From Candidatus Latescibacterota bacterium (lineage in GTDB: Bacteria > Latescibacterota > UBA2968 > UBA8231): DNA of 64,000 bases. The DNA lies in assembly GCA_965248355.1 (NCBI GenBank), contig OZ252098.1, positions 5,280,001 to 5,344,000 on the forward strand, written 5' to 3'. This document shows positions 1-64,000 of this stretch, in pieces. The position numbers and the translations under genes are program-made. Every line of letters starts with the position of its first letter. Position 1 is the stretch's first letter. The notes beneath the pieces are model-generated. The model did not search any database. It saw only the letters and a list, made by a program, of their open reading frames with translations, and had not been told where the DNA came from.

Positions 1-2517
1 ACCCTCGAGCAGCTGGCCGCGGCGATCCGGAGCGCCAACCGCAACATGTCGGGCGGCTCCATCGTCGAGATGGGCCGCCGCTACCTGATCCGGGGCGTGG
101 GGGAGTTCTCCTCGGCGGCCGACCTCGAGGCCCTCGTGGTCGCCCAGGTCTCGGGGCCGGCGGCGGGACCGCAGGGGGCTGGCCCTCAGGCGCAGGAGGC
201 CCCCGAGCCGAAGCCCGTCTTCCTGCGCGACCTGGCCGAGGTGCGCCAGGTCCTGAGCGAGCCCCGGAGCATCGTGCGCCTCGACGGCCGCCGCTGCCTC
301 GGCCTGGAGATCTACAAGGAGGCCCGCTTCAACACCCTCGACGCGGCCCGGGCCGTGCACGACCAGCTGGAGTCGCTGCGCCGGAGCCTGCCGGGCTACG
401 AGATCGAGGTGATCCAGGACCAGTCGCGGTTCATCGCCGCGGCCGTCTCCGAGGTGGAGGAGACCGGCCTCATCGGGGTGCTGCTGGCGGTGGTCGTGCT
501 CTTCGTCTTCCTGCGCCGGGTGGGGGTGACGGCGGTGATCAGCCTGGCGATCCCGATCTCGGTGGTGGCCACCTTCAACCTGATGTACTTCGGCGAGCTG
601 AGCCTGAACCTCATGACCCTGGGCGGTCTCGCCCTCGGCGCCGGCATGCTCGTTGACAACGCCATCGTGGTGGTGGAGAACGTCTTCCGCCACCTGGAGC
701 AGGGCGAGTCCCCGTCGCGGGCGGCGATCCGGGGCGCCGGCGAGGTGGGGGGCGCGATCACCAGCGCCACCCTGACCACCATCGTCGTCTTCCTGCCCAT
801 CGTCTACCTCCAGGGCGCGGCCGGGGAGCTGTTCCGGGAGCAGGCCTGGACCGTGGCCTTCTCGCTGCTGTCGTCGCTGTTCGTCGCCCTCCTCGTCATC
901 CCCATGCTGTGCTCCCGGCTCCTCGGCGACGGCGGCGGCGCCCCGCCGGCCGGCCGGGTTCCCTTCCCGCGCTACGGGGCCCTGCTGACGGCCCTGCTGC
1001 GCCGCCGGGTGGCGGTGGCGCTGACGGCCGCGGCCCTGGTGGCGGCCACGGCCGCCGTCCTGTCCCGCCTGGGCAGCGAGTTCATGCCCCACCTCGACCC
1101 CGGGCAGCTGTCCCTGCGCCTGACCCTGCCCGAGGGCACCACCCTGGCCCGCACGGAGGGGGCGGTGGGCAACGTGGAGGCGTCGATCGCGCAGTCCCTC
1201 GGCCCGGAGCTGGGGCACCTCTACTCCCGCGTCGGCCGGACGGCCGGCGCCGGGGGGGGCGAGTCCCTGGCCGGCGAGAACCACGCCGTGATCCACGTGC
1301 AGCTCCGCCCGGGCAGCCCGGTCTCCCCGGCGGCGCTGGCCCAGGCCCTGGGCGAGGCCCCGGCCGGGCCCGACGCGCAGGTCCGCTACCTGCTGCGGGA
1401 GACGGCCCTGGAGACCAGTCTAGGGCGCTCGGACGCGCCGGTGGTGGTGGAGATCCACGGCCGGGCCCTCGGGGTGCTGGCCGGCCTGGCGGGGCAGGTG
1501 GAGGAGCGGCTGGCCGCGGTCGAGGGGCTCACCGGCGTGGAGTCGAGCCTGGGGCCCGGCCGGCCGGAGATCGAGATCGTGGTGGACCGCGCCGCGGCGG
1601 CCGTCTTCGGCCTGAGCAGCGACGCCGTCGGCTCGCAGCTGGAGGGCCTGCTCTCCGGACAGGAGGCCGGCCGCCTGCGGCAGCGGGGGGAGGCCGCCGA
1701 CATCGTCATCCGGCGGCCCCGGGTGACCCCGGCGGAGCTGCGCGGCCTGCTGCTGGAGGCGCCCGGGGGGCGGCGGGTGCGCCTCGACGAGGTGGCCCGG
1801 CTGCGGGACACCGTGACGCCCCGGGAGATCCTGCGCCGCAACCAGCAACGGGTGGTCACGGTGAGCGCCCGCCTCGATGGGGAGGAGCCCTTCGACCGGG
1901 TCGCCGGGCGCGTCGACGAGGCCCTCCGGCAGGTGGACCGGCCGCCGGAGTACGGCTTCGTCCTCACCGGCGAGGAGAAGCTGCGCCGGGACTCGTTCGA
2001 CAACCTGCGCTTCGCCCTGGTGCTGGCGGTGGTCCTCGTCTACATGGTGATGGCCGCCCAGTTCGAGTCCCTCGTGCACCCCTTCGTCATCCTCCTGACC
2101 ATCCCCCTGGCCGGGGTCGGCGCCGTGGCCCTGCTCCTGGCCCTCGGCATGCCCCTCAACGTGATGTCCTTCATCGGCGTCATCCTGCTGGCCGGGATCG
2201 CCGTCAACGACTCCATCGTGCTCGTGGACCGCATCAACCGCAACCGCCGGGCCGGGCAGGATCTCGAGGCGGCCATCGTGCACGCCGGCCGGACGCGCCT
2301 GCGGCCGATCCTGATGACGAGCCTGACCACCATGCTCGCCCTGCTGCCCCTGGCCGCCGGCGCCGGCGAGGGCGCCATGCTGCGGGCGCCCATGGCGGTG
2401 GCCGTCATCGGCGGCCTGTTCAGCTCCACGGCCCTCACCCTGGTCGTGGTCCCCTGCGTCTACCACCTCCTGGCCCGCATCGACCGGCTCCGTCCGGCGC
2501 AGGCCCCGGCGCCGTGA
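1..2517 (+). CDS. AcrB/MdtB-type RND efflux permease subunit (5' partial)
   Basis: Frame open from base 1. RND motifs GMLVDNAIVVVEN (TM4), YMVMAAQFES, GIAVNDSIVLVD, RLRPILMT, PMAVAVIGGL. Confidence 0.95.
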   Translation, partial: TLEQLAAAIRSANRNMSGGSIVEMGRRYLIRGVGEFSSAADLEALVVAQVSGPAAGPQGAGPQAQEAPEPKPVFLRDLAEVRQVLSEPRSIVRLDGRRCLGLEIYKEARFNTLDAARAVHDQLESLRRSLPGYEIEVIQDQSRFIAAAVSEVEETGLIGVLLAVVVLFVFLRRVGVTAVISLAIPISVVATFNLMYFGELSLNLMTLGGLALGAGMLVDNAIVVVENVFRHLEQGESPSRAAIRGAGEVGGAITSATLTTIVVFLPIVYLQGAAGELFREQAWTVAFSLLSSLFVALLVIPMLCSRLLGDGGGAPPAGRVPFPRYGALLTALLRRRVAVALTAAALVAATAAVLSRLGSEFMPHLDPGQLSLRLTLPEGTTLARTEGAVGNVEASIAQSLGPELGHLYSRVGRTAGAGGGESLAGENHAVIHVQLRPGSPVSPAALAQALGEAPAGPDAQVRYLLRETALETSLGRSDAPVVVEIHGRALGVLAGLAGQVEERLAAVEGLTGVESSLGPGRPEIEIVVDRAAAAVFGLSSDAVGSQLEGLLSGQEAGRLRQRGEAADIVIRRPRVTPAELRGLLLEAPGGRRVRLDEVARLRDTVTPREILRRNQQRVVTVSARLDGEEPFDRVAGRVDEALRQVDRPPEYGFVLTGEEKLRRDSFDNLRFALVLAVVLVYMVMAAQFESLVHPFVILLTIPLAGVGAVALLLALGMPLNVMSFIGVILLAGIAVNDSIVLVDRINRNRRAGQDLEAAIVHAGRTRLRPILMTSLTTMLALLPLAAGAGEGAMLRAPMAVAVIGGLFSSTALTLVVVPCVYHLLARIDRLRPAQAPAP

Positions 2518-5500
2518 CCGGCGCCCTGGTCCGGCGGCCCGTGGCGGTGACCATGCTGCTGGCCGCCGGCTGCCTGCTGGGGGCCGTCTCCTACGGGCGT
2601 CTGCCCGTGGAGCTGATCCCCTTCGCCGAGCTGCCCATGCTCGTGGTGCAGGTGCAGGGGGGGCGCGACTCGGAGCCGGAGCAGGTCGAGAGCCGGGCCG
2701 TCATCCCCCTCGAAGGGGCGATCGCGGGACTGCCCGGGATCGAGCGGATCGAGTCCTACGTCGAGTCGCGGGGGGCCCGGATCCTGGTCTACTACAGCAG
2801 CCGCGTCGACCCCGGGCACGCCTACCTGCGCCTGGAGCAGCGGGTGACGGCGGCGGCGGCCGGCCTCGACGAGGAGATCGGCGTGCGGGTGCTCAAGGTC
2901 GACACGGAGCAGCTGTCGACGCAGTTCATGTCCCTCGAGGCGCGCGGCGAGGGCGGCCTCGACCGGATCCGGCACGTGGTCGACCGCAAGGTGGTGGAGG
3001 AGCTGAGGCACGTGGACGGCGTCGCCAACGTCTCCGTGTACGGGGGCCGGCGGCGCTCGATCGAGGTGCGCCTCGACGAGGAGGTCCTGGCCGGCCACGG
3101 ACTCACGGTGGCGCAGGTGGGGGCCCAGGTCGCCCAGGGCTCCCGTCGCCGGCGTCATCTCGGCGAGGTGGCCGACGGCGGCGGACGGCTCTTCGTCAGC
3201 CTGGTCTCCGACTACACCTCCATGGCCGACCTCGAGGAGACCGTCCTGCGGGACGGGTTGCGCCTGGGGCACGTGGCGTCGGTGGTCGACGGGGGGGCGG
3301 AGCGCCAGACCATCGCCCGCGTGAACGGCCAGGAAGCGGTGGCCCTGTCCCTGATGCGCGACCCCGAGGCCAACCTGCTGGAGCTGTCGGAGGCCGCCGC
3401 GGCCGTGGTGGAGGACCTGAACCGGCAGCTGGCCCCGGAGGGCGTGGAGCTGGTGGTCCGCAGCGACGCCGCCGAGCCGGTGCGCGAGAACATCGGGGAC
3501 ATCCAGTCCCTGGCCCTGCTCGGCGGGGGGCTGGCGGTGGCCGTGCTCTGGGTCTTCCTGCGCAACCTGGTCCTGGTGGCCGTGGTGGCCCTGTCGATCC
3601 CGGTGTCGGTGCTGATCTCCCTGAACCTGTTCCACGCCCTGGACCTCACCCTCAACTCCCTGTCCCTGGTGGGCATGGCCGTGGCCGTGGGCATGCTCAT
3701 CGACAACAGCATCGTCGTCCTGGAGAGCATCTACCGGCGGCTGGCCCGGGGCGAGGCGCCGGACGAGGCCGTGACCGGGGGCGTGGCCGACGTGCGCCGC
3801 GCCGTGGTGGCGGCGACCCTGACCACGGTCTGCGTCTTCCTGCCCTTCGTCTTCGCCGAGGGCTACCTGATCCGCCTCCTGGGGCGCGAGGTGGGCGTGG
3901 CCATCATCTCGACGCTGCTCGTCTCCCTGGCCGTGGCCCTGCTGCTGATCCCCGTGGTCACCTGGCGCCTCGCGGTGCGCCGGTCCGGGGCAGGGCTCGC
4001 CTTCAACGCCGTCTCCCAGCGCCAGCGGGCGGTGCAGGTCTACTCGCTGCTGCTCAAGTCGTGCCTGCGCTTCCCGGCGCGCACCGTCATCGCCGCCGTG
4101 GCCGGCTTCTTCCTCACCGTGGCCGTCTGCCTGGCCCTCAGCATCGACCGCTCGCGCCCGGTGGAGCTGGACCGCTTCGACGTGTACGCGGGGCTGCCGG
4201 GCGGGGCCACCCTCGAGCTGGCCGACGAGCTGGCCCTGGCCATGGACGCGCGCCTGGCGAGGGTGGAGGAGCTGGAGGAGCGCCGCATCGCCGTGCGGCC
4301 CGATCTCCTGCACCTCGACCTGGGTCTGCGCGAGGACTTCCGGGAGATCGCCGGCCGCGGCGTGGGCGAGGTGCGGGAGGAGGTGCGCCAGGAGCTGAGG
4401 GAGGCCTTTCCGGCCCTGTGGTTCACCTTCGACGCGCCCCGGGGCGGCGCCGGGTTTCGCGGCGGCGGCGGTGGAGGAGGGGGCGGCATGGGCGGGGCCT
4501 TCGGCCGGCTGCTGGGGATCGGGGAGAGCGGCGATCGCCTCCTCCTCCGGGGCCGGGACATGGGGCTCCTGCGCCGGGTGGCCGACGACCTGCGCTACAA
4601 CCTCGAGCGCCTGACGGCGGTCCAGTACGCCAGGGTGGCCGAGGCCGAGCGCCAGCCGGAGATCTCCCTGTTCCTCGACCGGGCCGCCCTCAAGCACCAC
4701 GGCGTCACCGAGGAGGCCGTCTCCGGGGAGCTGGCCAGCTTCCAGCCGCAGGTGTCGTCGCCGGCGCGGGTGCGGCGGGGCGCGGAGGAGCTGGAGGTCC
4801 TGCTGCGCAGCGGTGAGCCGGGGGACCGCCGCATCGAGGACCTGCGGCGGGTGCAGGTGCCGGCCGAGGGGGGAGGATCGGTGCCCCTGCCGCGGCTGGC
4901 GGACCTCGTGTACACCAGCGGCAGCGGGCGCATCGCGCGCGTCAATCAGGAGAAGGAGCTGGCGGTCAGCTACCGGTTCCAGAGCGAGGTGAGCAGCTCG
5001 GCGGGACTGCTGGCCGAGGGGCGGTCCGCCGTCGACCAGCTGGTCTCGGACCTGTCCCCGCCGTCGGGGGTGTCGGTCGAGGTCGTCCGCGACGAGACCG
5101 ACCTGGAGCCCTTCTACTTCCTCCTCGCCGCCTCGGTGGTGCTCATCTACATGATCCTGGCCGCGGTCTTCGAGTCCCTCGTGGCGCCCCTGGCGATGAT
5201 GATCACCCTGCCCCTGGCCACGGTGGGGGGGCTCTGGGCGCTGGTCCTCACGGGCCACTCCATCCTCGACACCAACGCCCTCGTGGGCTTCGTGATCCTC
5301 CTGGGGGTGGTGGTCAACAACGGCATCATGCTCATCGACTCGGCCCGCGCCCGGCAGCGCCGCGGGGCGCGTCTCTCCCGGGCCCTGCTGCAGGCCGGCC
5401 AGGGCCGCCTGCGGCCGATCGCGATCACCGCCCTGAGCACGATCCTGGCGCTGCTGCCCCTGGCCATGGGCAAGGCCGAGTACGTGGCCGTCATCGGCGT

Positions 5501-7199
5501 GCCCTTCGCCGTGGCCGTCATCGGCGGCCTGCTGGCGGGGACCCTCTTCACCCTGGTCCTGGTGCCCACGGTCTACGCCGGCCTGGAGCACACCCTGGCC
5601 TGGCTGCGCGGCCTCGGCGGCTGGACCCGGGCGGCGCAGCTGGCGGCGCTGGCCCTGGGGGCCTGGCTGATCCAGGAGCAGGTGGACGGCCTCCTGTGGC
5701 GGGTCGTCGACGGCACGGTGCTGCTGGGCGGGGTCCCGGCCCTGACCTGGTTCCTGCAGACCAGCCTGCGGCGCAGCCGCGCCGACCCGATCCCCCGCGA
5801 CCGGCCCCTGCGCATCTCGGTGGCCAACCTGGTGAAGGTCTACGACGACGAGCCGCGGTTCCTGCGCCAGTGGCGCCGGGGGGAGCGGCAGCGGGCGCGC
5901 CTGCGCGCGGCGGGGGAGGCGGAGGCGGTGGGCCGCCTGGGGGCCCTGCGCTGGCAGCTGCCGCTGCTCGGCTTCCACTTCTACTTCGCCTACCTCTACC
6001 TGGAGAGCGACTTCTGGGCGATGGTGTTCTCGGTGGCCTTTGTCCTCTTCCTGGCCGGCGCCGTGCGCCCCTTCCTGCCGCCGCCGCAGGGCCGCCGGCG
6101 ACGCCTCGTCCGCGGGCTCTGGTCGACCCTGTTCTGGCTGCTGCCCCTGCCCCACCTGCTCTGGTACCAGGACCGCTGGGACAACTGGGCGCTCACCGTC
6201 CTCGTGGGCATCCTCTGGTACCTCGGGGCCGTGGTGCACCGCGGTGCCCGCCGGCTCTACCGCGGCCAGGTCAACGTCGACGGTCTGGCCGGACGCTTCC
6301 GGCGCAGCCGCCGCCTGCTCTACCGGCTCGTGGCCTGGCTGCCGCTCATCGGCCGCCGCCGCCGGCCCTTCCCGGCCCTGAAGCAGGCCTCCCTCGAGAT
6401 CGAGAGCGGCATGTTCGGACTCATCGGGCCCAACGGCGCCGGCAAGACCACGCTCATGCGCGTCCTCTGCGGCATCCTGGAGCCGACGCGGGGCAAGGTG
6501 CGGGTCAACGGCATCGACCTGTCGGCCCGGCGCGAGGAGCTGCAGGCCCTGATCGGCTACCTGCCCCAGGCCTTCGGCACCTACGAGAACCTGACGGCGT
6601 ACCGGTTCCTCGACTACCAGGCGATGCTGAAGGGCCGGTGGGACGCCGGAGAGCGGCGCCGGGCCGTGGAAGAGGCGATCCGCGCCGTGCACCTGGAGGA
6701 CAGCCGCGATCGCAGGATCGGGGGGTTCTCGGGGGGGATGAAGCAGCGGGTGGGGATCGCCCAGACCCTGCTGCACCTGCCCCGCATCCTGGTGGTCGAC
6801 GAGCCGACGGCGGGCCTCGACCCGAGGGAGCGCATCCGCTTCCGCAACCTGCTCGCCGAGCTGGCCCGCGACCGGGTGGTGGTGTTCTCGACCCACATCA
6901 TCGAGGACATCTCCAGCTCCTGCAACCGGCTGGCCGTGCTCGGCGATGGCGAGGTCCGGTTCCTCGGGACCCCCCGGGAGATGGTGGAGCTGACCCGCGG
7001 GGCCGTGTGGCAGGCGTCGGTCCCCGAGGCCGGCTTCGAGGCCCTGCGCCGGACGGCGCGGATCGTGCACCACATGCGCGACCAGGACCGCATCCGCGTG
7101 CGCCTGCTCGCCGCCGAGCGGCCCCTGCCCGGGGCCGCCGAGGTCACGCCGACCCTGGAGGACTCCTACCTGTGGCTGCTGGAGGGCCGCGAGAGGTGA
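2514..7199 (+). CDS. RND permease fused to C-terminal ABC ATPase (~1561 aa)
   Basis: GTG overlaps the upstream TGA (GTGA). Full RND body (RRPVAV, GMLIDNSIVVLES, RLRPIAIT), then extra TM helices and an NBD with GPNGAGKTT, FSGGMKQR, VVDEPT, STH. No stop between the two parts. Confidence 0.92.
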   Translation: MTGALVRRPVAVTMLLAAGCLLGAVSYGRLPVELIPFAELPMLVVQVQGGRDSEPEQVESRAVIPLEGAIAGLPGIERIESYVESRGARILVYYSSRVDPGHAYLRLEQRVTAAAAGLDEEIGVRVLKVDTEQLSTQFMSLEARGEGGLDRIRHVVDRKVVEELRHVDGVANVSVYGGRRRSIEVRLDEEVLAGHGLTVAQVGAQVAQGSRRRRHLGEVADGGGRLFVSLVSDYTSMADLEETVLRDGLRLGHVASVVDGGAERQTIARVNGQEAVALSLMRDPEANLLELSEAAAAVVEDLNRQLAPEGVELVVRSDAAEPVRENIGDIQSLALLGGGLAVAVLWVFLRNLVLVAVVALSIPVSVLISLNLFHALDLTLNSLSLVGMAVAVGMLIDNSIVVLESIYRRLARGEAPDEAVTGGVADVRRAVVAATLTTVCVFLPFVFAEGYLIRLLGREVGVAIISTLLVSLAVALLLIPVVTWRLAVRRSGAGLAFNAVSQRQRAVQVYSLLLKSCLRFPARTVIAAVAGFFLTVAVCLALSIDRSRPVELDRFDVYAGLPGGATLELADELALAMDARLARVEELEERRIAVRPDLLHLDLGLREDFREIAGRGVGEVREEVRQELREAFPALWFTFDAPRGGAGFRGGGGGGGGGMGGAFGRLLGIGESGDRLLLRGRDMGLLRRVADDLRYNLERLTAVQYARVAEAERQPEISLFLDRAALKHHGVTEEAVSGELASFQPQVSSPARVRRGAEELEVLLRSGEPGDRRIEDLRRVQVPAEGGGSVPLPRLADLVYTSGSGRIARVNQEKELAVSYRFQSEVSSSAGLLAEGRSAVDQLVSDLSPPSGVSVEVVRDETDLEPFYFLLAASVVLIYMILAAVFESLVAPLAMMITLPLATVGGLWALVLTGHSILDTNALVGFVILLGVVVNNGIMLIDSARARQRRGARLSRALLQAGQGRLRPIAITALSTILALLPLAMGKAEYVAVIGVPFAVAVIGGLLAGTLFTLVLVPTVYAGLEHTLAWLRGLGGWTRAAQLAALALGAWLIQEQVDGLLWRVVDGTVLLGGVPALTWFLQTSLRRSRADPIPRDRPLRISVANLVKVYDDEPRFLRQWRRGERQRARLRAAGEAEAVGRLGALRWQLPLLGFHFYFAYLYLESDFWAMVFSVAFVLFLAGAVRPFLPPPQGRRRRLVRGLWSTLFWLLPLPHLLWYQDRWDNWALTVLVGILWYLGAVVHRGARRLYRGQVNVDGLAGRFRRSRRLLYRLVAWLPLIGRRRRPFPALKQASLEIESGMFGLIGPNGAGKTTLMRVLCGILEPTRGKVRVNGIDLSARREELQALIGYLPQAFGTYENLTAYRFLDYQAMLKGRWDAGERRRAVEEAIRAVHLEDSRDRRIGGFSGGMKQRVGIAQTLLHLPRILVVDEPTAGLDPRERIRFRNLLAELARDRVVVFSTHIIEDISSSCNRLAVLGDGEVRFLGTPREMVELTRGAVWQASVPEAGFEALRRTARIVHHMRDQDRIRVRLLAAERPLPGAAEVTPTLEDSYLWLLEGRER

Positions 7200-7900
7200 A
7201 GGGGCCTCTCGGCAGCGCCCCCGCCTTCCTGCGCTACAGCGCCGGGCAGGTCTTCGCCGGCCGGTTCCCCTGGTTCCTGCTGCTGGCCGTGGCCCTGTTC
7301 CTCACCATCGCCGTCATATACACGGCCTCCGAGAAGGTGCCGCCGGGCCCCGATCTCATCTACTACTTCCTGCTGGCGCCCGGGGTGGTGCTGGTGATCT
7401 ACCCCTCGGCCTACGCCGTGCAGAGCGAGGTCGACGCCGGCATGGTGGAAACCCTCTTCGGGATCCCGGACTACCGCTACAAGGTGTGGCTGGCGCGGCA
7501 CGCCGTGCAGCTGCTGACCGCGGCCGTCCTGCTGGCCGGGCTGGCCTCGTTCTGCCGCCTCGCCCTCACCGACTTCGCCGTCCACGAGATGGTCTTCCAC
7601 CTCATGTTCCCGGTGGCCTTCCTCTCCAGCGCCGGCTTCCTGCTGGCCACCCTCACGCGCGGCGGCAACGGCGCCCTGGCCGTGCTCGTGCTGGTCGTGC
7701 TCGCTCTGTGGATCGCCGCCGAGCCCCTCGAGGGCAGCCGCTGGAACCCGTTCTACAACCCCTTCGCGCTGCTCGACGAGGTGGAGGGCCTGGTGCGCTC
7801 GGGGACCACCTTCCACAACCGCGCCTACCTGCTCTCCGGGTCGGTCCTGGCCGTCCTCGGAGGCCTGCTGCGCCTGCAGCACCGCGAGCGCTTCGTCTGA
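7196..7900 (+). CDS. ABC-2-type membrane permease-like protein (234 aa)
   Basis: GTG overlaps the upstream TGA. About 6 hydrophobic segments; SEVDAGMVETLF resembles the ABC-2 'E...G..E.L' motif; follows the ATPase. Confidence 0.75.
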   Translation: MKGPLGSAPAFLRYSAGQVFAGRFPWFLLLAVALFLTIAVIYTASEKVPPGPDLIYYFLLAPGVVLVIYPSAYAVQSEVDAGMVETLFGIPDYRYKVWLARHAVQLLTAAVLLAGLASFCRLALTDFAVHEMVFHLMFPVAFLSSAGFLLATLTRGGNGALAVLVLVVLALWIAAEPLEGSRWNPFYNPFALLDEVEGLVRSGTTFHNRAYLLSGSVLAVLGGLLRLQHRERFV

Positions 7901-7913
7901 CCCGGCTCCGCGG

Positions 7914-8750
7914 TCAGACGGCCATGTCGGCGCGGATGGCGGGGTGGCTCCGGTAGCCTTCCAGCTCGAAGTCGTCGAAGACGAAGTCGTCGATCTCGCC
8001 CTGGCCGCGGTCGCGGAGCCGCAGGCGCGGCAGCGGCAGGGGCTCGCGGCGGAGCTGCTCGCGCACGGCGTCGAGGTGGTTCAGGTAGATGTGGCAGTCG
8101 CCGAGGGTGTGGATGAACTCGTGGGCCACGAAGCCGGTGACGCGGGCCACCATGTGCAGCAGCAGGGAGTAGGAGGCGATGTTGAGGGGCACGCCGAGGA
8201 ACATGTCGCAGGAGCGCTGGTACATCTGCAGGGAGAGGCGGTCCCCGGCGGTGTAGAACTGGAAGAAGTTGTGGCACGGCGGCAGGGCCACGTCGGCGGG
8301 ACCGGTCTCGGCGGCGTTCCAGGCGTCCACCATGATCCGCCTCGAGCCGGGGTCCGTGCGCAGCAGGTCGACGGCCTCCTGCAGCTGGTCCACGGTGCGG
8401 TCCGCCCCCCGCCAGCGGCGCCACTGCACCCCGTAGATGCGGCCCATGGCGCCGTCGTTCTCCTCCACGCCGAGGCGGGAGAGGTAGTCGCGGTAGTTGG
8501 CGTCCCAGAGCTTGTTGTGGGGGTAGATCGCCTTGAGGTCGTGGATGTTGTCGGACCCCGAGACGAACCACAGCAGCTCCGACAGCATCGACTTCCACAC
8601 CAGCCTCTTGGTGGTGACCGCGGGGAAGCCGTCGGCCATGGCGTAGCGCGCCTGCATGCCGAAGAGGGAGAGGGTGCCCACGCCGGTGCGGTCAGCCTTC
8701 TCCACGCCGTGGTCGAGGATGCGCTGCAGCTGGTCGAGGCAGGTCTGCAT
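7914..8750 (-). CDS. thyA: Thymidylate synthase
   Basis: DRTGVGT, TTKRL, IYGVQWR, ALPPCH (catalytic Cys), YQRSCDMFLGVPLN, GDCHIYLNH. Confidence 0.98.
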   Translation of the reverse strand: MQTCLDQLQRILDHGVEKADRTGVGTLSLFGMQARYAMADGFPAVTTKRLVWKSMLSELLWFVSGSDNIHDLKAIYPHNKLWDANYRDYLSRLGVEENDGAMGRIYGVQWRRWRGADRTVDQLQEAVDLLRTDPGSRRIMVDAWNAAETGPADVALPPCHNFFQFYTAGDRLSLQMYQRSCDMFLGVPLNIASYSLLLHMVARVTGFVAHEFIHTLGDCHIYLNHLDAVREQLRREPLPLPRLRLRDRGQGEIDDFVFDDFELEGYRSHPAIRADMAV

Positions 8751-8910
8751 CAGGGATCCTGGCGGCGCAACTCGGCGCCCGGTTGCGTGTTTCGCCGTGC
8801 GATCCGCTCGAGCTGCGGTTGGATGGCCGACATGACCGCGGCGAAGACGACCGCCACCTGCACGGACCGCCAGATCACGTCGGCTGCCGCGGACAGCCGC
8901 GTGGGGCTCG
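8750..8910 (-). pseudogene. 3' remnant of a membrane-protein gene formerly coupled to thyA
   Basis: Frame ...LSAAADVIWRSVQVAVVFAAVMSAIQPQLERIARRNTQPGAELRRQDP* ends in a TGA overlapping the thyA ATG (TGATG). No clear start before the accessory DNA begins. Confidence 0.4.
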
Positions 8911-8911
8911 G

Positions 8912-9112
8912 CTATTGGGCATGGTCCGCAATCATCGCTCGTACCACGGGTGCCAGCTCTCTGGGGACCGCGATTGCTGCCTGAGCAGAGTCCTCGAATG
9001 CGGCCTCGTCTTCTGCAACTGCCTCGTCTTCGCTCAGCGACTCGTAGTGCCGGAGTACGCGCTGGACACGTTCCTCGTTCCATCCAGGCGGGAACTTGGT
9101 GGCATTCTTCAT
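8912..9112 (-). CDS. Small conserved hypothetical protein, antitoxin-like (66 aa)
   Basis: KFPPGWNEERVQRVLRHYESLSEDEAVAEDEAA...VPRELAPVVR resembles small proteins usually found as the second gene of toxin-antitoxin-like pairs. Confidence 0.65.
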   Translation of the reverse strand: MKNATKFPPGWNEERVQRVLRHYESLSEDEAVAEDEAAFEDSAQAAIAVPRELAPVVRAMIADHAQ

Positions 9113-9162
9113 CGGCTGTGCTCATCGTGAGTCGTCGGGGGTCGGAACATGGAAGTGCCGGA

Positions 9163-9846
9163 TCAATGTATTCTGCGTTCAAGAACGATTCTCAAACCTA
9201 TGAAATCCGCTTCGACGCGTACGTTGAAGCGCTTCGAGAGGCGATTCCTCACTCCAAGCCCAATGCGGTAGAACTCCGGACCGGAATTGTTGTCATCGCG
9301 GGCACTGAGCCTCCAGCCGGGACCCAGGCCCAAGAGTAGATAGGTCCTGGGAATGGCCGTATAGAAGTGGGCATTGACAACTATTCCAATCCACCGGTAG
9401 TGTCCACCCGCTCCTGCAGCAACACTCCCCTCTATTGAATTCAGATAGCTTCGATACCGGAGAGAGATCCCCGCACCTTCCAAACGTCTCTCGATGGGCA
9501 GTTCCTGCGGCCGGCCTTCCAGGGCCAGGAATGTACCCGCTGACAAGCCCACATACACGCGCTCCTTGGCCGGTCGCCTGACGCTATGGATCCATCGGTA
9601 GGGGATGTCAAGGACGCCCAGTCTCCGCACATCCAACCTGACCGAATCCTCATCCCCACTGAGAACGATACCTCTTCTGGTTCTGACGATCCCTGCCCTG
9701 TCCTGATAGGTGATCCACACCTGGTCGCGCTCTTCGAACAGGTTCTGCCCGATCCCGCTCTCGCGGGTGGCTGCGACCTCCGTCAGGGGCGCCGCACATC
9801 CAGCAGCAAGAAGCGCCGCGGCGGTGAGAGACCGGAGCTGGTTCAC
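9163..9846 (-). CDS. Putative lipoprotein with amphipathic beta-rich C-terminus (227 aa)
   Basis: GTG overlaps the stop of the hsdR ORF. Lipobox LLAAGC; alternating hydrophobic strands in the C-terminal half. Confidence 0.6.
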
Positions 9847-12622
9847 GGACTCTGGGGCTTCTTCCTGGAATTCACGGTTCGGGGGTGGGGCCGCCTGCCC
9901 ACGTCGTACTTCCTCCAACCGGGCACGTGGAGGGTCATCAGCGTTTTGAACAGCTTTCCGTGGTTGGGCACGCGCAGGTGCAGCAGTTCGTGGGCGATGA
10001 CGAAGTCCCGGAACGCCGGCTCCTGGTCGGCCAGGTCGATGGCGAGAGTGACGATGCCGGCCGTGGAGCAGGAACCCCACTTTCGGATGATGGCATCCAC
10101 GACCCGCCCCCGTTCATCCCGCTCGACACCGAGTAGAGGTCGGTAGAGAGAGGCCCGCAACCGCCGCTGCTCGTCGGGGTTCAGAGCCGCATTCGGGAAC
10201 CGGGCGAGCAGCGTTTCCGCCTCCTGCGCCAGCTCGGAGGCGGAGATACCCGCGGCCTTGAGCGCCCTATCGTCCTTGAGAGTCCAGTAGACGCCGAAGG
10301 CTCGGGGAGCCAGGCCGCTCTCCCTCGCCGCCCTGGCCGCCTCTTCTTTCTCCTCCGCCAACGTCGACAACTGGTCCAGGGCCACGAGGCTGGTACTGTT
10401 GCGGTTCTCGAGATCCTCGAGGATATGCTCGGCGCGCTCCCTCAGGGGTCGAAGCAAAGCTGCCGAGTCCGGGTCGCTGTCGATCTCGGCCCGCAGGCCC
10501 CGCACGAGGTTGAAGATCTTGGCCTCGTCGGAGCCCGGATCGCCTCGCAGGACTTCGATGGTGTCCACGTCGAAGGTCACCGTCCTCACCAAATCGCCAA
10601 GGCTGCCCTGGATGACTCTGTCCTGCACCAGGTCGTGCGTCTTGCGGCCGAGGGCGGCCTCGTAACGGACCGGCCCTTCGTAGGCGTTGCGGAGGACGGT
10701 GTACAGCTCGGCCAGCCGCTTGAAGATGTCCACGTGGCCGCGCAGCTCCGGCGAGGGGGACAGGATCTCCCAAAGCGCCTCGATCTCCTTGTAGGCTTCG
10801 AAGAAATCCTTGCGCGACTCCGGCGTGAGGAAGCGGCCGTAGACAAGCCTCTCCAGGCGCTCGTCCTCGCCGCCGCGCCCCTCGTCGTCAAGAAACTCCG
10901 ACCTCGCCCGCTCGATCTTGTCCAGGTACATGCAGTAAAGCAGCGGCGCGTCGTAGCCGGTCAGGAGCTTATCCGTGACGATCAGGATCTTCGGCTCCTC
11001 CCCGGTCTTCTTGAAGGTGAGGCGCACGTCCGCCTCGCGTTCCGGCGAGAGCTGCAACTCGGCGACGAGGGGCCGGTCCACGACATCGGCGGCGTTCTCG
11101 GTGTACACGGCTTCCGACCACTCGGCCGGCAGCAACCTGTCCAGGGCGCGCTTGTACTTGGCGCAAGCCTCGCGGTTCACCCCCACGAGGAAGGCCTTGT
11201 ACCCCAGGGGCAGCACGTTTTCCCGGAAGTGTTGCGCCACGTAGCTCGCCACTTTCTCGATGCGTTCATCGGCCGTAAGGAAGGTGCGCAGGCCCACGGC
11301 CCGGTCGAGGACTCTGTTCAATTGGTCAACATCGGTCACGTCTTCGGCCTCTGCCAGCTCGAAGAACTCCCTGTCGAGCCGCTCGACCGGCACCGTCATC
11401 TCGCTCGGCGCCATGGTATGGCGGAGAGGCAGGGTGGTCTCGTCCTCGATCGATTCCCGAATCGAGTACTTGTCGAGATAGCCCCGCTCGTCGTCGACGC
11501 CGAAGATCTTGAAGGTCCCTTCGCCCTGGGCGGTTCGGGCCACCGGGGTGCCGGTGAAGCCGATGATGGTCGCATTTGGCACGGCCGCCATCATGTATGT
11601 GCCAAGATCCCTGGCCACCGAGCGGTGCGCTTCGTCGATGAAGAGGTAGATGTTGCCGCGGGTGTTCGCATCGCGGTCGATCCCCTCGAACTTGTGGATC
11701 ATGGAGAGGATCAGACCGCGCTTGTCGGTCCGGAGCAGCTCCTGCACCTCGTCCCTGGACCGAGCCCGCCAGACCGGGATCTCCTGTTGCTGCATCTCGC
11801 CCAAGAGCCTCTCCACCCAGCCCTTGAGCTGACCCTCCAGCTCGATCCGGTCGACAACGAGGAGGACGGTGGCGTTCTCGAAGCGCTGCTTGTCTTCCAG
11901 GATCAGGCGCGCGGCGGTCAGCAGGGTGAAGGTCTTGCCCGACCCCTGGGTGTGCCAGATCAACCCGCGTGTCTTCGCCCGGTCCTGGCAGCGCTCGACG
12001 ACCTTGCCGATGGCGATGCGCTGGTGCTGGCGCAACACGGACTTCCGGGTCTCGCCGTCCTCGACGTAGAAGAGGATCCAGCGCTCGAGGGTGCGCAGGA
12101 AGTCCGTTGGCTCGAAGAAGGTCTGAACGGCGAACCTGTAGCTCTCCTCGGGCTCCTCCTTCCACCGTGCCATGAAGCGCCGGGTAGCGTTCCAGGTCAC
12201 GCCGTACCAGTACTCCAGCAGATGGGTCACGTTGAAGAGCTGAGGCGCGGCGATCAGCTCGACGTGCAGGCTGTTGGCGGCGGGGCGCTCGAAGTCCACA
12301 AGCCGGACGCGCCGGTTGCGCTCCTCGGCCTCGTCGTACACCTGCCGCTCGCCGCGCAGCCAGGCGAGCACCTCGCGGTTGCCTTCGATGGAGGGAGGGA
12401 TCGCCTCGAGCCGCTCGATGACCTGGCGTACGGCAATCTCGCTCATCCAGGGGTTTAGCTGGGCCAGCTCGCTCCGAGGTCGTCGCGGAACAGCATCCCG
12501 GCGGCGCTGCCCCGCTTGCGCATCGCCTGCTGCGGGGAGATGGCAGTCCAACCGATCTCGGCCGCGTGCTGAACCATGGGGAATTGGATCGACCCTGCTT
12601 CGGTGATCTGCAGATCGGTCAT
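9843..12622 (-). pseudogene. hsdR: Type I restriction enzyme R subunit, frameshifted and internally deleted, fused to the C-terminus of a YgjP/M48 metallopeptidase
   Basis: HsdR-like N-terminus ([17 protein letters not shown]) lies in another frame, shift ~12470. [12 protein letters not shown] and GFTGTP present; nuclease motif and helicase motif VI absent. Ends in KWGSCS...[11 protein letters not shown]. Confidence 0.88.
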
Positions 12623-12632
12623 GGAGGTCGGG

Positions 12633-12980
12633 CTACTGACCTGATTCAAACGGGACGACCCGCTCGAGATCAGCGATCAGTGACGGCAGGTCTTCCTGCA
12701 GGGTCTGCCAGAGGATGTCGAGGTTGATGCTGAAGTAGGCATGGACCAGACGATTGCGCATCCCGACAATGACCGCCCAAGGGATGTCTTTCAGTTCACC
12801 GCGGGTCGACTCCATCACCTGGGAGGCGGCTTCCCCGACAATCTCGATGTCCTTGACCAGCGACAAGACCAACTGGCGGTCTGTATCCAGATCCTTGCGG
12901 GACCGACCACAGGCAAACGATAGGGCTTCCCGCGCGGCCTCAAGCATGTGCCGCAAGCGGAATTGGTCATCCCTGATCAT
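12633..12980 (-). CDS. HepT/DUF86 HEPN ribonuclease toxin
   Basis: [18 protein letters not shown] contains the RX4HXY HEPN motif; 115 aa; overlaps the MNT gene. Confidence 0.93.
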
Positions 12981-13266
12981 ATTGGATTTCCGCTGTGGCC
13001 AGAACGTCCTGTCGGAAGTACGGACTCAGATCCTCGGGGGTTCTGAGATCAACCTTGCGGCCCCCGAACAGCTCGGATAGCGCCAGCTCCATGCCCGCAA
13101 TTCCCAGCAGTCCGGGAATGCGGCCCGGCTGGAACTCGACGAGCACATCTATGTCGCTCTCGGGGCCGAAGTCATCTCGTAGCGCCGAGCCAAAGATGGA
13201 GAGCCGACTAATGCCGCTCGTTTTGCAGAACGAGGTGAGCGCGGTTTTCGATAGCGAGAGGCTCAT
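12967..13266 (-). CDS. MntA-type minimal nucleotidyltransferase antitoxin
   Basis: FGSALRDDFGPESDIDVLV (GSX10DXD), RKVDL; 99 aa; directly upstream of HEPN. Confidence 0.93.
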   Translation of the reverse strand: MSLSLSKTALTSFCKTSGISRLSIFGSALRDDFGPESDIDVLVEFQPGRIPGLLGIAGMELALSELFGGRKVDLRTPEDLSPYFRQDVLATAEIQYDQG

Positions 13267-13282
13267 GTGCTTCTGCTCCAAT

Positions 13283-13540
13283 CTAGAACAGTGCCCAATG
13301 TGGATAGACCATCCTAAGGCTGGGATGGGCTCTGATTGCTTCACGGGCGGCCTTCTGCGGCCGGGTCCCGCCCCCTTCCCAGCGATTGACCGTGGTGAAG
13401 GAAACCCCAAGCCGCTCGGCGAGTTGCTCCTGGGTGAGGTTGAGATTGGCGCGGATCACCCGCAGGACAGCGGAGAAGCCCTGATTGTCTGCTATATTCG
13501 CCATATTGGAGAAGCCCTGATTGTCTGCTATATTCGCCAT
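13283..13540 (-). CDS. XRE-family HTH protein, possibly the stump of an HTH-hsdM gene
   Basis: [23 protein letters not shown] is a classic XRE HTH; the similarity ends abruptly after AREAI. Confidence 0.7.
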
Positions 13541-13543
13541 ATT
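13472..13543. repeat. Perfect 36-bp tandem duplication
   Basis: ggagaagccctgattgtctgctatattcgccatatt at 13472-13507 and 13508-13543. Confidence 0.95.
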
Positions 13544-13675
13544 TGGAATGTGGTGTACTCTTGGGCCCTGTCAACCCGGATCTTCGGGGTCTCTGACCTC
13601 GTTGGTCCGGGGCCGGCGCTGTTCCACGGGGATAGAGCATCCTAAGATTGGGCCGCTCGATCCTCCCCTCCTCCT

Positions 13676-14434
13676 ATGATGAAGACCTCGACCACCCAAT
13701 CCCCCCAGGGCCGGCTGAGCGATTACAAGGCCCACTACAAGGCCGACGCCGAGTCGATCGTCGATCCCCAGGCCCTGCCATCGGGACGCAGGGCCTCCGA
13801 GGAGCGGCGGCTGGAGACGCTGGTGCGTCTGCTCGCCCCGGCCCCCGGCGAGGGCGTCCTCGACATCGGCTGCGGATCGGGCTGGCTGGGGGCCTGCTGC
13901 CAGCCCCGGGGAGCGCGTGTCTGCGCCATGGACATCGGCCGGGTCGGAGTGTCCGGCGCCCGGGCGCGCTTCCCGGAGGCGGCCTCCTACCAGGTCGGCG
14001 ACGTCTACCACCTGCCCTTCGCGGAGGGGAGTTTCGACGCCGTGGCGCTGTCGGAGGTGGTCGAGCACCTCGAGGATGTCGACGCGGCGCTGGGAGAAGC
14101 GTGGCGGGTGCTGCGCCCCGGGGGGCGGATGGTGGTGAGCGTTCCCTACCGCGAGACCATCATCGAGCACCTGTGCATCCACTGCAACCGGCTGACGCCG
14201 GCCAACGCCCATCTTCACCGCTTTGACCGGGATACCCTGTCCACCTGCCTGCGGCGACAGGGGCTCGAGATCGCCAAGGTGCGGTTGATGTCCAACAAGC
14301 TGCTGGAGCTGGCCGGTTTCCCCCGCTTCAGCGCCGGCTGGCCCTACCGGGCCTGGCGTCTCACCGACGCGATCTTCAACAGGGTCCTGCCGAAGCCGGC
14401 CTTCCTCTGCATGTTGGGGGTCCGCCCCGAGTGA
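13676..14434 (+). CDS. Class I SAM-dependent methyltransferase
   Basis: VLDIGCGSG, LPFAEGSFDAV, EVVEHL, RVLRPGG. Confidence 0.9.
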   Translation: MMKTSTTQSPQGRLSDYKAHYKADAESIVDPQALPSGRRASEERRLETLVRLLAPAPGEGVLDIGCGSGWLGACCQPRGARVCAMDIGRVGVSGARARFPEAASYQVGDVYHLPFAEGSFDAVALSEVVEHLEDVDAALGEAWRVLRPGGRMVVSVPYRETIIEHLCIHCNRLTPANAHLHRFDRDTLSTCLRRQGLEIAKVRLMSNKLLELAGFPRFSAGWPYRAWRLTDAIFNRVLPKPAFLCMLGVRPE

Positions 14435-14529
14435 GGCGCGTCCGGGCGGCGCCGGGACCGGGACAACACGCCGGTTACCGGCTTGCGGGTGATTCGCTCA
14501 TGTCCCCCGCCCGGCTCAGGTACTCCGTG

Positions 14530-14967
14530 CTATGGCGAACCGCGAGAGACCTTTGATCGGGGGGCATGCGGATTTGAGAAAATCATCCTGTGCCACCGCC
14601 GGAGGGCCCTGCGCTGCGCGGGACCAAGGGCCTCCAGCGTCTGCAGGGGCCGCTGACCGCCCCGGGCCGGGAAGAGGCCCCGGGGCCGCTTGCCCGGGGA
14701 TTCCTGCCGGCCGCCCAGGACGACGCTACCCACGTCCACGGTGCCGCTGTCGATGGCGCCCGCCTCCACGGTGTCCGCCTCCACGCTGTCGATGGCGCCG
14801 GCTTCGGCAACCACTGGAGGCAGAGGTGGTGCGGCCGCCGGGCTCGCGGGCGCGTCGACAAGGCCGACAGGCAGCAGCAGGGCCGCGGCCAGGAAAGCGG
14901 GCCCGGCAAGACGCACGGTCCGGTGTCCACGGGGGACAGCGAGCCGGCCGTGCGTCGTCGATGTCAT
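14530..14967 (-). CDS. Hypothetical protein with N-terminal hydrophobic segment
   Basis: 145-aa ORF starting just after the tRNA 3' end; hydrophobic stretch FLAAALLLPVGLV; repeated EAGAIDS. Confidence 0.35.
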   Translation of the reverse strand: MTSTTHGRLAVPRGHRTVRLAGPAFLAAALLLPVGLVDAPASPAAAPPLPPVVAEAGAIDSVEADTVEAGAIDSGTVDVGSVVLGGRQESPGKRPRGLFPARGGQRPLQTLEALGPAQRRALRRWHRMIFSNPHAPRSKVSRGSP

Positions 14968-14977
14968 GGGGAAAGTG

Positions 14978-15053
14978 TGGTAGCCCCTACGGGATTCGAA
15001 CCCGTGTTACCGGCGTGAGAGGCCGGCGTCCTAGGCCTCTAGACGAAGGGGCC
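14978..15053 (-). tRNA. tRNA-Glu (anticodon CTC)
   Basis: Reverse complement GGCCCCT...AGGGGCTA-CCA acceptor stem; anticodon arm CCGGC-CTCTCAC-GCCGG; GGTTCGAATCC T-loop; encoded CCA. Confidence 0.97.
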
Positions 15054-15221
15054 ACAATCCTTCGGGATCGTCTGCCAAGGAGCAGAAAAAGCTAGCCACG
15101 AGGGCCGGAGATGTCAACTTTGCGGCAGGAGCGGGATCCGGGATCCGGGGCGGTCTCCGCCGGGCGCGGAGGCGGCCCATTCCTTACCCTTGATCGCGGT
15201 TCCAGCCCCGAGGAGATGAGG

Positions 15222-16049
15222 ATGACCGAGGAGGAGCGCTACGAGTTTGACCGCGACGGGTACGTCGTCGTCGAGGACATGCTCACCGCCGGCGAGGTGG
15301 CGTCGCTGAAAGCGGCCGTCGACCGCCTGGAGGAGCACGCCGCCGCCCACGTGGACCGGCCGCCGCGCAAGAAGTCGCCCTGGGGGGCGGAGTACCACGC
15401 CGACGAGGCCCTGGGCTATCACGTGCAGGGCGAGCGGGCCGAGGGGAAGACGCTGATCGTCGAGGACTTCTGGAACGCCGACGAGGCCTTCGACGTGCTC
15501 GTGGGGCACGAGCGCACCCTGGAGTACGTGGGCGCCGTGGTGGCGCCGCGGCCCACGGTGAACAACTCGGAGATCCGCATCCGCTACAAGGGCAACGCCA
15601 GCCCCCATCACGGCGGCAGCCGCGGCGAGGACCAGAAGTACCGCTACAACTTCACCTCCGGGCGCATCGACTGCATGATGGTGCGCATGATCTACTTCCT
15701 CCACGACAACGATGCCGAGGGCGGCGCCTTCACCGTGGTCCCCGGCACCCACAAGTCCAACCTGCCGCCCCCCTACGGCAACGATCCCGACAGCGAGCCG
15801 GGGACGGTGGCGCTGGAGGTGAAGGCGGGCTGGGGGATCTTCTTCACCGAGGCCCTGCGCCACGGCGGGCGCACGAACCGCTCGGACCGGGTGCGCAAGA
15901 CGATCCACGTGGGCTACGCGCCGTACTGGATGCAGTCGCAGAACATGGCCACCATGGACGAGCCCCCCTTCGTCACGAAGGCTACCCGCGCCCGGTGGTC
16001 CGATGAGCAGCGGCAGCTGTTCCGGTCGTGGCCGGAGCACTGGGGATGA
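15222..16049 (+). CDS. PhyH-family Fe(II)/2-oxoglutarate enzyme (HxG variant)
   Basis: ERYEFDRDGYVVV, VVPGTHK, distal His in ALRHGG; HHGG replaces HxD; RBS GAGGAG. Confidence 0.88.
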   Translation: MTEEERYEFDRDGYVVVEDMLTAGEVASLKAAVDRLEEHAAAHVDRPPRKKSPWGAEYHADEALGYHVQGERAEGKTLIVEDFWNADEAFDVLVGHERTLEYVGAVVAPRPTVNNSEIRIRYKGNASPHHGGSRGEDQKYRYNFTSGRIDCMMVRMIYFLHDNDAEGGAFTVVPGTHKSNLPPPYGNDPDSEPGTVALEVKAGWGIFFTEALRHGGRTNRSDRVRKTIHVGYAPYWMQSQNMATMDEPPFVTKATRARWSDEQRQLFRSWPEHWG

Positions 16050-16801
16050 AGATCGATCTCACCGGGGGACTCGGGCCGGTGGAGCAGACCGGCCTCGGCG
16101 AGCGGATGCTGGCCGTCTTCCACGCGCCGCGCCGCGCCTTCGAGGCCGTGGCCGACGGGGGGAAGTGGATCGACTGGGTGGTGCCCGTGGCCCTGGGCGC
16201 CGGGGTCTGGGCGGCGCACAACCTGGCGACCCTGTCCATGGCGGCGCCCGAGGAGCCGGCGGCCATCAGCGGCTGGGAGCGGCTCGACGAGGCCGGGAAG
16301 GAGACCGTTGCGCTGCGGAACGAGGCGTGGCGGGGCCACGGCTGGATCAGCTTTCCCCTCGTCGGCCGGTTCTCGGGTCTGGCGGCCGTGGCCCTGGTGC
16401 TGGTCGGTCTGGCGCGCTGGGTGCTGCGTTCGGAGGCCGGTCTGAGGCAGATGCTGGCCATCAAGAGCTACGCCGGTCTGGTCACCATTCCGCAGTGGAT
16501 CCTGCTGACCCTGCTGGTCCGCCTCGGCGCCTGCGAACCGGCGGCGCCCTTCTCCGGTCCGGGGGTCTTCCACGCCGGCTTCCTGCTGCCGGCCGGCGGG
16601 GAGCCGAGCTTCGCGGGCCGGTTCCTCATGGGCGTGAACTTCTTCGACCTGTGGCAGGCCGTTCTCCTCGGCATCGGCCTGGCGGTGGTCACCGGGGTCC
16701 CGCGAAGCCGGGCCCTGGTGGTGGTGCTGGTGCCCTGGCTCATCTGGACCGCCATGGGGGCCCTGGCCGCCGCCCCGGGGGACGCGCCAGCGCCGTCCTG
16801 A
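16046..16801 (+). CDS. Yip1-family membrane protein
   Basis: VFHAPRRAFEAV N-terminal motif, about 5 TM helices, NFFDLW; ATGA overlap with the upstream gene. Confidence 0.7.
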   Translation: MKIDLTGGLGPVEQTGLGERMLAVFHAPRRAFEAVADGGKWIDWVVPVALGAGVWAAHNLATLSMAAPEEPAAISGWERLDEAGKETVALRNEAWRGHGWISFPLVGRFSGLAAVALVLVGLARWVLRSEAGLRQMLAIKSYAGLVTIPQWILLTLLVRLGACEPAAPFSGPGVFHAGFLLPAGGEPSFAGRFLMGVNFFDLWQAVLLGIGLAVVTGVPRSRALVVVLVPWLIWTAMGALAAAPGDAPAPS

Positions 16802-17032
16802 TCCGCGGCTGCCCCCGGGCGCCGCGCTGGAGCCGACTGACCCACCGGGGGCCGTCCTCTTGCTGTCCCAAGGCTGCGGCCGGGAGGCCTAGGCCACGGC
16901 ATTCCGGCCGCCGGGTCCCTATCTTGATCGAGCGGCCCAGCGGCGGGTCCCCACCCTCGCCGGACCGCCAACCCTCAGCACCCCCTCTCCCCGGGTCCAT
17001 CCACAGGACGGCGCGCCCGTCCCGGAGGTGGA

Positions 17033-17728
17033 TTGCCGGCACCCCCGCACATCGGCGTCCTGCGCGAGCGTTCCCTGCACGCGGCCGTGAAGTCCTGGTA
17101 CGCGCGGCCCCAGGACCGCCTGGAGACCCGGGTCGACGGCTACGTCGTCGACATCAAGCGCGACGACGACCTGCTGGTGGAGATCCAGACGCGAGGCTTC
17201 TCGCCCCTGAAGGTCAAGCTGCGCCGGCTCACCGAGCGGCGGCGGGTGCGCCTCGTGCACCCCATCGCCGCGGAGAAGTGGATCCTGCGCGTCGACGGCT
17301 CGGGCGAGCGCCTCGGAAGGCGCAAGTCCCCGAAGCGCGGGCGCGTCGAGGACGTCTTCACCGAGCTGGTCCGCATCCCGGACCTGCCGGCGCGTCCGGG
17401 CTTCGCCCTGGAGGTGCTGCTGATCCAGGAGGAGGAGGTGCGCTGCTACGACGGCCGCGGCTCCTGGCGGCACCCGGAGTGGCGGCGCGCCGACCGCCGC
17501 CTGCTGAAGGTGGTGCGCCGCTGCGACCTGGCGACGCCGGCCCGGCTGCTGGCCCTGCTGCCTTCCGCCGGGGAGCTGCCCCGGCCCTTCACCAACCGCT
17601 CGCTGGCCGAGGCCGCGGGCCTGAGCCTGACCCTTGCCGCGCGCATGACCTACTGCCTGAGGGCGGTGGACGGGCTCGCCGTGGTCGGCCGCGGCCGGCA
17701 CGGGGCCCAGCTCCTGGCCGAAGCCTGA
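17033..17728 (+). CDS. Conserved hypothetical protein, PD-(D/E)XK nuclease-like with C-terminal HTH
   Basis: RBS GGAGG. E-x-S-LH helix followed by VVD...LVEIQT; C-terminal FTNRSLAEAAGLS...ARMTYCL. Confidence 0.65.
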   Translation: MPAPPHIGVLRERSLHAAVKSWYARPQDRLETRVDGYVVDIKRDDDLLVEIQTRGFSPLKVKLRRLTERRRVRLVHPIAAEKWILRVDGSGERLGRRKSPKRGRVEDVFTELVRIPDLPARPGFALEVLLIQEEEVRCYDGRGSWRHPEWRRADRRLLKVVRRCDLATPARLLALLPSAGELPRPFTNRSLAEAAGLSLTLAARMTYCLRAVDGLAVVGRGRHGAQLLAEA

Positions 17729-17946
17729 ACGGGGAAGTGCCTGGCGGCTGACCCGGCCGCGTCCCTCCGGTGCGTCTGCTGCGCCCCTCGTCGAGGTTCC
17801 TTCCCGCCGCCTGCTCATCCCGAGCGTGCAGGTAGCCTGGACCCACGCGGCCATGTAGCCGGCGCCCGGCGCCCCTGCTTAGATTGCCGCCCCGGCTGGA
17901 CAAAGGGCGCGGCTGGTTGAGCCGCCCAAGACGAGAGGAGAGAGCG

Positions 17947-18747
17947 ATGACCGACCTGGCGACGATGACCAGCGTCTGCCCCGACTGGAGCCTGGACGAG
18001 GTCGTGGCCGGCATGAAGCGCCACGGGTACAAGGGCCTGGAGCCGCGCGTCGAGTGGGGCCACGCCAGCGGCATCGAGGCCGGTCTGTCCAAGGCCGCCC
18101 GGGCCGAGGTGCGGCGCCGCTTCGCCGGCGAGGGGCTGGCGATCTGCTGCATCGCCACCGGGGCGCGCATGGCGGCGGAGGAACCGGAACGGGCGGCCCA
18201 CGTGGAGGACGTGCGCCGCTACATCGAGCTGGCCGCCGATCTCGGCTGCGGACTCCTGCGCACCTTCGGCGGCCGGCGCGACTCGTCGCGGGAGCTGGCC
18301 GCGGCGGTGGAGCACACGGCCGGCGGCTACCGCCAGGTGGCGGCCGAGGCCGGGGCGGCGGGGGTCACGGTGCTGATGGAGACCCACGACGACTGGTGCT
18401 GCTCGGCGCCGGTGCGGGCCGTGGTCGAGGCCGTGGACCACCCTGCGGTGCAGGTCCTGTGGGACGTGATGCACACCCAGCGCATGATGGAGACGTCCGA
18501 GGAGTCCTTCCAGGCCCTCGGCCCGCTGACGCGGCACCTCCACGCCCACGACGGCCGCTACGTGGACGGCCGCCTGCAGGTGTGCGGCCTCGGCGACGGC
18601 GTCATCGATCACGCCGGGCCGGTGCGCTTGCTGGAGGCCGCGGGGTACCAGGGCTACTTCTCGGTGGAGGTGATCCACGCGCGCGGCAGCGATCACGACG
18701 CCGACGCCGTGCTCGCCGGGTACGCCGCGGGGTTCCACGGTTTCTGA
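17947..18747 (+). CDS. Sugar-phosphate isomerase/epimerase (AP-endonuclease-2 TIM barrel)
   Basis: METHD, WDVMH, HLHAHD, FSVE metal-ligand pattern; RBS GAGGAG. Confidence 0.88.
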   Translation: MTDLATMTSVCPDWSLDEVVAGMKRHGYKGLEPRVEWGHASGIEAGLSKAARAEVRRRFAGEGLAICCIATGARMAAEEPERAAHVEDVRRYIELAADLGCGLLRTFGGRRDSSRELAAAVEHTAGGYRQVAAEAGAAGVTVLMETHDDWCCSAPVRAVVEAVDHPAVQVLWDVMHTQRMMETSEESFQALGPLTRHLHAHDGRYVDGRLQVCGLGDGVIDHAGPVRLLEAAGYQGYFSVEVIHARGSDHDADAVLAGYAAGFHGF

Positions 18748-18807
18748 GGAAGTCCTCGTCCGCCAGCGCGATCTCTCCCACGACTCCGGGCAGCGCGCCG
18801 CCACCGC

Positions 18808-19950
18808 CTACCAGTCCTGCACGGCCCCGTCCGGCCGGCGCAGGTGGGGCGGCTCGTGATCGTCGGCGCCGAGCCGCCGGGCCGCCTGCACGTCCAGGTC
18901 GATCCCCAGCCCCGGCCGATCCGAGGCCAGCAGGTACCCGTCCTCGACGCGCAGGTCGTGCTCCACCACCTCGCTCATGGCCGCCGAGGGCGGCGCGAAC
19001 TCCTGCACGGCGCAGTTGGCGATCGACAGGTTCAGATGCAGCATGGCCGCCGAGCTCACCGGGCTCGAGGTGTAGTGGGTGGCCAGCTCCTGGTAGTGGA
19101 CCTCGGCCAGGTGGGCCAGCTTCCGGCCCTCGGTGATGCCGCCGGTGTGGCAGATGTCGACGCGCAGGTAGTCGATCAGCTCGCCCTCGATCAGCTCGCG
19201 GTAGGCCCACTTGTCGTGCAGCTGCTCGCCGGTGCCGATCGGTACCGAGGTGTGCTCGCGCAGGGTGCGGAAGGCGCCGGGGTTCTCCGAGCGGATCGGG
19301 TCTTCGACGAAGAACGGCCGCAGCCCCTCCAGTTGCCGGCACAACTCGATGGCTCGCGCCGGCGACAGCCGCGTGTGGACCTCGAAGATGATCTCCACCT
19401 CCGGCCCGACCGCCTCGCGCAGAGCGGTCATGTGAGCGACTCCGTTGAGGATCGCGCGGCGCGGGTCGAAACCGACGTCGGCCCGGTGGTCGGTGCCGCG
19501 GCCGGCGACGATCGGCGAGATGCGCAACACCTTCCAGCCCTCGTCGAGCAGGGCGCGGGAGCTCTCGACCAGCCGGTCCGGCGTGGCGCCGCCGACGTGC
19601 CGGTAGAGGAGGACCTTGTCGCGGGCGAGGCCGCCGAGGAGGCGGTACGCGGGCACGCCGAGGGCCTTGGCGTTGAGGTCCCACAGGGCGATGTCGACGC
19701 CGGCCAGCGCCGACTGCAGCACCGGTCCTCCGCGCCAGAAGGTACCGCGGAACAGATCCTGCCAGATGAACTCGATGCGGGTGGCGTCCTGGCCGATCAG
19801 CAGGGGCGTGAGGTGGTCGAACGCGGCCACCACGGCCCGGTTGCGGCCGCTGAGGCTGGCCTCGCCGATGCCGTACACGCCTTCGTCGGTATCGATCTTG
19901 ACGTAGACGAAGCTGGCGAAGGGAACCACGTCGACCCGGGTGATCTTCAC
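18808..19950 (-). CDS. Mandelate racemase/galactonate dehydratase-like enolase-superfamily enzyme
   Basis: TDEGVYGIGE, DIALWDL, FEVH, FVEDP, GEQL, GGITE, terminal DGAVQDW. Confidence 0.92.
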   Translation of the reverse strand: MKITRVDVVPFASFVYVKIDTDEGVYGIGEASLSGRNRAVVAAFDHLTPLLIGQDATRIEFIWQDLFRGTFWRGGPVLQSALAGVDIALWDLNAKALGVPAYRLLGGLARDKVLLYRHVGGATPDRLVESSRALLDEGWKVLRISPIVAGRGTDHRADVGFDPRRAILNGVAHMTALREAVGPEVEIIFEVHTRLSPARAIELCRQLEGLRPFFVEDPIRSENPGAFRTLREHTSVPIGTGEQLHDKWAYRELIEGELIDYLRVDICHTGGITEGRKLAHLAEVHYQELATHYTSSPVSSAAMLHLNLSIANCAVQEFAPPSAAMSEVVEHDLRVEDGYLLASDRPGLGIDLDVQAARRLGADDHEPPHLRRPDGAVQDW

Positions 19951-20020
19951 GGGGGACTTCCTTTCCGTTGGAGAGGCCCGGAAATAGGCTGTACCAGCCC
20001 CGTTCGGCAACCGGCGGTCC
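19907..20020. repeat. ~114-bp direct repeat, copy 1 (upstream region, RBS and first ~14 codons of the dehydratase gene)
   Basis: Near-identical to 21753-21865, differing by a few substitutions and a 1-nt indel. Confidence 0.95.
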
Positions 20021-20119
20021 GATGCGAGCACGGGTGGTCCGCCCGCTTCTCCGCCTCCATCGCCACCTCGTGCCGGTCCCGGGTTCCGACGGATCGCAGT
20101 TCGAGCCTGGTGCCTCGGC

Positions 20120-21796
20120 TCACGAGGGCATCACGGTGACGTCAATCTCGTCGATGACGATATCGCCACCGGAGCCGTTTTCCACCTCCGCCAGCCTTGC
20201 GCCGAGTGTATTGTCCCCATCGAGCATGTAGTCCGTGCCGAGGTCGAACATGAGGGTCGAGTAGGCTGGGAGCGGACGCCCGATGTTGGTAGAGCGGCCG
20301 TTTGCGTGCCACATCCGACGGACGCGCTCGTCGGGGATCGCCACCCCGTTCATGTCGAACACCAGACGCTCTTCGGGCCGAAGGTTCTGGGCACGGACCG
20401 CCATGCAGGCGTGGCCGACTTCGTCCCACTGCTCGCACAGACGCAGCCGGTACTCTTGACGGACGCCGGGCGCCTCACGGCTCAGGACGATCCTGTCGTC
20501 CTTCATGGCGCCGGTCGAAGCCATGCCAGGCGCGCCTTGGTAGTCCACCCCTCCGAACATCGACCGGAACAGGTATGTGCGGTGGCGTGCCTTGATGGTT
20601 TCGGGGTCCTTGAGCTCCCTGAGCAGGGCCAATTCTCCGGGGAACCCGCCAATGAGATTCCCCGTGTACTGCTCCTGGAAGTTGAAGCTCGAAACGCCGT
20701 CGGCCCCGGCTCCGTACATGTTGTTGGCGAGTGCGCGGTAGTTGTCCGAGGTCATCGGACGCAGGTATACCCGGGACTGAAACGCCATATGGTCCCCCGT
20801 GCCGCTCTCGCCGGTATCCGGCTGGAGCGCCCAAGGGACAGTGTCGCTCCGTGCGTCGGTTGCCGAGCAGAACGGCAGGACTCCCGGAAGCAGGCGGCAG
20901 GCAGTCCCTTCCGCAAGCCTGGAAAATTCCTCCCATGGCGCGTTGTGGTTCGAGTACATGGAGTTGCTTGGGCTCGCGTAGTCAAGAATACCCGTGGTGA
21001 TCCACGTGGGAAGATCAAGGCCGCAATCGTGGCACTCGTCGACGGTCTCCGGAACACGGACGCCAAGAAGCAGTTTCCTACCCTTGTTGCGCGCCTCATC
21101 GTCCAGCATATCGCGGATGCGTTGCACCAGTTCCGTCATCAGGTGCTGCCGTTCCCGAGAAATCGAGCGGGGGTAAGGGAAGTGATTGTCGCTGCGGAAG
21201 GTTATCTCGATGCCGTCCACGTCGAAACGGCGCGCGATCTCCTCAATCGCCCCGAAATGGAAGTCCCTCACCTCGCGGAACGAGAAATCGAGCGTGTTAC
21301 CCGGCTTGCTCAGCGGCCCCGGCGGGGGGGCTCTCAGGATGAACTCCGGGTGATCGAACATCCACCGGGCGCCCTGTGTGGGCGCGCCGTGGTCGTCGCC
21401 GAACCGGGCCCCCGCGATGAACTTCATCCCGCGCTGGTGCGCCTGGTCGCTGAATACCTCGATGGGATTGATGCCCCGATCCAGCATGGGCATCCAGCGG
21501 CGATGCTGCGGCCGCTGATCGTACTCGTAGGTGTCGGAGTAGAAGTGCAGCACCCACCCCTGTCCGAAGACCTCCTGCCCAAGCGCGTCCGCCCCACTCA
21601 GAGCGAAGTGGTCGACGAGCTTGCGGATCTGTTCGGGAGTTGCCGGATCGCTGACGAACGGTTCCCGTGCGTGACTCGAAAGGTCGGCGACGAACAGCAG
21701 GCGGATATCGCCCCTGGGCTTGATCGGTCTCGGTCCCGGCGGTGTCGAAGCCACGAAGCCGGCGAAGGGAACCACGTCGACCCGGGTGATCTTCAC
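20120..21796 (-). CDS. TIM-barrel glycoside hydrolase-like protein (GHL10/DUF187-like) with C-terminal beta-sandwich
   Basis: AHQRGMKF, LDFSFREVRD, FDVDGIEITF, GADGVSSFN. N-terminus VKITRVDVVPFAGFV is copied from the neighbouring gene; visibly lower GC. Confidence 0.7.
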   Translation of the reverse strand: MKITRVDVVPFAGFVASTPPGPRPIKPRGDIRLLFVADLSSHAREPFVSDPATPEQIRKLVDHFALSGADALGQEVFGQGWVLHFYSDTYEYDQRPQHRRWMPMLDRGINPIEVFSDQAHQRGMKFIAGARFGDDHGAPTQGARWMFDHPEFILRAPPPGPLSKPGNTLDFSFREVRDFHFGAIEEIARRFDVDGIEITFRSDNHFPYPRSISRERQHLMTELVQRIRDMLDDEARNKGRKLLLGVRVPETVDECHDCGLDLPTWITTGILDYASPSNSMYSNHNAPWEEFSRLAEGTACRLLPGVLPFCSATDARSDTVPWALQPDTGESGTGDHMAFQSRVYLRPMTSDNYRALANNMYGAGADGVSSFNFQEQYTGNLIGGFPGELALLRELKDPETIKARHRTYLFRSMFGGVDYQGAPGMASTGAMKDDRIVLSREAPGVRQEYRLRLCEQWDEVGHACMAVRAQNLRPEERLVFDMNGVAIPDERVRRMWHANGRSTNIGRPLPAYSTLMFDLGTDYMLDGDNTLGARLAEVENGSGGDIVIDEIDVTVMPS

Positions 21797-21865
21797 GGGG
21801 GACTCCTTTCCGTTGGGGAGGCCCGGAAATAGGTTGTACCCGCCCCGTCCGGCAACCCGCGGTCC
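21753..21865. repeat. ~113-bp direct repeat, copy 2
   Basis: Matches 19907-20020. Confidence 0.95.
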
Positions 21866-21920
21866 CGGGCTGCCACCGGCGAGCCGAGCCATCCCTTCTC
21901 CCATTCCACATCTCTGGCCG

Positions 21921-23000
21921 TTGCCGGCCCTGGTCGTCATCGCCTGCGCGCCGACGCTGGAGAGCCAGCTGTGGAAGGCGACCCGCAAGACGGACACGAT
22001 CCCGGCCTACGAGTCGTTTCTCGAAAGCTACTCCGGCGGCCCCCGGTCCGAGGCGGCGCGGGAGCGCCTGCGGGCGCTCTACGAGGCCCTGCGGCGGGTC
22101 GAGTCCGTCCACCTCGAGATCCGCCAGAGCTACGTCCACGGTCGCGCCGGCCGGGAGATCGACGGCCTTGCGCTGCCCGTCGCGCAGACGGCGGCGGCCC
22201 TGCTGCGGCAGGCGGGGCTGAGGATCGCGCCGGACGGGGCCGGGGCCGCCGATGGTATGCTGCGCCTGCGCCTCGAGGGACGCGCCGTGAGCCGGCCCTA
22301 CGCGCCGGTGAACGAGCGCAACCTGCCCCTGAGCGCCGTGACGAGGCGGTACGCCGGCGCCGTCCTGCGCGGGTCGATCTTGCTGTCGACAGGGGGGGAA
22401 AGGCTCTACGACCAGTCCTTCGACGGCATGTACAGCCCGCCGGAGCGCATCGACTCGGAGGACTTCCCGCGGCCCGAGAACGCGCCCTTCGAGGCAGCCT
22501 TCCACACCATCGTGGCGCCCGAGCTGGCGGTCATGATCGGACGGCTCTACGGCCCCGGGCCGCTGGTCGATACCGCGATGGAAGGCTCGTTGCCCCTGCG
22601 GGTCGCGGCCATCGAGGCCCTGGGCGGCGTGGGCGACTCGACATCGGTACAACCGCTGCGGACGATGCTGGGCGGGACTGCCAACTTCCAGCTCCAGCAG
22701 GCTCTTGTGACCGCCCTCGGCCGGATCGGGGACGCCCGCGCCGCGGTGGACCTGGTGGAGGTGCTGCGCTCCGCCTTCGATCCGGCGCTGCGCGCTGGCG
22801 CCGCCGAGGCCCTGGGCCGGATCGGCGGCGAGACCGCCGTGCCGCTGCTGATCGAGGTGCTGCGCCGTGACGCCCCACCCGTGCGGCGGCAGGCGGCCAA
22901 CGCCCTGGGGTCGCTGACCGGCCAGAGCTGGGGCACCGACGCCGACGCCTGGAGCCGCTGGTGGGAGAGCCGTGGGTCGACGCCGGCGCCGCCACCCTGA
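21921..23000 (+). CDS. HEAT-repeat putative lipoprotein (start uncertain)
   Basis: LVVIAC lipobox-like; C-terminal HEAT/PBS repeats (RVAAIEALG, RAGAAEALGRIG, RRQAANALG). Confidence 0.75.
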   Translation: MPALVVIACAPTLESQLWKATRKTDTIPAYESFLESYSGGPRSEAARERLRALYEALRRVESVHLEIRQSYVHGRAGREIDGLALPVAQTAAALLRQAGLRIAPDGAGAADGMLRLRLEGRAVSRPYAPVNERNLPLSAVTRRYAGAVLRGSILLSTGGERLYDQSFDGMYSPPERIDSEDFPRPENAPFEAAFHTIVAPELAVMIGRLYGPGPLVDTAMEGSLPLRVAAIEALGGVGDSTSVQPLRTMLGGTANFQLQQALVTALGRIGDARAAVDLVEVLRSAFDPALRAGAAEALGRIGGETAVPLLIEVLRRDAPPVRRQAANALGSLTGQSWGTDADAWSRWWESRGSTPAPPP

Positions 23001-23102
23001 CGAGGGGCGAAGCCCGTGGTGGGGGGGTCACCCTTTCCTTACCGGCCAGGCTCCGTGTACCCTTTCCGGGGCGGCTGCTTCGGGACCGCTGCCGAAACCG
23101 AG

Positions 23103-23960
23103 ATGATACCCTTGAATGAGTTGCTGAAACCGCAAGCGTACCCGACCGGCAGGTCGTCGCCGCGGCGCGTTGCGCTGCTGGCCGCCCATGAACAGCCGCC
23201 CTGTGAGGTCGTCAACCCGTCGGGCCGGGGGTTGATGGTGCTCACCTGCGACCACGCCTCCCACGCCGTGCCCGCGGCCTTGAAAGACCTGGGCCTCGAC
23301 CCGGCGGACCTGCGGCGCCACATCGGCTGGGACGCGGGCGCCGCCGAGCTGGCCCGCCGGCTCTCGCGGCGGTTCGATGTTCCCGCCGTGCTGTCCGGGT
23401 ACTCGCGCCTGGTCATCGACTGCAACCGCAGGCCCGGCCATCCGGAGTCGATCCTGTCCGAGAGCGACGGCACCCCGGTCCCCGGCAACCGCGGCCTCAC
23501 GCCGCAGGAGGCGGAGGGGCGCGCGCGGGCCCTGTTCTTTCCCTATCACGAGGCCATCGCCGGGATCCTCGGCCGCTTCCGCTCGCGGGGGGAGACACCG
23601 GCCTTCGTCGCCCTCCACACCTTCACGCCGAATCTCAACGGCCGGGACCGCCCCTGGCACTTCGGCGTGCTCTGGGACCGCGACGCCCGCATCGCCCGGC
23701 CCCTGATCGAGGCCCTGCGCCGGCACCCGGGGCTGACCGTCGGCGACAACGAGCCCTACTCCGGCCGCGATCTCTACACCTTCTCCAACGCCTACCACGC
23801 CGTGCCGGCCAGGCTCCCGAACGCCATGATCGAGATCCGCCAGGACCTGCTGGCCGACGAGGCCGGGATCGCGCGTTGCGAGCGGATCCTGGCCGGGGCG
23901 CTGGAGGAGGTTCTGACCGGGTCCAGCCTGCGCCAGGAGAGTGACGATGACCTTGCGTGA
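23103..23960 (+). CDS. N-formylglutamate amidohydrolase family protein
   Basis: TCDHAS, HIGWDAG, SRLVIDCNR, LHTFTP, GDNEPY, IEIRQDL. Confidence 0.92.
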   Translation: MIPLNELLKPQAYPTGRSSPRRVALLAAHEQPPCEVVNPSGRGLMVLTCDHASHAVPAALKDLGLDPADLRRHIGWDAGAAELARRLSRRFDVPAVLSGYSRLVIDCNRRPGHPESILSESDGTPVPGNRGLTPQEAEGRARALFFPYHEAIAGILGRFRSRGETPAFVALHTFTPNLNGRDRPWHFGVLWDRDARIARPLIEALRRHPGLTVGDNEPYSGRDLYTFSNAYHAVPARLPNAMIEIRQDLLADEAGIARCERILAGALEEVLTGSSLRQESDDDLA

Positions 23961-25083
23961 GCCCAGCTTCAGCCTCGGCGTCGAGGAGGAGTATCTGTTG
24001 GTCGACCGGGGCACGCGGGACCTGGTGAGTGAGCCGCATCCGGAGCTGATCGAGCGTTTGGAGAGGGAACTGGGCGGACACTTCAGCCCGGAGTTCCTGC
24101 GGCCCCAGGTCGAGGTCGGCACCTCGGTGCGCGCCTCCACGGCCGAGGTGCGCGCCGACCTGGAGCACCTGCGGCGCACCGTCGCCGGCATCGCCGCCGG
24201 TCACGGCCTCGGCCTCATCGCCGCCTCCACCCATCCCTTCGCCCGCTGGCGGGACCAGAAGCACACCGACAAGCCGCGCTACAACATCCTCCAGGAGGAC
24301 ATGCAGGTCGTCGCCCAGCGCCTGCTCATCTGCGGCATGCACGTCCACGTGGGCATCGAGGACGACGAGCTGCGCGTCGACATCCTCAACCAGGTCTCCT
24401 ACTTCCTCCCCCACCTGCTGGCTTTGAGCACCTCCTCGCCCTTCTGGGAGGGCACCGAGACGGGCCTGCAGTCCTACCGCCTGTGCGTCTTCGACGAGCT
24501 GCCCCGCACCGGCCTGCCCGAGCGCTTCGAGAGCCACGACGAGTACCGCCGCACGGTGGACCTGATGACCGCGGCGGGCCTGATCGAGGACGCCACCAAG
24601 CTGTGGTGGGACGTGCGCCCGAGCGCCCGCTTCCCCACCCTCGAGATGCGCGTCACCGACGTGTGCACGCGCCTGGAGGACGCCCTCTGCTGCACCGCCC
24701 TGTTCCGCTGCATCTGCCGCATGCTCTTCCGGCTGCGGCGCGACAACCAGCGCTGGCGGATCTACACCCGCACCCTGGTGGACGAGAACCGCTGGCGCGC
24801 CCAGCGCTACGGCATCGACGAGGGCATGGTCGACTTCGGCCGCGGCGAGATCGTGGCCTTCCCGCAGCTGGTGGACGAGCTGCTGAACCTGGTCCGGGAG
24901 GACGCCGAGCACTTCGGCTGCGTCGCCGAGGTGGAGCACGCCCGCACGATCGTCGAGCGGGGGACCAGCTCCCACATGCAGGCGGAGTGCTACCGGAAGG
25001 CGTTGCAGGACGGCGCCACGCGCGAGGAGGCGCTGAGGGGGGTGGTGGATGTTCTCATGAAGGCGACGCTGGCGGGGTTCTAA
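23947..25083 (+). CDS. Carboxylate-amine ligase (YbdK/GCS2 family)
   Basis: LGVEEEY, CGMHVHVG, ALSTSSPFW, WWDVRP, TLEMRVTD, ENRWRAQRYG. Confidence 0.93.
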   Translation: MTLREPSFSLGVEEEYLLVDRGTRDLVSEPHPELIERLERELGGHFSPEFLRPQVEVGTSVRASTAEVRADLEHLRRTVAGIAAGHGLGLIAASTHPFARWRDQKHTDKPRYNILQEDMQVVAQRLLICGMHVHVGIEDDELRVDILNQVSYFLPHLLALSTSSPFWEGTETGLQSYRLCVFDELPRTGLPERFESHDEYRRTVDLMTAAGLIEDATKLWWDVRPSARFPTLEMRVTDVCTRLEDALCCTALFRCICRMLFRLRRDNQRWRIYTRTLVDENRWRAQRYGIDEGMVDFGRGEIVAFPQLVDELLNLVREDAEHFGCVAEVEHARTIVERGTSSHMQAECYRKALQDGATREEALRGVVDVLMKATLAGF

Positions 25084-25125
25084 GGGTGAGGTCCGGCCGG
25101 AACGGAGCCCGCGTTCACCTGTGCA

Positions 25126-25157
25126 TTGACCCGAAAACGCCAGGGGGGGGGTATGCT
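25126..25157 (+). promoter_or_regulatory. Candidate sigma-70 promoter with a G9 tract in the spacer
   Basis: TTGACC (25126-31), 20-nt spacer containing G9 (25143-51), TATGCT (25152-57); upstream of the DNA methyltransferase. Confidence 0.45.
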
Positions 25158-25217
25158 GCTTGGAGCATGCTTGAAGACGGTTGTCTTCCCCGCATGCCTC
25201 AAGAGGAAAGGAACAAG

Positions 25218-26177
25218 ATGGCGAAGAGTCAGGAATCTGGTCGGACCGAAATGGATGACATCGTTGTCGAACTCACTGAGTTCCGGCAAACATCGCACGG
25301 CGCCGAAATCATCCTCTATCAGCGGGATTGCATCTCGGGGATGCAGGAGTTGCTGGAGCCGGAGTCGATCGACGTCGTGGTGACTTCGCCTCCCTACAAC
25401 CTCGGCGTCGCCTACCGGTCCTACGACGACACCGTGCCGCGAGCCGAGTACCTGGACTGGATCGAGGCCTGGGGGGAGGCGCTCCGGAGGGTGCTGAGTC
25501 GCGGAGGATCGCTGTTCCTCAATGTCGGGGGGAAACCGTCGGAGCCTTGGGGGCCCTTCGACATTCTTCAGCGGCTTCGGAAGCTGTTCGCACTGCAGAA
25601 CACGTTCCACTGGATCAAGTCGATCGCCATCGACGCTGACCACGCCGGGAGCGCTGGTGCCCGAAGCGGTCGTGCTCTCGCCAACAGTGTCTCGGTAGGT
25701 CACTACAAGCCCATAAACAGCAGTCGGTACGTCAACGACTGCCACGAGTACATCTTTCACCTGACCAGGTTCGGGGACGTCGAACTGGATCGACTTGCGG
25801 TCGGCGTGGAGTACCAGGACAAGTCCAACATAGGCCGATGGTCAGCGGCAAAGGAAGATCTGCGATGCCGCGGCAACACGTGGTTCGTTCCCTACCAGAC
25901 GATCCAGAGCCGCGAGAAGGAACGGCCGCACCCGGCGACGTTTCCGATCCGATTGCCCGAGATGTGCATCCGGCTGCACGGACTGCAACGGGTCGATCGC
26001 GTCATGGATCCGTTCCTGGGACTCGGACACACGGCGCTGGCATGCAAGGCGCTGGGAGTCCCTTTCCTGGGTTTCGAGCTGGATGAGGGATACTTCGAGG
26101 AAGCGCGCCACTTGCTCGAAACCTTCGACCCTGCGGCGATGGACAGGGCGAGCCGGGATCAGTTGTCTCTTTTCTGA
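25218..26177 (+). CDS. Orphan amino-DNA methyltransferase, beta class (probably N4-cytosine)
   Basis: VVTSPPYN precedes HPATFP and DPFLGLG...GFELD; no adjacent endonuclease. Confidence 0.9.
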   Translation: MAKSQESGRTEMDDIVVELTEFRQTSHGAEIILYQRDCISGMQELLEPESIDVVVTSPPYNLGVAYRSYDDTVPRAEYLDWIEAWGEALRRVLSRGGSLFLNVGGKPSEPWGPFDILQRLRKLFALQNTFHWIKSIAIDADHAGSAGARSGRALANSVSVGHYKPINSSRYVNDCHEYIFHLTRFGDVELDRLAVGVEYQDKSNIGRWSAAKEDLRCRGNTWFVPYQTIQSREKERPHPATFPIRLPEMCIRLHGLQRVDRVMDPFLGLGHTALACKALGVPFLGFELDEGYFEEARHLLETFDPAAMDRASRDQLSLF

Positions 26178-26280
26178 GGGCGGCGGACACTGCGCCGGCG
26201 GGCATCGGGCTTGACTTCGTCCACGAAAAGGGGATGATAGGGGAGCTTGTGCCCGGGACCCAGCAGAAGGAGGCCCTCCC

Positions 26281-26682
26281 TTGGGACTCACCTACCTCGA
26301 CATCGACCTCGCCAATCCCGCCCGGCCGGAGGACTTCCGCACCGAGCAGTTTCTGATCGACTCGGGGGCCGTCTATTCGGTGGTCCAAGGTCCGGTCCTG
26401 GAGGACCTGGGCATCCAGCCCCACTCACGCCGGACCTTTACCCTGGCCAATGGCGATCAGATCGAACGCCCCTTGGGGGATGCCCTGTTCCGTTACAAGG
26501 AGCACCGGGGGGCCGCGCCGGTCATCTTCGGCGAGCCCGGCGACAGCAATCTTCTGGGTGTGGTCACCCTCGAGGCTCTGGGCTACGTGCTGGATCCCCT
26601 GAAGCGGGAACTGCGCTCCCTGCCGATGCTGCTGGCGGGGTTGGCTACCGCGCCCGCATCAGAAACACCCGGTCCGTATTGA
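26281..26682 (+). CDS. Clan AA (retropepsin-like) aspartic protease
   Basis: FLIDSGA, LANG, LLGVVTLEALG; RBS AGGAGG. Confidence 0.85.
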   Translation: MGLTYLDIDLANPARPEDFRTEQFLIDSGAVYSVVQGPVLEDLGIQPHSRRTFTLANGDQIERPLGDALFRYKEHRGAAPVIFGEPGDSNLLGVVTLEALGYVLDPLKRELRSLPMLLAGLATAPASETPGPY

Positions 26683-28525
26683 GCACGTCGTTGACGCGGT
26701 CGTCCCAGAAGGCGCCGCCGGCGATCAGCAGCCGGCCGTCGGCGTCGGCCGCCGCGGCCCAGCTCAGCTTCAGGGGCAGGTCGGGGCCCCGGGTCCAGCG
26801 GCCGCTGGCCGGGTCGTAGGCGTAGCTCTCGGTGCGGCCCCCGGCGGCGCTCCCGCCCAACACCCAGACTCGATCCTGAAAGGCCGTGCACAGGGGGGCG
26901 TTGGGCGCCTTGACCGGGTGCTCCACCTCGCTCCAGTGGTCCCGGCCGGGATCGTAGACGAACAGGCCCGGGCACTGGCTCTTGGGTCCCGCGGCGATGT
27001 AGAGGCGGTCGTCGAGGACGCAGCCGCTGGCCTGGTAGACCGTGCCCGGGGGCGGGGTGTCGACGCGCCAGTCCGACTCTCCGGGGCCGATGCTGAGGAG
27101 TTGCGCCACGGGACCTTCCTCGCCGGCGCCGCCCACACCGTAGAGCCGGCCTGCGGCGGTCAGGGCCACCACCTGGCCGGCCTTCTGGGGCAGGGACGGG
27201 CCGAGACGGTAGCGCTGTGTGGCCGGATCGAAGATCTCCACCGTCGCCGTGGGCCGCGTGGCGTCGCCCTCGCCGTGGCGGAAAAGCCCCCCCAGCAGCC
27301 ACAGTTCGTCCTCGAGGACGGCGATGCCGGAGTAGGCCTTGCCGGGCTCCAGCATGGGCGCCTCCACGCGCCAGGTGCCGGTGGGGACGTGGTAGGACCA
27401 CACGTGGTCCAGGTTGACCCACTCGTTGGCGGGCCAGCCGAAGAAGGTCTTGCCGCCGGCGGTGTAGAGGCGGTCGCCGATGCGGGCGAAGATGTTGTCG
27501 TGGTTGCCCGCCGGCATGAGGGGCAGCTCCTCCCAGTGCTCGTGCCAGGGCTTCTCCAGGTCGGCGAAGCGCTGCACCCGCCCCGCCCTCAGCACCCAGA
27601 GACCGCCGGAGCCGGCGTGCAGAATCGCCCGCACCGGGCCCTCGCCCGCCGGCAGGACGTCCCGCCAGGCGGGCGGGTCGTCGGCGTTGACCATCAGCTC
27701 CCGCAGGCTGCCGTCGCCGAACCCCACCAGGAGCTGGGCGCCGCCGCGGCCGATGGCGGTGATGGGGGCGTCCACGGGGTTGGCGAAGGAGCGGTGGCCG
27801 GCCGAGCGGGCGTCGGCGCGCACGAGGGTGTTCTCCACCGCCGCCCAGACGAAGCCGGCGTCGTCGTCGGCCGCGCCGCTCCAGGGGCCGGCGAGCAGGT
27901 CCTCGGGGAGGTCGAGGCGCTGCCAGGCGTGGGGGCCCCGGTCGGTGAGCACGGCCAGGTCCCGCCGCTCGCCGTCGGCGGCCACGGCCCAGACGTTGCC
28001 GAAGGGATCGTCGCAGACGGGGGTGATCTCCCAGCCTGGGGGGACCAGGGGCGCTGCCTCGAAGAGGGCGTCGCCCCGGCGCACGTCGGCGCACCCGGCG
28101 CACCAGACGTCTCCCCAGCGGGTCGCCAGCATCCGCCCCGGCGGCCCCTCGGGACGGAAGGATGGCGTCCGCGAGACCGGGGAGCCCCCGGCCCTCGGAT
28201 AGCGCATGACCTCGTCCCCGAGGGCCATCCACAGGTCGCCGTCCGGGGTGATCTGCAGGCCTCCGATGTGCCCCTCGGCGAAGGTCTCCCAGGAGCCGTT
28301 GTCCTCACCGCCCCGGGCGACCACGCCCCCGGCGCCGGGGACGGCGGCGTAGATGCGGCCGCCGCGGTCCTCGAGCAGGAGACCCGGCCCCTCGGGCAAG
28401 CCCTCGTGCAGGGTCTCGGCGGCGGCGGGAAGGGCCGCGAGGATCCCGGCGGCGGCAAGGAGGCACAGGGTGAGGCCGGTCCGTCGGAGTCGGGGCTGAT
28501 CGGGCGCCATGGCGGGGAACATCAT
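26645..28525 (-). CDS. Exported double beta-propeller protein with six C-terminal Kelch repeats
   Basis: Signal-like TLCLLAAAGILAALPAAA; N-terminal D..G..W repeats; Kelch motifs LYTAGG, LWLLGG, LYGVGG, LYIAAG, VWVLGG, LLIAGG. Confidence 0.8.
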   Translation of the reverse strand: MMFPAMAPDQPRLRRTGLTLCLLAAAGILAALPAAAETLHEGLPEGPGLLLEDRGGRIYAAVPGAGGVVARGGEDNGSWETFAEGHIGGLQITPDGDLWMALGDEVMRYPRAGGSPVSRTPSFRPEGPPGRMLATRWGDVWCAGCADVRRGDALFEAAPLVPPGWEITPVCDDPFGNVWAVAADGERRDLAVLTDRGPHAWQRLDLPEDLLAGPWSGAADDDAGFVWAAVENTLVRADARSAGHRSFANPVDAPITAIGRGGAQLLVGFGDGSLRELMVNADDPPAWRDVLPAGEGPVRAILHAGSGGLWVLRAGRVQRFADLEKPWHEHWEELPLMPAGNHDNIFARIGDRLYTAGGKTFFGWPANEWVNLDHVWSYHVPTGTWRVEAPMLEPGKAYSGIAVLEDELWLLGGLFRHGEGDATRPTATVEIFDPATQRYRLGPSLPQKAGQVVALTAAGRLYGVGGAGEEGPVAQLLSIGPGESDWRVDTPPPGTVYQASGCVLDDRLYIAAGPKSQCPGLFVYDPGRDHWSEVEHPVKAPNAPLCTAFQDRVWVLGGSAAGGRTESYAYDPASGRWTRGPDLPLKLSWAAAADADGRLLIAGGAFWDDRVNDVLNTDRVFLMRAR

Positions 28526-28800
28526 CTTGGTCCTCCGGAGGGGGACGGGTTTCTGCGGTCTTGCGAGCCGACAACTCACCCGACGGCCGGCGGTGGGCAC
28601 CGGGCCGACGCGGGTCGTGGCGGCTGCGGCGAGAGCCGACAACATACCCCGAGGGCCGGCGGCGGGCCAAGGAGGAAGCCCAGCCGGCCGGCGTTGGGCC
28701 AAGGAGGCGGCCCCCGGCCAGGCGGCGCCTGCGGGTCCCCGCCGCCATGTCCTACCTTTGACAGCGCAACCGATCCACACCGTCACCCCGGGGGCAAAGC

Positions 28801-29823
28801 GTGAAACCCTTTCTCGATTCCACCGACGCCGTCGACGACGGCCCCGAGCTGGCGCGGCGCATGGACCGCAACGGCTACCTGTTCGTGCGCGGCCTGCTGC
28901 CCGCGGACCAACTGGAGATCGTGCGCCGGCGCTTCCTCGGCTTTGCCCGCGACGCCGGCTGGCTCGTGGAGGGCACGGATCTCGCCGAGGCCCTGGCCGA
29001 TCTCGAGGGCTTCTGCGTCGAGCCGCAGCCGGAGTACATGGCCGTGATCCGCGCCGTCCACGAGCTGGAGGAGTTCCACGCCCTGCAGCACTCGCCCGAG
29101 CTGCTGGCCCTGCTCGGGCGCCTGTGCGGCGGTTCCGAGATCCTGCCCCACCCGAGGCTCATCCCGCGCGCCATCTTCCCCCGGCGGGAGGCGTACACGA
29201 CCCCGCCGCACCAGGACTTCATCCCCATCCAGGGCACGGAATCGACCTACACGGCCTGGATCCCCCTGTCCGCCCTGCCCGCCGACATGGGCGGCGTGCA
29301 GATCGCCGCCGGCTCCCACCTCGGCGGCATCTACGACTTCCGGCCGGCCCTCGGCGCCGGCGGCATCGAGATCACCCGCTCCTTCGACGGCACCTGGCGC
29401 GGCGGCCCCTTCGCCCAGGGCGACGTCCTGTTCTTCCACAGCCTCGCCGTGCACCGGGGCGTGCCGAACGTCTCCGAGCGCCTGCGCATGTCCTTCGACG
29501 CCCGCTTCCAGCGCGTCGGCGACCCCATCTCGCCGGACACGCTGCTGCCCTTCACCCGGCCCCAGACGTGGGAGGAGATCTACGCCGGCTGGACGGCCGA
29601 CTCGCCGTACCGCTACTACTGGGAGGGGCATAGCCTGGACCTGAAGAAGTACGACCCCAGCTACCACCGAAAGCGGGACGCCATGGCCATGGAGATGGCC
29701 GAGGAGGGGGATCCGCGGGCGCGCTCCGCGCTGCAGCGGATCGTCGCACGAGACCAGGACCCCGGGCGCCGCGAGAAGGCCCGGGAACTGCTGGAGAGTC
29801 TCGACCGCCCGGCGCCGGGTTGA
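28801..29823 (+). CDS. PhyH-family dioxygenase
   Basis: PHQD, YTAWIPL, AGSH, GDVLFFH, AVHRG. Confidence 0.9.
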   Translation: MKPFLDSTDAVDDGPELARRMDRNGYLFVRGLLPADQLEIVRRRFLGFARDAGWLVEGTDLAEALADLEGFCVEPQPEYMAVIRAVHELEEFHALQHSPELLALLGRLCGGSEILPHPRLIPRAIFPRREAYTTPPHQDFIPIQGTESTYTAWIPLSALPADMGGVQIAAGSHLGGIYDFRPALGAGGIEITRSFDGTWRGGPFAQGDVLFFHSLAVHRGVPNVSERLRMSFDARFQRVGDPISPDTLLPFTRPQTWEEIYAGWTADSPYRYYWEGHSLDLKKYDPSYHRKRDAMAMEMAEEGDPRARSALQRIVARDQDPGRREKARELLESLDRPAPG

Positions 29824-29939
29824 GCCGGCGGCCGCGGGTCAGGCGCCCTCGACCAGGACCCGCCGCCAGCCATCGGACCCGGGAGCGGCCGGAGGGTTCG
29901 CCCTCCGACTGAGTTGCGCCGGCCGTTCAGGCCCGGCGC

Positions 29940-30692
29940 TCAGACGCAGCCCTCGTACTCGCGGCCGCTGAGCAAGTGGTAGCTCGGCTGGTCGCCCTCG
30001 CCGGTCCAGTGGGATCTCGCCGTCATGTAGTGGGTGGCCAGGCCGCGGCGGAAGGTCGGCGTGCGGTTCGGTCCGGAGCGGTGCTGGATCAGCCCGTGGT
30101 GGAAGGAGCAGCCGCCGGCCCGCAGGGTCACGGCCCGCTCCCGCTCCCGGTCGATGGCGGCGTCGGGGATCTTCATGTCCTTGCGGTCACCGACCATCCA
30201 CGCCTCGCTGTGATCGACGGCGCCGAGCTTGTGGCTGCCGGCGACCACGTACATGCAGCCGTTCTCCTCGGTCACGTCGTCGAGGGCCACCCAGGCCGTG
30301 ATCATCTCCATGGGCCGGATGGGGAAGTAGGGGCAGTCCTGGTGGTAGGTCTTCTCGATGCCCCCGGGGGGCTTCATGAAGAGTTGGTCGCCGAAGAGCT
30401 TCACGTCCTCGCCCAGCAGGTCGACGATGGCCTCGAGGATGCGTGGATGGCGGGCGTGGCCGACGAAGAACGAGTCGTGCCCGCTCGGCTTGTTGATCTT
30501 GCGCAGATGCTCCATGCGCCGGCCCGAGGCCCCGGGCTCGTACTCGACGGAGCTCTCGGGGAACTCCACCTCCCCGTCGGCGATCCCGCGCACCCGCTCG
30601 CGCAGGGCCTCCACCTCCCCCTCCTCCAGGCACGGGTCCAGAATGAGGTACCCCTCGTCATGAAAACGTTCGGTCTGTTCCGTGGACAGCAT
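29940..30692 (-). CDS. PhyH-family dioxygenase
   Basis: MKPP, YHQD, WVALDD, ENGCM, GSH, HRSGPN. Confidence 0.92.
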   Translation of the reverse strand: MLSTEQTERFHDEGYLILDPCLEEGEVEALRERVRGIADGEVEFPESSVEYEPGASGRRMEHLRKINKPSGHDSFFVGHARHPRILEAIVDLLGEDVKLFGDQLFMKPPGGIEKTYHQDCPYFPIRPMEMITAWVALDDVTEENGCMYVVAGSHKLGAVDHSEAWMVGDRKDMKIPDAAIDRERERAVTLRAGGCSFHHGLIQHRSGPNRTPTFRRGLATHYMTARSHWTGEGDQPSYHLLSGREYEGCV

Positions 30693-31023
30693 GGCGGCTC
30701 CTTTTCTGGGGGCCAACGAAAGCCGGACCTCCGCTACAGGGCAAGGCGGGCGAGCCTGCGCCGACGGGGCGATCCTCCCTTGCAGCGCCGGCGGCGATCT
30801 CGTAGATGAGGGGCGCCACCCACCTGGAAGGAGAGCCGATGGCCCCGCCGATCACCAGACAGAAGGCTATCCCGCGCCGGGCCGGGACCCGGACCCCGGC
30901 CCGGGGCGACGAGGAATTCCCCAGCCGCCGGAGCCGCGCCCGCCCGGAGCCCGAGGCTCAAGCCGCGCGACGGGGCGAGGATTTCCCCCACGGCCGGATC
31001 CCTGTCCGCCCGGAGGACCGCAC

Positions 31024-32358
31024 GTGAGCGCCGAGCGCCCGCCGCCCCGGGGCTTGTGGGGCCTGCTGCGCAACATCGGGCCGGGGGTGGTGGTCTCGGG
31101 GTCCGTGGTCGGCTCCGGCGAGCTGCTGGTGACCACGCGCATGGGCGCCGAGGTCGGGTTCGTCTTCCTCTGGGGGGTGATCCTCGCCTGCGTCATCAAG
31201 TTCTTCATCCAGCTCGAGCTGGGCCGCCAGTGCCTGCTCCACGACGACACCACCATCGACGCCCTGGACCGGCTCCCCGGGTTCCGCCCCGGCGGCGTCT
31301 CGCTGGGCGCCTGGGTCTGCGTGGCCGGCTACTTCTCGGTCTTCATCGCCGTCATCGGCATCCTCGGCTCGGTGGCCGGCCTGATGCAGTCGGTCCTGCC
31401 CGCGCTGCCCCACCAGGTGTGGGCGGTCATGGTCTTCGCCGCCATGACCCTGCTGCTGTGGCGCGGTCTGTACCAGGACCTGGAGAAGATGGTGGCCGTC
31501 CTGGTGGCCACCTTCAGCAGCATCGTCATCGGCTGCCTGATCGCGCTGCAGGGCACGCCCCACGCCATGTCGGCGGCCGAGCTGGCCTCGGGGTTCGGCT
31601 TCGAGATGCCCTCCGACGGGGCCTTCGTGGCCCTGGCGGTGATGGGCTCGGTGGGGGCCACCGCGGTGGAGTTGTTCATGTATCCCTACTGGGTGCGTGA
31701 GAAAGGCTACCCGCGCTTCATCGGCCCCGACGACGGCACCCCCGAGTGGCGCCTCCGCTACCGCGGCTGGATGCGGGTGCTGGCCACCGACGCCGGCGTG
31801 TGCACGGCCATCGCCCTGGCCATCACCTGCGCCTACTACCTGCTCGGCGCCTCCGTGCTGTCGCGGCTGCAGGTCCTGCCCGCGGGCATCGACGTGGCCG
31901 ACCAAGTCTCCCTGATCTTCACCGAGACCCTGGGGCCGGCGGCCAAGGCGGTCTTCATGGTCGGCGCCTTCTGCACCCTGTTCTCCACCCTCCTGGTCTT
32001 CGCCGCCAGCTCGGGGCGGATCGGCGCCGACTTCCTGCAGCGCCTGAAACTGCCCGCCGCCGCCGGCGAGGCGGGGCGCCTGAGGGTTGCGCGCATCCTG
32101 CAGGTGGCGTTTCCGGCCTTCTGGCTGTGCGTCATCCTGGTGAAGTCGGACACGCCCTTCCTGCTGGTGCTGCTGGGGGCCAACGCCAACAACCTGCTGC
32201 TGATTCCCCTGGCCTTCGGCGTGCTCCACCTGGCCATGCGCGAGGCGCCGGACCGGCGCATGTCCATGTGGCTGGAGCTGGGCCTGCTGGCCAGCCTCTG
32301 GGCGATCGTCAGCTTCACGGCGGTCAACCTGTATCTGAAGTGGACGGGGGGCGGGTAG
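31024..32358 (+). CDS. Nramp-like (APC-fold) membrane transporter
   Basis: IGPGVVVSGSVVGSGELL, YPYWVREKG, about 11 TM helices; RBS GGAGG. Confidence 0.85.
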   Translation: MSAERPPPRGLWGLLRNIGPGVVVSGSVVGSGELLVTTRMGAEVGFVFLWGVILACVIKFFIQLELGRQCLLHDDTTIDALDRLPGFRPGGVSLGAWVCVAGYFSVFIAVIGILGSVAGLMQSVLPALPHQVWAVMVFAAMTLLLWRGLYQDLEKMVAVLVATFSSIVIGCLIALQGTPHAMSAAELASGFGFEMPSDGAFVALAVMGSVGATAVELFMYPYWVREKGYPRFIGPDDGTPEWRLRYRGWMRVLATDAGVCTAIALAITCAYYLLGASVLSRLQVLPAGIDVADQVSLIFTETLGPAAKAVFMVGAFCTLFSTLLVFAASSGRIGADFLQRLKLPAAAGEAGRLRVARILQVAFPAFWLCVILVKSDTPFLLVLLGANANNLLLIPLAFGVLHLAMREAPDRRMSMWLELGLLASLWAIVSFTAVNLYLKWTGGG

Positions 32359-32424
32359 CGAGCCGGCGGCTCAGGCCACCAGGATCGTGTCGGCGAACTG
32401 CGACAATTGACCTTCGACTCGGCC

Positions 32425-32496
32425 ACGCTTGAGCCGGGGAAGAGGGGCGGGAAGCCGTGCATTCGCGGGCTCAGGATCACGGTGTACGATGTCCTC
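32425..32496 (+). pseudogene. DUF433 antitoxin fragment
   Basis: TLEPGKRGGKPCIRGLRITVYDVL is the DUF433 signature, truncated on both sides. Confidence 0.75.
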
Positions 32497-32717
32497 GCAT
32501 GCGGGAAGTGTTGCAGCACGCGAAGGGTCGGTTCCGCCGTGCCGCACCCGAGATCGACGAACTCGAAGGCGTCCTCCGGATCGAAGGGGATGAGGTCGAC
32601 GATCATCCCAAGGCCGTTCTCGTAGGGAGGGCTCAGCACGGGCTGGAGCCGATCGTACGACTCGGCCACCGCCGCGAAGTAGCTGTCACCGTCCGTTGAC
32701 GTGCAGGGGACTCCCAT
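32495..32717 (-). pseudogene. N-terminal fragment of a class I SAM methyltransferase
   Basis: YDRLQ...FVDLGCGT...HFPHAR, then the frame runs into antisense DUF433/Nramp DNA. Confidence 0.7.
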
Positions 32718-32732
32718 GCCTTCCTTCTCCTC

Positions 32733-33917
32733 TCAGACGAGGGCCATGAGGAACCGGCGGGCCGGCACCACCCGGACACCGGTCTTCCGATCCAGGTAGT
32801 CGTGCTGGTCCAGCGGCGTGACACAGTAACGCTGCTCGACCCCCAGCTTGCCGCCGAAGTAACGCAGGTGTCCGAGTCCTCCGGGCGCGCCGGCCTTGCA
32901 CTCCACCAGGAACCAGGGCTCGTCCTCCCATAGCACCAGGAAGTCGACTTCCCGCTTCTGCTGGTCGCGCACGTAGCAGAGGGCCGCGTCGATGCCGTGG
33001 CTGTCCTCGTAGTAGTGGCAGAGCTTCAGCAGGTGGGCGGCGACCATGTTCTCGAAGCGGGGCCCTTCCTCCTTCACCTCGGACCAGCCCACAGGTAGTA
33101 CTTCGATTCCTTCTTCAGGGCCCGCTCCAGGCGCCGGTGCCAGGGGGGCACGCGGAACAGGTAGTAGTTGCGGGCCAGCAGCTCGATCCAGCTCCGGACG
33201 GTCTTGGGGCTGGCCTCGACGTCCTCGGCCAGGCTGCTGATCGACAGGGGTGAGCCGACCCGCCCCGGGAGCAGGCTGCCCAGCAGCTCGACCTGGGCCA
33301 GGGAGCGCACCGCCTCGGTCTCGCGGATGTCCTCCCGGAAGACCCGCTCGAAGCGCTCCTTCTGCCAGCGCCGGAGGGTGCGCTCGCGGCCGGCGAGGCA
33401 GGGCTCGGGGAAGCCGCCGAAGGTGAGGAGGGTGTCCAGGTGGCGGCCGTCCCGATCGAGATCCAGGGGGGGCGGCCCGGTGGGAAAGGGAGAGGGGGGA
33501 GCGCCGGGTTCGTTCAGCTCGCCCAGGGAGAAGGGATGGAGCCGGTAGTAGCGGTAGCGCCCGAGGAGTGAATCCCCGCCGCGGCGGAAAGTGTCGAGGC
33601 GGGAACTGCCGGTGACGATGATGCGCTCGCCGGAGGGGCGGGTGTCCCACAGTCCCCTGACCAGTCCCTTCCAGCGGGGCCACTTGTGGATCTCGCCGAG
33701 GATGAGCAGGTCGGTACCGGGAGGCCAGTGGCCCTGGAGCATGGCCTGCCGGTGGGGACGGTGGTCCCAGTTCAGGTAGGCCGTTGCCCCGAAGCCCTCA
33801 CCGACCAGCCGCGCCAACGTGGTCTTGCCCACCTGCCGGGGACCACCGACGAAGACCATGCGCCGGTCGAGATCTTCGTGGATGTGCCCTTCGAGATACC
33901 GGCGCCGGGGAGCTCAC
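32733..33917 (-). pseudogene. AAA_14 ATPase + DUF4143 protein, frameshifted
   Basis: GPRQVGKTT, TGSS, FGGFPEP, FENMV, REVDF, VECK. 1-nt deletion ~33087 (YYLW-DWSEV), Walker B ILGE instead of ILDE, likely start GTG out of frame. Confidence 0.85.
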
Positions 33918-34672
33918 CGCCGTTCCCGCTCCACCAGGTCCACATACCTCACCCCCGCCCCCCCGAACAGATCCAGGGCGCTGCCCACGGTGAAGTCGAA
34001 GCGGCCGCCCCCCAGCTCGGCGATGCGGTCCACGTCGGACAGGGAGCGCACGCCGCCGGCGTAGGTCGTGGGCAGGGGCGAGACTTCGGCGAGCAAGGTG
34101 ATCAGGCGCTCGTCGACGCCCTCCTGCCGGCCCTCCACCTGCGTGGCGTGCACGAGGAACTCGGAGCAGTGCTCCGCAAGTCCCTCGAGTCCGTCCCGGG
34201 TGATCTCGAAGTCGGTGAGCCGCTGCCAGCGGTCGGCGGCCACCACGTAGCGGCCGTCCTCCAGGGGAGCGCAGCTCAAGTCGAGGACGAGGCGCTCCCG
34301 CCCGGCCGCCGCGGACAGCTCCCGCAGAGCCTCGGGCCGGAAGCTCCCGCCGCGGAAGACGAAGGAGGTGGCGAGGACGGCGGCGGCTCCCCGGTCGAGC
34401 CAGGCGGCGGTGTTGCCGGGGTCGATGCCGCCGCCCACCTGCAGGCCGCCGGGGAAGGCGGCCAGGGCCTCGGCGGCGGCGGCCTCGTTCCCCGGGCCGA
34501 GCATGATCACGTGACCGCCGCGCAGGCCGTCGCGCCGGTAGAGGTCCGCGTAGTAGGCCGGGGGCCTCCCGGCGTCGAAGTTCGTCCGCGGAGCCTCGCC
34601 GTCGCGGAGGCTGCCGCCGACGATCTGCTTCACCCGTCCTTCGTGGAGGTCGATGCAGGGGCGGAAGCGCAT
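33914..34672 (-). CDS. hisA: ProFAR isomerase, eukaryote-like His6 type
   Basis: MRFRPCIDLHEGRVKQIVGGSL, GGHVIMLG, LQVGGG, LVLDLSC, TYAGG, TVGSALDLFGG. Confidence 0.93.
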   Translation of the reverse strand: MRFRPCIDLHEGRVKQIVGGSLRDGEAPRTNFDAGRPPAYYADLYRRDGLRGGHVIMLGPGNEAAAAEALAAFPGGLQVGGGIDPGNTAAWLDRGAAAVLATSFVFRGGSFRPEALRELSAAAGRERLVLDLSCAPLEDGRYVVAADRWQRLTDFEITRDGLEGLAEHCSEFLVHATQVEGRQEGVDERLITLLAEVSPLPTTYAGGVRSLSDVDRIAELGGGRFDFTVGSALDLFGGAGVRYVDLVERERR

Positions 34673-34752
34673 GGGCAGGTCCGGGGGCGGTCCGGCCCGG
34701 GGTCCGGGTCCGGAGTGGGGAGCGGGGCTTGGAGGAGCGGAGCCGCCGCGGC

Positions 34753-35610
34753 TCAGCGGGTGGCGAAAACGCCGGGGGTCTCGGCCTGCGCGGAGACGAC
34801 CTCGCCCGTGTGCTCCCCGAGCCAGTCCCTCAGCGGCACCTCTCCCTGCTCGGGGAGCTGGAAGCCCATGGGCCCGGAACTGTCGCCGAGCAGCTGCCGG
34901 CGGATGGGATCGCAACGGGCCAGCAGCTCCTCGGGCTGGGCGGCGTAGTCCATGGGCCGCATCCACCGGTACCCGTAGCCGAAGAACACGCTCTTGCGCG
35001 TGACCGTCGAGTAGTTGTGGCCCACGGCGTGGAGGGTGCGGTTCTCGAAGAGCACGGCGTCGCCGGGGCGGGCGCGGATCTCGAGGTGCTCGCCGTCGGT
35101 GTCGCCCTCGGGCTTGGGCATCGAGGTGTCGTTGCTGCCGGGCAGCAGGCGGATGGCGCCCCGTCCGGGCTCGGCCAGGTCCGAGAGCCAGTAGGCGATC
35201 TTGATGAACATGCGCGGCTGGGCCAGGCCCAGGTCCCTGGGCGAGGTGCCGCCGTCGCGGTGCCAGTCCGAGACCTTGCGGTTTTGCTCCCGGCTGTCCG
35301 TGCTCGGCGGGCGCACCACGAGGTGCGAGGTGATCAGCTGGAGATTGTGGCTGAGGAGCTGCACCACCAGGGGCACCGTGGCGGCGCAGTCGAGCAGCTC
35401 GAGGAAGGCGTCGTCGCGGGGCAGGCAGTCCCGCATCTGCCAGAAGCCGCGGTCGTTCAGGCCCTCGTCCTCGAGGCCCTCGGCGTAGAGGCGGTCGCAG
35501 GCGGCCTCGAGGCGCGACAGCAGGTCGTCCGGCAGGGCCCCCGGCACGACGAGGAAGCCGTCGCGGTCGAAGCTCTGCCGCTGCTCGCCGGTGAGGGGGG
35601 TGAAATCCAT
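34753..35610 (-). CDS. PhyH-family dioxygenase
   Basis: FDRDGFLVV, WHRD, PGDAVLFENRTLH. Confidence 0.9.
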   Translation of the reverse strand: MDFTPLTGEQRQSFDRDGFLVVPGALPDDLLSRLEAACDRLYAEGLEDEGLNDRGFWQMRDCLPRDDAFLELLDCAATVPLVVQLLSHNLQLITSHLVVRPPSTDSREQNRKVSDWHRDGGTSPRDLGLAQPRMFIKIAYWLSDLAEPGRGAIRLLPGSNDTSMPKPEGDTDGEHLEIRARPGDAVLFENRTLHAVGHNYSTVTRKSVFFGYGYRWMRPMDYAAQPEELLARCDPIRRQLLGDSSGPMGFQLPEQGEVPLRDWLGEHTGEVVSAQAETPGVFATR

Positions 35611-35616
35611 GGCCGA

Positions 35617-36213
35617 CTAGGATAGCTCCGTCGGGGCAGGGGTCAAGAGAGCGGCGCGGTACTCGCTCAGCTCGGTGGTCCCGTGCCGGCGCGCGTCGAC
35701 CCGCTGAAGCCCCTCAGGCGACTCGGGGAGATCCAGGCTCCGCGGGTGCTGCACCAGCAGCCGGCCCTCGCCGGCGAGGATCCCGGCCCGGCCGGCGGCG
35801 GCGAGCAGGACCTGGCCCAGGGGACGGCCGTTGTGCAGCGCCCGGTACGGCGGGTCGAGGTAGACCACGTCGAAGCGGCGGCCCTCGGCGGCCAGCTTCC
35901 TCATCACCGTCTGGGCCCGGCCCCCCAGCAGCTCCAGGTGGTTGACGCCCCAGCTCTCCATGAGCCGGCGCAGGGCCTCGCGCCGGCGGCGGTCGGGCTC
36001 CACCGCGGTCACCCGGGCCCCGCGGCTGTAGGCCTCCAGGGCCATCTGCCCCGATCCGGCGCACAGGTCGAGGAAGGCGACTCCCTCCAGCGACGGACCG
36101 AGGCGGTCGAAGACGGCCTCTTTGAGGCGGCTGGAAGTGACCCCGATTCCGCCCTGACGGCGCGGGCTGATGGGGATGTTGCGGCCGCGCAGGCTGCCGG
36201 TGACGATGCGCAA
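35617..36213 (-). CDS. rsmD: 16S rRNA m2G966 methyltransferase
   Basis: LRIVTGSLRGR, LKEAVF, LDLCAGSG, ALEAYSRGA, FDVVYLDPPY. Confidence 0.85.
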   Translation of the reverse strand: MRIVTGSLRGRNIPISPRRQGGIGVTSSRLKEAVFDRLGPSLEGVAFLDLCAGSGQMALEAYSRGARVTAVEPDRRRREALRRLMESWGVNHLELLGGRAQTVMRKLAAEGRRFDVVYLDPPYRALHNGRPLGQVLLAAAGRAGILAGEGRLLVQHPRSLDLPESPEGLQRVDARRHGTTELSEYRAALLTPAPTELS

Positions 36214-36289
36214 GGGACCTCGGCGGACGGGTGCTGGGGAGGACGGTTCCGGGAATGAACGCCCTTGCCGGATTCGCGGCAACGGAGAA

Positions 36290-36420
36290 ACCCATGAGGG
36301 CGAGTTTTCCGACCCGGACTTCGTTTCCGGCGATGAGGCGGTAGAGGTAGAGGCCCGAGGTTCTCGGGGATCGCCAGGTAGATCATCGTATTCGAGTTGA
36401 ACGGGTTCGGAGCCGATCGC
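36290..36420 (-). pseudogene. Orphan FlgD-Ig-type C-terminal domain remnant
   Basis: SAPNPFNSNTMI in one frame and SGLYLYRLIAGNEVRVGKLALM in another; the middle of the domain is missing. Confidence 0.65.
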
Positions 36421-36700
36421 ACGCCGAAGCCGGTCGAATCCGCCAGATCCTCCAGGGCCATGCCCGCCAGGAGCTTGGACGCCGCCCGTGGAGCTACCCC
36501 CGTACGGTGGAGGGTTAAGTGCTTTCGGCAGGTATGGCCGATTGTGCCATTGGCCACCTGGACGGTGCTCAGGCCGTTTTATCGTGGGCGGGGGTCAACG
36601 CGAACGCCGTGGGATCGGTGAACGACACGGTCCGCACACTCCTGCTTCCGGTTCCCTCCCGCCGTGCCCTTCGCAGCGCCGGTCTCTCTCATCGCCGGAA

Positions 36701-39700
36701 TCACGGATCGACCTGGGCGCCGAAGACCCAGGGGCGGGCCTGCTTGATCGCCAGGATGTTGTCGCTGGTGATCTTGAACTCGATCTCCATGGCGAACGGC
36801 TCATCGGGTGCGGGGTCGTACTGTGTCTCGAAGTGGTCATGGATCACTTCAAGATGCTGGCGCAACTGATCCAGTTGGTCTTCGCTCATCAGCAGTTGCC
36901 CCCGCGGCACCTGGTTGGAGAAGCCAAGAACGGAGTAACCACCGAACTCCTGCAGCAGGATTTCCTCCGGTACCGAGTGCGCTTCGGGATTGGTGACCAG
37001 GTCCTCGCCGACCTGCGTGTTGACGTAGTGGCGTCCGTCTCTGCCGTAGATGGGGTCGAAGCTGACGGCGACGCCGTTGGCCAGTTCGTCCCTGTAGCTG
37101 GGATGCACCAGCACCCCCATCGCAGCTTCCATGTGGTCGATACGATGAAAATCGCGTTCGACGAAGGCGCGGAAGTTCCACAGACCGGCGTACACCTCCT
37201 TGAGGGACTTGGCGAGATCCTTCTCGTCCTCGCTGGGCTTCTGGCTCTTCGAGTCATACAGCCCCGCGCCGTTGAACCCGGGCAGATCCTCGTTGTTGGT
37301 GCTGGACCGGTAGCGACGGTTGATCCCCGCGGGGAACCCCTTATTCATGGTCTCGATTGCCGAGACGATCCAATCCGGCGTCTCCGCGTCCTCGATGGCC
37401 TTGCGCAGCTTCTTGAGTGAGTCCGCCTGGGCTTGGAAGTCCGTCTGGAAATCTTCATCCGCCAGCATGGTTTCAATGCGGGTGTAGAAGTCGTTGTGCT
37501 TCATGAACTCGTCGTAGAAATAGAACGGGATCGCGAACCCGTCGGGCACCGTCCCCGCCGGAAAACCCAGCTTCCCCAGCACGGCCACGTTGGCCGCCTT
37601 GACCCCGAACGCGTCCCAGTCATCGAAGCCGATCTCACTGAGCGGCGTGATCTCCGTGACCTCGAGGTCGCGTTGCGGGATCTGTTCATGGGCGGGCCGG
37701 GAAGACTCGTAGTGGGCCTCGACTTCCGCGGGTGTGGCCGCCCCAAGGTCCCAGCCGCCAACCGTCACCTCGTAGCGGACGTAGCTGCCGAGGAGCGCAT
37801 TGATGTCTAAATTGTCGATAGCGTTGCGGATGTAGGCATTAGGGATGCCGTCCTGAATGGCGCGCAGGTTGATGTGCGACAGCCGCGTCTGGGGTACGGT
37901 GCTGACGATGCCGGCCACGCGGGGCAGCTCGTTTGGCAGGGCCTCGTAGATCACCACGTCGCGCGGGTGGGGACGCTCGTCCGGGTTCATGACCCGCAGC
38001 AGGCCGTACCCTTCCCCCGGGTTCAACGCCAGAAAACTGGTTTCGCGGCGGAAGTCCGCGTCGAACACGAGGGACACGCGGGAATCCTGGAAGAGCGGCA
38101 AGTCGGACTGGTAATACCGAAGCTGATAGAACAATATGTAAAAGACCAGATTGTCCTCGAGCAGCGGCATGCCGGCGGCGAGAACCGTATAGAAGCGCGC
38201 AGCGAGGCTGAAGGAGTAACTTGGCTCAAGGTAGTAATGGTAGACCCCCGGATTGCCATCGGGAGCAACGAGGTCCGGATCGTAGGTGACCCTGCCATCG
38301 ATCCCCTCGTACCACTCAAAGCCGAGGGCCTCCCTGAAGTCCGCATGCAGCTTATACGTCTCGGTGTTTGCGAAGTAGATACCCACCTGGTCGGTATCGA
38401 TACCGACCGCTATGAAATTGACGGACCCGTGTACGGAGAGCGTCTCGAACGTTTCCAGATCGGGAATGGACAGGGCGCCTTCAGTGAGTGCGATGGCCGC
38501 CGCGGGGTTCACCGGGTTCATGCCCCCCAGGTTATTGAGTTCCGCGATGTCGTCGATGCAGTCACCATCCACGTCGGCCGGGTCGGCAACCAGATACTTC
38601 TCCACCCGGTAGCGCTCTTCGGGCAGCGCCGCTACGTTCTCGGCGAGCGTGGTCGTGCCCGCTTCGCCTCGCTTGACCAGGACCGGCACCTCTACCGTCG
38701 CGCCATCCACATCGTGCCCGACGTAGAGCACGAAGTACTCGTCGGTCGTGGACGCGACCACGATGGGCACCGCCGTCACTTCCACTTCCACCGGCGTCGG
38801 GGCGTCGCCGCCTTCCGGACAGCTCCTGCCCGACGGGGACCAGAGGCTCACGCCTTCGTCGTTGCGCGCTCGCACCTGCACCTCATAGCTCGTGCCCGGA
38901 GTCCGACCCGTGATGGTCGCGGCCCGTTCCGCGCCGTTGTGTGTCCAGGAGGTAAAGCCGCCGCGGTCCCCTTCCCGGTACTGCAGGTCGTAGTCGCTGA
39001 TGTCCGGGCCGGTGGTGGCCGGCTCGTCCCAGGTTACTGTCAGGCTCGTTGATGAGGCCGGTATGACCCGGGGTGCTGACGGGGTCTCGGGTGGCTCCTG
39101 TTGGTCTATCAGGTTGATCGCCACCTCGATGGTGTTGCTGCCGCCCTGACCGTCTTGCACGCGCACGATCACGACGTAGCTGCTCTTCTCCTCGTAGTCG
39201 TAGGCGACGCCCGCTATTGTCTGAAGCTGGTTGCCATCGAGAGTGAAGGAGGCCCGGTCCGTGCCTTCCAGACGGTAGCGCAGCGTCCCTCCGTCGCCGT
39301 CGCTTGCGGTTATCGGGTTGCCGATATCGGTTGTGCCCGTGGTGTTCTCGGCCAGAGTGCGCGTGGTGCTCGTACCCTCGGTGAAGGTCGGGGCCCGGTT
39401 GGCGATGGTTCTCACGTCAACGGACTCGGACCAGAGGCTCTCGCCTTCGTCGCTGCGCGCCAGCACCTGAACCTCGTAGGGCGTGTTGGCTTTCAACCCG
39501 GTGATGGTCGTGGTCGTGCCGGGACCCACGTGCGGCCAGTCGGTGAAGGCGCCGCCGTCCTCACTGTAATGCACGTCGTAGTCGTTGACGTCGGGGCCGG
39601 TGTTGACCGGCTCGGTCCAGGTCACCGTCAGGCTGGTGGAGGAGGCGGGCTCGACCCGGGGGCGGGCCGGGGCCTGGGGGGGTTCGTCGACGTCGGCCAC

Positions 39701-42670
39701 GTGCACGGTCACGTTGATGGCGTCGGTACCGCCGTAGGGGTCCTCGGCATGCAGGGTGACCGAGTAGCGGTCGGTGGTCTCGTAGTCGTAGGCGACGCCG
39801 GTTCGGGTGCGCAACTGGCCTCGGCTGCGGTCGACGGTGAAGTGGTCCGCGTCGGGTCCGGCGAGCCGGTAGGTGAGCGGGTGTCCTTCCGGGTCGGTGG
39901 CTCGGACCGGGTGCTGGATGCCTTGTCGGGCCGGGGCGCTTTCAAGCACGGTGCGGGCGGTGCTCGTCCCGTCGTCGAAGGTCGGGGCCTGGTTGTTGGC
40001 CGGTGGCGGCGGAGGAGGCGGAGGCGGGATGAAACCACCGCCCCCACCACCACCGCCGGGCGGCGGCGGCGGAGGAGGAGGAGGAGGAGGAGGAGGAGGC
40101 GGCGGCGGCGGGGGCGGCGGCTTGGGTTTCACGGTGACGGTGAAGGTCCCGGCGGCCTGCAGGCCCTCGGGATCGGTGGCGGTGACGTCGATGGCCGCCT
40201 GGCCCTCGGCCACGGGGGTGATCGTCAGGGTGTCCCGGGCGGCCTCGGCGGCGGCCACCGCCGGATTCTTCGAGGCGGCGGTGTAGCCGAGGCGGTCGCC
40301 GTCGGGGTCGGAGAAGACCTTGGCCAGCGGGACCCGGGCCTCGTCGCCCAGGAACACCTGGCGGTCCGGCAGGTCGCCGGCCACCGGCGCCCGGTTGGGC
40401 CACTCCACGGTCAGCCCGAAGCTTCCGGCCGCCTCCAGGCTGTCGTCGCGGACCGTGACGGCGATCGTCGTCTCGCCCGCCGCCTTCGGCCGGAGGGTCA
40501 TCACCGAATCGACGGCACTGGCCCGGGCGATGGCGGAGTCGGCCGCGGAGGCCGTGTAGCGGAGGCGGTCCCCGTCGGGGTCGGTGGCCTGGATCCCGAG
40601 GGTCAGGGTGTCGCCGGCGGTGGCGGTGAGATCCGCCAGCGGTAGCAGGGTCGGGGGCCGGTTGGGTCTGGGGAGCACCTGCACGGCGAGGGGGAGAGTG
40701 GCCCGCAGACCCTCGGGGTCGCGCGCGGTGACGGCGATCGACGTCCGGCCGGCGGCCACGGCGGTGATCGTGATCCGGGCGCCGGCGACCTCGGCGGCGG
40801 CCACGGCCATGTCCGCGGAGACGGCATGGTAGCTCAGGGGGCCGCCCTCCGGGTCTCGGAAGCGCCCGGCCAGCGCCAGGGTGTCCGGCTCGTCTCCCAC
40901 CCTCACCCTCCGCGCCGGCAGGCCGGCGCCCACGGCCAGGTCGTAGGGGGTGTCCAGGCCCTCGGCGATCAGATCCTCCACGCCGACGCCGTCGAGACGG
41001 GCGCGCTGGATCTTGCCGGTGCCGGTATCGGTCCAGTAGATCCGGCCGGCGGCCGCATCCAAGGCCATCCCCTGGGGGGCGCGCAGGCCCTCGGTGACCA
41101 GGTCCTGCACCGGCGAGCCGTCGAGGGGGGCTCGCTGGATCTTGTCGGTGCCGAAGTCGGCCCAGTAGAGGTAGCCTCCGAGCGTGTCCAGGGCGATGTC
41201 CTGGGGGGACTGCAGCCCGGTGGTGACCAGACTCCGCACGCCGGCGCCGTCGAGGTCGGCGGCCTGGATCCGGTCGGCGCCGGCGTCGGTCCAGTAGAGC
41301 CGGCCGGCGCCCAGGGCCAGGCCCTGGGGCTGGCGCAGGCCGGTGGTGACCAGAGCTTCCACGCCGCTGCCGTCGAGGTCGGCCCGCTGCACCCGGTCGG
41401 TGCCGTAGTCGGTCCAGTAGAGCCGGCCGGCCGCCGGGTCCAGGGCCAGGCCGGAGGGGGCCTCCAGGCCGGTGGTGACCAGATCTTCGATCAGCGAGCC
41501 GTCGAGGGAAGCTCGCTGGATCTTGTCGGCGCGGGGGTCGGTCCAGTAGAGCCGGCCCCCGGCCGCGTCCAGGGCCAGGCCGCGGGGCTGCGACAGGCCG
41601 GTGACCAGGTCTTCCACCCCCGAGCCGTCGAGGTGGGCGCGGCGGATCCGGCCGCGGCCGGACTCGGTCCAGTAGAGCCGGGCCACGGCCTCCGGCGGCC
41701 GGTTGGCCGGTACGGTGAGGGTGAAGCGCTCCGTGCCCGTACGGCCCCCCGGGTCGCGGGCGGTGACCGCGATCGCCGCCCGGCCGGGGGCCCGGGCCAC
41801 CAGGCGCAGGGAGTCGGCCCGGACCGCGGCGGCGGCCACCTTCTCGTCGGCCGAGCGGGCCTGCCAGGTCAAGTCGTCGCCGTCCGGGTCGTGACCCGTC
41901 AGCGCCAGCGTCAGGGTGTCGCCGGCGGCCAGGGTGCGGTCCGCCATCGGCGCCGGGACCGGGGGGCGGTTGGGCGTCCCCGTGAGGGCCAGGGCCAGGC
42001 CCCGGGGATCGCGCAGGCCGGTGACCAGGTCGCGCACATCGGAGCCGTCGAGGTTGGCGCACTGGATCTGGCCGGTGGCGGCGTCGGTCCAGTAGATCTG
42101 GCCGGCCTCCGCGTCCAGGGCCAGGGCCCGGGGCAGGCGCAGGCCGGTGACCAGATCCTCCATATCGGAGCCGTCGAGGTGGGCGCGCTGGATCTTGTCG
42201 GTGCCGGAGTCGGTCCAGTACATCCGGCCGGCCTCGGCGTCCACCACCAGGCTGCGGGGATGGCTCAGGCCGGTGACCAGGTCCTGTTCGCCGCCGCCGT
42301 CGAGGTCGGCCCGCTGGATCTTGCCGGCGCCGCGGTCGGCCCAGTAGAGCCGGTCGCCGGCCAGGTCCAGGGTCAGGCCGCGCAGTTGGCGGGGGCCGGC
42401 GACCACGTCCTCCACCTCGGAGCCGTCCAGAAGAGCCCGCTGGATCTTGTCGCTGCCGGCGTCCGTCCAGTACAGCCGCGAGGGGCCCGAATCCTCTGCC
42501 TCTTGATCGCCGGCCCCGCCCTGGCCCTCCACCCGCGACTCGGACAGGGCCCCCGGAAACAGACACAGGAAGGACACGACCAGAAGCCCCAGGGCGGCGG
42601 GACGGCCGTCACCCGGATGGCATCGAGAGGGGAAGCGCATCGCTCGTGTAGGAAGCCGGAGGCCGGACAT
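36701..42670 (-). CDS. Giant exported protein: YWTD propellers, Ig/cadherin repeats, poly-Pro linker, 2x(cadherin-FN3), phosphohistidine + ATP-grasp (PEP-synthase/PPDK-like) module
   Basis: N-terminal hydrophobic signal; 10 YWTD-type repeats; DPDGD Ig repeats; YEVQV FN3 ends; GIVSTVPQTRLSH; GVKAAN, RSSTNNED, GAGLYDS, MEIEFK, QARP. The real start may be the ATG at 42640. Confidence 0.9.
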   Translation of the reverse strand: MSGLRLPTRAMRFPSRCHPGDGRPAALGLLVVSFLCLFPGALSESRVEGQGGAGDQEAEDSGPSRLYWTDAGSDKIQRALLDGSEVEDVVAGPRQLRGLTLDLAGDRLYWADRGAGKIQRADLDGGGEQDLVTGLSHPRSLVVDAEAGRMYWTDSGTDKIQRAHLDGSDMEDLVTGLRLPRALALDAEAGQIYWTDAATGQIQCANLDGSDVRDLVTGLRDPRGLALALTGTPNRPPVPAPMADRTLAAGDTLTLALTGHDPDGDDLTWQARSADEKVAAAAVRADSLRLVARAPGRAAIAVTARDPGGRTGTERFTLTVPANRPPEAVARLYWTESGRGRIRRAHLDGSGVEDLVTGLSQPRGLALDAAGGRLYWTDPRADKIQRASLDGSLIEDLVTTGLEAPSGLALDPAAGRLYWTDYGTDRVQRADLDGSGVEALVTTGLRQPQGLALGAGRLYWTDAGADRIQAADLDGAGVRSLVTTGLQSPQDIALDTLGGYLYWADFGTDKIQRAPLDGSPVQDLVTEGLRAPQGMALDAAAGRIYWTDTGTGKIQRARLDGVGVEDLIAEGLDTPYDLAVGAGLPARRVRVGDEPDTLALAGRFRDPEGGPLSYHAVSADMAVAAAEVAGARITITAVAAGRTSIAVTARDPEGLRATLPLAVQVLPRPNRPPTLLPLADLTATAGDTLTLGIQATDPDGDRLRYTASAADSAIARASAVDSVMTLRPKAAGETTIAVTVRDDSLEAAGSFGLTVEWPNRAPVAGDLPDRQVFLGDEARVPLAKVFSDPDGDRLGYTAASKNPAVAAAEAARDTLTITPVAEGQAAIDVTATDPEGLQAAGTFTVTVKPKPPPPPPPPPPPPPPPPPPPPPGGGGGGGGFIPPPPPPPPPANNQAPTFDDGTSTARTVLESAPARQGIQHPVRATDPEGHPLTYRLAGPDADHFTVDRSRGQLRTRTGVAYDYETTDRYSVTLHAEDPYGGTDAINVTVHVADVDEPPQAPARPRVEPASSTSLTVTWTEPVNTGPDVNDYDVHYSEDGGAFTDWPHVGPGTTTTITGLKANTPYEVQVLARSDEGESLWSESVDVRTIANRAPTFTEGTSTTRTLAENTTGTTDIGNPITASDGDGGTLRYRLEGTDRASFTLDGNQLQTIAGVAYDYEEKSSYVVIVRVQDGQGGSNTIEVAINLIDQQEPPETPSAPRVIPASSTSLTVTWDEPATTGPDISDYDLQYREGDRGGFTSWTHNGAERAATITGRTPGTSYEVQVRARNDEGVSLWSPSGRSCPEGGDAPTPVEVEVTAVPIVVASTTDEYFVLYVGHDVDGATVEVPVLVKRGEAGTTTLAENVAALPEERYRVEKYLVADPADVDGDCIDDIAELNNLGGMNPVNPAAAIALTEGALSIPDLETFETLSVHGSVNFIAVGIDTDQVGIYFANTETYKLHADFREALGFEWYEGIDGRVTYDPDLVAPDGNPGVYHYYLEPSYSFSLAARFYTVLAAGMPLLEDNLVFYILFYQLRYYQSDLPLFQDSRVSLVFDADFRRETSFLALNPGEGYGLLRVMNPDERPHPRDVVIYEALPNELPRVAGIVSTVPQTRLSHINLRAIQDGIPNAYIRNAIDNLDINALLGSYVRYEVTVGGWDLGAATPAEVEAHYESSRPAHEQIPQRDLEVTEITPLSEIGFDDWDAFGVKAANVAVLGKLGFPAGTVPDGFAIPFYFYDEFMKHNDFYTRIETMLADEDFQTDFQAQADSLKKLRKAIEDAETPDWIVSAIETMNKGFPAGINRRYRSSTNNEDLPGFNGAGLYDSKSQKPSEDEKDLAKSLKEVYAGLWNFRAFVERDFHRIDHMEAAMGVLVHPSYRDELANGVAVSFDPIYGRDGRHYVNTQVGEDLVTNPEAHSVPEEILLQEFGGYSVLGFSNQVPRGQLLMSEDQLDQLRQHLEVIHDHFETQYDPAPDEPFAMEIEFKITSDNILAIKQARPWVFGAQVDP
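40003..40125 (-). repeat. Trinucleotide low-complexity tract encoding poly-Pro/poly-Gly
   Basis: GGA/GGC/GGT triplet runs on the + strand encode PKP(P~20)G8FIP(P~9). Confidence 0.9.
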
Positions 42671-42683
42671 TTCGAGCGGCTGC

Positions 42684-42698
42684 GCAAAGACTGTGCCA
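42684..42698 (-). promoter_or_regulatory. Sigma-54 (-24/-12) promoter
   Basis: Minus strand reads TGGCAC-AGTCT-TTGC, an exact TGGCAC-N5-TTGC consensus, directly upstream of the giant gene. Confidence 0.75.
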
Positions 42699-42778
42699 TC
42701 TTCGAAGAAAGGGAGCTAACTGATTGCAGATAAACGAGTTGAAGCATTGGGAGAAAGCCCCGGGGGAAGGGGGTCGAG

Positions 42779-42943
42779 TGTCGCATTTTGAAACACTCCT
42801 GCGCCTGCCCCCGCGCCTGCCCCCGCGGTGGCCTGAAGGGGGGAAACTGTTCAACCCACTGTTTATAAACGGGTTATAAAACCCAGAGAGGCAGCGAGGG
42901 GCCATGTGTAGCAATATGAGACACCTGTCGCAATTTTGCGACA
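42779..42943. promoter_or_regulatory. Candidate enhancer-binding-protein sites
   Basis: TGTCGCATTTTGAAACA (42779-95), TGTAGCAATATGAGACA (42907-23) and palindrome TGTCGCAA-TT-TTGCGACA (42926-43) in an AT-rich intergenic region. Confidence 0.6.
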
Positions 42944-43166
42944 CGAAGGGCAACGGCAGGAAACGGGTCCCGTGCGATCGGATCTCGGCGGGGAGGGCCC
43001 GCATCCGCCGCCCGATGTTGCGGGGCCTTTCCTTGGGGGTCCCCGGTCCGTCGCTCCTGGGCTGGTCCGGAGTGCGCCAGATCCTGTTCTTCAGAGAATC
43101 GTCGTTCGGCCGGGAGCCCGGAGACATTGCGCGGGACCTGCGCGGGCGGACAGGGAGGAGACCAAG

Positions 43167-44858
43167 GTGGAGCACGAGAGCCGGGAACAGATCCAGGGCT
43201 CGCCAGGTGACCGGGGGGATTCCGCGGCCAAGCCGGAGCCGCCGCGCACCAGGACCCCCCACTCCATGGTCGGGTCCCGCGGTGTCGTGGCGGCCGAGTC
43301 CGAGCTCGTCGCCGAGGCCGGCGAGCGGATCTTCAGCGAGGGCGGCAACGCCTTCGACGCCGCGGCCGCGGCCTGCCTGGCCTGCGCCGTGCGCCATCCC
43401 GACAAGAACGGGGTCGGCGGCTACCTGATGGCCGCCGTGGCCCTGGAGGGCGCCAGCGGCCGGGTGTGGTCCCTCGACGCCAACGCCCGGGCCCCGGCCG
43501 CCGCCCACGACCGCATGTACGAGGTCGGTCCCGCGCAGGCCGGTCCCAAGGGGACCAACGAGGACGAGTACGACTGCTCGGTGGCCGGCAACGCCAACGT
43601 CCACGGACCGCTGGCGGTGGCGGTCCCGGGCCAGATGGCCGGCATCGGCAGCCTGTCGGAGCGCTGGGGCCGGCTCCCGTGGCCGCGGATCGTGCAGCCC
43701 TCCCTCGACCTGGTGGCCGACGGCTTCCCCTTCGGCGAGGCCCTCCAAAGTTCGATCGCCGAGCTGGAGCCCGTGATCCGGCGGTTCCCGGCCGCGGCGG
43801 GGCACCTGCTGCCGGAGGGGCGGGTGCCCTCGCCGGACGACATCTGGCGCCCCTCCGGCCTGGAGCGCACCCTGCGCCGGCTGGCCGAGGCGGGTTGGCG
43901 GGACTTCTACGACGGCGAGACCGGCCGCGCCGTGGCCGACAGCGTCTCCGAGGCGGGGGGCCTGCTCACCCGCCGGGACATGGCCGCCTTCCAGCCGCGG
44001 GTCACCGAGCCCTGCCGGGTCCGCTACCGCGAGGGGGAGGTCCTCGGCGCCGTCCTGCCCAACGGGCCGCTCTCCGTGCTGCAGGCCCTGAACATGCTCG
44101 CCCGCTTCGAGCCGGCGCCGCCCACGGAGGTGCGGTTCTGGCACCGGACGGCGGAGGTTCTCAAGCTCGCATGGCGGGACCGCCTGGCCTACCTGGGCGA
44201 CCCCGAGTTCGTGGACGTCCCCGTCGAGCGGCTGCTGAGCGAGGAGTACGCCGCCGGCCGCGTCGAGGACCTGCTGAACTTTCCCGACCACGTCGACCAG
44301 CGGCCCTTCGCCGCCGGGGGCGGACGGCCCGAGACCAGCCACGTCTCGGCCGCCGACGCCGAGGGCAACGTGGTCTCGGCCACCATCACCCAGGGGAACG
44401 CCTTCGGGTCGGTCTTCACCGTGCCCGACCGGGGGATCGTCCTCGGCCACGGCATGTGCCGCCTCGACCCGCGGCCGGGGCGGCCGAACTCGGTGGCCGG
44501 CGGCAAGCGCCCCCTGAACAACGTGATGACCATGGTCCTGCGGCTGCCCGGGCGCGACGTGGCCCTCGGCATGCCCGGCGGCCGCCGCATCATCGCCGTG
44601 GGCGCGCAGATGGCCCAGCGCATCGCCGACCACGGGGCGACCTCGGCCGAGGCGGCCCTGGCGCCGCGCCTGCACGTGACCGGCGCCGAGCCCCTGGAGC
44701 TGCAGGAGACGGTGGACGGGGAGATCGCCGCCGGCCTCGAGCGCCTGGGCCACCAGGTGCTTCGAGTGGGGCGCGTCGGGGGCCACGCCGCGGGGGCCGA
44801 GTTCCTCCGGGACGGCCGCGTGCGCGCCGGCGGCGGCGGCCGGGTCGCCGGCCTGTGA
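43167..44858 (+). CDS. Gamma-glutamyltransferase family protein
   Basis: GGNAFDAAAA, VAVPG, DFYDGE, AWRDR, ETSHVS (Thr nucleophile), GKRP; RBS GGAGGAG. Confidence 0.92.
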   Translation: MEHESREQIQGSPGDRGDSAAKPEPPRTRTPHSMVGSRGVVAAESELVAEAGERIFSEGGNAFDAAAAACLACAVRHPDKNGVGGYLMAAVALEGASGRVWSLDANARAPAAAHDRMYEVGPAQAGPKGTNEDEYDCSVAGNANVHGPLAVAVPGQMAGIGSLSERWGRLPWPRIVQPSLDLVADGFPFGEALQSSIAELEPVIRRFPAAAGHLLPEGRVPSPDDIWRPSGLERTLRRLAEAGWRDFYDGETGRAVADSVSEAGGLLTRRDMAAFQPRVTEPCRVRYREGEVLGAVLPNGPLSVLQALNMLARFEPAPPTEVRFWHRTAEVLKLAWRDRLAYLGDPEFVDVPVERLLSEEYAAGRVEDLLNFPDHVDQRPFAAGGGRPETSHVSAADAEGNVVSATITQGNAFGSVFTVPDRGIVLGHGMCRLDPRPGRPNSVAGGKRPLNNVMTMVLRLPGRDVALGMPGGRRIIAVGAQMAQRIADHGATSAEAALAPRLHVTGAEPLELQETVDGEIAAGLERLGHQVLRVGRVGGHAAGAEFLRDGRVRAGGGGRVAGL

Positions 44859-46234
44859 GCGGGGCGCCCGAGCACCACACCGTCATCATCGTCGGTGGAG
44901 GCCCCGCGGGACTGCCCCTGGCCGTGGTCCTCGGCGGCTGGCACCCCCGCTTCCGCCCCAGTCCGGTCCTGCAGGAGCGCTACCCGCAGCTGGGCGACTA
45001 CCTCCGCCACCACCGGGGCAGCCTGTTGAGCCTCGACTTCCGCGCCCTCCTGCGGGCCGGCCTGGCGCCGGTGGACCTGTTCCGCGTCCTCCACCATCCC
45101 CGCCAGTGGTTCACCGGACCGGAGCAGATCGCCCTGGAGTTCCGTCGCGAGGAGCCCCTCGACTCTCTCCTGATCACGCAGGAGGAGGTCGGGGGTCTGT
45201 GGAACAACGTCCCCGAGAACCTGCTCACCCTGTCGCCGGGCCAGTGGATGGAGTTCCCCTTCTACCCCCTCGCCGAGTTCGCCCGGGAGTCGGGGGACGA
45301 TTTCGACGTGAACGAGCTGATCGTCAAGGGCCGCCTTCTCGACTACTACCGCAGCATCCCCCGGCGCTTCGAGATCAAGGAGAGCATCCGCACTTGGGAG
45401 CGGGTGACCCGCATCGAGCCCCACGAGGAGGGGTTCCTGGTGACCGCCGCGGACGTCTCCGACTGGGCGGGCAAGGACCCCGTGCAGCTGCGCCGGCCGG
45501 CCTTCCCGCAGCCGGCCGACGCCATCGAGGAGAGCCGGCCCCTGCGCCGCTACACCTGCCGGTACCTGGTCTACGCCGCGGGGCAGCGGTGCGAGCTGCG
45601 CTCGCTGGGGGTGCCGGGGGAGGAGCTGCCCTTCGTCACCCAGTTCTACGACAAGCCCGGCGACTTCCCCGGTCAACGCGTCCTCGTCGTCGGCGGCGGG
45701 CGGTCCGCGGACTGGGCCGCCACCGAGCTGCACGACGGCGGGCGCCAAGTGACCTACGTCATGCGCCAGTCACACGGCCGCCACTGGGCCCTGATCTCGC
45801 ACAGCCGGGGGGGCCTGCCGTACTACGCGCGCATCGCCGAGATCCTGGAGGAGCCGTCGCCGCGGCTGCAGGCCCTCTACGACACGAAGGTGGAGCGCAT
45901 CGAGGAGAGGGCCGGCGGCGGCGTGGTGACCCTGTCCCAGGACGGGCGGAGCCGCACCATCGAGGTGGACCACGTGCTCAAGGAGATCGGGGGCCGCGCC
46001 GACTACTCACTGCTGCAGGGCTTCGAGAGGCCGCCGCGCCTGGTGGACAAGCACGACAACTACCGCTTCCAGGTGCAGCAGATGCCGGTCCATCCCCACA
46101 GCGGCGAGTCCGTCGACATCCCCGGCCTCTACCCCGGAGGCTATCTCGCCGAGGGCCTCGGCCTGGTGGTGATCGCCATGCACGGCACGACCTACGCCAT
46201 CGCCGCCGACATCCTGCGCAAGGAGGGCCGCTGA
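44855..46234 (+). CDS. FAD/NAD(P)-dependent oxidoreductase, OSGIN-like
   Basis: GTGA overlap with ggt; two Rossmann motifs, VIIVGGGPAG and [14 protein letters not shown]...LSPGQWM. Confidence 0.82.
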   Translation: MSGAPEHHTVIIVGGGPAGLPLAVVLGGWHPRFRPSPVLQERYPQLGDYLRHHRGSLLSLDFRALLRAGLAPVDLFRVLHHPRQWFTGPEQIALEFRREEPLDSLLITQEEVGGLWNNVPENLLTLSPGQWMEFPFYPLAEFARESGDDFDVNELIVKGRLLDYYRSIPRRFEIKESIRTWERVTRIEPHEEGFLVTAADVSDWAGKDPVQLRRPAFPQPADAIEESRPLRRYTCRYLVYAAGQRCELRSLGVPGEELPFVTQFYDKPGDFPGQRVLVVGGGRSADWAATELHDGGRQVTYVMRQSHGRHWALISHSRGGLPYYARIAEILEEPSPRLQALYDTKVERIEERAGGGVVTLSQDGRSRTIEVDHVLKEIGGRADYSLLQGFERPPRLVDKHDNYRFQVQQMPVHPHSGESVDIPGLYPGGYLAEGLGLVVIAMHGTTYAIAADILRKEGR

Positions 46235-46249
46235 GGGAGCGGTCCCGGG

Positions 46250-46726
46250 CCCCCGGCCGCCAGGTCACGCCCCTGGGGATGAACATGTTCTCGAGACGCG
46301 TGCACCGGGCCATGTGGGCCATGCCGCCGTCGGTGATCCGCTCGCTCGAGAGCCGGATCTGCACCAGGGAGTCGCCCCAGCCGCCGAAGACCGCCATGCT
46401 CGCGTCGGTGATCCGGCGTCGTCAGTCCCGAGAGATGGGCCCTCGTCGGTGAACGCGGCGATCCGGTGCAGGTCGAGATGCCGGAGCTCGATGCCCTCGG
46501 CGAGGGCGAGGCCGGCCTCCTGGCCCGCGGGGATGGAGACCGGACCGCACGCTTCCGCGGCGCGGCGGAACCCCAGGTCTTCCCAGTCGCTGCGGTAGCC
46601 GCCGTGGACCGGGCTCCCCCAGTCGCGCACGACGATGCCGCCCTACGACCGGTCCCCGGGAAAGTGGATCACCCTCGGGCTCGGGGCCGGTGGTGCCATG
46701 GCCGTGTACCGGGAGGCTGGGATCAT
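46250..46726 (-). pseudogene. Leucine-rich-repeat (RNI-like) protein remnant
   Basis: ATGA-coupled start at 46726, in-frame TAG at 46643-45, frameshift ~46410; ITDASM / ITDGGMAHMARCTRLENM repeats. Confidence 0.55.
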
Positions 46727-47599
46727 CGGATGAGGGCCATCTTGCCGACTCGCACCTGGCCGCCGGCGATGAGGCGGTAGAGGTAGAGGCCGGAGGCGGC
46801 GGGGCGGCCCTGGGCGTCCCCTCCTCGCCACTGCAGGCGGTGCACGCCGGCCTCCAGGGGATGGTTCTCGTAGTAGTAGGAAATGTGTGCTCCGTGAAAT
46901 AGAAACTCTACACCAATCACCTCTGCTATATCAGGATCCTTCGAACTGACCACTACATGCACTCGCTGCCAATCGCCCTCATGGTTATTCCACCAGTGAT
47001 TGAATCACGGTGATTGAGTCAGCATACGCCTCGTGAGCAGTCTTGAACACATGCACGTATGCCGTATTGGCGAAGGTTTCGTTTTCCCCAGCAAAGGGAC
47101 CGCTGCCAAAATACGCGTTGTTCCACTCTGTCGGTGTCTTGCCTGGATACTCAAAGAAGGCACGTGTTGTGTACCGTCCGGGAGTCAGTCCTCCTTGCGT
47201 GCTGCGGTATGTTCTGTGATCTCTATGGTCAAGGAAGGCGAATCTGTTTTCGCTAAAATCGACCTCTCCATCAGGACACCATCGACGTTGGTTAGATACT
47301 ATGTCGGCTGGAGCCCAGATCGTCGAATCCAGAGGGGCCGAAGTAGCGTGACTTCCGGATAATTCACGTGTCTCCAACCAGATATTCGCCGCTGAATCAG
47401 CTCCTGCGATTTCCACAGGCTCGGGTTTTGTTACGCGAATGTCTCCCCATAGACCTCCCGTTTCTTCCGTGAGGATCAGGATCGGAGCAAACTTGCGTGC
47501 CAGGAGCTCCAATTGGCCTACTTGCGCAGTCGCGGGTCCGGTGAATAGGACCACTGCAAGCACTGTTCTTAGCAGTCTCTTCTTGCTCTCTGTCTTCAT
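46723..47599 (-). pseudogene. Exported HEGDW-motif protein with FlgD-Ig C-terminus, collapsed by deletions
   Basis: Signal peptide, LARKFAPIL. Frame break ~47000 before WWNNHEGDWQRVHVVV, then an abrupt join to LEAGVHRLQW...ASGLYLYRL...KMALIR. Confidence 0.7.
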
Positions 47600-47623
47600 G
47601 GCCGCTGTTGTCGGATTAGAAGG

Positions 47624-48385
47624 TTAGAAGCGCAACTTTGGGAAACCTGACACCCATCCCTTTGGCTCCAGTTTCAAGCCAATGGAGACACCGGAGGGGT
47701 GTGGCTTCGAGCTGGTCGCGGGTTTGCGCCATAGCTCTGACGCTAGTGTCGCACCTGCAACGGGACTGGCAACCAAGGGCCAGAATAGACTCCATAATTC
47801 CGGCCCACTAGTCTTGGGGGGCACGGCCAGAATGCCTGCCACAATGCCCCCCAGACTTCCAGCTAACGGTACTATGAACCGATCTTGCGGATCGACTTTG
47901 TTGACCCCGAAGGCGCTGCCGGCTACGGATCCCAGGAACAGGCCTGATATGGCACCGACAGCTACACCGAAGCCATGGTCATCATCGATGAACAAGGCTG
48001 CTCCTCCGGCTCCCGCGGCTACTCCAAAAGCCGTGGCCCACACCGTACCATGGAGCAACTTCAGAGCGACCCGTTCGGCCACTGAATGACTTTTCTGGTC
48101 GGAAGTATCGGCCGAAACCACGGCGGCATCAACAGGGAAGTCGCATGTCGAGGTCAACCCGGCCAACCCACCGACGGCCCCCTCGCTTGACTCAGGGACG
48201 GTGAGGTCGGCCAACGCGGGCTCGGGGATAGGCTCGCACGTCGGGCAGAGGCTATCCTCTAAAGGGTTCCGCGGAGAGGTATCGAGAAGCGCCACCGCCT
48301 TCGCCGGGAAGGGCGTCTGTGCCCACCCGGCCGTCAAACCCATGATGCTCAGCACAAGTGGCAAGGAAATCGCTCTGGTGGACAT
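47624..48385 (-). CDS. Exported Gly-rich membrane protein (one VDPQD/SELWR unit)
   Basis: Signal peptide, RBS AGGAGG, Gly/Ala-rich hydrophobic helices, C-terminal LRF. Confidence 0.75.
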   Translation of the reverse strand: MSTRAISLPLVLSIMGLTAGWAQTPFPAKAVALLDTSPRNPLEDSLCPTCEPIPEPALADLTVPESSEGAVGGLAGLTSTCDFPVDAAVVSADTSDQKSHSVAERVALKLLHGTVWATAFGVAAGAGGAALFIDDDHGFGVAVGAISGLFLGSVAGSAFGVNKVDPQDRFIVPLAGSLGGIVAGILAVPPKTSGPELWSLFWPLVASPVAGATLASELWRKPATSSKPHPSGVSIGLKLEPKGWVSGFPKLRF

Positions 48386-48614
48386 GGCGGTCCTCCTTCT
48401 TCTGGGCTGAACTCGTCCCCAAGGTGAAGAGATACAGGGCGCCCGTCGTTGCGGCTTGTCGCGGACCGATCTGAAGATGGTACCGAGGACTCAAGGCGAC
48501 GGAGGATCGGTGCCGAAATCCCCGGCAGGCTTTCCGGCAATGGCGCTCCCGCCGCGTTTCGCCCGGCCCGCATACTGCTACCCTATCCCGCTTAAACCAT
48601 GGGCCCTTTGAGAT

Positions 48615-49547
48615 TCAGAAACGCAGGGTAGCGGCTGTAGACAAGCGCCCCCATGGATCTGGGACCAGACCGATGGAGAAACGCCGAGACTCAGGAGGCT
48701 CTCGCCATAGTTCCGACGCAATGGTCGCACCGATACTAGGACAAAGCAAAGTGGATAACGAGTCAAACCATCGATCACGAGACGCAGCCACCGCGAAGCT
48801 CAGCATTGCTCCCACCGAACTGCCAGCCAGTCCCAGGAACAAACTCTTGCTGTTATTGTTCCGATCAGGTGGATCGACCGAGATCACGCCAACCACAGCT
48901 CCTGCCGCAGATCCGAACACAGCGCCCAGAACTGCACCGCCAGGGCTACCGCCAATACCCAAGGCTCCTGCACCCAATAGGCTGAGTAGGTAGCCCGTCG
49001 CCACCCCAACCTCCAACTTTCGGGCAATCCTCTCGCCTTTGCTCGCGTCGCTACGGAGCGCAGGCGAAAGGGGATTGCGCGATAGTTCCGAAGCGGTCGT
49101 TGCACCCACAATGGGACCCAAGAAGGCGCTCAAAAAGAATAGGGTGGCGGAACCATCACTATCGATGGCAGTCAAGTGGAGTACAGCAGCAGGCACTCCT
49201 ATCCCTGCCATCGCACTGCCCGCGAGTGCTACGAGGAAGTTATCTTGTGGATCAACTGCACTCACGCCAACCGGGGTTCCAACTAGGTTGCCACCCCAAA
49301 ACCCTAAGAGAGCAGGAATCTCCCAGCCAAAACTACTACCGCCGATATGCAGCATGACGGCTGCCCCCAGGAGGCCCCCACCGACACCTCCTAGCACGCC
49401 TGCTGCGAGCTTTTTAGGAAGCCGGTTGGCGTCGTCTCTTTGTCCTGTAGTGGATGCATCTGCGTTTCCGTTGGCCGCCGCCTCCAACGGCAAGAGCAGC
49501 GCCAAGCCGATGCTAGGGATGATATTGATTGACCTGAGTGACCGCAT
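48615..49547 (-). CDS. Paralog with two VDP(Q/P)D/SEL(S/W)R units
   Basis: Signal-like IGLALLLPLEAAA; two tandem units homologous to 47624-48385; C-terminal LRF. The frame is also open further upstream. Confidence 0.72.
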   Translation of the reverse strand: MRSLRSINIIPSIGLALLLPLEAAANGNADASTTGQRDDANRLPKKLAAGVLGGVGGGLLGAAVMLHIGGSSFGWEIPALLGFWGGNLVGTPVGVSAVDPQDNFLVALAGSAMAGIGVPAAVLHLTAIDSDGSATLFFLSAFLGPIVGATTASELSRNPLSPALRSDASKGERIARKLEVGVATGYLLSLLGAGALGIGGSPGGAVLGAVFGSAAGAVVGVISVDPPDRNNNSKSLFLGLAGSSVGAMLSFAVAASRDRWFDSLSTLLCPSIGATIASELWREPPESRRFSIGLVPDPWGRLSTAATLRF

Positions 49548-50048
49548 GTCGATCGCCCCATTGAGGTGGAAACGGAGCGTCCTCTCCATACCGCTCGTCC
49601 AGACCAGGCTGGAGTAGATGTTGTCGGGGATGTCGCGGTACCCTAGCCGATGGGTGACCGAGGCCGAGAGGCCCGCAGTTAGCCCTATTCTCTCGATCCC
49701 GTTCGCTGGAGTCCCCCGTTCCCGTAGGGGCCTATCCGCGGAATTCGCATGTGCATCGCTGAGACAGAGCAGTAGGGAGACCGCCATGATCAGGGACTCA
49801 GGGCGGTGCTCATCGCTGCACTTCCTTCTTCTCTCCCAGTGCATGATACCCTTCGCGGTGTGGTTTGGGAAAGCGAAAGCAGGCGCGAATTTGTGGGTGA
49901 GTGCCGGGCGTGTCAACGTTACGTTGTAGGGAGGCACCGCCTCAGCCACCGCTCGAGCCCGCCGCGTTGCGCCCGCCCCGCACCACGGCTACCCTTTCCC
50001 GCTTCGAGCGCCGCCCCGCATCGTCCCGACCTCCACCAGGAGCCCGGC

Positions 50049-51314
50049 GTGAGCCCGGAAGCCAACGTCAGCACCGCCTCCCGACCGTCGAGCCTGAGGA
50101 TCACCGACCTGCGCGTCGCCCGCCTCCGGGGGGCGCCGTTCCACTCCACCCTCATCCGCATCGACACCGACCAGGGGATCTCCGGGAACGGCGAGGTGCG
50201 CGACGGCGGCAGCCCGACGTACGCGCTCATGCTGAAGAGCCGCCTCCTCGGACAGAACCCCTGCGACGTGGACCGTCTCTTCCGTCGCGTCAAGCAGTTC
50301 GGCCACCACGCCCGCCAGGCCGGCGGCGTCTGCGCCGTGGAGATGGCCCTCATGGACCTGGCGGGGCGGGCGTACGGAGTTCCCGCCTACCAGCTGGCGG
50401 GGGGGCGGTTCCGCGACCGGGTCCTGTGCTACTGCGACACGACCTCCGTCGACGACGGCCGGGAGATGGGGCGGCGTCTGCGGCAGCGCATGGAGGAGGG
50501 TTTCGCCTTCCTCAAGATGGACATCGGGCTGAGAACCCTGCACGGGCGGTCCGACTGCGTCATCGCGCCGCCGGGCATGCTGGAGTCGTCCACCGTCATG
50601 CACCCCTTCACCGGCATCCAGATCACGGAGCGGGGGATCGGCCTGCTGTGCGAGTACGTGGCCGCGGTGCGCGACGAGATCGGCTACGAGGTGCCCCTGG
50701 CGGCCGACCATTTCGGCCATCTCGGCCTGGAGTCCTGCATCCGCCTGGGCCGGGCCCTGGACCAGTTCAGCCTGGCCTGGTACGAGGACATGATCCCCTG
50801 GCAGCTCGCCGATCAGTACCAGCGGCTCTCGGAGTCGGTGGAGACGCCGGTCTGTACCGGCGAGGACATCTATCTGAAGGAGGGTTTCGCCGAGCTCTTC
50901 GGCCGGCGCGCCATCGCCGTGGCCCACCCGGATCTGGCTTCGTCCGGCGGCATCCTGGAGACCAAGAAGATCGGCGACGCGGCCCAGGAGGCCGGCATCG
51001 CCATGGCTCTGCACATGGCCATGAGCCCGGTGGCGGCCATGGCCTCGGTGCATGCGGCGGCGGCCACGGAGAACTTCCTCGTCCTGGAGAACCACTCGGT
51101 GGACGACCTGGAGCGCTGGAGCAGCCTGGTGACGGGGCTGCCCGTGCCCCTCATCGAGGACGGCCACATCGCCGTGCCCGAGACCCCGGGCCTCGGCTTC
51201 GAGGGGCTGAACGAGGACGTGCTGCGGGAGTTCGCCGACCCCGATGCGGGGGAGCCCTTCGGACCCACCGATGGCTGGGACTCCGAGACCGCCCACGACC
51301 GGCTCTGGAGCTGA
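50049..51314 (+). CDS. Mandelate racemase/muconate-lactonizing family enzyme
   Basis: TDQGISGNGEVRD, EMALMDLAG, LKMD, ADH, WYED, TGED, LENH; RBS AGGAG. Confidence 0.92.
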   Translation: MSPEANVSTASRPSSLRITDLRVARLRGAPFHSTLIRIDTDQGISGNGEVRDGGSPTYALMLKSRLLGQNPCDVDRLFRRVKQFGHHARQAGGVCAVEMALMDLAGRAYGVPAYQLAGGRFRDRVLCYCDTTSVDDGREMGRRLRQRMEEGFAFLKMDIGLRTLHGRSDCVIAPPGMLESSTVMHPFTGIQITERGIGLLCEYVAAVRDEIGYEVPLAADHFGHLGLESCIRLGRALDQFSLAWYEDMIPWQLADQYQRLSESVETPVCTGEDIYLKEGFAELFGRRAIAVAHPDLASSGGILETKKIGDAAQEAGIAMALHMAMSPVAAMASVHAAAATENFLVLENHSVDDLERWSSLVTGLPVPLIEDGHIAVPETPGLGFEGLNEDVLREFADPDAGEPFGPTDGWDSETAHDRLWS

Positions 51315-51315
51315 G

Positions 51316-52425
51316 GTGAGGGCCTACGACATCGCCGTCCTGCCCGGCGACGGCATCGCCCCGGAGGTGGTGGCCGAGGCGCAGCGGGTGCTCGAGGCGG
51401 CCGGAGGCCCGGAGCTGAGGTACACCGAGCATCCCTGCGGCGCCGGCTGCTACCTGGAGCAGGGGGATCCCCTCCCGGAGTCCACGGTGGAGGCCTGCCG
51501 CCGGGCCGACGCCGTCCTCCTCGGCGCCATGGGCCTGCCCGACGTGCGCTGGCCCGACGGCACCGAGATGCGGCCCCAGATCGACCTGCGCATCCTCCTC
51601 GACCTCTACGCCGGCGTGCGGCCCATCTACCTCCACGCCGCCCACCACTGTCCTCTGAAGGGCTACGGCGCCGGCGACATCGACTTCGTCATCCTGCGGG
51701 AGAACGTGGAGGGCCTCTTCGCCTCCATGAACGGCGGCGTGCGGCTGCGCGACGAGACCGCCGTGGACACCATGGTGATCACGCGCTCCGGCTCCGAGCG
51801 TATCTCGCGCTACGCCTTCGGCCTGGCGCGGCAGCGGCGCGCCGAGCGCCTCGAGGGGCTTCGCGCAGACCGCCCCGCGGGCGTGACCCTGGTGGACAAG
51901 GCGAACGTCTTCCGCTCCATGGCGTTCTTCCGCGAGGTCTTCGACGAGGTGGCCGCCGGCTTCGACGTCGACGCCGGCCACGCCTACGTGGACGCCATGG
52001 CCCTCTACCTCGTGCGCCAGCCGGAGAGCTGGGACGTGATGGTCACGGAGAACATGTTCGGCGACATTCTCTCCGACCTGGGCGCCGGCCTCGTGGGCGG
52101 TCTCGGCATGGCCCCCTCCGCCGACATCGGCGAGGACGCCGCCGTCTTCCAGCCCTCCCACGGGACGGCGCCGGACATCGCCGGACAGGGGATCGCCAAC
52201 CCGTCGGCCGCCATCCTCTCGGCGGCGATGATGCTGCGCTGGCTCGGGGTCCGCCACGGCGACGACGAGGCCCTGGCCGCCGCCGCCCGCGTCGACGCCG
52301 CCGTGGCCGCGGTGCTGGCCGAGGAGGGGACGGGCACACCCGACATCGGCGGCGCCATGACCACGGCCGAGCTGGGAGGGGCGGTGGCGCAGGCCGTGAA
52401 ACACGGAGGAGAGTCAGTCAGATGA
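51316..52425 (+). CDS. Isopropylmalate/tartrate dehydrogenase family beta-decarboxylating dehydrogenase
   Basis: [48 protein letters not shown]. Confidence 0.92.
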
Positions 52426-53276
52426 GCGCACTGGTGACCGATGCCGACCTGCAGTCCTACCGCGACCAGGGTTACCTGGTGGTGCCGGGGCTGGTGAGCC
52501 CCGAAGAGGTGGAGGTGCTGCGCGCCGACGCCCTGCGCGTGTGCCGCGGCGAGTACCCCCACCCGAACCTGGAGCCCATGCCCGCCGGCCTGACCGACGA
52601 CGAGGTGCTGCGCGGATTCCTGTGCATCCACCAGCCCCACAAGGTCTCCCCGGTGATGCTCGACCGCGGCGTCCGCCACCCCGGCCTCGCCCAGGTGCTG
52701 TCGCGCCTCATCGGGCCGGACGTCAAGTGCATGCAGTCCATGCTCTTCGTCAAGCCGCCGGGCTTCCAGGGGCAGGCCTGGCACCAGGACGAGATCTTCA
52801 TCCCCACCCGCGACCGCTCGCTGACCGGGGGGTGGATCGCCCTCGACGACGCCACCCTCGGGAACGGCTGCATGTGGGTGCTCCCGGGCTCCCACCTGTG
52901 GGCCCTCTACGACCAGCGCCCCCACGACGATCCCGAGGAGTTCGACGGCGCCCCCGAGTCCTACGGATTCGAGGATGCCGGGGAGGTACCGGTGGAGGCG
53001 AAAGCGGGGGACGTGGTGTTCTTCAACGGCTACCTGCTGCACCGCTCCCGGAAGAACCGCAGCGATGTCTTCCGCCGGGTGCTGGTCAACCACTACATGA
53101 ACGCCTGGTCCCGCCTGCCATGGCAGCCGCGCGACGGCGAGAGCCCGGCCCGCGCCGACTACCGCGACATCGTCATGATCTGCGGCGAGGACCCCTACGC
53201 CTGGAAGGGGCTCGAGGACCGGTCCGGGGTCGGTCTGCGCCAGTGCAAGGCCATCGCCGACCAGCGCGGCGCGTGA
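52422..53276 (+). CDS. PhyH-family dioxygenase
   Basis: FVKPPG, WHQD, WIALDD, NGCM, PGSH, LLHRS. Confidence 0.92.
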
Positions 53277-54517
53277 ACCCTCCCGTCCCGCCCCTGTCCC
53301 GGCGGCGGTTCCTCGGTCTCGGTCTGACCGCCGCGGCCCTGCCGGCCCTGGCCTCGCCGGGCCTCGCCTCGACGGAGGCCGCCCCGAGGCGGGCGGTCCG
53401 GCCCCGGCTGCGGGATCTCGGCATCGTCATCGGCGAGCTGCCGGCGGGAGCGGAGAACGTCCTCACCGACGTGCCCGGGGTGCGCGTCGGCCACGCCACC
53501 CTCATCCACGGCCAGGGCCCGCTCGTCGTCGGCAGCGGCCCCGTGCGCACCGGTGTCACCGCCGTCCTGCCGCGCCCGGAGCTGCCATGGCGCCGGCCCG
53601 TCTTCGCCGCCGACCTGACGATCAACGGCAACGGCGAGCTCACCGGCCTGGGACCGGTGCGCCGCACCGGGGTCCTGGCGGCCCCCGTCCTGCTCACCGA
53701 CACCGGCAGCGTCGGCCGCGCTTACGACGGCGCCGTGGGCTGGGCCCTGGAGCAGGACCCGGCCGCCTTCGACGCCCCCTTCCGGCCGGACCCCGTGGTG
53801 GGGGAGACCTGGGCCGGATTCCTGCACGACACCGCCGGCGGCCACCTGGGTCCCGCCCACGTGGTCCGGGCCCTGGCCGGGGCCTGCGGCGGGCCGGTGG
53901 CCGAGGGTTCCGTGGGCGGCGGCACCGGCATGCGCGCCTTCCAGTTCAAGGCCGGCATCGGCACCGCCTCGCGCCGCATCGCCGTCGGCCCCGGCGGCGC
54001 CGGGGAGTACACGGTGGGCGTCCTCGTGCAGGCCAACTTCGGCCGCCGGCCGCAGTTGCGGGTGAAGGGCGTGCCCGTGGGCCGCCTGCTGAGCGACCGC
54101 CTCCCGGAGCGCGGGGGACGGCCGCCGTCCGACGTCGCGCCCGGCAACTCGCTGCTCATGGTGGTGGCCACCGACGCGCCGCTGATCCCGGTGCAGCTGC
54201 AGCGCCTGTGCAAGCGCGCCCTCGTCGGCATGGCCCGCACCGGCGGCATCTCCACCCACGGCAGCGGCGACCTGGCGATCGCCTTCTCCACGGGAAACGA
54301 TCCGGCGCCGGCGGCAGAAGGCTCGCTCCAGATCCTGCACTACTCGCACATGAGCCGGCTCTTCGCCGGCGTGGTGGAGGCCGCGGAGGAGGCGATCCTG
54401 AACGCCCTGACCGCGGCCGGCACCATGGTCGGCCGCGACGGCAACACCATCCACGGGCTGCCCCTGGAGGAGTTCGTCGAGGTCATGGAGCGCTACGGAG
54501 AGGCCGGGGGGCCGTGA
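53273..54517 (+). CDS. Tat-exported DmpA/BapA (S58/P1) aminopeptidase
   Basis: SRRRFL Tat motif; [54 protein letters not shown]. Confidence 0.9.
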
Positions 54518-55527
54518 GGCTGCGTGATCTCGGTCTCGCGGTCGGCCGCCTTGAGCCGGGCGCGGCGAACGCGGTCACCGACGTGCCCGGCGTGCACGTG
54601 GGGCACGCGCCGGGAGCCGCGAGCGGGGTGACGGCCCTGATCCCCTTCGCCGGGGCGCCGCGGCGGTTCTTCGCCGGCCGCTGGTCCCTCGACGGCGGCG
54701 ACGAGCTGATCGGCGGGCTGGCCATGATCGAGGACTTCGGCGCCCTGTCGACGCCGCTGGTGCTGGCGCCGCCCCAGGCCGCCGGACGGGTCTACGACGG
54801 CCTGCTGGACTACGGATTCCAGCTGGACGCGGGCCTGCCCGAGGACGCCGGTTGGCCGCCCGGCCTGATCGCCGTGGACGGCGTGCCGGCCTCGTCGGTA
54901 TCGCTCCACGCCGCCCTGACGGAGGAGCACGTGGCCGCCGCCCTGTCCGCCGCCTCGGCGGAGCCGCCCGCCGAGGGCCAGACCGGCGTGGGCCGCGGCC
55001 TGGCCGCCTTCGGGGCGCGGGCCGGCATCGGCACCGCCTCGCGGCGGCTGCCCGCCGGCTCCGTGGTCGGGGTCCTGCTGGCCGCCAACGGCGGCGAGCC
55101 CGGGGCCCTGACCGTCGACGGCGAGCGCGTCGGCCCGCGGCTGGGGCTGGCTCCCCTGGCCCCGGAGAGGCGGCGGACCTTCGCCGCCGTGATCGCCACC
55201 GACGCCCCCCTGCTGCCGGTCCAGCTCGACCGCCTGGCCCAGAGGGCCGCCTTCGGCCTGGTTCGGGTGGGCCTGCTCGACGAGCACACGTCCGGCGGCA
55301 CCATCCTCGCCCTGTCCACCACGGCCCTGCGGGACGACACGCCGGCCGGTCCGGGCGCCGTGAGGGCCGCCGCCACCGCCGAAAGGGCGCTGCCGGAGCT
55401 GTTCGCAGCCGCCGCCGAGAGCTGCGAGGAAGCGGTCCTCAACGCCCTCGTCGCGGCCAGCGCCCAGCCTTCTCTCGACGGCTCCCCGCCCCTGCCCGCG
55501 GAGCGCCTGCGACCGGGGGGGCGGTGA
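54514..55527 (+). CDS. Divergent DmpA-family paralog, possibly non-catalytic
   Basis: GTGA overlap; TDVPGVHVGH, GIGTASR, ATDAPLL, EEAVLNAL retained; autocleavage site altered. Confidence 0.8.
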   Translation: MRLRDLGLAVGRLEPGAANAVTDVPGVHVGHAPGAASGVTALIPFAGAPRRFFAGRWSLDGGDELIGGLAMIEDFGALSTPLVLAPPQAAGRVYDGLLDYGFQLDAGLPEDAGWPPGLIAVDGVPASSVSLHAALTEEHVAAALSAASAEPPAEGQTGVGRGLAAFGARAGIGTASRRLPAGSVVGVLLAANGGEPGALTVDGERVGPRLGLAPLAPERRRTFAAVIATDAPLLPVQLDRLAQRAAFGLVRVGLLDEHTSGGTILALSTTALRDDTPAGPGAVRAAATAERALPELFAAAAESCEEAVLNALVAASAQPSLDGSPPLPAERLRPGGR

Positions 55528-56663
55528 GCGCGGCCGGGCTGGGCGATGCCCGCTGGCGCGCCGGACTGCGGCGCCGGCTGCTGGCCTGGTACCGGCGGCA
55601 CCGCCGGGACCTGCCCTGGCGCCGCACGGCGGACCCCTATTCGATCTGGGTCTCGGAGGTGATGCTGCAGCAGACCCGCGTCGAGACGGCGCGCGGCTAC
55701 TACGAACGCTTCCTGGCGCGCTATCCGACGGTCGAGGCCCTGGCCGCCGCCGGGGAGGGCGAGGTGCTCAAGGCGTGGGAGGGGATGGGCTACTACTCCC
55801 GGGCGCGCAACCTGCACCGGGCGGCGCGCACCGTCGTCGGCGAGCACGGCGGTCAGCTGCCGGGAACCTACGACGGACTGCTCGATCTGCCCGGCGTCGG
55901 GCCGTACACGGCGGCGGCGGTCAGCTCCATCGCCTTCGACCGGCCCCATCCCGTGCTCGACGGCAACGTGACCCGCCTGCTCTGCCGGCTGCTGCGGGTC
56001 GAGGACGATCCCCGGCGCGCCCCGGTGCGGGCCCGGCTGATCGCCGCCGGCGAGGCCCTGATGCCACGGTCCCGCCCGGGGGATTTCAACCAGGCCCTGA
56101 TGGAGCTCGGCGCCCGGGTCTGCACCCCGGCCAGCCCGAGCTGCGGCGAGTGTCCGCTACGCGCCCATTGCCGCTCCCGGGCCGAGTTGGACGACCCGTC
56201 GGTGCTGCCCGTGCGGCCGGAGCGCCGGCCGCGGCCCCACCTGGAGGTGGCGGCGGGCCTGATCCGCAGGGGGAACCGGCTGCTGCTGGCGCAGCGCCCG
56301 CCCGGAGGCATGCTGGCGGGGCTGTGGGAGTTCCCGGGGGGCAAGCTCGAGCCGGGGGAGAGCCTGCCGGACTGCCTGCGGCGGGAGGTCCGGGAGGAGC
56401 TGGATATCGACATCGAGGTGGAGCGCCCCCTGGCGGTCGTCGACCACGACTACTCGCACCGGTCCATCCGGCTCCACGCCTTTGCCGCGCGCTGCCTCGG
56501 CGGGCGGGTGCGCGCTCTCGGCTGCGCCGCCTGGGCCTGGGTCTCGCCGGGCGGCCTCGACGGCTACGCCATGCCCCGGGCGGACCGCAAGATCATCGCC
56601 CGCCTCGGGTGGGAGGGCCGCCGCCGCGGGCACTTCCGGACGGAGGGCTGGCTCGGTGGCTGA
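55524..56663 (+). CDS. mutY: A/G-specific adenine glycosylase with near-intact C-terminal Nudix box
   Basis: WVSEVMLQQT, GYYSRARNL, LPGVGPYTA, LDGNV, C-X6-C-X2-C-X5-C, WEFPGGK...REVREE. Confidence 0.96.
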   Translation: MSAAGLGDARWRAGLRRRLLAWYRRHRRDLPWRRTADPYSIWVSEVMLQQTRVETARGYYERFLARYPTVEALAAAGEGEVLKAWEGMGYYSRARNLHRAARTVVGEHGGQLPGTYDGLLDLPGVGPYTAAAVSSIAFDRPHPVLDGNVTRLLCRLLRVEDDPRRAPVRARLIAAGEALMPRSRPGDFNQALMELGARVCTPASPSCGECPLRAHCRSRAELDDPSVLPVRPERRPRPHLEVAAGLIRRGNRLLLAQRPPGGMLAGLWEFPGGKLEPGESLPDCLRREVREELDIDIEVERPLAVVDHDYSHRSIRLHAFAARCLGGRVRALGCAAWAWVSPGGLDGYAMPRADRKIIARLGWEGRRRGHFRTEGWLGG

Positions 56664-57291
56664 GCAGGGTTCGGGGCGCGGACCCCTCCGGCGCCTCTAC
56701 GACGGCCTCCTGAGCTGGTCGGAGACGCCCTATGGCGGTCTCGTCCTGTTCTTGTGGGCCTTCGTCGAGTCCTCCGTCTTCCCCATCCCCCCCGACGCCT
56801 TCCTCATCGCCATGGTCCTGGGCGCCCGGAGCCGGGCCTGGCGCTTCGCCCTGATCGCCTCGGCGGCCTCCGTCCTCGGCGGCATCGCCGGGTACGGCGT
56901 CGGTCACTGGCTGTGGTGGTCGGGACCGGGGGAGCTGTCGGGGGTGGCCCAGTTCTTCTTCGACCGGGTCCCGGGCTTCACCCTGGAGAGGTTTCTGCGC
57001 GTCCAGGCCCAGTACGAGAGCTGGGGGTTCTGGGTGGTCTTCACCGCCGGCTTCACGCCCCTGCCCTACAAGGTGATCACCATCTCGGCCGGGGCCTTCG
57101 ACATCTCCTTCGCGGTCTTCGTGGCGGCCTCGCTGCTGAGCCGGTCGGCGCGGTTCTTCCTCGTGGCCGGGCTGTTGTGGAGGTACGGCGAGCCGGTGCG
57201 GGACTTCATCGACCGCCGCTTCGACCTGCTGGCCGTGCTCTTCGTGGTCCTGTTGCTCGGAGGCCTGTACGCCGCCGGGGAGTGGTTCTGA
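56656..57291 (+). CDS. YqaA/DedA (VTT) family membrane protein
   Basis: ESSVFPIPPD, GFTPLPYKV, SRSARFF. Confidence 0.9.
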   Translation: MAEQGSGRGPLRRLYDGLLSWSETPYGGLVLFLWAFVESSVFPIPPDAFLIAMVLGARSRAWRFALIASAASVLGGIAGYGVGHWLWWSGPGELSGVAQFFFDRVPGFTLERFLRVQAQYESWGFWVVFTAGFTPLPYKVITISAGAFDISFAVFVAASLLSRSARFFLVAGLLWRYGEPVRDFIDRRFDLLAVLFVVLLLGGLYAAGEWF

Positions 57292-57295
57292 GAGG

Positions 57296-57526
57296 TCAGT
57301 CCCCGTCGGCCTCGCGGCGGGCCTGGGCGAAGCGGCGCACCCGCCGGACGAGGATGACCACCAGCCCGGCGAGGGCCGCGTACAGCACGATCTCGAAGGC
57401 CGGGTGGCGCCACCCCAGGATCACGGGCCACATGCTCAGCACGCACAGGAGGATGAAGATGTCCTCGGCGAGTCGGGCCCGGCGGCCGGGGCCGGGCTGC
57501 TGCGGGTCGGAAGGGGAGGAGATCAA
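57296..57526 (-). CDS. Small two-TM membrane protein
   Basis: 76 aa, two hydrophobic helices; TTG overlaps the upstream stop. Confidence 0.6.
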   Translation of the reverse strand: MISSPSDPQQPGPGRRARLAEDIFILLCVLSMWPVILGWRHPAFEIVLYAALAGLVVILVRRVRRFAQARREADGD

Positions 57527-59652
57527 ACCTTGGAGTCCCGGCCGGTCCGGTGGAGGGCCTTGTAGATGGTGTAGCTCTTGAGGACCTTCTTCACGTAGAG
57601 CCGCGTCTCCCGGTAGGGGATGCGCTCCACGAAGAGGTCCACGTCGTCCAGGGGGAAGCGCTCCAGCCAGCGCCGGGCCACGTGCGGTCCCGCGTTGTAG
57701 GCGGCCAGCCCGAGCTGGAAGCGGAGCCCGCCGCCCGCGGCCTCCGAGAAGGCCCGAACCTGCTCGCCAAGGTAGCGGGTGCCGAGCTGGATGGACAGCC
57801 CCGGATCGAAGAGCTGGCGCCGGTCGAAGGCGTCCAGGCCGAAACGGCGGGCGAGCTTGCGCCCCGTCTGCGGCATGATCTGCATCAGGCCTATGGCCCC
57901 GGCCCGGGAGACGGCGGCCTCGTTGAAGAAGCTCTCCTGGCGGATCACCGACAGCACCAGGTACGGGTCCACCTGCGCCTCGAGGGCGGCGGCGGCGACC
58001 TCTTCCCAGTAGTAGCTCGGGTAGAGGCGGCTCGGATCTCCCGCTTCGCCCAGCCGCGTGGTCAGCACCATGGCGCGCGTGTGCAGCCCCAGCGACTCGT
58101 AAGCCTCGCGCAGCGCCCGCAGGGCCGCCGGGTCGCCTTCGTTGGCCCGCTCCGCCAGGCGCAGCTCCCGCCCGGCCAGGGAGGCCAGTCCCAACTCTCC
58201 CAGCGCCAGGGCCCGCCGGAGGTGACCGGGCTCCCGCACCCGTCCGGGGTCCGGGGCCCTCGACTCGACGACGGGGGCCGGCAGCCGGGCCTCGCCGTAG
58301 CCGAGGCTCACGGCCCGCGCCGAGTAGTACGAACGCGGAAAGCCGCGCCCTGCCCCGGTGAAGTGGCCCCCGGCCGCCTCTTCCCGCCTGAGCCGTCCGG
58401 CGCTCTTGCCGGCCCAGTAGAGACTCTGGTCCACCAGGTGCGGCTGGCTCGCCCGGCGGCTCAGCTCGGCGAATCCGGCCTCGGCCTCCTCGAAGCGCTG
58501 CCGGCAGTAGAGGCTGAAGGCCGCCCCCCAGGAGGCGTCCTCGGCGTGCTCGCTGGACGGGTAGCGCTCGGCCAGGTCGGCGTGGATACTCCCGGCGCGC
58601 TCGAACCGGCCCCGGCGCTCGGCCGCCTTGGCCGCCTGCCAGAGGGCGTCGTCGGCGAGACTGTGGCGCGGATGGCGCCGGGCGAGCCCCACGTAGGCTT
58701 CGATCGCCTCATGTTCGCGGCCGGCTCGCACATCGAGGCCGGCGATGCGGTAGAGGGCCGGCGCCCAGCCGTGATCCCTGTGCAGGCGCTTGTAGGTCGC
58801 GCGCGCCCGGTCGAACTGGCCCGCGCGCCCCAGGGCGCGGCCGAGGGCGTAGGCGGCGTGGGGGGCCAGGTCGTGGCCCGGAGCGTTGCGGACCACCTGC
58901 TGCAGCTCGGGGATGGCGCGCCTGTCCCCGTGCCGGGCGTAGACCTGGGCCCGGGTGTAGCGCTCGTCGACGGTGCGCGGCCGGAAGGGGGCCGCCACCC
59001 GGAGGGCGGTTGGGCTGTCGGGGTAGCGCTCCATCAGCTCCATGAGGGTTTCGCGGCGGCCGGCCTCGTCGCCGACGCGCAGCTGCTCCTCGGAGATGCG
59101 GTGCAGCAGCCAGGCCGAGGGTCCCGAGACGGCGCGCTGGGCGCGGTAGAGGGCGAGGGCCCGGTCGTGGTCGCCGGCGGTCACGTGCAGCCGGGCCAGG
59201 TAGAGGCGGGCGGAGTCGGCCACGGCCTCGTTGCCGCCGTCGGCCAGCAGCTTTTCGTAGGCCGAGGCCGCCTCCGTCCGCCTTGCCAGCAGGTGCAGGG
59301 TGTGGGCCAGCCAGAGACGCCGGTAGGCGTCGATCTCGGGCAACCGGCCCTCGAGCCGCAGCAGGCGGGCATGGGCGCTGTCGTTCAGCCCCAGGGCTCG
59401 CTCGCACACGGCCAGGCGGAAATGGTGGAGGGTGGCGAGGGCGGTGTCCGCCGGCGCTCCGGCCTTGCGGAGGGCGGCGTAGGCCTCCTCGTACCGGTGG
59501 CGGCGGATCAGGACCACGACCTCGGAGGGCGGCGGGGCCAGGGCCGGGGCCTGCTGCGGAGGGCCGCGTCTGAAGAGCCCCGAGGCGAGGGGCAGCAGAA
59601 GCAGCCCGGCCAGGACGGCGGTCCCGAGCGCCGGGCGGAGCATGGCGGCCAT
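57523..59652 (-). CDS. TPR-containing soluble lytic transglycosylase (Slt70-like)
   Basis: N-terminal hydrophobic anchor, TPR helices, IRQES, AIGLMQIMP, AAYNAGP, ETRLYV. Confidence 0.92.
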   Translation of the reverse strand: MAAMLRPALGTAVLAGLLLLPLASGLFRRGPPQQAPALAPPPSEVVVLIRRHRYEEAYAALRKAGAPADTALATLHHFRLAVCERALGLNDSAHARLLRLEGRLPEIDAYRRLWLAHTLHLLARRTEAASAYEKLLADGGNEAVADSARLYLARLHVTAGDHDRALALYRAQRAVSGPSAWLLHRISEEQLRVGDEAGRRETLMELMERYPDSPTALRVAAPFRPRTVDERYTRAQVYARHGDRRAIPELQQVVRNAPGHDLAPHAAYALGRALGRAGQFDRARATYKRLHRDHGWAPALYRIAGLDVRAGREHEAIEAYVGLARRHPRHSLADDALWQAAKAAERRGRFERAGSIHADLAERYPSSEHAEDASWGAAFSLYCRQRFEEAEAGFAELSRRASQPHLVDQSLYWAGKSAGRLRREEAAGGHFTGAGRGFPRSYYSARAVSLGYGEARLPAPVVESRAPDPGRVREPGHLRRALALGELGLASLAGRELRLAERANEGDPAALRALREAYESLGLHTRAMVLTTRLGEAGDPSRLYPSYYWEEVAAAALEAQVDPYLVLSVIRQESFFNEAAVSRAGAIGLMQIMPQTGRKLARRFGLDAFDRRQLFDPGLSIQLGTRYLGEQVRAFSEAAGGGLRFQLGLAAYNAGPHVARRWLERFPLDDVDLFVERIPYRETRLYVKKVLKSYTIYKALHRTGRDSKV

Positions 59653-59756
59653 TGGCGAAACGGAGGCTGATCGTGTGGACGGCGGGGGCCGGGCGGGGAG
59701 TCCCTCCAAGATAGCCCGGGGCTCCGGTGGCCCGCAACCGGGAATAGGGCGCCGGC

Positions 59757-61175
59757 CTAGGGGCGCTTTGGCGCGATGATGTGGGCGCTGAGCCCGTGGT
59801 AGGCCTCGGCGGCCTCCATCAGGGTCTCGGAGAGGGTGGGGTGGGGATGGATGGAGAGGGCCAGGTCCTGCACGAGGGCGGCCATCTCCACGGCCAGGAC
59901 TCCCTCGGCGATCAGCTCGCCGGCGCCCGGCCCGGCGACGCCCACCCCGAGGATGCGCTCGGTGGCGGGCTGGACGAGGAGCTTGGTCACGCCGTCGTTG
60001 CGCCCCAGGGTGATGGCGCGGCCCGAGGCGGACCAGGGGAAGCGGGTGATCGCCACCTCGAGACCCCGGGTCCGGGCCTCGGTCTCGGTGAGACCGCACC
60101 AGGCGATCTCCGGATCGGTGTAGACCACGCTGGGGATGGCGTTGGGCTCGAAGGCGGCGCGCCGGCCGGTCATGACCTCGGCGGCGATCATGCCCTCGTG
60201 GGAGGCGGTGTGGGCCAGGGCCGAGCCGATGACGTCGCCGATGGCGAAGATCGACGGCTCGGCCGTGCGGCGCTGCGCGTCGACCTCGACGAACCCTTTC
60301 GGGTCCAGGGCGACGCGGGTGCTCTCCAGGCCGATCTCCTCCGTGTTCGCGCGCCGGCCCACCGACTGCAGGACGCGGTCGTAGGTCCGGGTCTCGGCCG
60401 GGCCCCCGGCCACCGGCTGCCAGGTCACGGCGAGGCCGCCGGCGGTCTCGGCCGCGGCGGTCACCGCGCACTCGAGGTGGATGGCCTCGAACTGCTCCTC
60501 GAGCCGCTTCTGCAGGACGCGCACGAGGTCGCGGTCGGCCCCCGGGATGAGGCCGTCCGTCATCTCCACCACGGTCACCCGCGACCCGAGGGCCGCGTAG
60601 ACCTGTCCGAGCTCGAGGCCGATGATGCCGCCGCCGACCACGAGCAGGCGCCCGGGAACGTCGGTGAGCTCCAAGGCCCCCGTGGAGTCCATGACCCGGT
60701 CGCTGCCGATGTCGAAGGCGGGCAGGGCGATGGGCCGCGATCCCGTGGCCAGCACGGCGTGCTCGAAGCCGATCTCCCGCCGGCCGCCGTCGTCGCCCTC
60801 GACCTGCAGCGACTGCGGACCGGTGAGGCGCGCGAGGCCGCGCACCAGGGTCACCCCTCGGCCCCTGGCCAGCTGGCCGAGGCCTCCGGACATGTGCGCC
60901 ACCACCCGGTCCCGGTGGGCGCGCAGCTTCTCCAGGTCGATCCGCGGCTCCCCGAAGGAGATCCCCCACTCCTCCGCCTCCCTGGCTTCGGCCAGCAGCC
61001 GGCCCACGTGCAGCAGGGCCTTCGACGGGATGCAGCCCCGGTAGAGGCAGACGCCGCCGGGGCGCTCCTCCGGGTCGACGAGGGTCACCTGGAGACCCAG
61101 GTCGGCGGCGCGGAAGGCGGCCACGTAGCCGCCGGGGCCGCCGCCGATCACGGCGACTTGGGTGCGCTCGGCCAC
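59757..61175 (-). CDS. lpdA: Dihydrolipoyl dehydrogenase
   Basis: GGGPGGY, GGVCLYRGCIPSK, GGGIIGLE, HPHPTLSE. Confidence 0.97.
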   Translation of the reverse strand: MAERTQVAVIGGGPGGYVAAFRAADLGLQVTLVDPEERPGGVCLYRGCIPSKALLHVGRLLAEAREAEEWGISFGEPRIDLEKLRAHRDRVVAHMSGGLGQLARGRGVTLVRGLARLTGPQSLQVEGDDGGRREIGFEHAVLATGSRPIALPAFDIGSDRVMDSTGALELTDVPGRLLVVGGGIIGLELGQVYAALGSRVTVVEMTDGLIPGADRDLVRVLQKRLEEQFEAIHLECAVTAAAETAGGLAVTWQPVAGGPAETRTYDRVLQSVGRRANTEEIGLESTRVALDPKGFVEVDAQRRTAEPSIFAIGDVIGSALAHTASHEGMIAAEVMTGRRAAFEPNAIPSVVYTDPEIAWCGLTETEARTRGLEVAITRFPWSASGRAITLGRNDGVTKLLVQPATERILGVGVAGPGAGELIAEGVLAVEMAALVQDLALSIHPHPTLSETLMEAAEAYHGLSAHIIAPKRP

Positions 61176-61177
61176 GG

Positions 61178-62545
61178 CTAGCTCTCGAAGGCCAGGAAGA
61201 AGGGGTTCTCCAGACCCTGGCAGAGATGGCGCAGGAAGCGGACGCCGTCGGCGCCGTCGATCAGCCGGTGGTCGTAGGAGAGGGAGAGGGGCAGGATCAG
61301 ACGCGGCTGCAGGTCGCCGTCGACGTAGACGGGCTCGGTGCGGCTGCGGGCGGCGCCGAGGATGGCCGCCTGCGGCGCGTTGACGATGGGCGTGAAGGCG
61401 GTGCCGCCGAGGCCGCCGAGGTTGCTCACCGTGAAGGTGCCGCCCTCGAGGTCGGCCACGGCCACCTTGCCGGTGCGCGTCCTCTCCGCCATCTCCCCCA
61501 GCTCCAGGGAGATCTCGGTGACCGACTTCTGGTCCACGTCCCGGATCACGGGCACCAGCAGCCCCCGCGGGGTGTCCACGGCGACGCCGATGTGCACGTA
61601 GTTCTTGAAGACGATCTGCTCGCCGGCCATGTCGATGCTGGCGTTGAAGCTCGGGAAGGCGCGCAGGGCCGAGGCCGCCACCTTGAGGAGGACCGCCGTG
61701 GGCGTCAGCTTGGCGCCGGCCTTCTCCACCTGGGGGGCGTAGCCCTTGCGCCAGGCCTCCAGGGCGGTGATGTCGGCCTGGTCGAACTGGGTCACGTGGG
61801 GGATCGCCGACCAGGCCGCGGCCATGCGCTGCGCGGTGATGCGGCGGACGTTGCTGAAGGGCTCGACCTCGATCTCGCCCCACTTGGAGAAGTCGGGCAG
61901 CGGCGTCTCCGGGGCGTATCCGGGCCCTGAGGGGCGGGTCTCGTGGAGCCGCCTGGAGAGGGCCTTCACGTCCTCGTCGCGGATGCGCCCCCCGGGGCCC
62001 GTGCCCTGGGCTCCGGCGATGTCGACGCCGATCTCGCGGGCCAGCCGGCGCACCGAGGGCGCCGCCGGGATCAGCCTCGGGGGCTCTGCGGCGGGCGGCG
62101 ACGCTTCGGAGGCCCCGCCGCCGTCGGCGCCCACCTCTACGCCGGGATCGGGGGTGCTCTCCGCGGGTGGGGGTGCCGCGGGCCCCGCCTGGGCCTGGGG
62201 GGCCGCTTCCTGGACCGCCGCCCCGGGCGCGGCCCCGGCCGGCTCCTGGATCTCCTGGTCCGGGGCCGCCGGGGGATCTCCGGCCGCGGGGTCACCGCCG
62301 CCGTCGGCGACGACCTCCTCCACCATGAGGATGACCTGGCCCACCTGGGCGCGGTCTCCCTCGGCCACCAGGACCTTGGTCACCGTCCCGCTCACCGTGG
62401 AGGGCACCTCGATGACGGCCTTGTCGGTCTCCAGCTCGATGACGGGCTGGTCCTCGGCCAGGGCGTCGCCCTCGGAGACAAGGACGTTGATGACCTCGCC
62501 CGATTCGATGTTCTCGCCCAGGTCGGGCAGCTTGAAATCGGCCAC
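61178..62545 (-). CDS. aceF: Pyruvate dehydrogenase E2, single lipoyl domain
   Basis: ETDKA lipoyl site, APSVRRLARE, GTGPGGRI, SYDHRLIDGA. Confidence 0.95.
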   Translation of the reverse strand: MADFKLPDLGENIESGEVINVLVSEGDALAEDQPVIELETDKAVIEVPSTVSGTVTKVLVAEGDRAQVGQVILMVEEVVADGGGDPAAGDPPAAPDQEIQEPAGAAPGAAVQEAAPQAQAGPAAPPPAESTPDPGVEVGADGGGASEASPPAAEPPRLIPAAPSVRRLAREIGVDIAGAQGTGPGGRIRDEDVKALSRRLHETRPSGPGYAPETPLPDFSKWGEIEVEPFSNVRRITAQRMAAAWSAIPHVTQFDQADITALEAWRKGYAPQVEKAGAKLTPTAVLLKVAASALRAFPSFNASIDMAGEQIVFKNYVHIGVAVDTPRGLLVPVIRDVDQKSVTEISLELGEMAERTRTGKVAVADLEGGTFTVSNLGGLGGTAFTPIVNAPQAAILGAARSRTEPVYVDGDLQPRLILPLSLSYDHRLIDGADGVRFLRHLCQGLENPFFLAFES

Positions 62546-62553
62546 GGGTCGTC

Positions 62554-64000
62554 CTAGGAAACGGAGGGGTCGGGGGCCTCGGGATCGATGCCGAGGTCGG
62601 CGATGGCCTGCTGCACGGCGGCGGCCTCGATGCGGCCCTCCCCGGCCAAGGCGCTGAGGGCGGCGACGGTGATGTGGCGGGCGTCGACCTCGAAGAAGTC
62701 GCGCAGCTCGGCGCGCCCCTCGCTGCGGCCGAAGCCGTCGGTGCCGAGGGAGACGGGGGGCCTCGGGAACCAGCGGGCGATCGACTCGGGCAGGGCCTTC
62801 ACGTAGTCGGAGGCGATGACGAAGACGCCCTTCTCGTTCTTGAGGCACTGCTGCACGTAGGGCTCCCGCCGCTTTCGCCCAGGGTGCAGGCGGTTCCAGC
62901 GCTCGGCGGCCAGGCCGTCGGCGTGGAGGGACTTGAAGCTGGTGATGCTCCACACGTCGGCGGCCACGCCGTAGCGCTCGTCCAGGATCTCCTGCGCCTG
63001 GAGGGCCATGTTGACGATGGCGCCGGAGCCGAAGAGCTGCGCCTTCAACCGGCGGTTCTTCGGGGCCTTGCGGAAGCGGTACATGCCCTTGAGCACGCCC
63101 TCCTCGACCCCTTCGGGCATGGCCGGCATGGGGTAGGTGTCGTTCTCCACCGTGAGGTAGTAGAAGACGTCCTCCTGCTCGGCGTACATGCGCCGGATGC
63201 CGTCCTCGATGATGATCTCGATCTCGTAGGCGAAGGCCGGGTCGTAGGCGACGAGGTTGGGAACGGTGTAGGCGAGCAGGTGGGAGTTGCCGTCGTCGTG
63301 CTGCAGGCCCTCGCCGGCCAGGGTCGTGCGCCCGGCCGTGCCGCCCACGAGGAATCCCTTGCAGCGCATGTCGCCGGCGAGCCAGATCAGGTCGCCGATG
63401 CGCTGCAGACCGAACATGGAGTAGTAGACGAAGAAGGGGATGGTGTTGATGCCGTGGGTGGCGTAGGCCGTGCCGGCGGCGATGAAGGAGGACATGGACC
63501 CGGCCTCGTTGATCCCCTCTTCGAGGATCTGGCCGTCGGCGGCCTCCTTGTAGTAGGAGACCATCTTGCGGTCCACGGGCTCGTAGAGCTGGCCGCAGTG
63601 GGAGTAGATCCCGAAGGGCCGGAAGAGCGAGTCGAGGCCGAAGGTCCGCGCCTCGTCGGGGATGATGGGCACCACGAGGGAGCCGACCTCCCGGTCGCGC
63701 AGCAGCCGGGTGAGCAGGCGTCCGAAGGCCATGGTGGTGGCCATGGCGCGGCCGCCGGACCCTCGGCGGAACTCCTGGAACAGGCGGCCTGAAGGCATGG
63801 GCAGCGGCCCGGCGCGCACGCTGCGCTGCGGCAGGTAGCCGCCGAGGGCCTGGCGGCGTTCCTTGAGGTAGCGCATCTCCTCGCTGTCCTCGGGGGGCTT
63901 GTAGAACGGGGCCTCGGCCACGGTGTCGTCGTCGATGGGAATGCCGAAGCGGGTGCGGAACTCCCGCAGCTCGTCCTCGTTCAGCTCCTTCTGCTGGTGG
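62554..64000 (-). CDS. aceE: Pyruvate dehydrogenase E1, homodimeric type (5' partial)
   Basis: PDEARTFG, EEGINEAG, YSMFGLQR, GEGLQH, LGTDGFGRS; frame open to the window edge. Confidence 0.97.
   Translation of the reverse strand, partial: HQQKELNEDELREFRTRFGIPIDDDTVAEAPFYKPPEDSEEMRYLKERRQALGGYLPQRSVRAGPLPMPSGRLFQEFRRGSGGRAMATTMAFGRLLTRLLRDREVGSLVVPIIPDEARTFGLDSLFRPFGIYSHCGQLYEPVDRKMVSYYKEAADGQILEEGINEAGSMSSFIAAGTAYATHGINTIPFFVYYSMFGLQRIGDLIWLAGDMRCKGFLVGGTAGRTTLAGEGLQHDDGNSHLLAYTVPNLVAYDPAFAYEIEIIIEDGIRRMYAEQEDVFYYLTVENDTYPMPAMPEGVEEGVLKGMYRFRKAPKNRRLKAQLFGSGAIVNMALQAQEILDERYGVAADVWSITSFKSLHADGLAAERWNRLHPGRKRREPYVQQCLKNEKGVFVIASDYVKALPESIARWFPRPPVSLGTDGFGRSEGRAELRDFFEVDARHITVAALSALAGEGRIEAAAVQQAIADLGIDPEAPDPSVS

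Follow-up and report, generated by a model that had tools for sequence, protein, structure and literature searches.

In textbook tripartite pumps the inner-membrane part is either an RND protein driven by protons or an ABC transporter driven by ATP, and in the established view RND pumps take up substrate from the periplasm or the outer leaflet only, the cytoplasmic step being carried out by separate transporters. How, then, is a locus to be understood in which one reading frame runs from an RND permease into an ABC ATPase, and is that frame real? The locus lies at the start of the window (the whole stretch of 64,000 nucleotides that was analysed, from a Candidatus Latescibacterota bacterium) and consists of three genes:

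1..2517, + strand: RND1 (5'-open frame), the C-terminal 838 of 1036 residues of an AcrB-type RND permease matching ACR_tran
2514..7199, + strand: gene 2, RND2::linker::ABC ATPase, one ORF of 1561 amino acids with a GTG start
7196..7900, + strand: gene 3, a putative small ABC-2 type permease of 234 amino acids with six TM helices and an N-terminal interface helix

An earlier note on this DNA had described the three genes as coupled by GTGA overlaps, and so they are: the start of gene 2 overlaps the stop of RND1 at 2514-2517 and its stop overlaps the GTG start of gene 3 at 7196-7199. They are the last genes of an operon of seven, in the order free ABC ATPase, 1,118-amino-acid ABC-2 permease, outer-membrane factor, adaptor, RND1, RND2::ATPase and small permease, all joined by overlaps or by gaps of at most 10 bases. 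The first four lie just upstream of the window and include an adaptor and an outer-membrane factor, the MFP and TolC genes for which the earlier note had suggested looking there. With a score of 180.3 the adaptor exceeds the RND_mfp cut-off of 94.9, and it carries a lipobox-like 'LLGGGC' near its N-terminus, which we take to be a lipoprotein cue; the outer-membrane factor contains an OEP domain.

Gene 2 matches Pfam ACR_tran in two stretches (E 3.4e-151; the best, residues 5-587) and ABC_tran over residues 1289-1433 (E 2.4e-29), with a linker of 250 residues between the RND2 core and the ATPase. Given that the genome has 73% G+C and long ORFs are cheap, the open frame alone is weak proof, and both strands of the region also hold overlapping spurious ORFs, the longest of 2096 codons. 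Two genes might thus appear as one by read-through resulting from assembly error, frameshift or the scarcity of stop codons at this G+C, an explanation to which we assign a negligible probability on four grounds: (i) assembled contigs from runs of three studies span 5300-6190 or 5300-6450 with 0, 4 and 10 substitutions and zero indels, the earlier note having considered that the fusion might break between about 5580 and about 6400; (ii) RND core, linker and NBD share a single frame at 36 of 37 related loci, and the single ORF persists down to 40% identity, low-G+C Bacteroidota included, so that the homologues are neither always separate genes nor is the fusion a one-off; (iii) the linker is conserved, with invariant residues; and (iv) 61 of the 63 linker matches listed in the window's phylum, one per genome, lie in open frames of at least 857 amino acids. 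The combination of ACR_tran and ABC_tran in one polypeptide, anticipated in the earlier note, recurs among the homologues listed (120 of more than 3,000 reported), with PF00873 and PF00005 both present in 120 of 120. In total, the fusion of gene 2 is real and conserved across loci.

The ATPase part of gene 2 comprises the following features:

6369..7196, + strand: core of the ABC ATPase (DrrA/GldA-like ABC-2 subfamily), with an accessory domain at its C-terminus
6426-6452, + strand: Walker A
6561-6578, + strand: Q-loop
6726-6749, + strand: ABC signature
6789-6821, + strand: Walker B
6885-6902, + strand: H-loop

The fused ATPase retains every catalytic motif, as had been claimed for it: it scores 103.1 bits against PF00005 (cut-off 25), Walker B includes the catalytic Glu, and all five motifs are found in 38 of 38 fused orthologues. 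The NCBIfam models drrA (E 2.2e-48) and GldA (E 3.4e-46) both match under their curated cut-offs, the best structural match is TM_1403 (4yer_B, Z 27.4), and NosF matches the model of linker plus ATPase with a Foldseek E of 2.0e-15. Foldseek and VIA-align matches to this model are dominated by the ATPase, and the ABCA hits have an rmsd of about 20 A.

What connects the ATPase to the RND2 core was examined in an AlphaFold2 model, which predicts the following elements:

5619..5774, + strand: TM13 and TM14, predicted, residues 1036-1056 and 1060-1087, following RND TM12
5808..5843, + strand: detached ATPase strand beta1, 'LRISVANLVKVY', on the cytoplasmic side (model strand 72-81)
5856..6338, + strand: insertion that separates ATPase strands beta1 and beta2 (model helices)
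5856-5909, + strand: cytoplasmic helix of the insertion (model helix 86-103)
5922-5999, 6009-6074, 6093-6179 and 6186-6263, + strand: four predicted TM helices of the insertion (model 108-133, 137-158, 165-193 and 196-221)
6300-6338, + strand: amphipathic helix of the insertion (model helix 234-246)

TM13 and TM14 (model helices 7-27 and 31-58; mean pLDDT 82.7) are conserved in 35 sequences, and their charge distribution agrees with the positive-inside rule; loop charges were also computed for the insertion helices. The beta1 pattern, in which K and Y are invariant, matches that of the free paralogue ATPase, 'MRIEIQGLTKRY'. Solved NBDs align from their residue 1-2 onwards, starting at model residue 68-72, and all of those aligned here are contiguous, unlike the fused ATPase: MJ0796 1-230 aligns to model residues 71-459 (Z 26.1), within which some 171 residues are unaligned to canonical NBDs. 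A contiguous beta1-beta2 hairpin is absent from the model, beta1 (72-81) and beta2 (257-267) lying about 175 residues apart with four TM helices between them. As modelled, the linker is no mere spacer but contributes two plus four predicted TM helices, by which the ATPase would be anchored in the membrane. This predicted 2 + 4 helix linker and its four-helix split of the ATPase are new here; the earlier note had overlooked the membrane insertion. A more distant class II locus (28% identity) has all seven kinds of part but arranges them differently, the free ATPase adjoining the small permease and the fused ATPase adjoining the large permease, and its insert at the beta1-beta2 site is shorter, at about 50 residues.

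Short contigs of one metatranscriptome library map to 5600-5794, 5858-6032 and 6498-6700; DNA carry-over is possible, and they are therefore not counted as expression.

Gene 3 lies directly downstream of gene 2 at 35 of 37 loci, the remaining two stopping at a contig end. The protein itself has zero Pfam or NCBIfam matches, and its orthologues match ABC2_membrane_3 in 2 of 32 and ABC2_membrane_4 in 4 of 32 cases (best E 4.9e-6). Its model (pLDDT 86.5) is without a periplasmic domain, and the top Foldseek matches are PmtCD, CcmB, ABCG2, NosY and TarG, nearly all ABC-2 TMDs (TMq about 0.5-0.62; best E 4.1e-3). In predicted docking, gene 3 on the fused ATPase reached an ipSAE of 0.64 (0.64-0.65 in three runs) against 0.02 for the best control, with at least 81% of contacts shared between runs and a partner pLDDT of at least 75. 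The docking mark that this score passes lies at a level attained by 116 of the 157 solved complexes, and by 2 of the 215 mismatched pairs. This calibration is only rough because our own alignments were used, and the pass may mirror likeness to solved NBD-TMD complexes, which the pair resembles. The predicted interface is of the coupling-helix type and brings the Q-loop and helical subdomain of the ATPase together with an invariant loop of gene 3 (E85/G89/I90/P91/Y93/K96); the linker helices are absent from its confident part. These models suggest that gene 3 has an ABC-2 permease fold and is a docking partner of the fused ATPase, both of which are new here, although a paralogous ATPase could score equally well. 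The proposal that the fused NBD and gene 3 form an ABC-2 transporter thus finds support in the predicted fold and docking, but it was too simple, since the free ATPase and the 1118-amino-acid permease upstream give the ABC part two ATPases and two different permeases. No paralogy between gene 3 and the N-terminal part of the large permease was detected by profile comparison, in which one side was a single sequence (probability 0.1).

On the RND side, the full RND1 gene occupies genome positions 5279407-5282517 (1036 amino acids), beginning 593 bases upstream of the window, and matches ACR_tran over residues 5-1022 (E 1.4e-220, 735.2 bits; E 1.1e-180 for the part in the window). The RND2 part is made up as follows:

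2514..5603, + strand: RND2 core, residues 1-1030, a 12-TM AcrB-like permease (MdtB match, motifs)
3690-3728, + strand: TM4 motif, conserved
4443-4496, + strand: conserved Gly-rich loop
5304-5342, + strand: TM10 motif, conserved
5403-5429, + strand: conserved Arg in TM11

RND2 scores 505.5 bits against PF00873 (AcrB/AcrD/AcrF type; cut-off 28), which RND1 also exceeds, and falls below the cut-offs of NCBIfam NF033617 RND_permease_2 (442 versus 1250) and NF007798 MdtB-MuxB (266.8 versus 1584). Among solved structures, MdtB (9lyq_B, E 1.2e-72) is closest to it in sequence, aligned over 5-538 and 760-1032. The tandem pair is kept at 33 of 37 loci, and a pair that shares a single adaptor fits a heteromeric RND pump, as far as gene content can suggest. 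The first of the tandem RND subunits of the earlier note is cut by the window edge. Relay residues, which we take to be Asp407 and Asp408 (TM4), Lys940 (TM10) and Arg971 (TM11) in AcrB numbering, were scored in 33 and 35 orthologues of the two paralogues and by alignment to MdtB. The Asp407 and Arg971 equivalents are invariant in both; at the Asp408 equivalent, Asn is found in 32 of 33 and 32 of 35 orthologues, and at the Lys940 equivalent in 32 of 33 and 35 of 35, RND1 itself having 'DN' in TM4 and 'ND' in TM10. Neither paralogue thus has the full HAE-1 proton-relay set and, with the Asp408 and Lys940 equivalents absent from both, proton coupling is not to be assumed.

This loss raises the idea that the task of the ATPase is to drive or gate the RND subunit, ATP replacing or supplementing the proton motive force through the linker helices while the ABC-2 permeases are accessory. 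The six conserved helices that would wire the ATPase into the membrane beside RND TM12, and the class II ATPase, which follows TM12 after about 50 residues, point the same way. We nevertheless consider it unlikely: the 'DN'/'NN' motifs also occur in RND paralogues of this genome that are not fused, so that relay loss was ruled out as a hallmark of the fusion; the Asp407 and Arg971 equivalents are invariant; and ABC-2 permeases are always in the operon, one of them predicted to be engaged by the fused ATPase in the classical way.

The other ABC-2 permease, of 1118 amino acids, has at its N-terminus a multi-TM part that matches ABC2_membrane_2 weakly (E 0.0019), and an ectodomain of about 850 residues, with a C-terminal Golvesin_C domain (E 5.1e-11). 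The ectodomain resembles clusters that bear the name "ABC transporter permease/M1 family aminopeptidase" in the Atlas (with scores of 0.87-0.88, to be read as leads only); HExxH, GxMEN and a Peptidase_M1 match are all absent from the protein, and the ectodomain is probably non-catalytic. A GNAT-like acetyltransferase and an epimerase neighbour the operon upstream and, because neither has a counterpart at other loci, they give no clue to the substrate.

The seven parts are colinear at 27 of 37 related loci (Gemmatimonadota, Bacteroidota and Calditrichota), and the parts present follow the expected order at all 37. At one locus (L026) no free ATPase lies beside the large permease, and at another (L027) the ATPase is encoded in a separate frame. 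The records name at least four phyla in which the fusion is kept. Within the window's own phylum its linker occurs in 63 of 168 genomes, and 59 of these 63 encode the large permease as well, usually some 10 kb off on the same contig; in the phylum of genome G168, which carries locus L016, only 4 of 401 sampled genomes are positive.

Single genomes carry several relatives of the large permease at sites apart from the fusion, and a pair of large permease and ATPase may therefore act alone. Alternatively to a joint function, then, there could be two or three independent transporters, merely co-expressed and co-localized, with the fusion setting stoichiometry or placement and no substrate passing between ABC and RND; the ABC part might, for instance, flip another molecule of the envelope. 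That large-permease-like families occur elsewhere with an ATPase of their own (several matches per genome; the Atlas matches are leads only) is consistent with this, as are the complete motifs of both ATPases, which make homodimers possible. We are nonetheless rather doubtful of it, as independence is hard to square with a fusion kept with the same seven parts in at least four phyla and two classes despite shuffled order.

Combining these data, we suggest that the window carries the tail of a seven-gene operon for an ATP-driven ABC-2 module tethered to a heteromeric RND tripartite pump, a reading to which we give an even chance of being correct. RND1 and RND2 would assemble as a mixed trimer and, together with adaptor and outer-membrane factor, make up a normal tripartite duct, and the tether would keep the ATP-driven ABC-2 (type V) module against it. 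The ABC module would export an amphipathic or lipid-linked substrate from the cytoplasm or inner leaflet, and the RND part would collect it from the outer leaflet or periplasm and move it out through the outer membrane; the hand-off between them, also proposed in the earlier note, is something we infer. Two arrangements fit about equally well: one heterodimeric ABC module (free and fused ATPase, large and small permease) on an RND1(2)RND2(1) trimer, or two separate homodimeric modules. More tentatively, and as a possibility that we hold with less conviction, the whole could be a single machine using ATP and possibly the proton gradient, in which a heterodimeric ABC-2 flippase is bolted by the six-helix linker to the RND1(2)RND2(1) trimer to give one continuous, protein-enclosed path across both membranes for a substrate produced in the cytoplasm or inner leaflet; one fused subunit per trimer would resolve the clash between three-fold and two-fold symmetry.

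If confirmed, a welded RND-ABC protein would provide a test case for the cooperation of pump classes, and would also probe how a trimeric pump can carry a dimeric ATPase and what role an ATPase domain inserted in the membrane plays. Direct tests are feasible because the operon is present in cultured, tractable organisms; the carriers include Marivirga tractuosa, Draconibacterium mangrovi, Prolixibacter bellariivorans and Parabacteroides massiliensis.

The earlier note knew of no functional characterization of this architecture, and our search of the full-text literature, with most subscription journals outside its coverage, likewise found none and no description of a natural RND-ABC fusion. 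A dicumarol-induced seven-gene 'ABC-type pump' of Bacteroides uniformis was rejected as the same system: the annotated products seen for it are an HlyD adaptor, a transport permease and an ABC-2 transporter, with no RND protein named among them, and indicate a different system (PMC12694919). The large permease is like the ABC-2 permease/M1-aminopeptidase-like fusions named in the Atlas in its multi-TM N-terminus and long ectodomain, and differs from them in lacking the peptidase motifs and match and in ending in Golvesin_C.

Among the known pumps, MacAB-TolC likewise combines ATP hydrolysis with an adaptor and an outer-membrane factor, and the MacB NBD aligns with the fused ATPase (Z 25.6). 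MacB is NBD-first, with four TM helices and a periplasmic domain, whereas here the NBD is C-terminal to the RND core, gene 3 has six predicted TM helices and no periplasmic domain, and ABC-2 type permeases accompany a full RND pair. MdtABC-TolC and MuxABC resemble the present operon in having a tandem pair of RND paralogues for a single adaptor gene, and further likenesses are MdtB (9lyq_B) as the closest solved relative of RND2 in sequence and the fit of the adaptor to RND_mfp; the heteromeric E. coli pump is, we assume, MdtB2C in stoichiometry. We know of no member of this type with an ATPase. Here, by contrast, one of the paralogues continues into an ABC ATPase, Asn stands at the Asp408 and Lys940 positions, and the operon also encodes its own OEP protein and four ABC parts. 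Finally, the ABC-2 or type V exporters (PmtCD, NosFY, CcmAB, TarGH and KpsMT, and by family models DrrAB and GldAFG) share the DrrA/GldA-like ATPase, the six-TM fold predicted for gene 3 and the predicted coupling-loop interface; in the present system, unlike in those exporters, one of the two ATPases shares its polypeptide chain with an RND pump subunit and is, as modelled, split by four membrane helices.

The three genes at the start of the window are the tail of a seven-gene operon, the rest of which lies upstream in the same genome (locus L001), the window edge cutting RND1. The operon genes occupy one strand with overlaps or gaps of at most 10 bases and are given here in gene order, together with the convergent gene that follows them:

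Upstream of the window (L001), same strand as RND1: free ABC ATPase, DrrA/GldA-like, 296 aa
Upstream of the window (L001): large permease, 1118 aa, about six N-terminal TM helices, weak ABC2_membrane_2 match (E 0.0019)
Upstream of the window (L001): outer-membrane factor, OEP domain
Upstream of the window (L001): adaptor, RND_mfp 180.3 bits (cut-off 94.9)
1-2517, + strand: RND1, an AcrB-type RND permease of which the window contains the C-terminal 838 residues, ACR_tran E 1.1e-180
2514-7199, + strand: RND2::ATPase fusion, 1561 residues, ACR_tran E 3.4e-151, ABC_tran at residues 1289-1433 (E 2.4e-29)
7196-7900, + strand: open frame for a small hydrophobic protein, 234 residues
7914-8750, - strand: thymidylate synthase, Pfam E 2.4e-98, in convergent orientation

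The operon ends at 7900, with the thymidylate synthase stop 13 bases past that of the small permease. The G+C content of the region is 71-78% and long open frames therefore arise by chance on both strands, including a 2096-codon frame overlapping the first two genes; protein-family signal is found in three + strand frames. The GTGA overlaps between the three genes that the earlier note had described are present at 2514-2517 and 7196-7199, and the Walker A, signature, Walker B and H-loop motifs that it had called intact are all found in the fused ATPase, as is a Q-loop. In the periplasmic part of RND2, residues 644-661 (window 4443-4496) form a glycine-rich loop, 'GGGGGGGGG', whose run of Gly residues is conserved in the consensus sequence of 30 fused homologues.

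The earlier note had named a frameshift or a one-off event as ways in which the fusion could prove unreal, and our data speak against both. Assembled contigs from runs of three different studies continue across the boundary between RND and linker with no indels and with 0, 4 and 10 substitutions. Their only breaks are at the Walker A codons, a place where words common to many organisms accumulate. A word-indexed search with the linker and ATPase part, limited to proteins of 858-2732 residues, gave 3889 matches at E <= 1e-3 out of 7999 scored; among the matches listed, both PF00873 and PF00005 are present in 120 of 120 homologues, which are mostly 1541-1621 residues long and carry the source names Gemmatimonadota, Zixibacteria, Latescibacteria and Aminicenantes. 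In an exhaustive search over 50%-identity representatives, 24 listed proteins (1550-1601 residues) match the whole linker and ATPase, and eight (1389-1451 residues), which constitute a distant class of fusions (class II), match the ATPase only, at about residue 1150. With each species represented by one genome, a scan returned 63 loci, 38 of which match both RND and ATPase at 36-60% identity, cultured Bacteroidota among them. A linker is detectable in 37 loci, and in 36 of these core, linker and ATPase share a single ORF; in the broken exception, L027, the ATPase occupies a 402-codon frame separate from the RND core, through a frameshift or a real split of the gene. Three stand-alone proteins of 367-539 residues with a Met start (P0152, P0153 and P0189) have at least two hydrophobic helices preceding an ATPase closely related to the fused one, and may be its unfused, membrane-anchored relatives; other stand-alone proteins in the same list resemble gene fragments.

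The anatomy of the linker is new in this analysis. In an AlphaFold2 model built from an alignment of 35 linker and ATPase sequences (mean pLDDT 82.7), RND TM12 is followed by two TM-length helices, the strand 'ISVANLVKVY', a cytoplasmic helix, four further TM-length helices, an amphipathic helix and the ATPase core. Those solved ATPase domains whose alignment begins at residue 1-2 cover the model from residue 68-72 into the core, skipping about 171 model residues (MJ0796: Z 26.1, 218 aligned), suggesting that 'ISVANLVKVY', which matches 'IEIQGLTKRY' at the start of the free ATPase paralogue, is the ATPase's own beta1. Because beta1 precedes the four TM helices, these are predicted to be an insertion within the ATPase fold, at the beta1/beta2 site. 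Arg/Lys-rich linker segments all fall on the predicted cytoplasmic side, with none in the three short outside loops, and the predicted topology of 12 + 6 helices with a cytoplasmic ATPase is self-consistent. Class II proteins, by prediction, lack the four TM helices and have an insert of about 50 residues at the same site.

The small protein matched nothing in Pfam or NCBIfam, and a few of its orthologues match ABC2_membrane models. The closest folds to its model (pLDDT 86.5) are ABC-2 (type V) TMDs, namely PmtCD, CcmB, ABCG2, NosY, TarG and KpsM (TMq ~0.45-0.65; best E just 4.1e-3). Its predicted complex with the fused ATPase scored 0.64 (0.64, 0.64 and 0.65 in three runs; best control 0.02), with at least 81% of contacts in common and partner pLDDT of at least 75; 116 of 157 solved complexes attain the docking mark, compared with 2 of 215 mismatched pairs. 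In the modelled interface the ATPase contributes its Q-loop and helical subdomain, and the small protein its N-terminal helix and the invariant E85-G89-I90-P91-Y93-K96 loop. This arrangement is that of the classical coupling interface, and the docking pass may thus partly mirror likeness to solved transporters; a paralogous ATPase might score equally well.

The fusion system has a wide but thin distribution. Its linker occurs in 63 of 168 genomes of the window's own phylum (24 of 52 high-quality ones) and in 4 of 401 genomes evenly sampled from the phylum of G168, the genome (a Parabacteroides by its record) that holds related locus L016. The large permease accompanies the linker in 59 of the 63, usually about 10 kb away; the other four are 58-86% complete. 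In all 37 related loci the parts present keep the operon order, with the full set of seven in 27. Of the ten incomplete loci, nine run out at a contig or locus end, and L026 shows no free ATPase ahead of the large permease, though the 2 kb flank is present. The adaptor carries a lipobox-like 'LLGGGC', a lipoprotein cue. The large permease has an ectodomain of about 850 residues with a C-terminal Golvesin_C domain; neither HExxH nor GxMEN was found in its 1118 residues, and its resemblance to ABC-2 permease::M1-peptidase clusters is a lead only.

Class II locus L053 (28% identity) has all seven kinds of part in shuffled order: adaptor, ABC ATPase, 283-aa ABC-2 permease, RND1, 919-aa ABC-2 permease with a Peptidase_M1-like region, RND2::ATPase (1438 aa) and outer-membrane factor. 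That the parts list is kept despite the shuffling argues that the seven proteins work together. The neighbours are swapped, the free ATPase adjoining the small permease and the fused ATPase coming after the large one, and this weakens a simple pairing of the fused ATPase with the small permease only. Together with a symmetry argument, the swap favours to some extent one heterodimeric ABC module over two homodimeric ones. Two homodimers are nevertheless allowed, given that relatives of the large permease occur independently of the fusion and that motifs are fully canonical in both ATPases.

In comparison with MdtB and over 33 RND1 and 35 RND2 orthologues, the equivalents of Asp407 and Arg971 (AcrB numbering) are invariant in RND1 and RND2, in which those of Asp408 and Lys940 are Asn. 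Unfused RND genes elsewhere in the window's genome carry the same relay-site motifs, marking the Asn sites as a subfamily trait rather than a consequence of ATPase acquisition. Two more tandem RND pairs lie in the same genome outside the window (G000:C1 4346917-4353215 and 5451894-5458720), with 'DN'/'NN' motifs throughout; pumps of the heteromeric RND type may be frequent in this organism.

Immediately before the operon, L001 carries genes for a GNAT/FemAB-like acetyltransferase (6365-7324, +) and an NAD-dependent epimerase/dehydratase (7349-8479, +) and, further upstream on the opposite strand, a class-III aminotransferase, a GHL10 glycosyl-hydrolase-like protein and a sulfatase. This glycan-modification neighbourhood is not conserved in the other loci compared. 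Downstream, G+C falls from ~0.71 to 0.60-0.65 at window ~8500-12600, possibly a defence island, where a 902-aa type I restriction R-subunit-like protein (9846-12551, -; SWI2_SNF2, ResIII, HSDR_N) ends in a YgjP-like metallopeptidase domain.

A full-text literature search yielded no account of a naturally occurring RND-ABC fusion; a candidate operon in a 2025 paper (PMC12694919) is, by its annotated products, a different ABC system. The best reading of the system is a composite exporter in which a heteromeric RND tripartite duct is combined with an ATP-driven ABC-2 module that would be tethered to one RND subunit; this module may pass its substrate on to the RND part.
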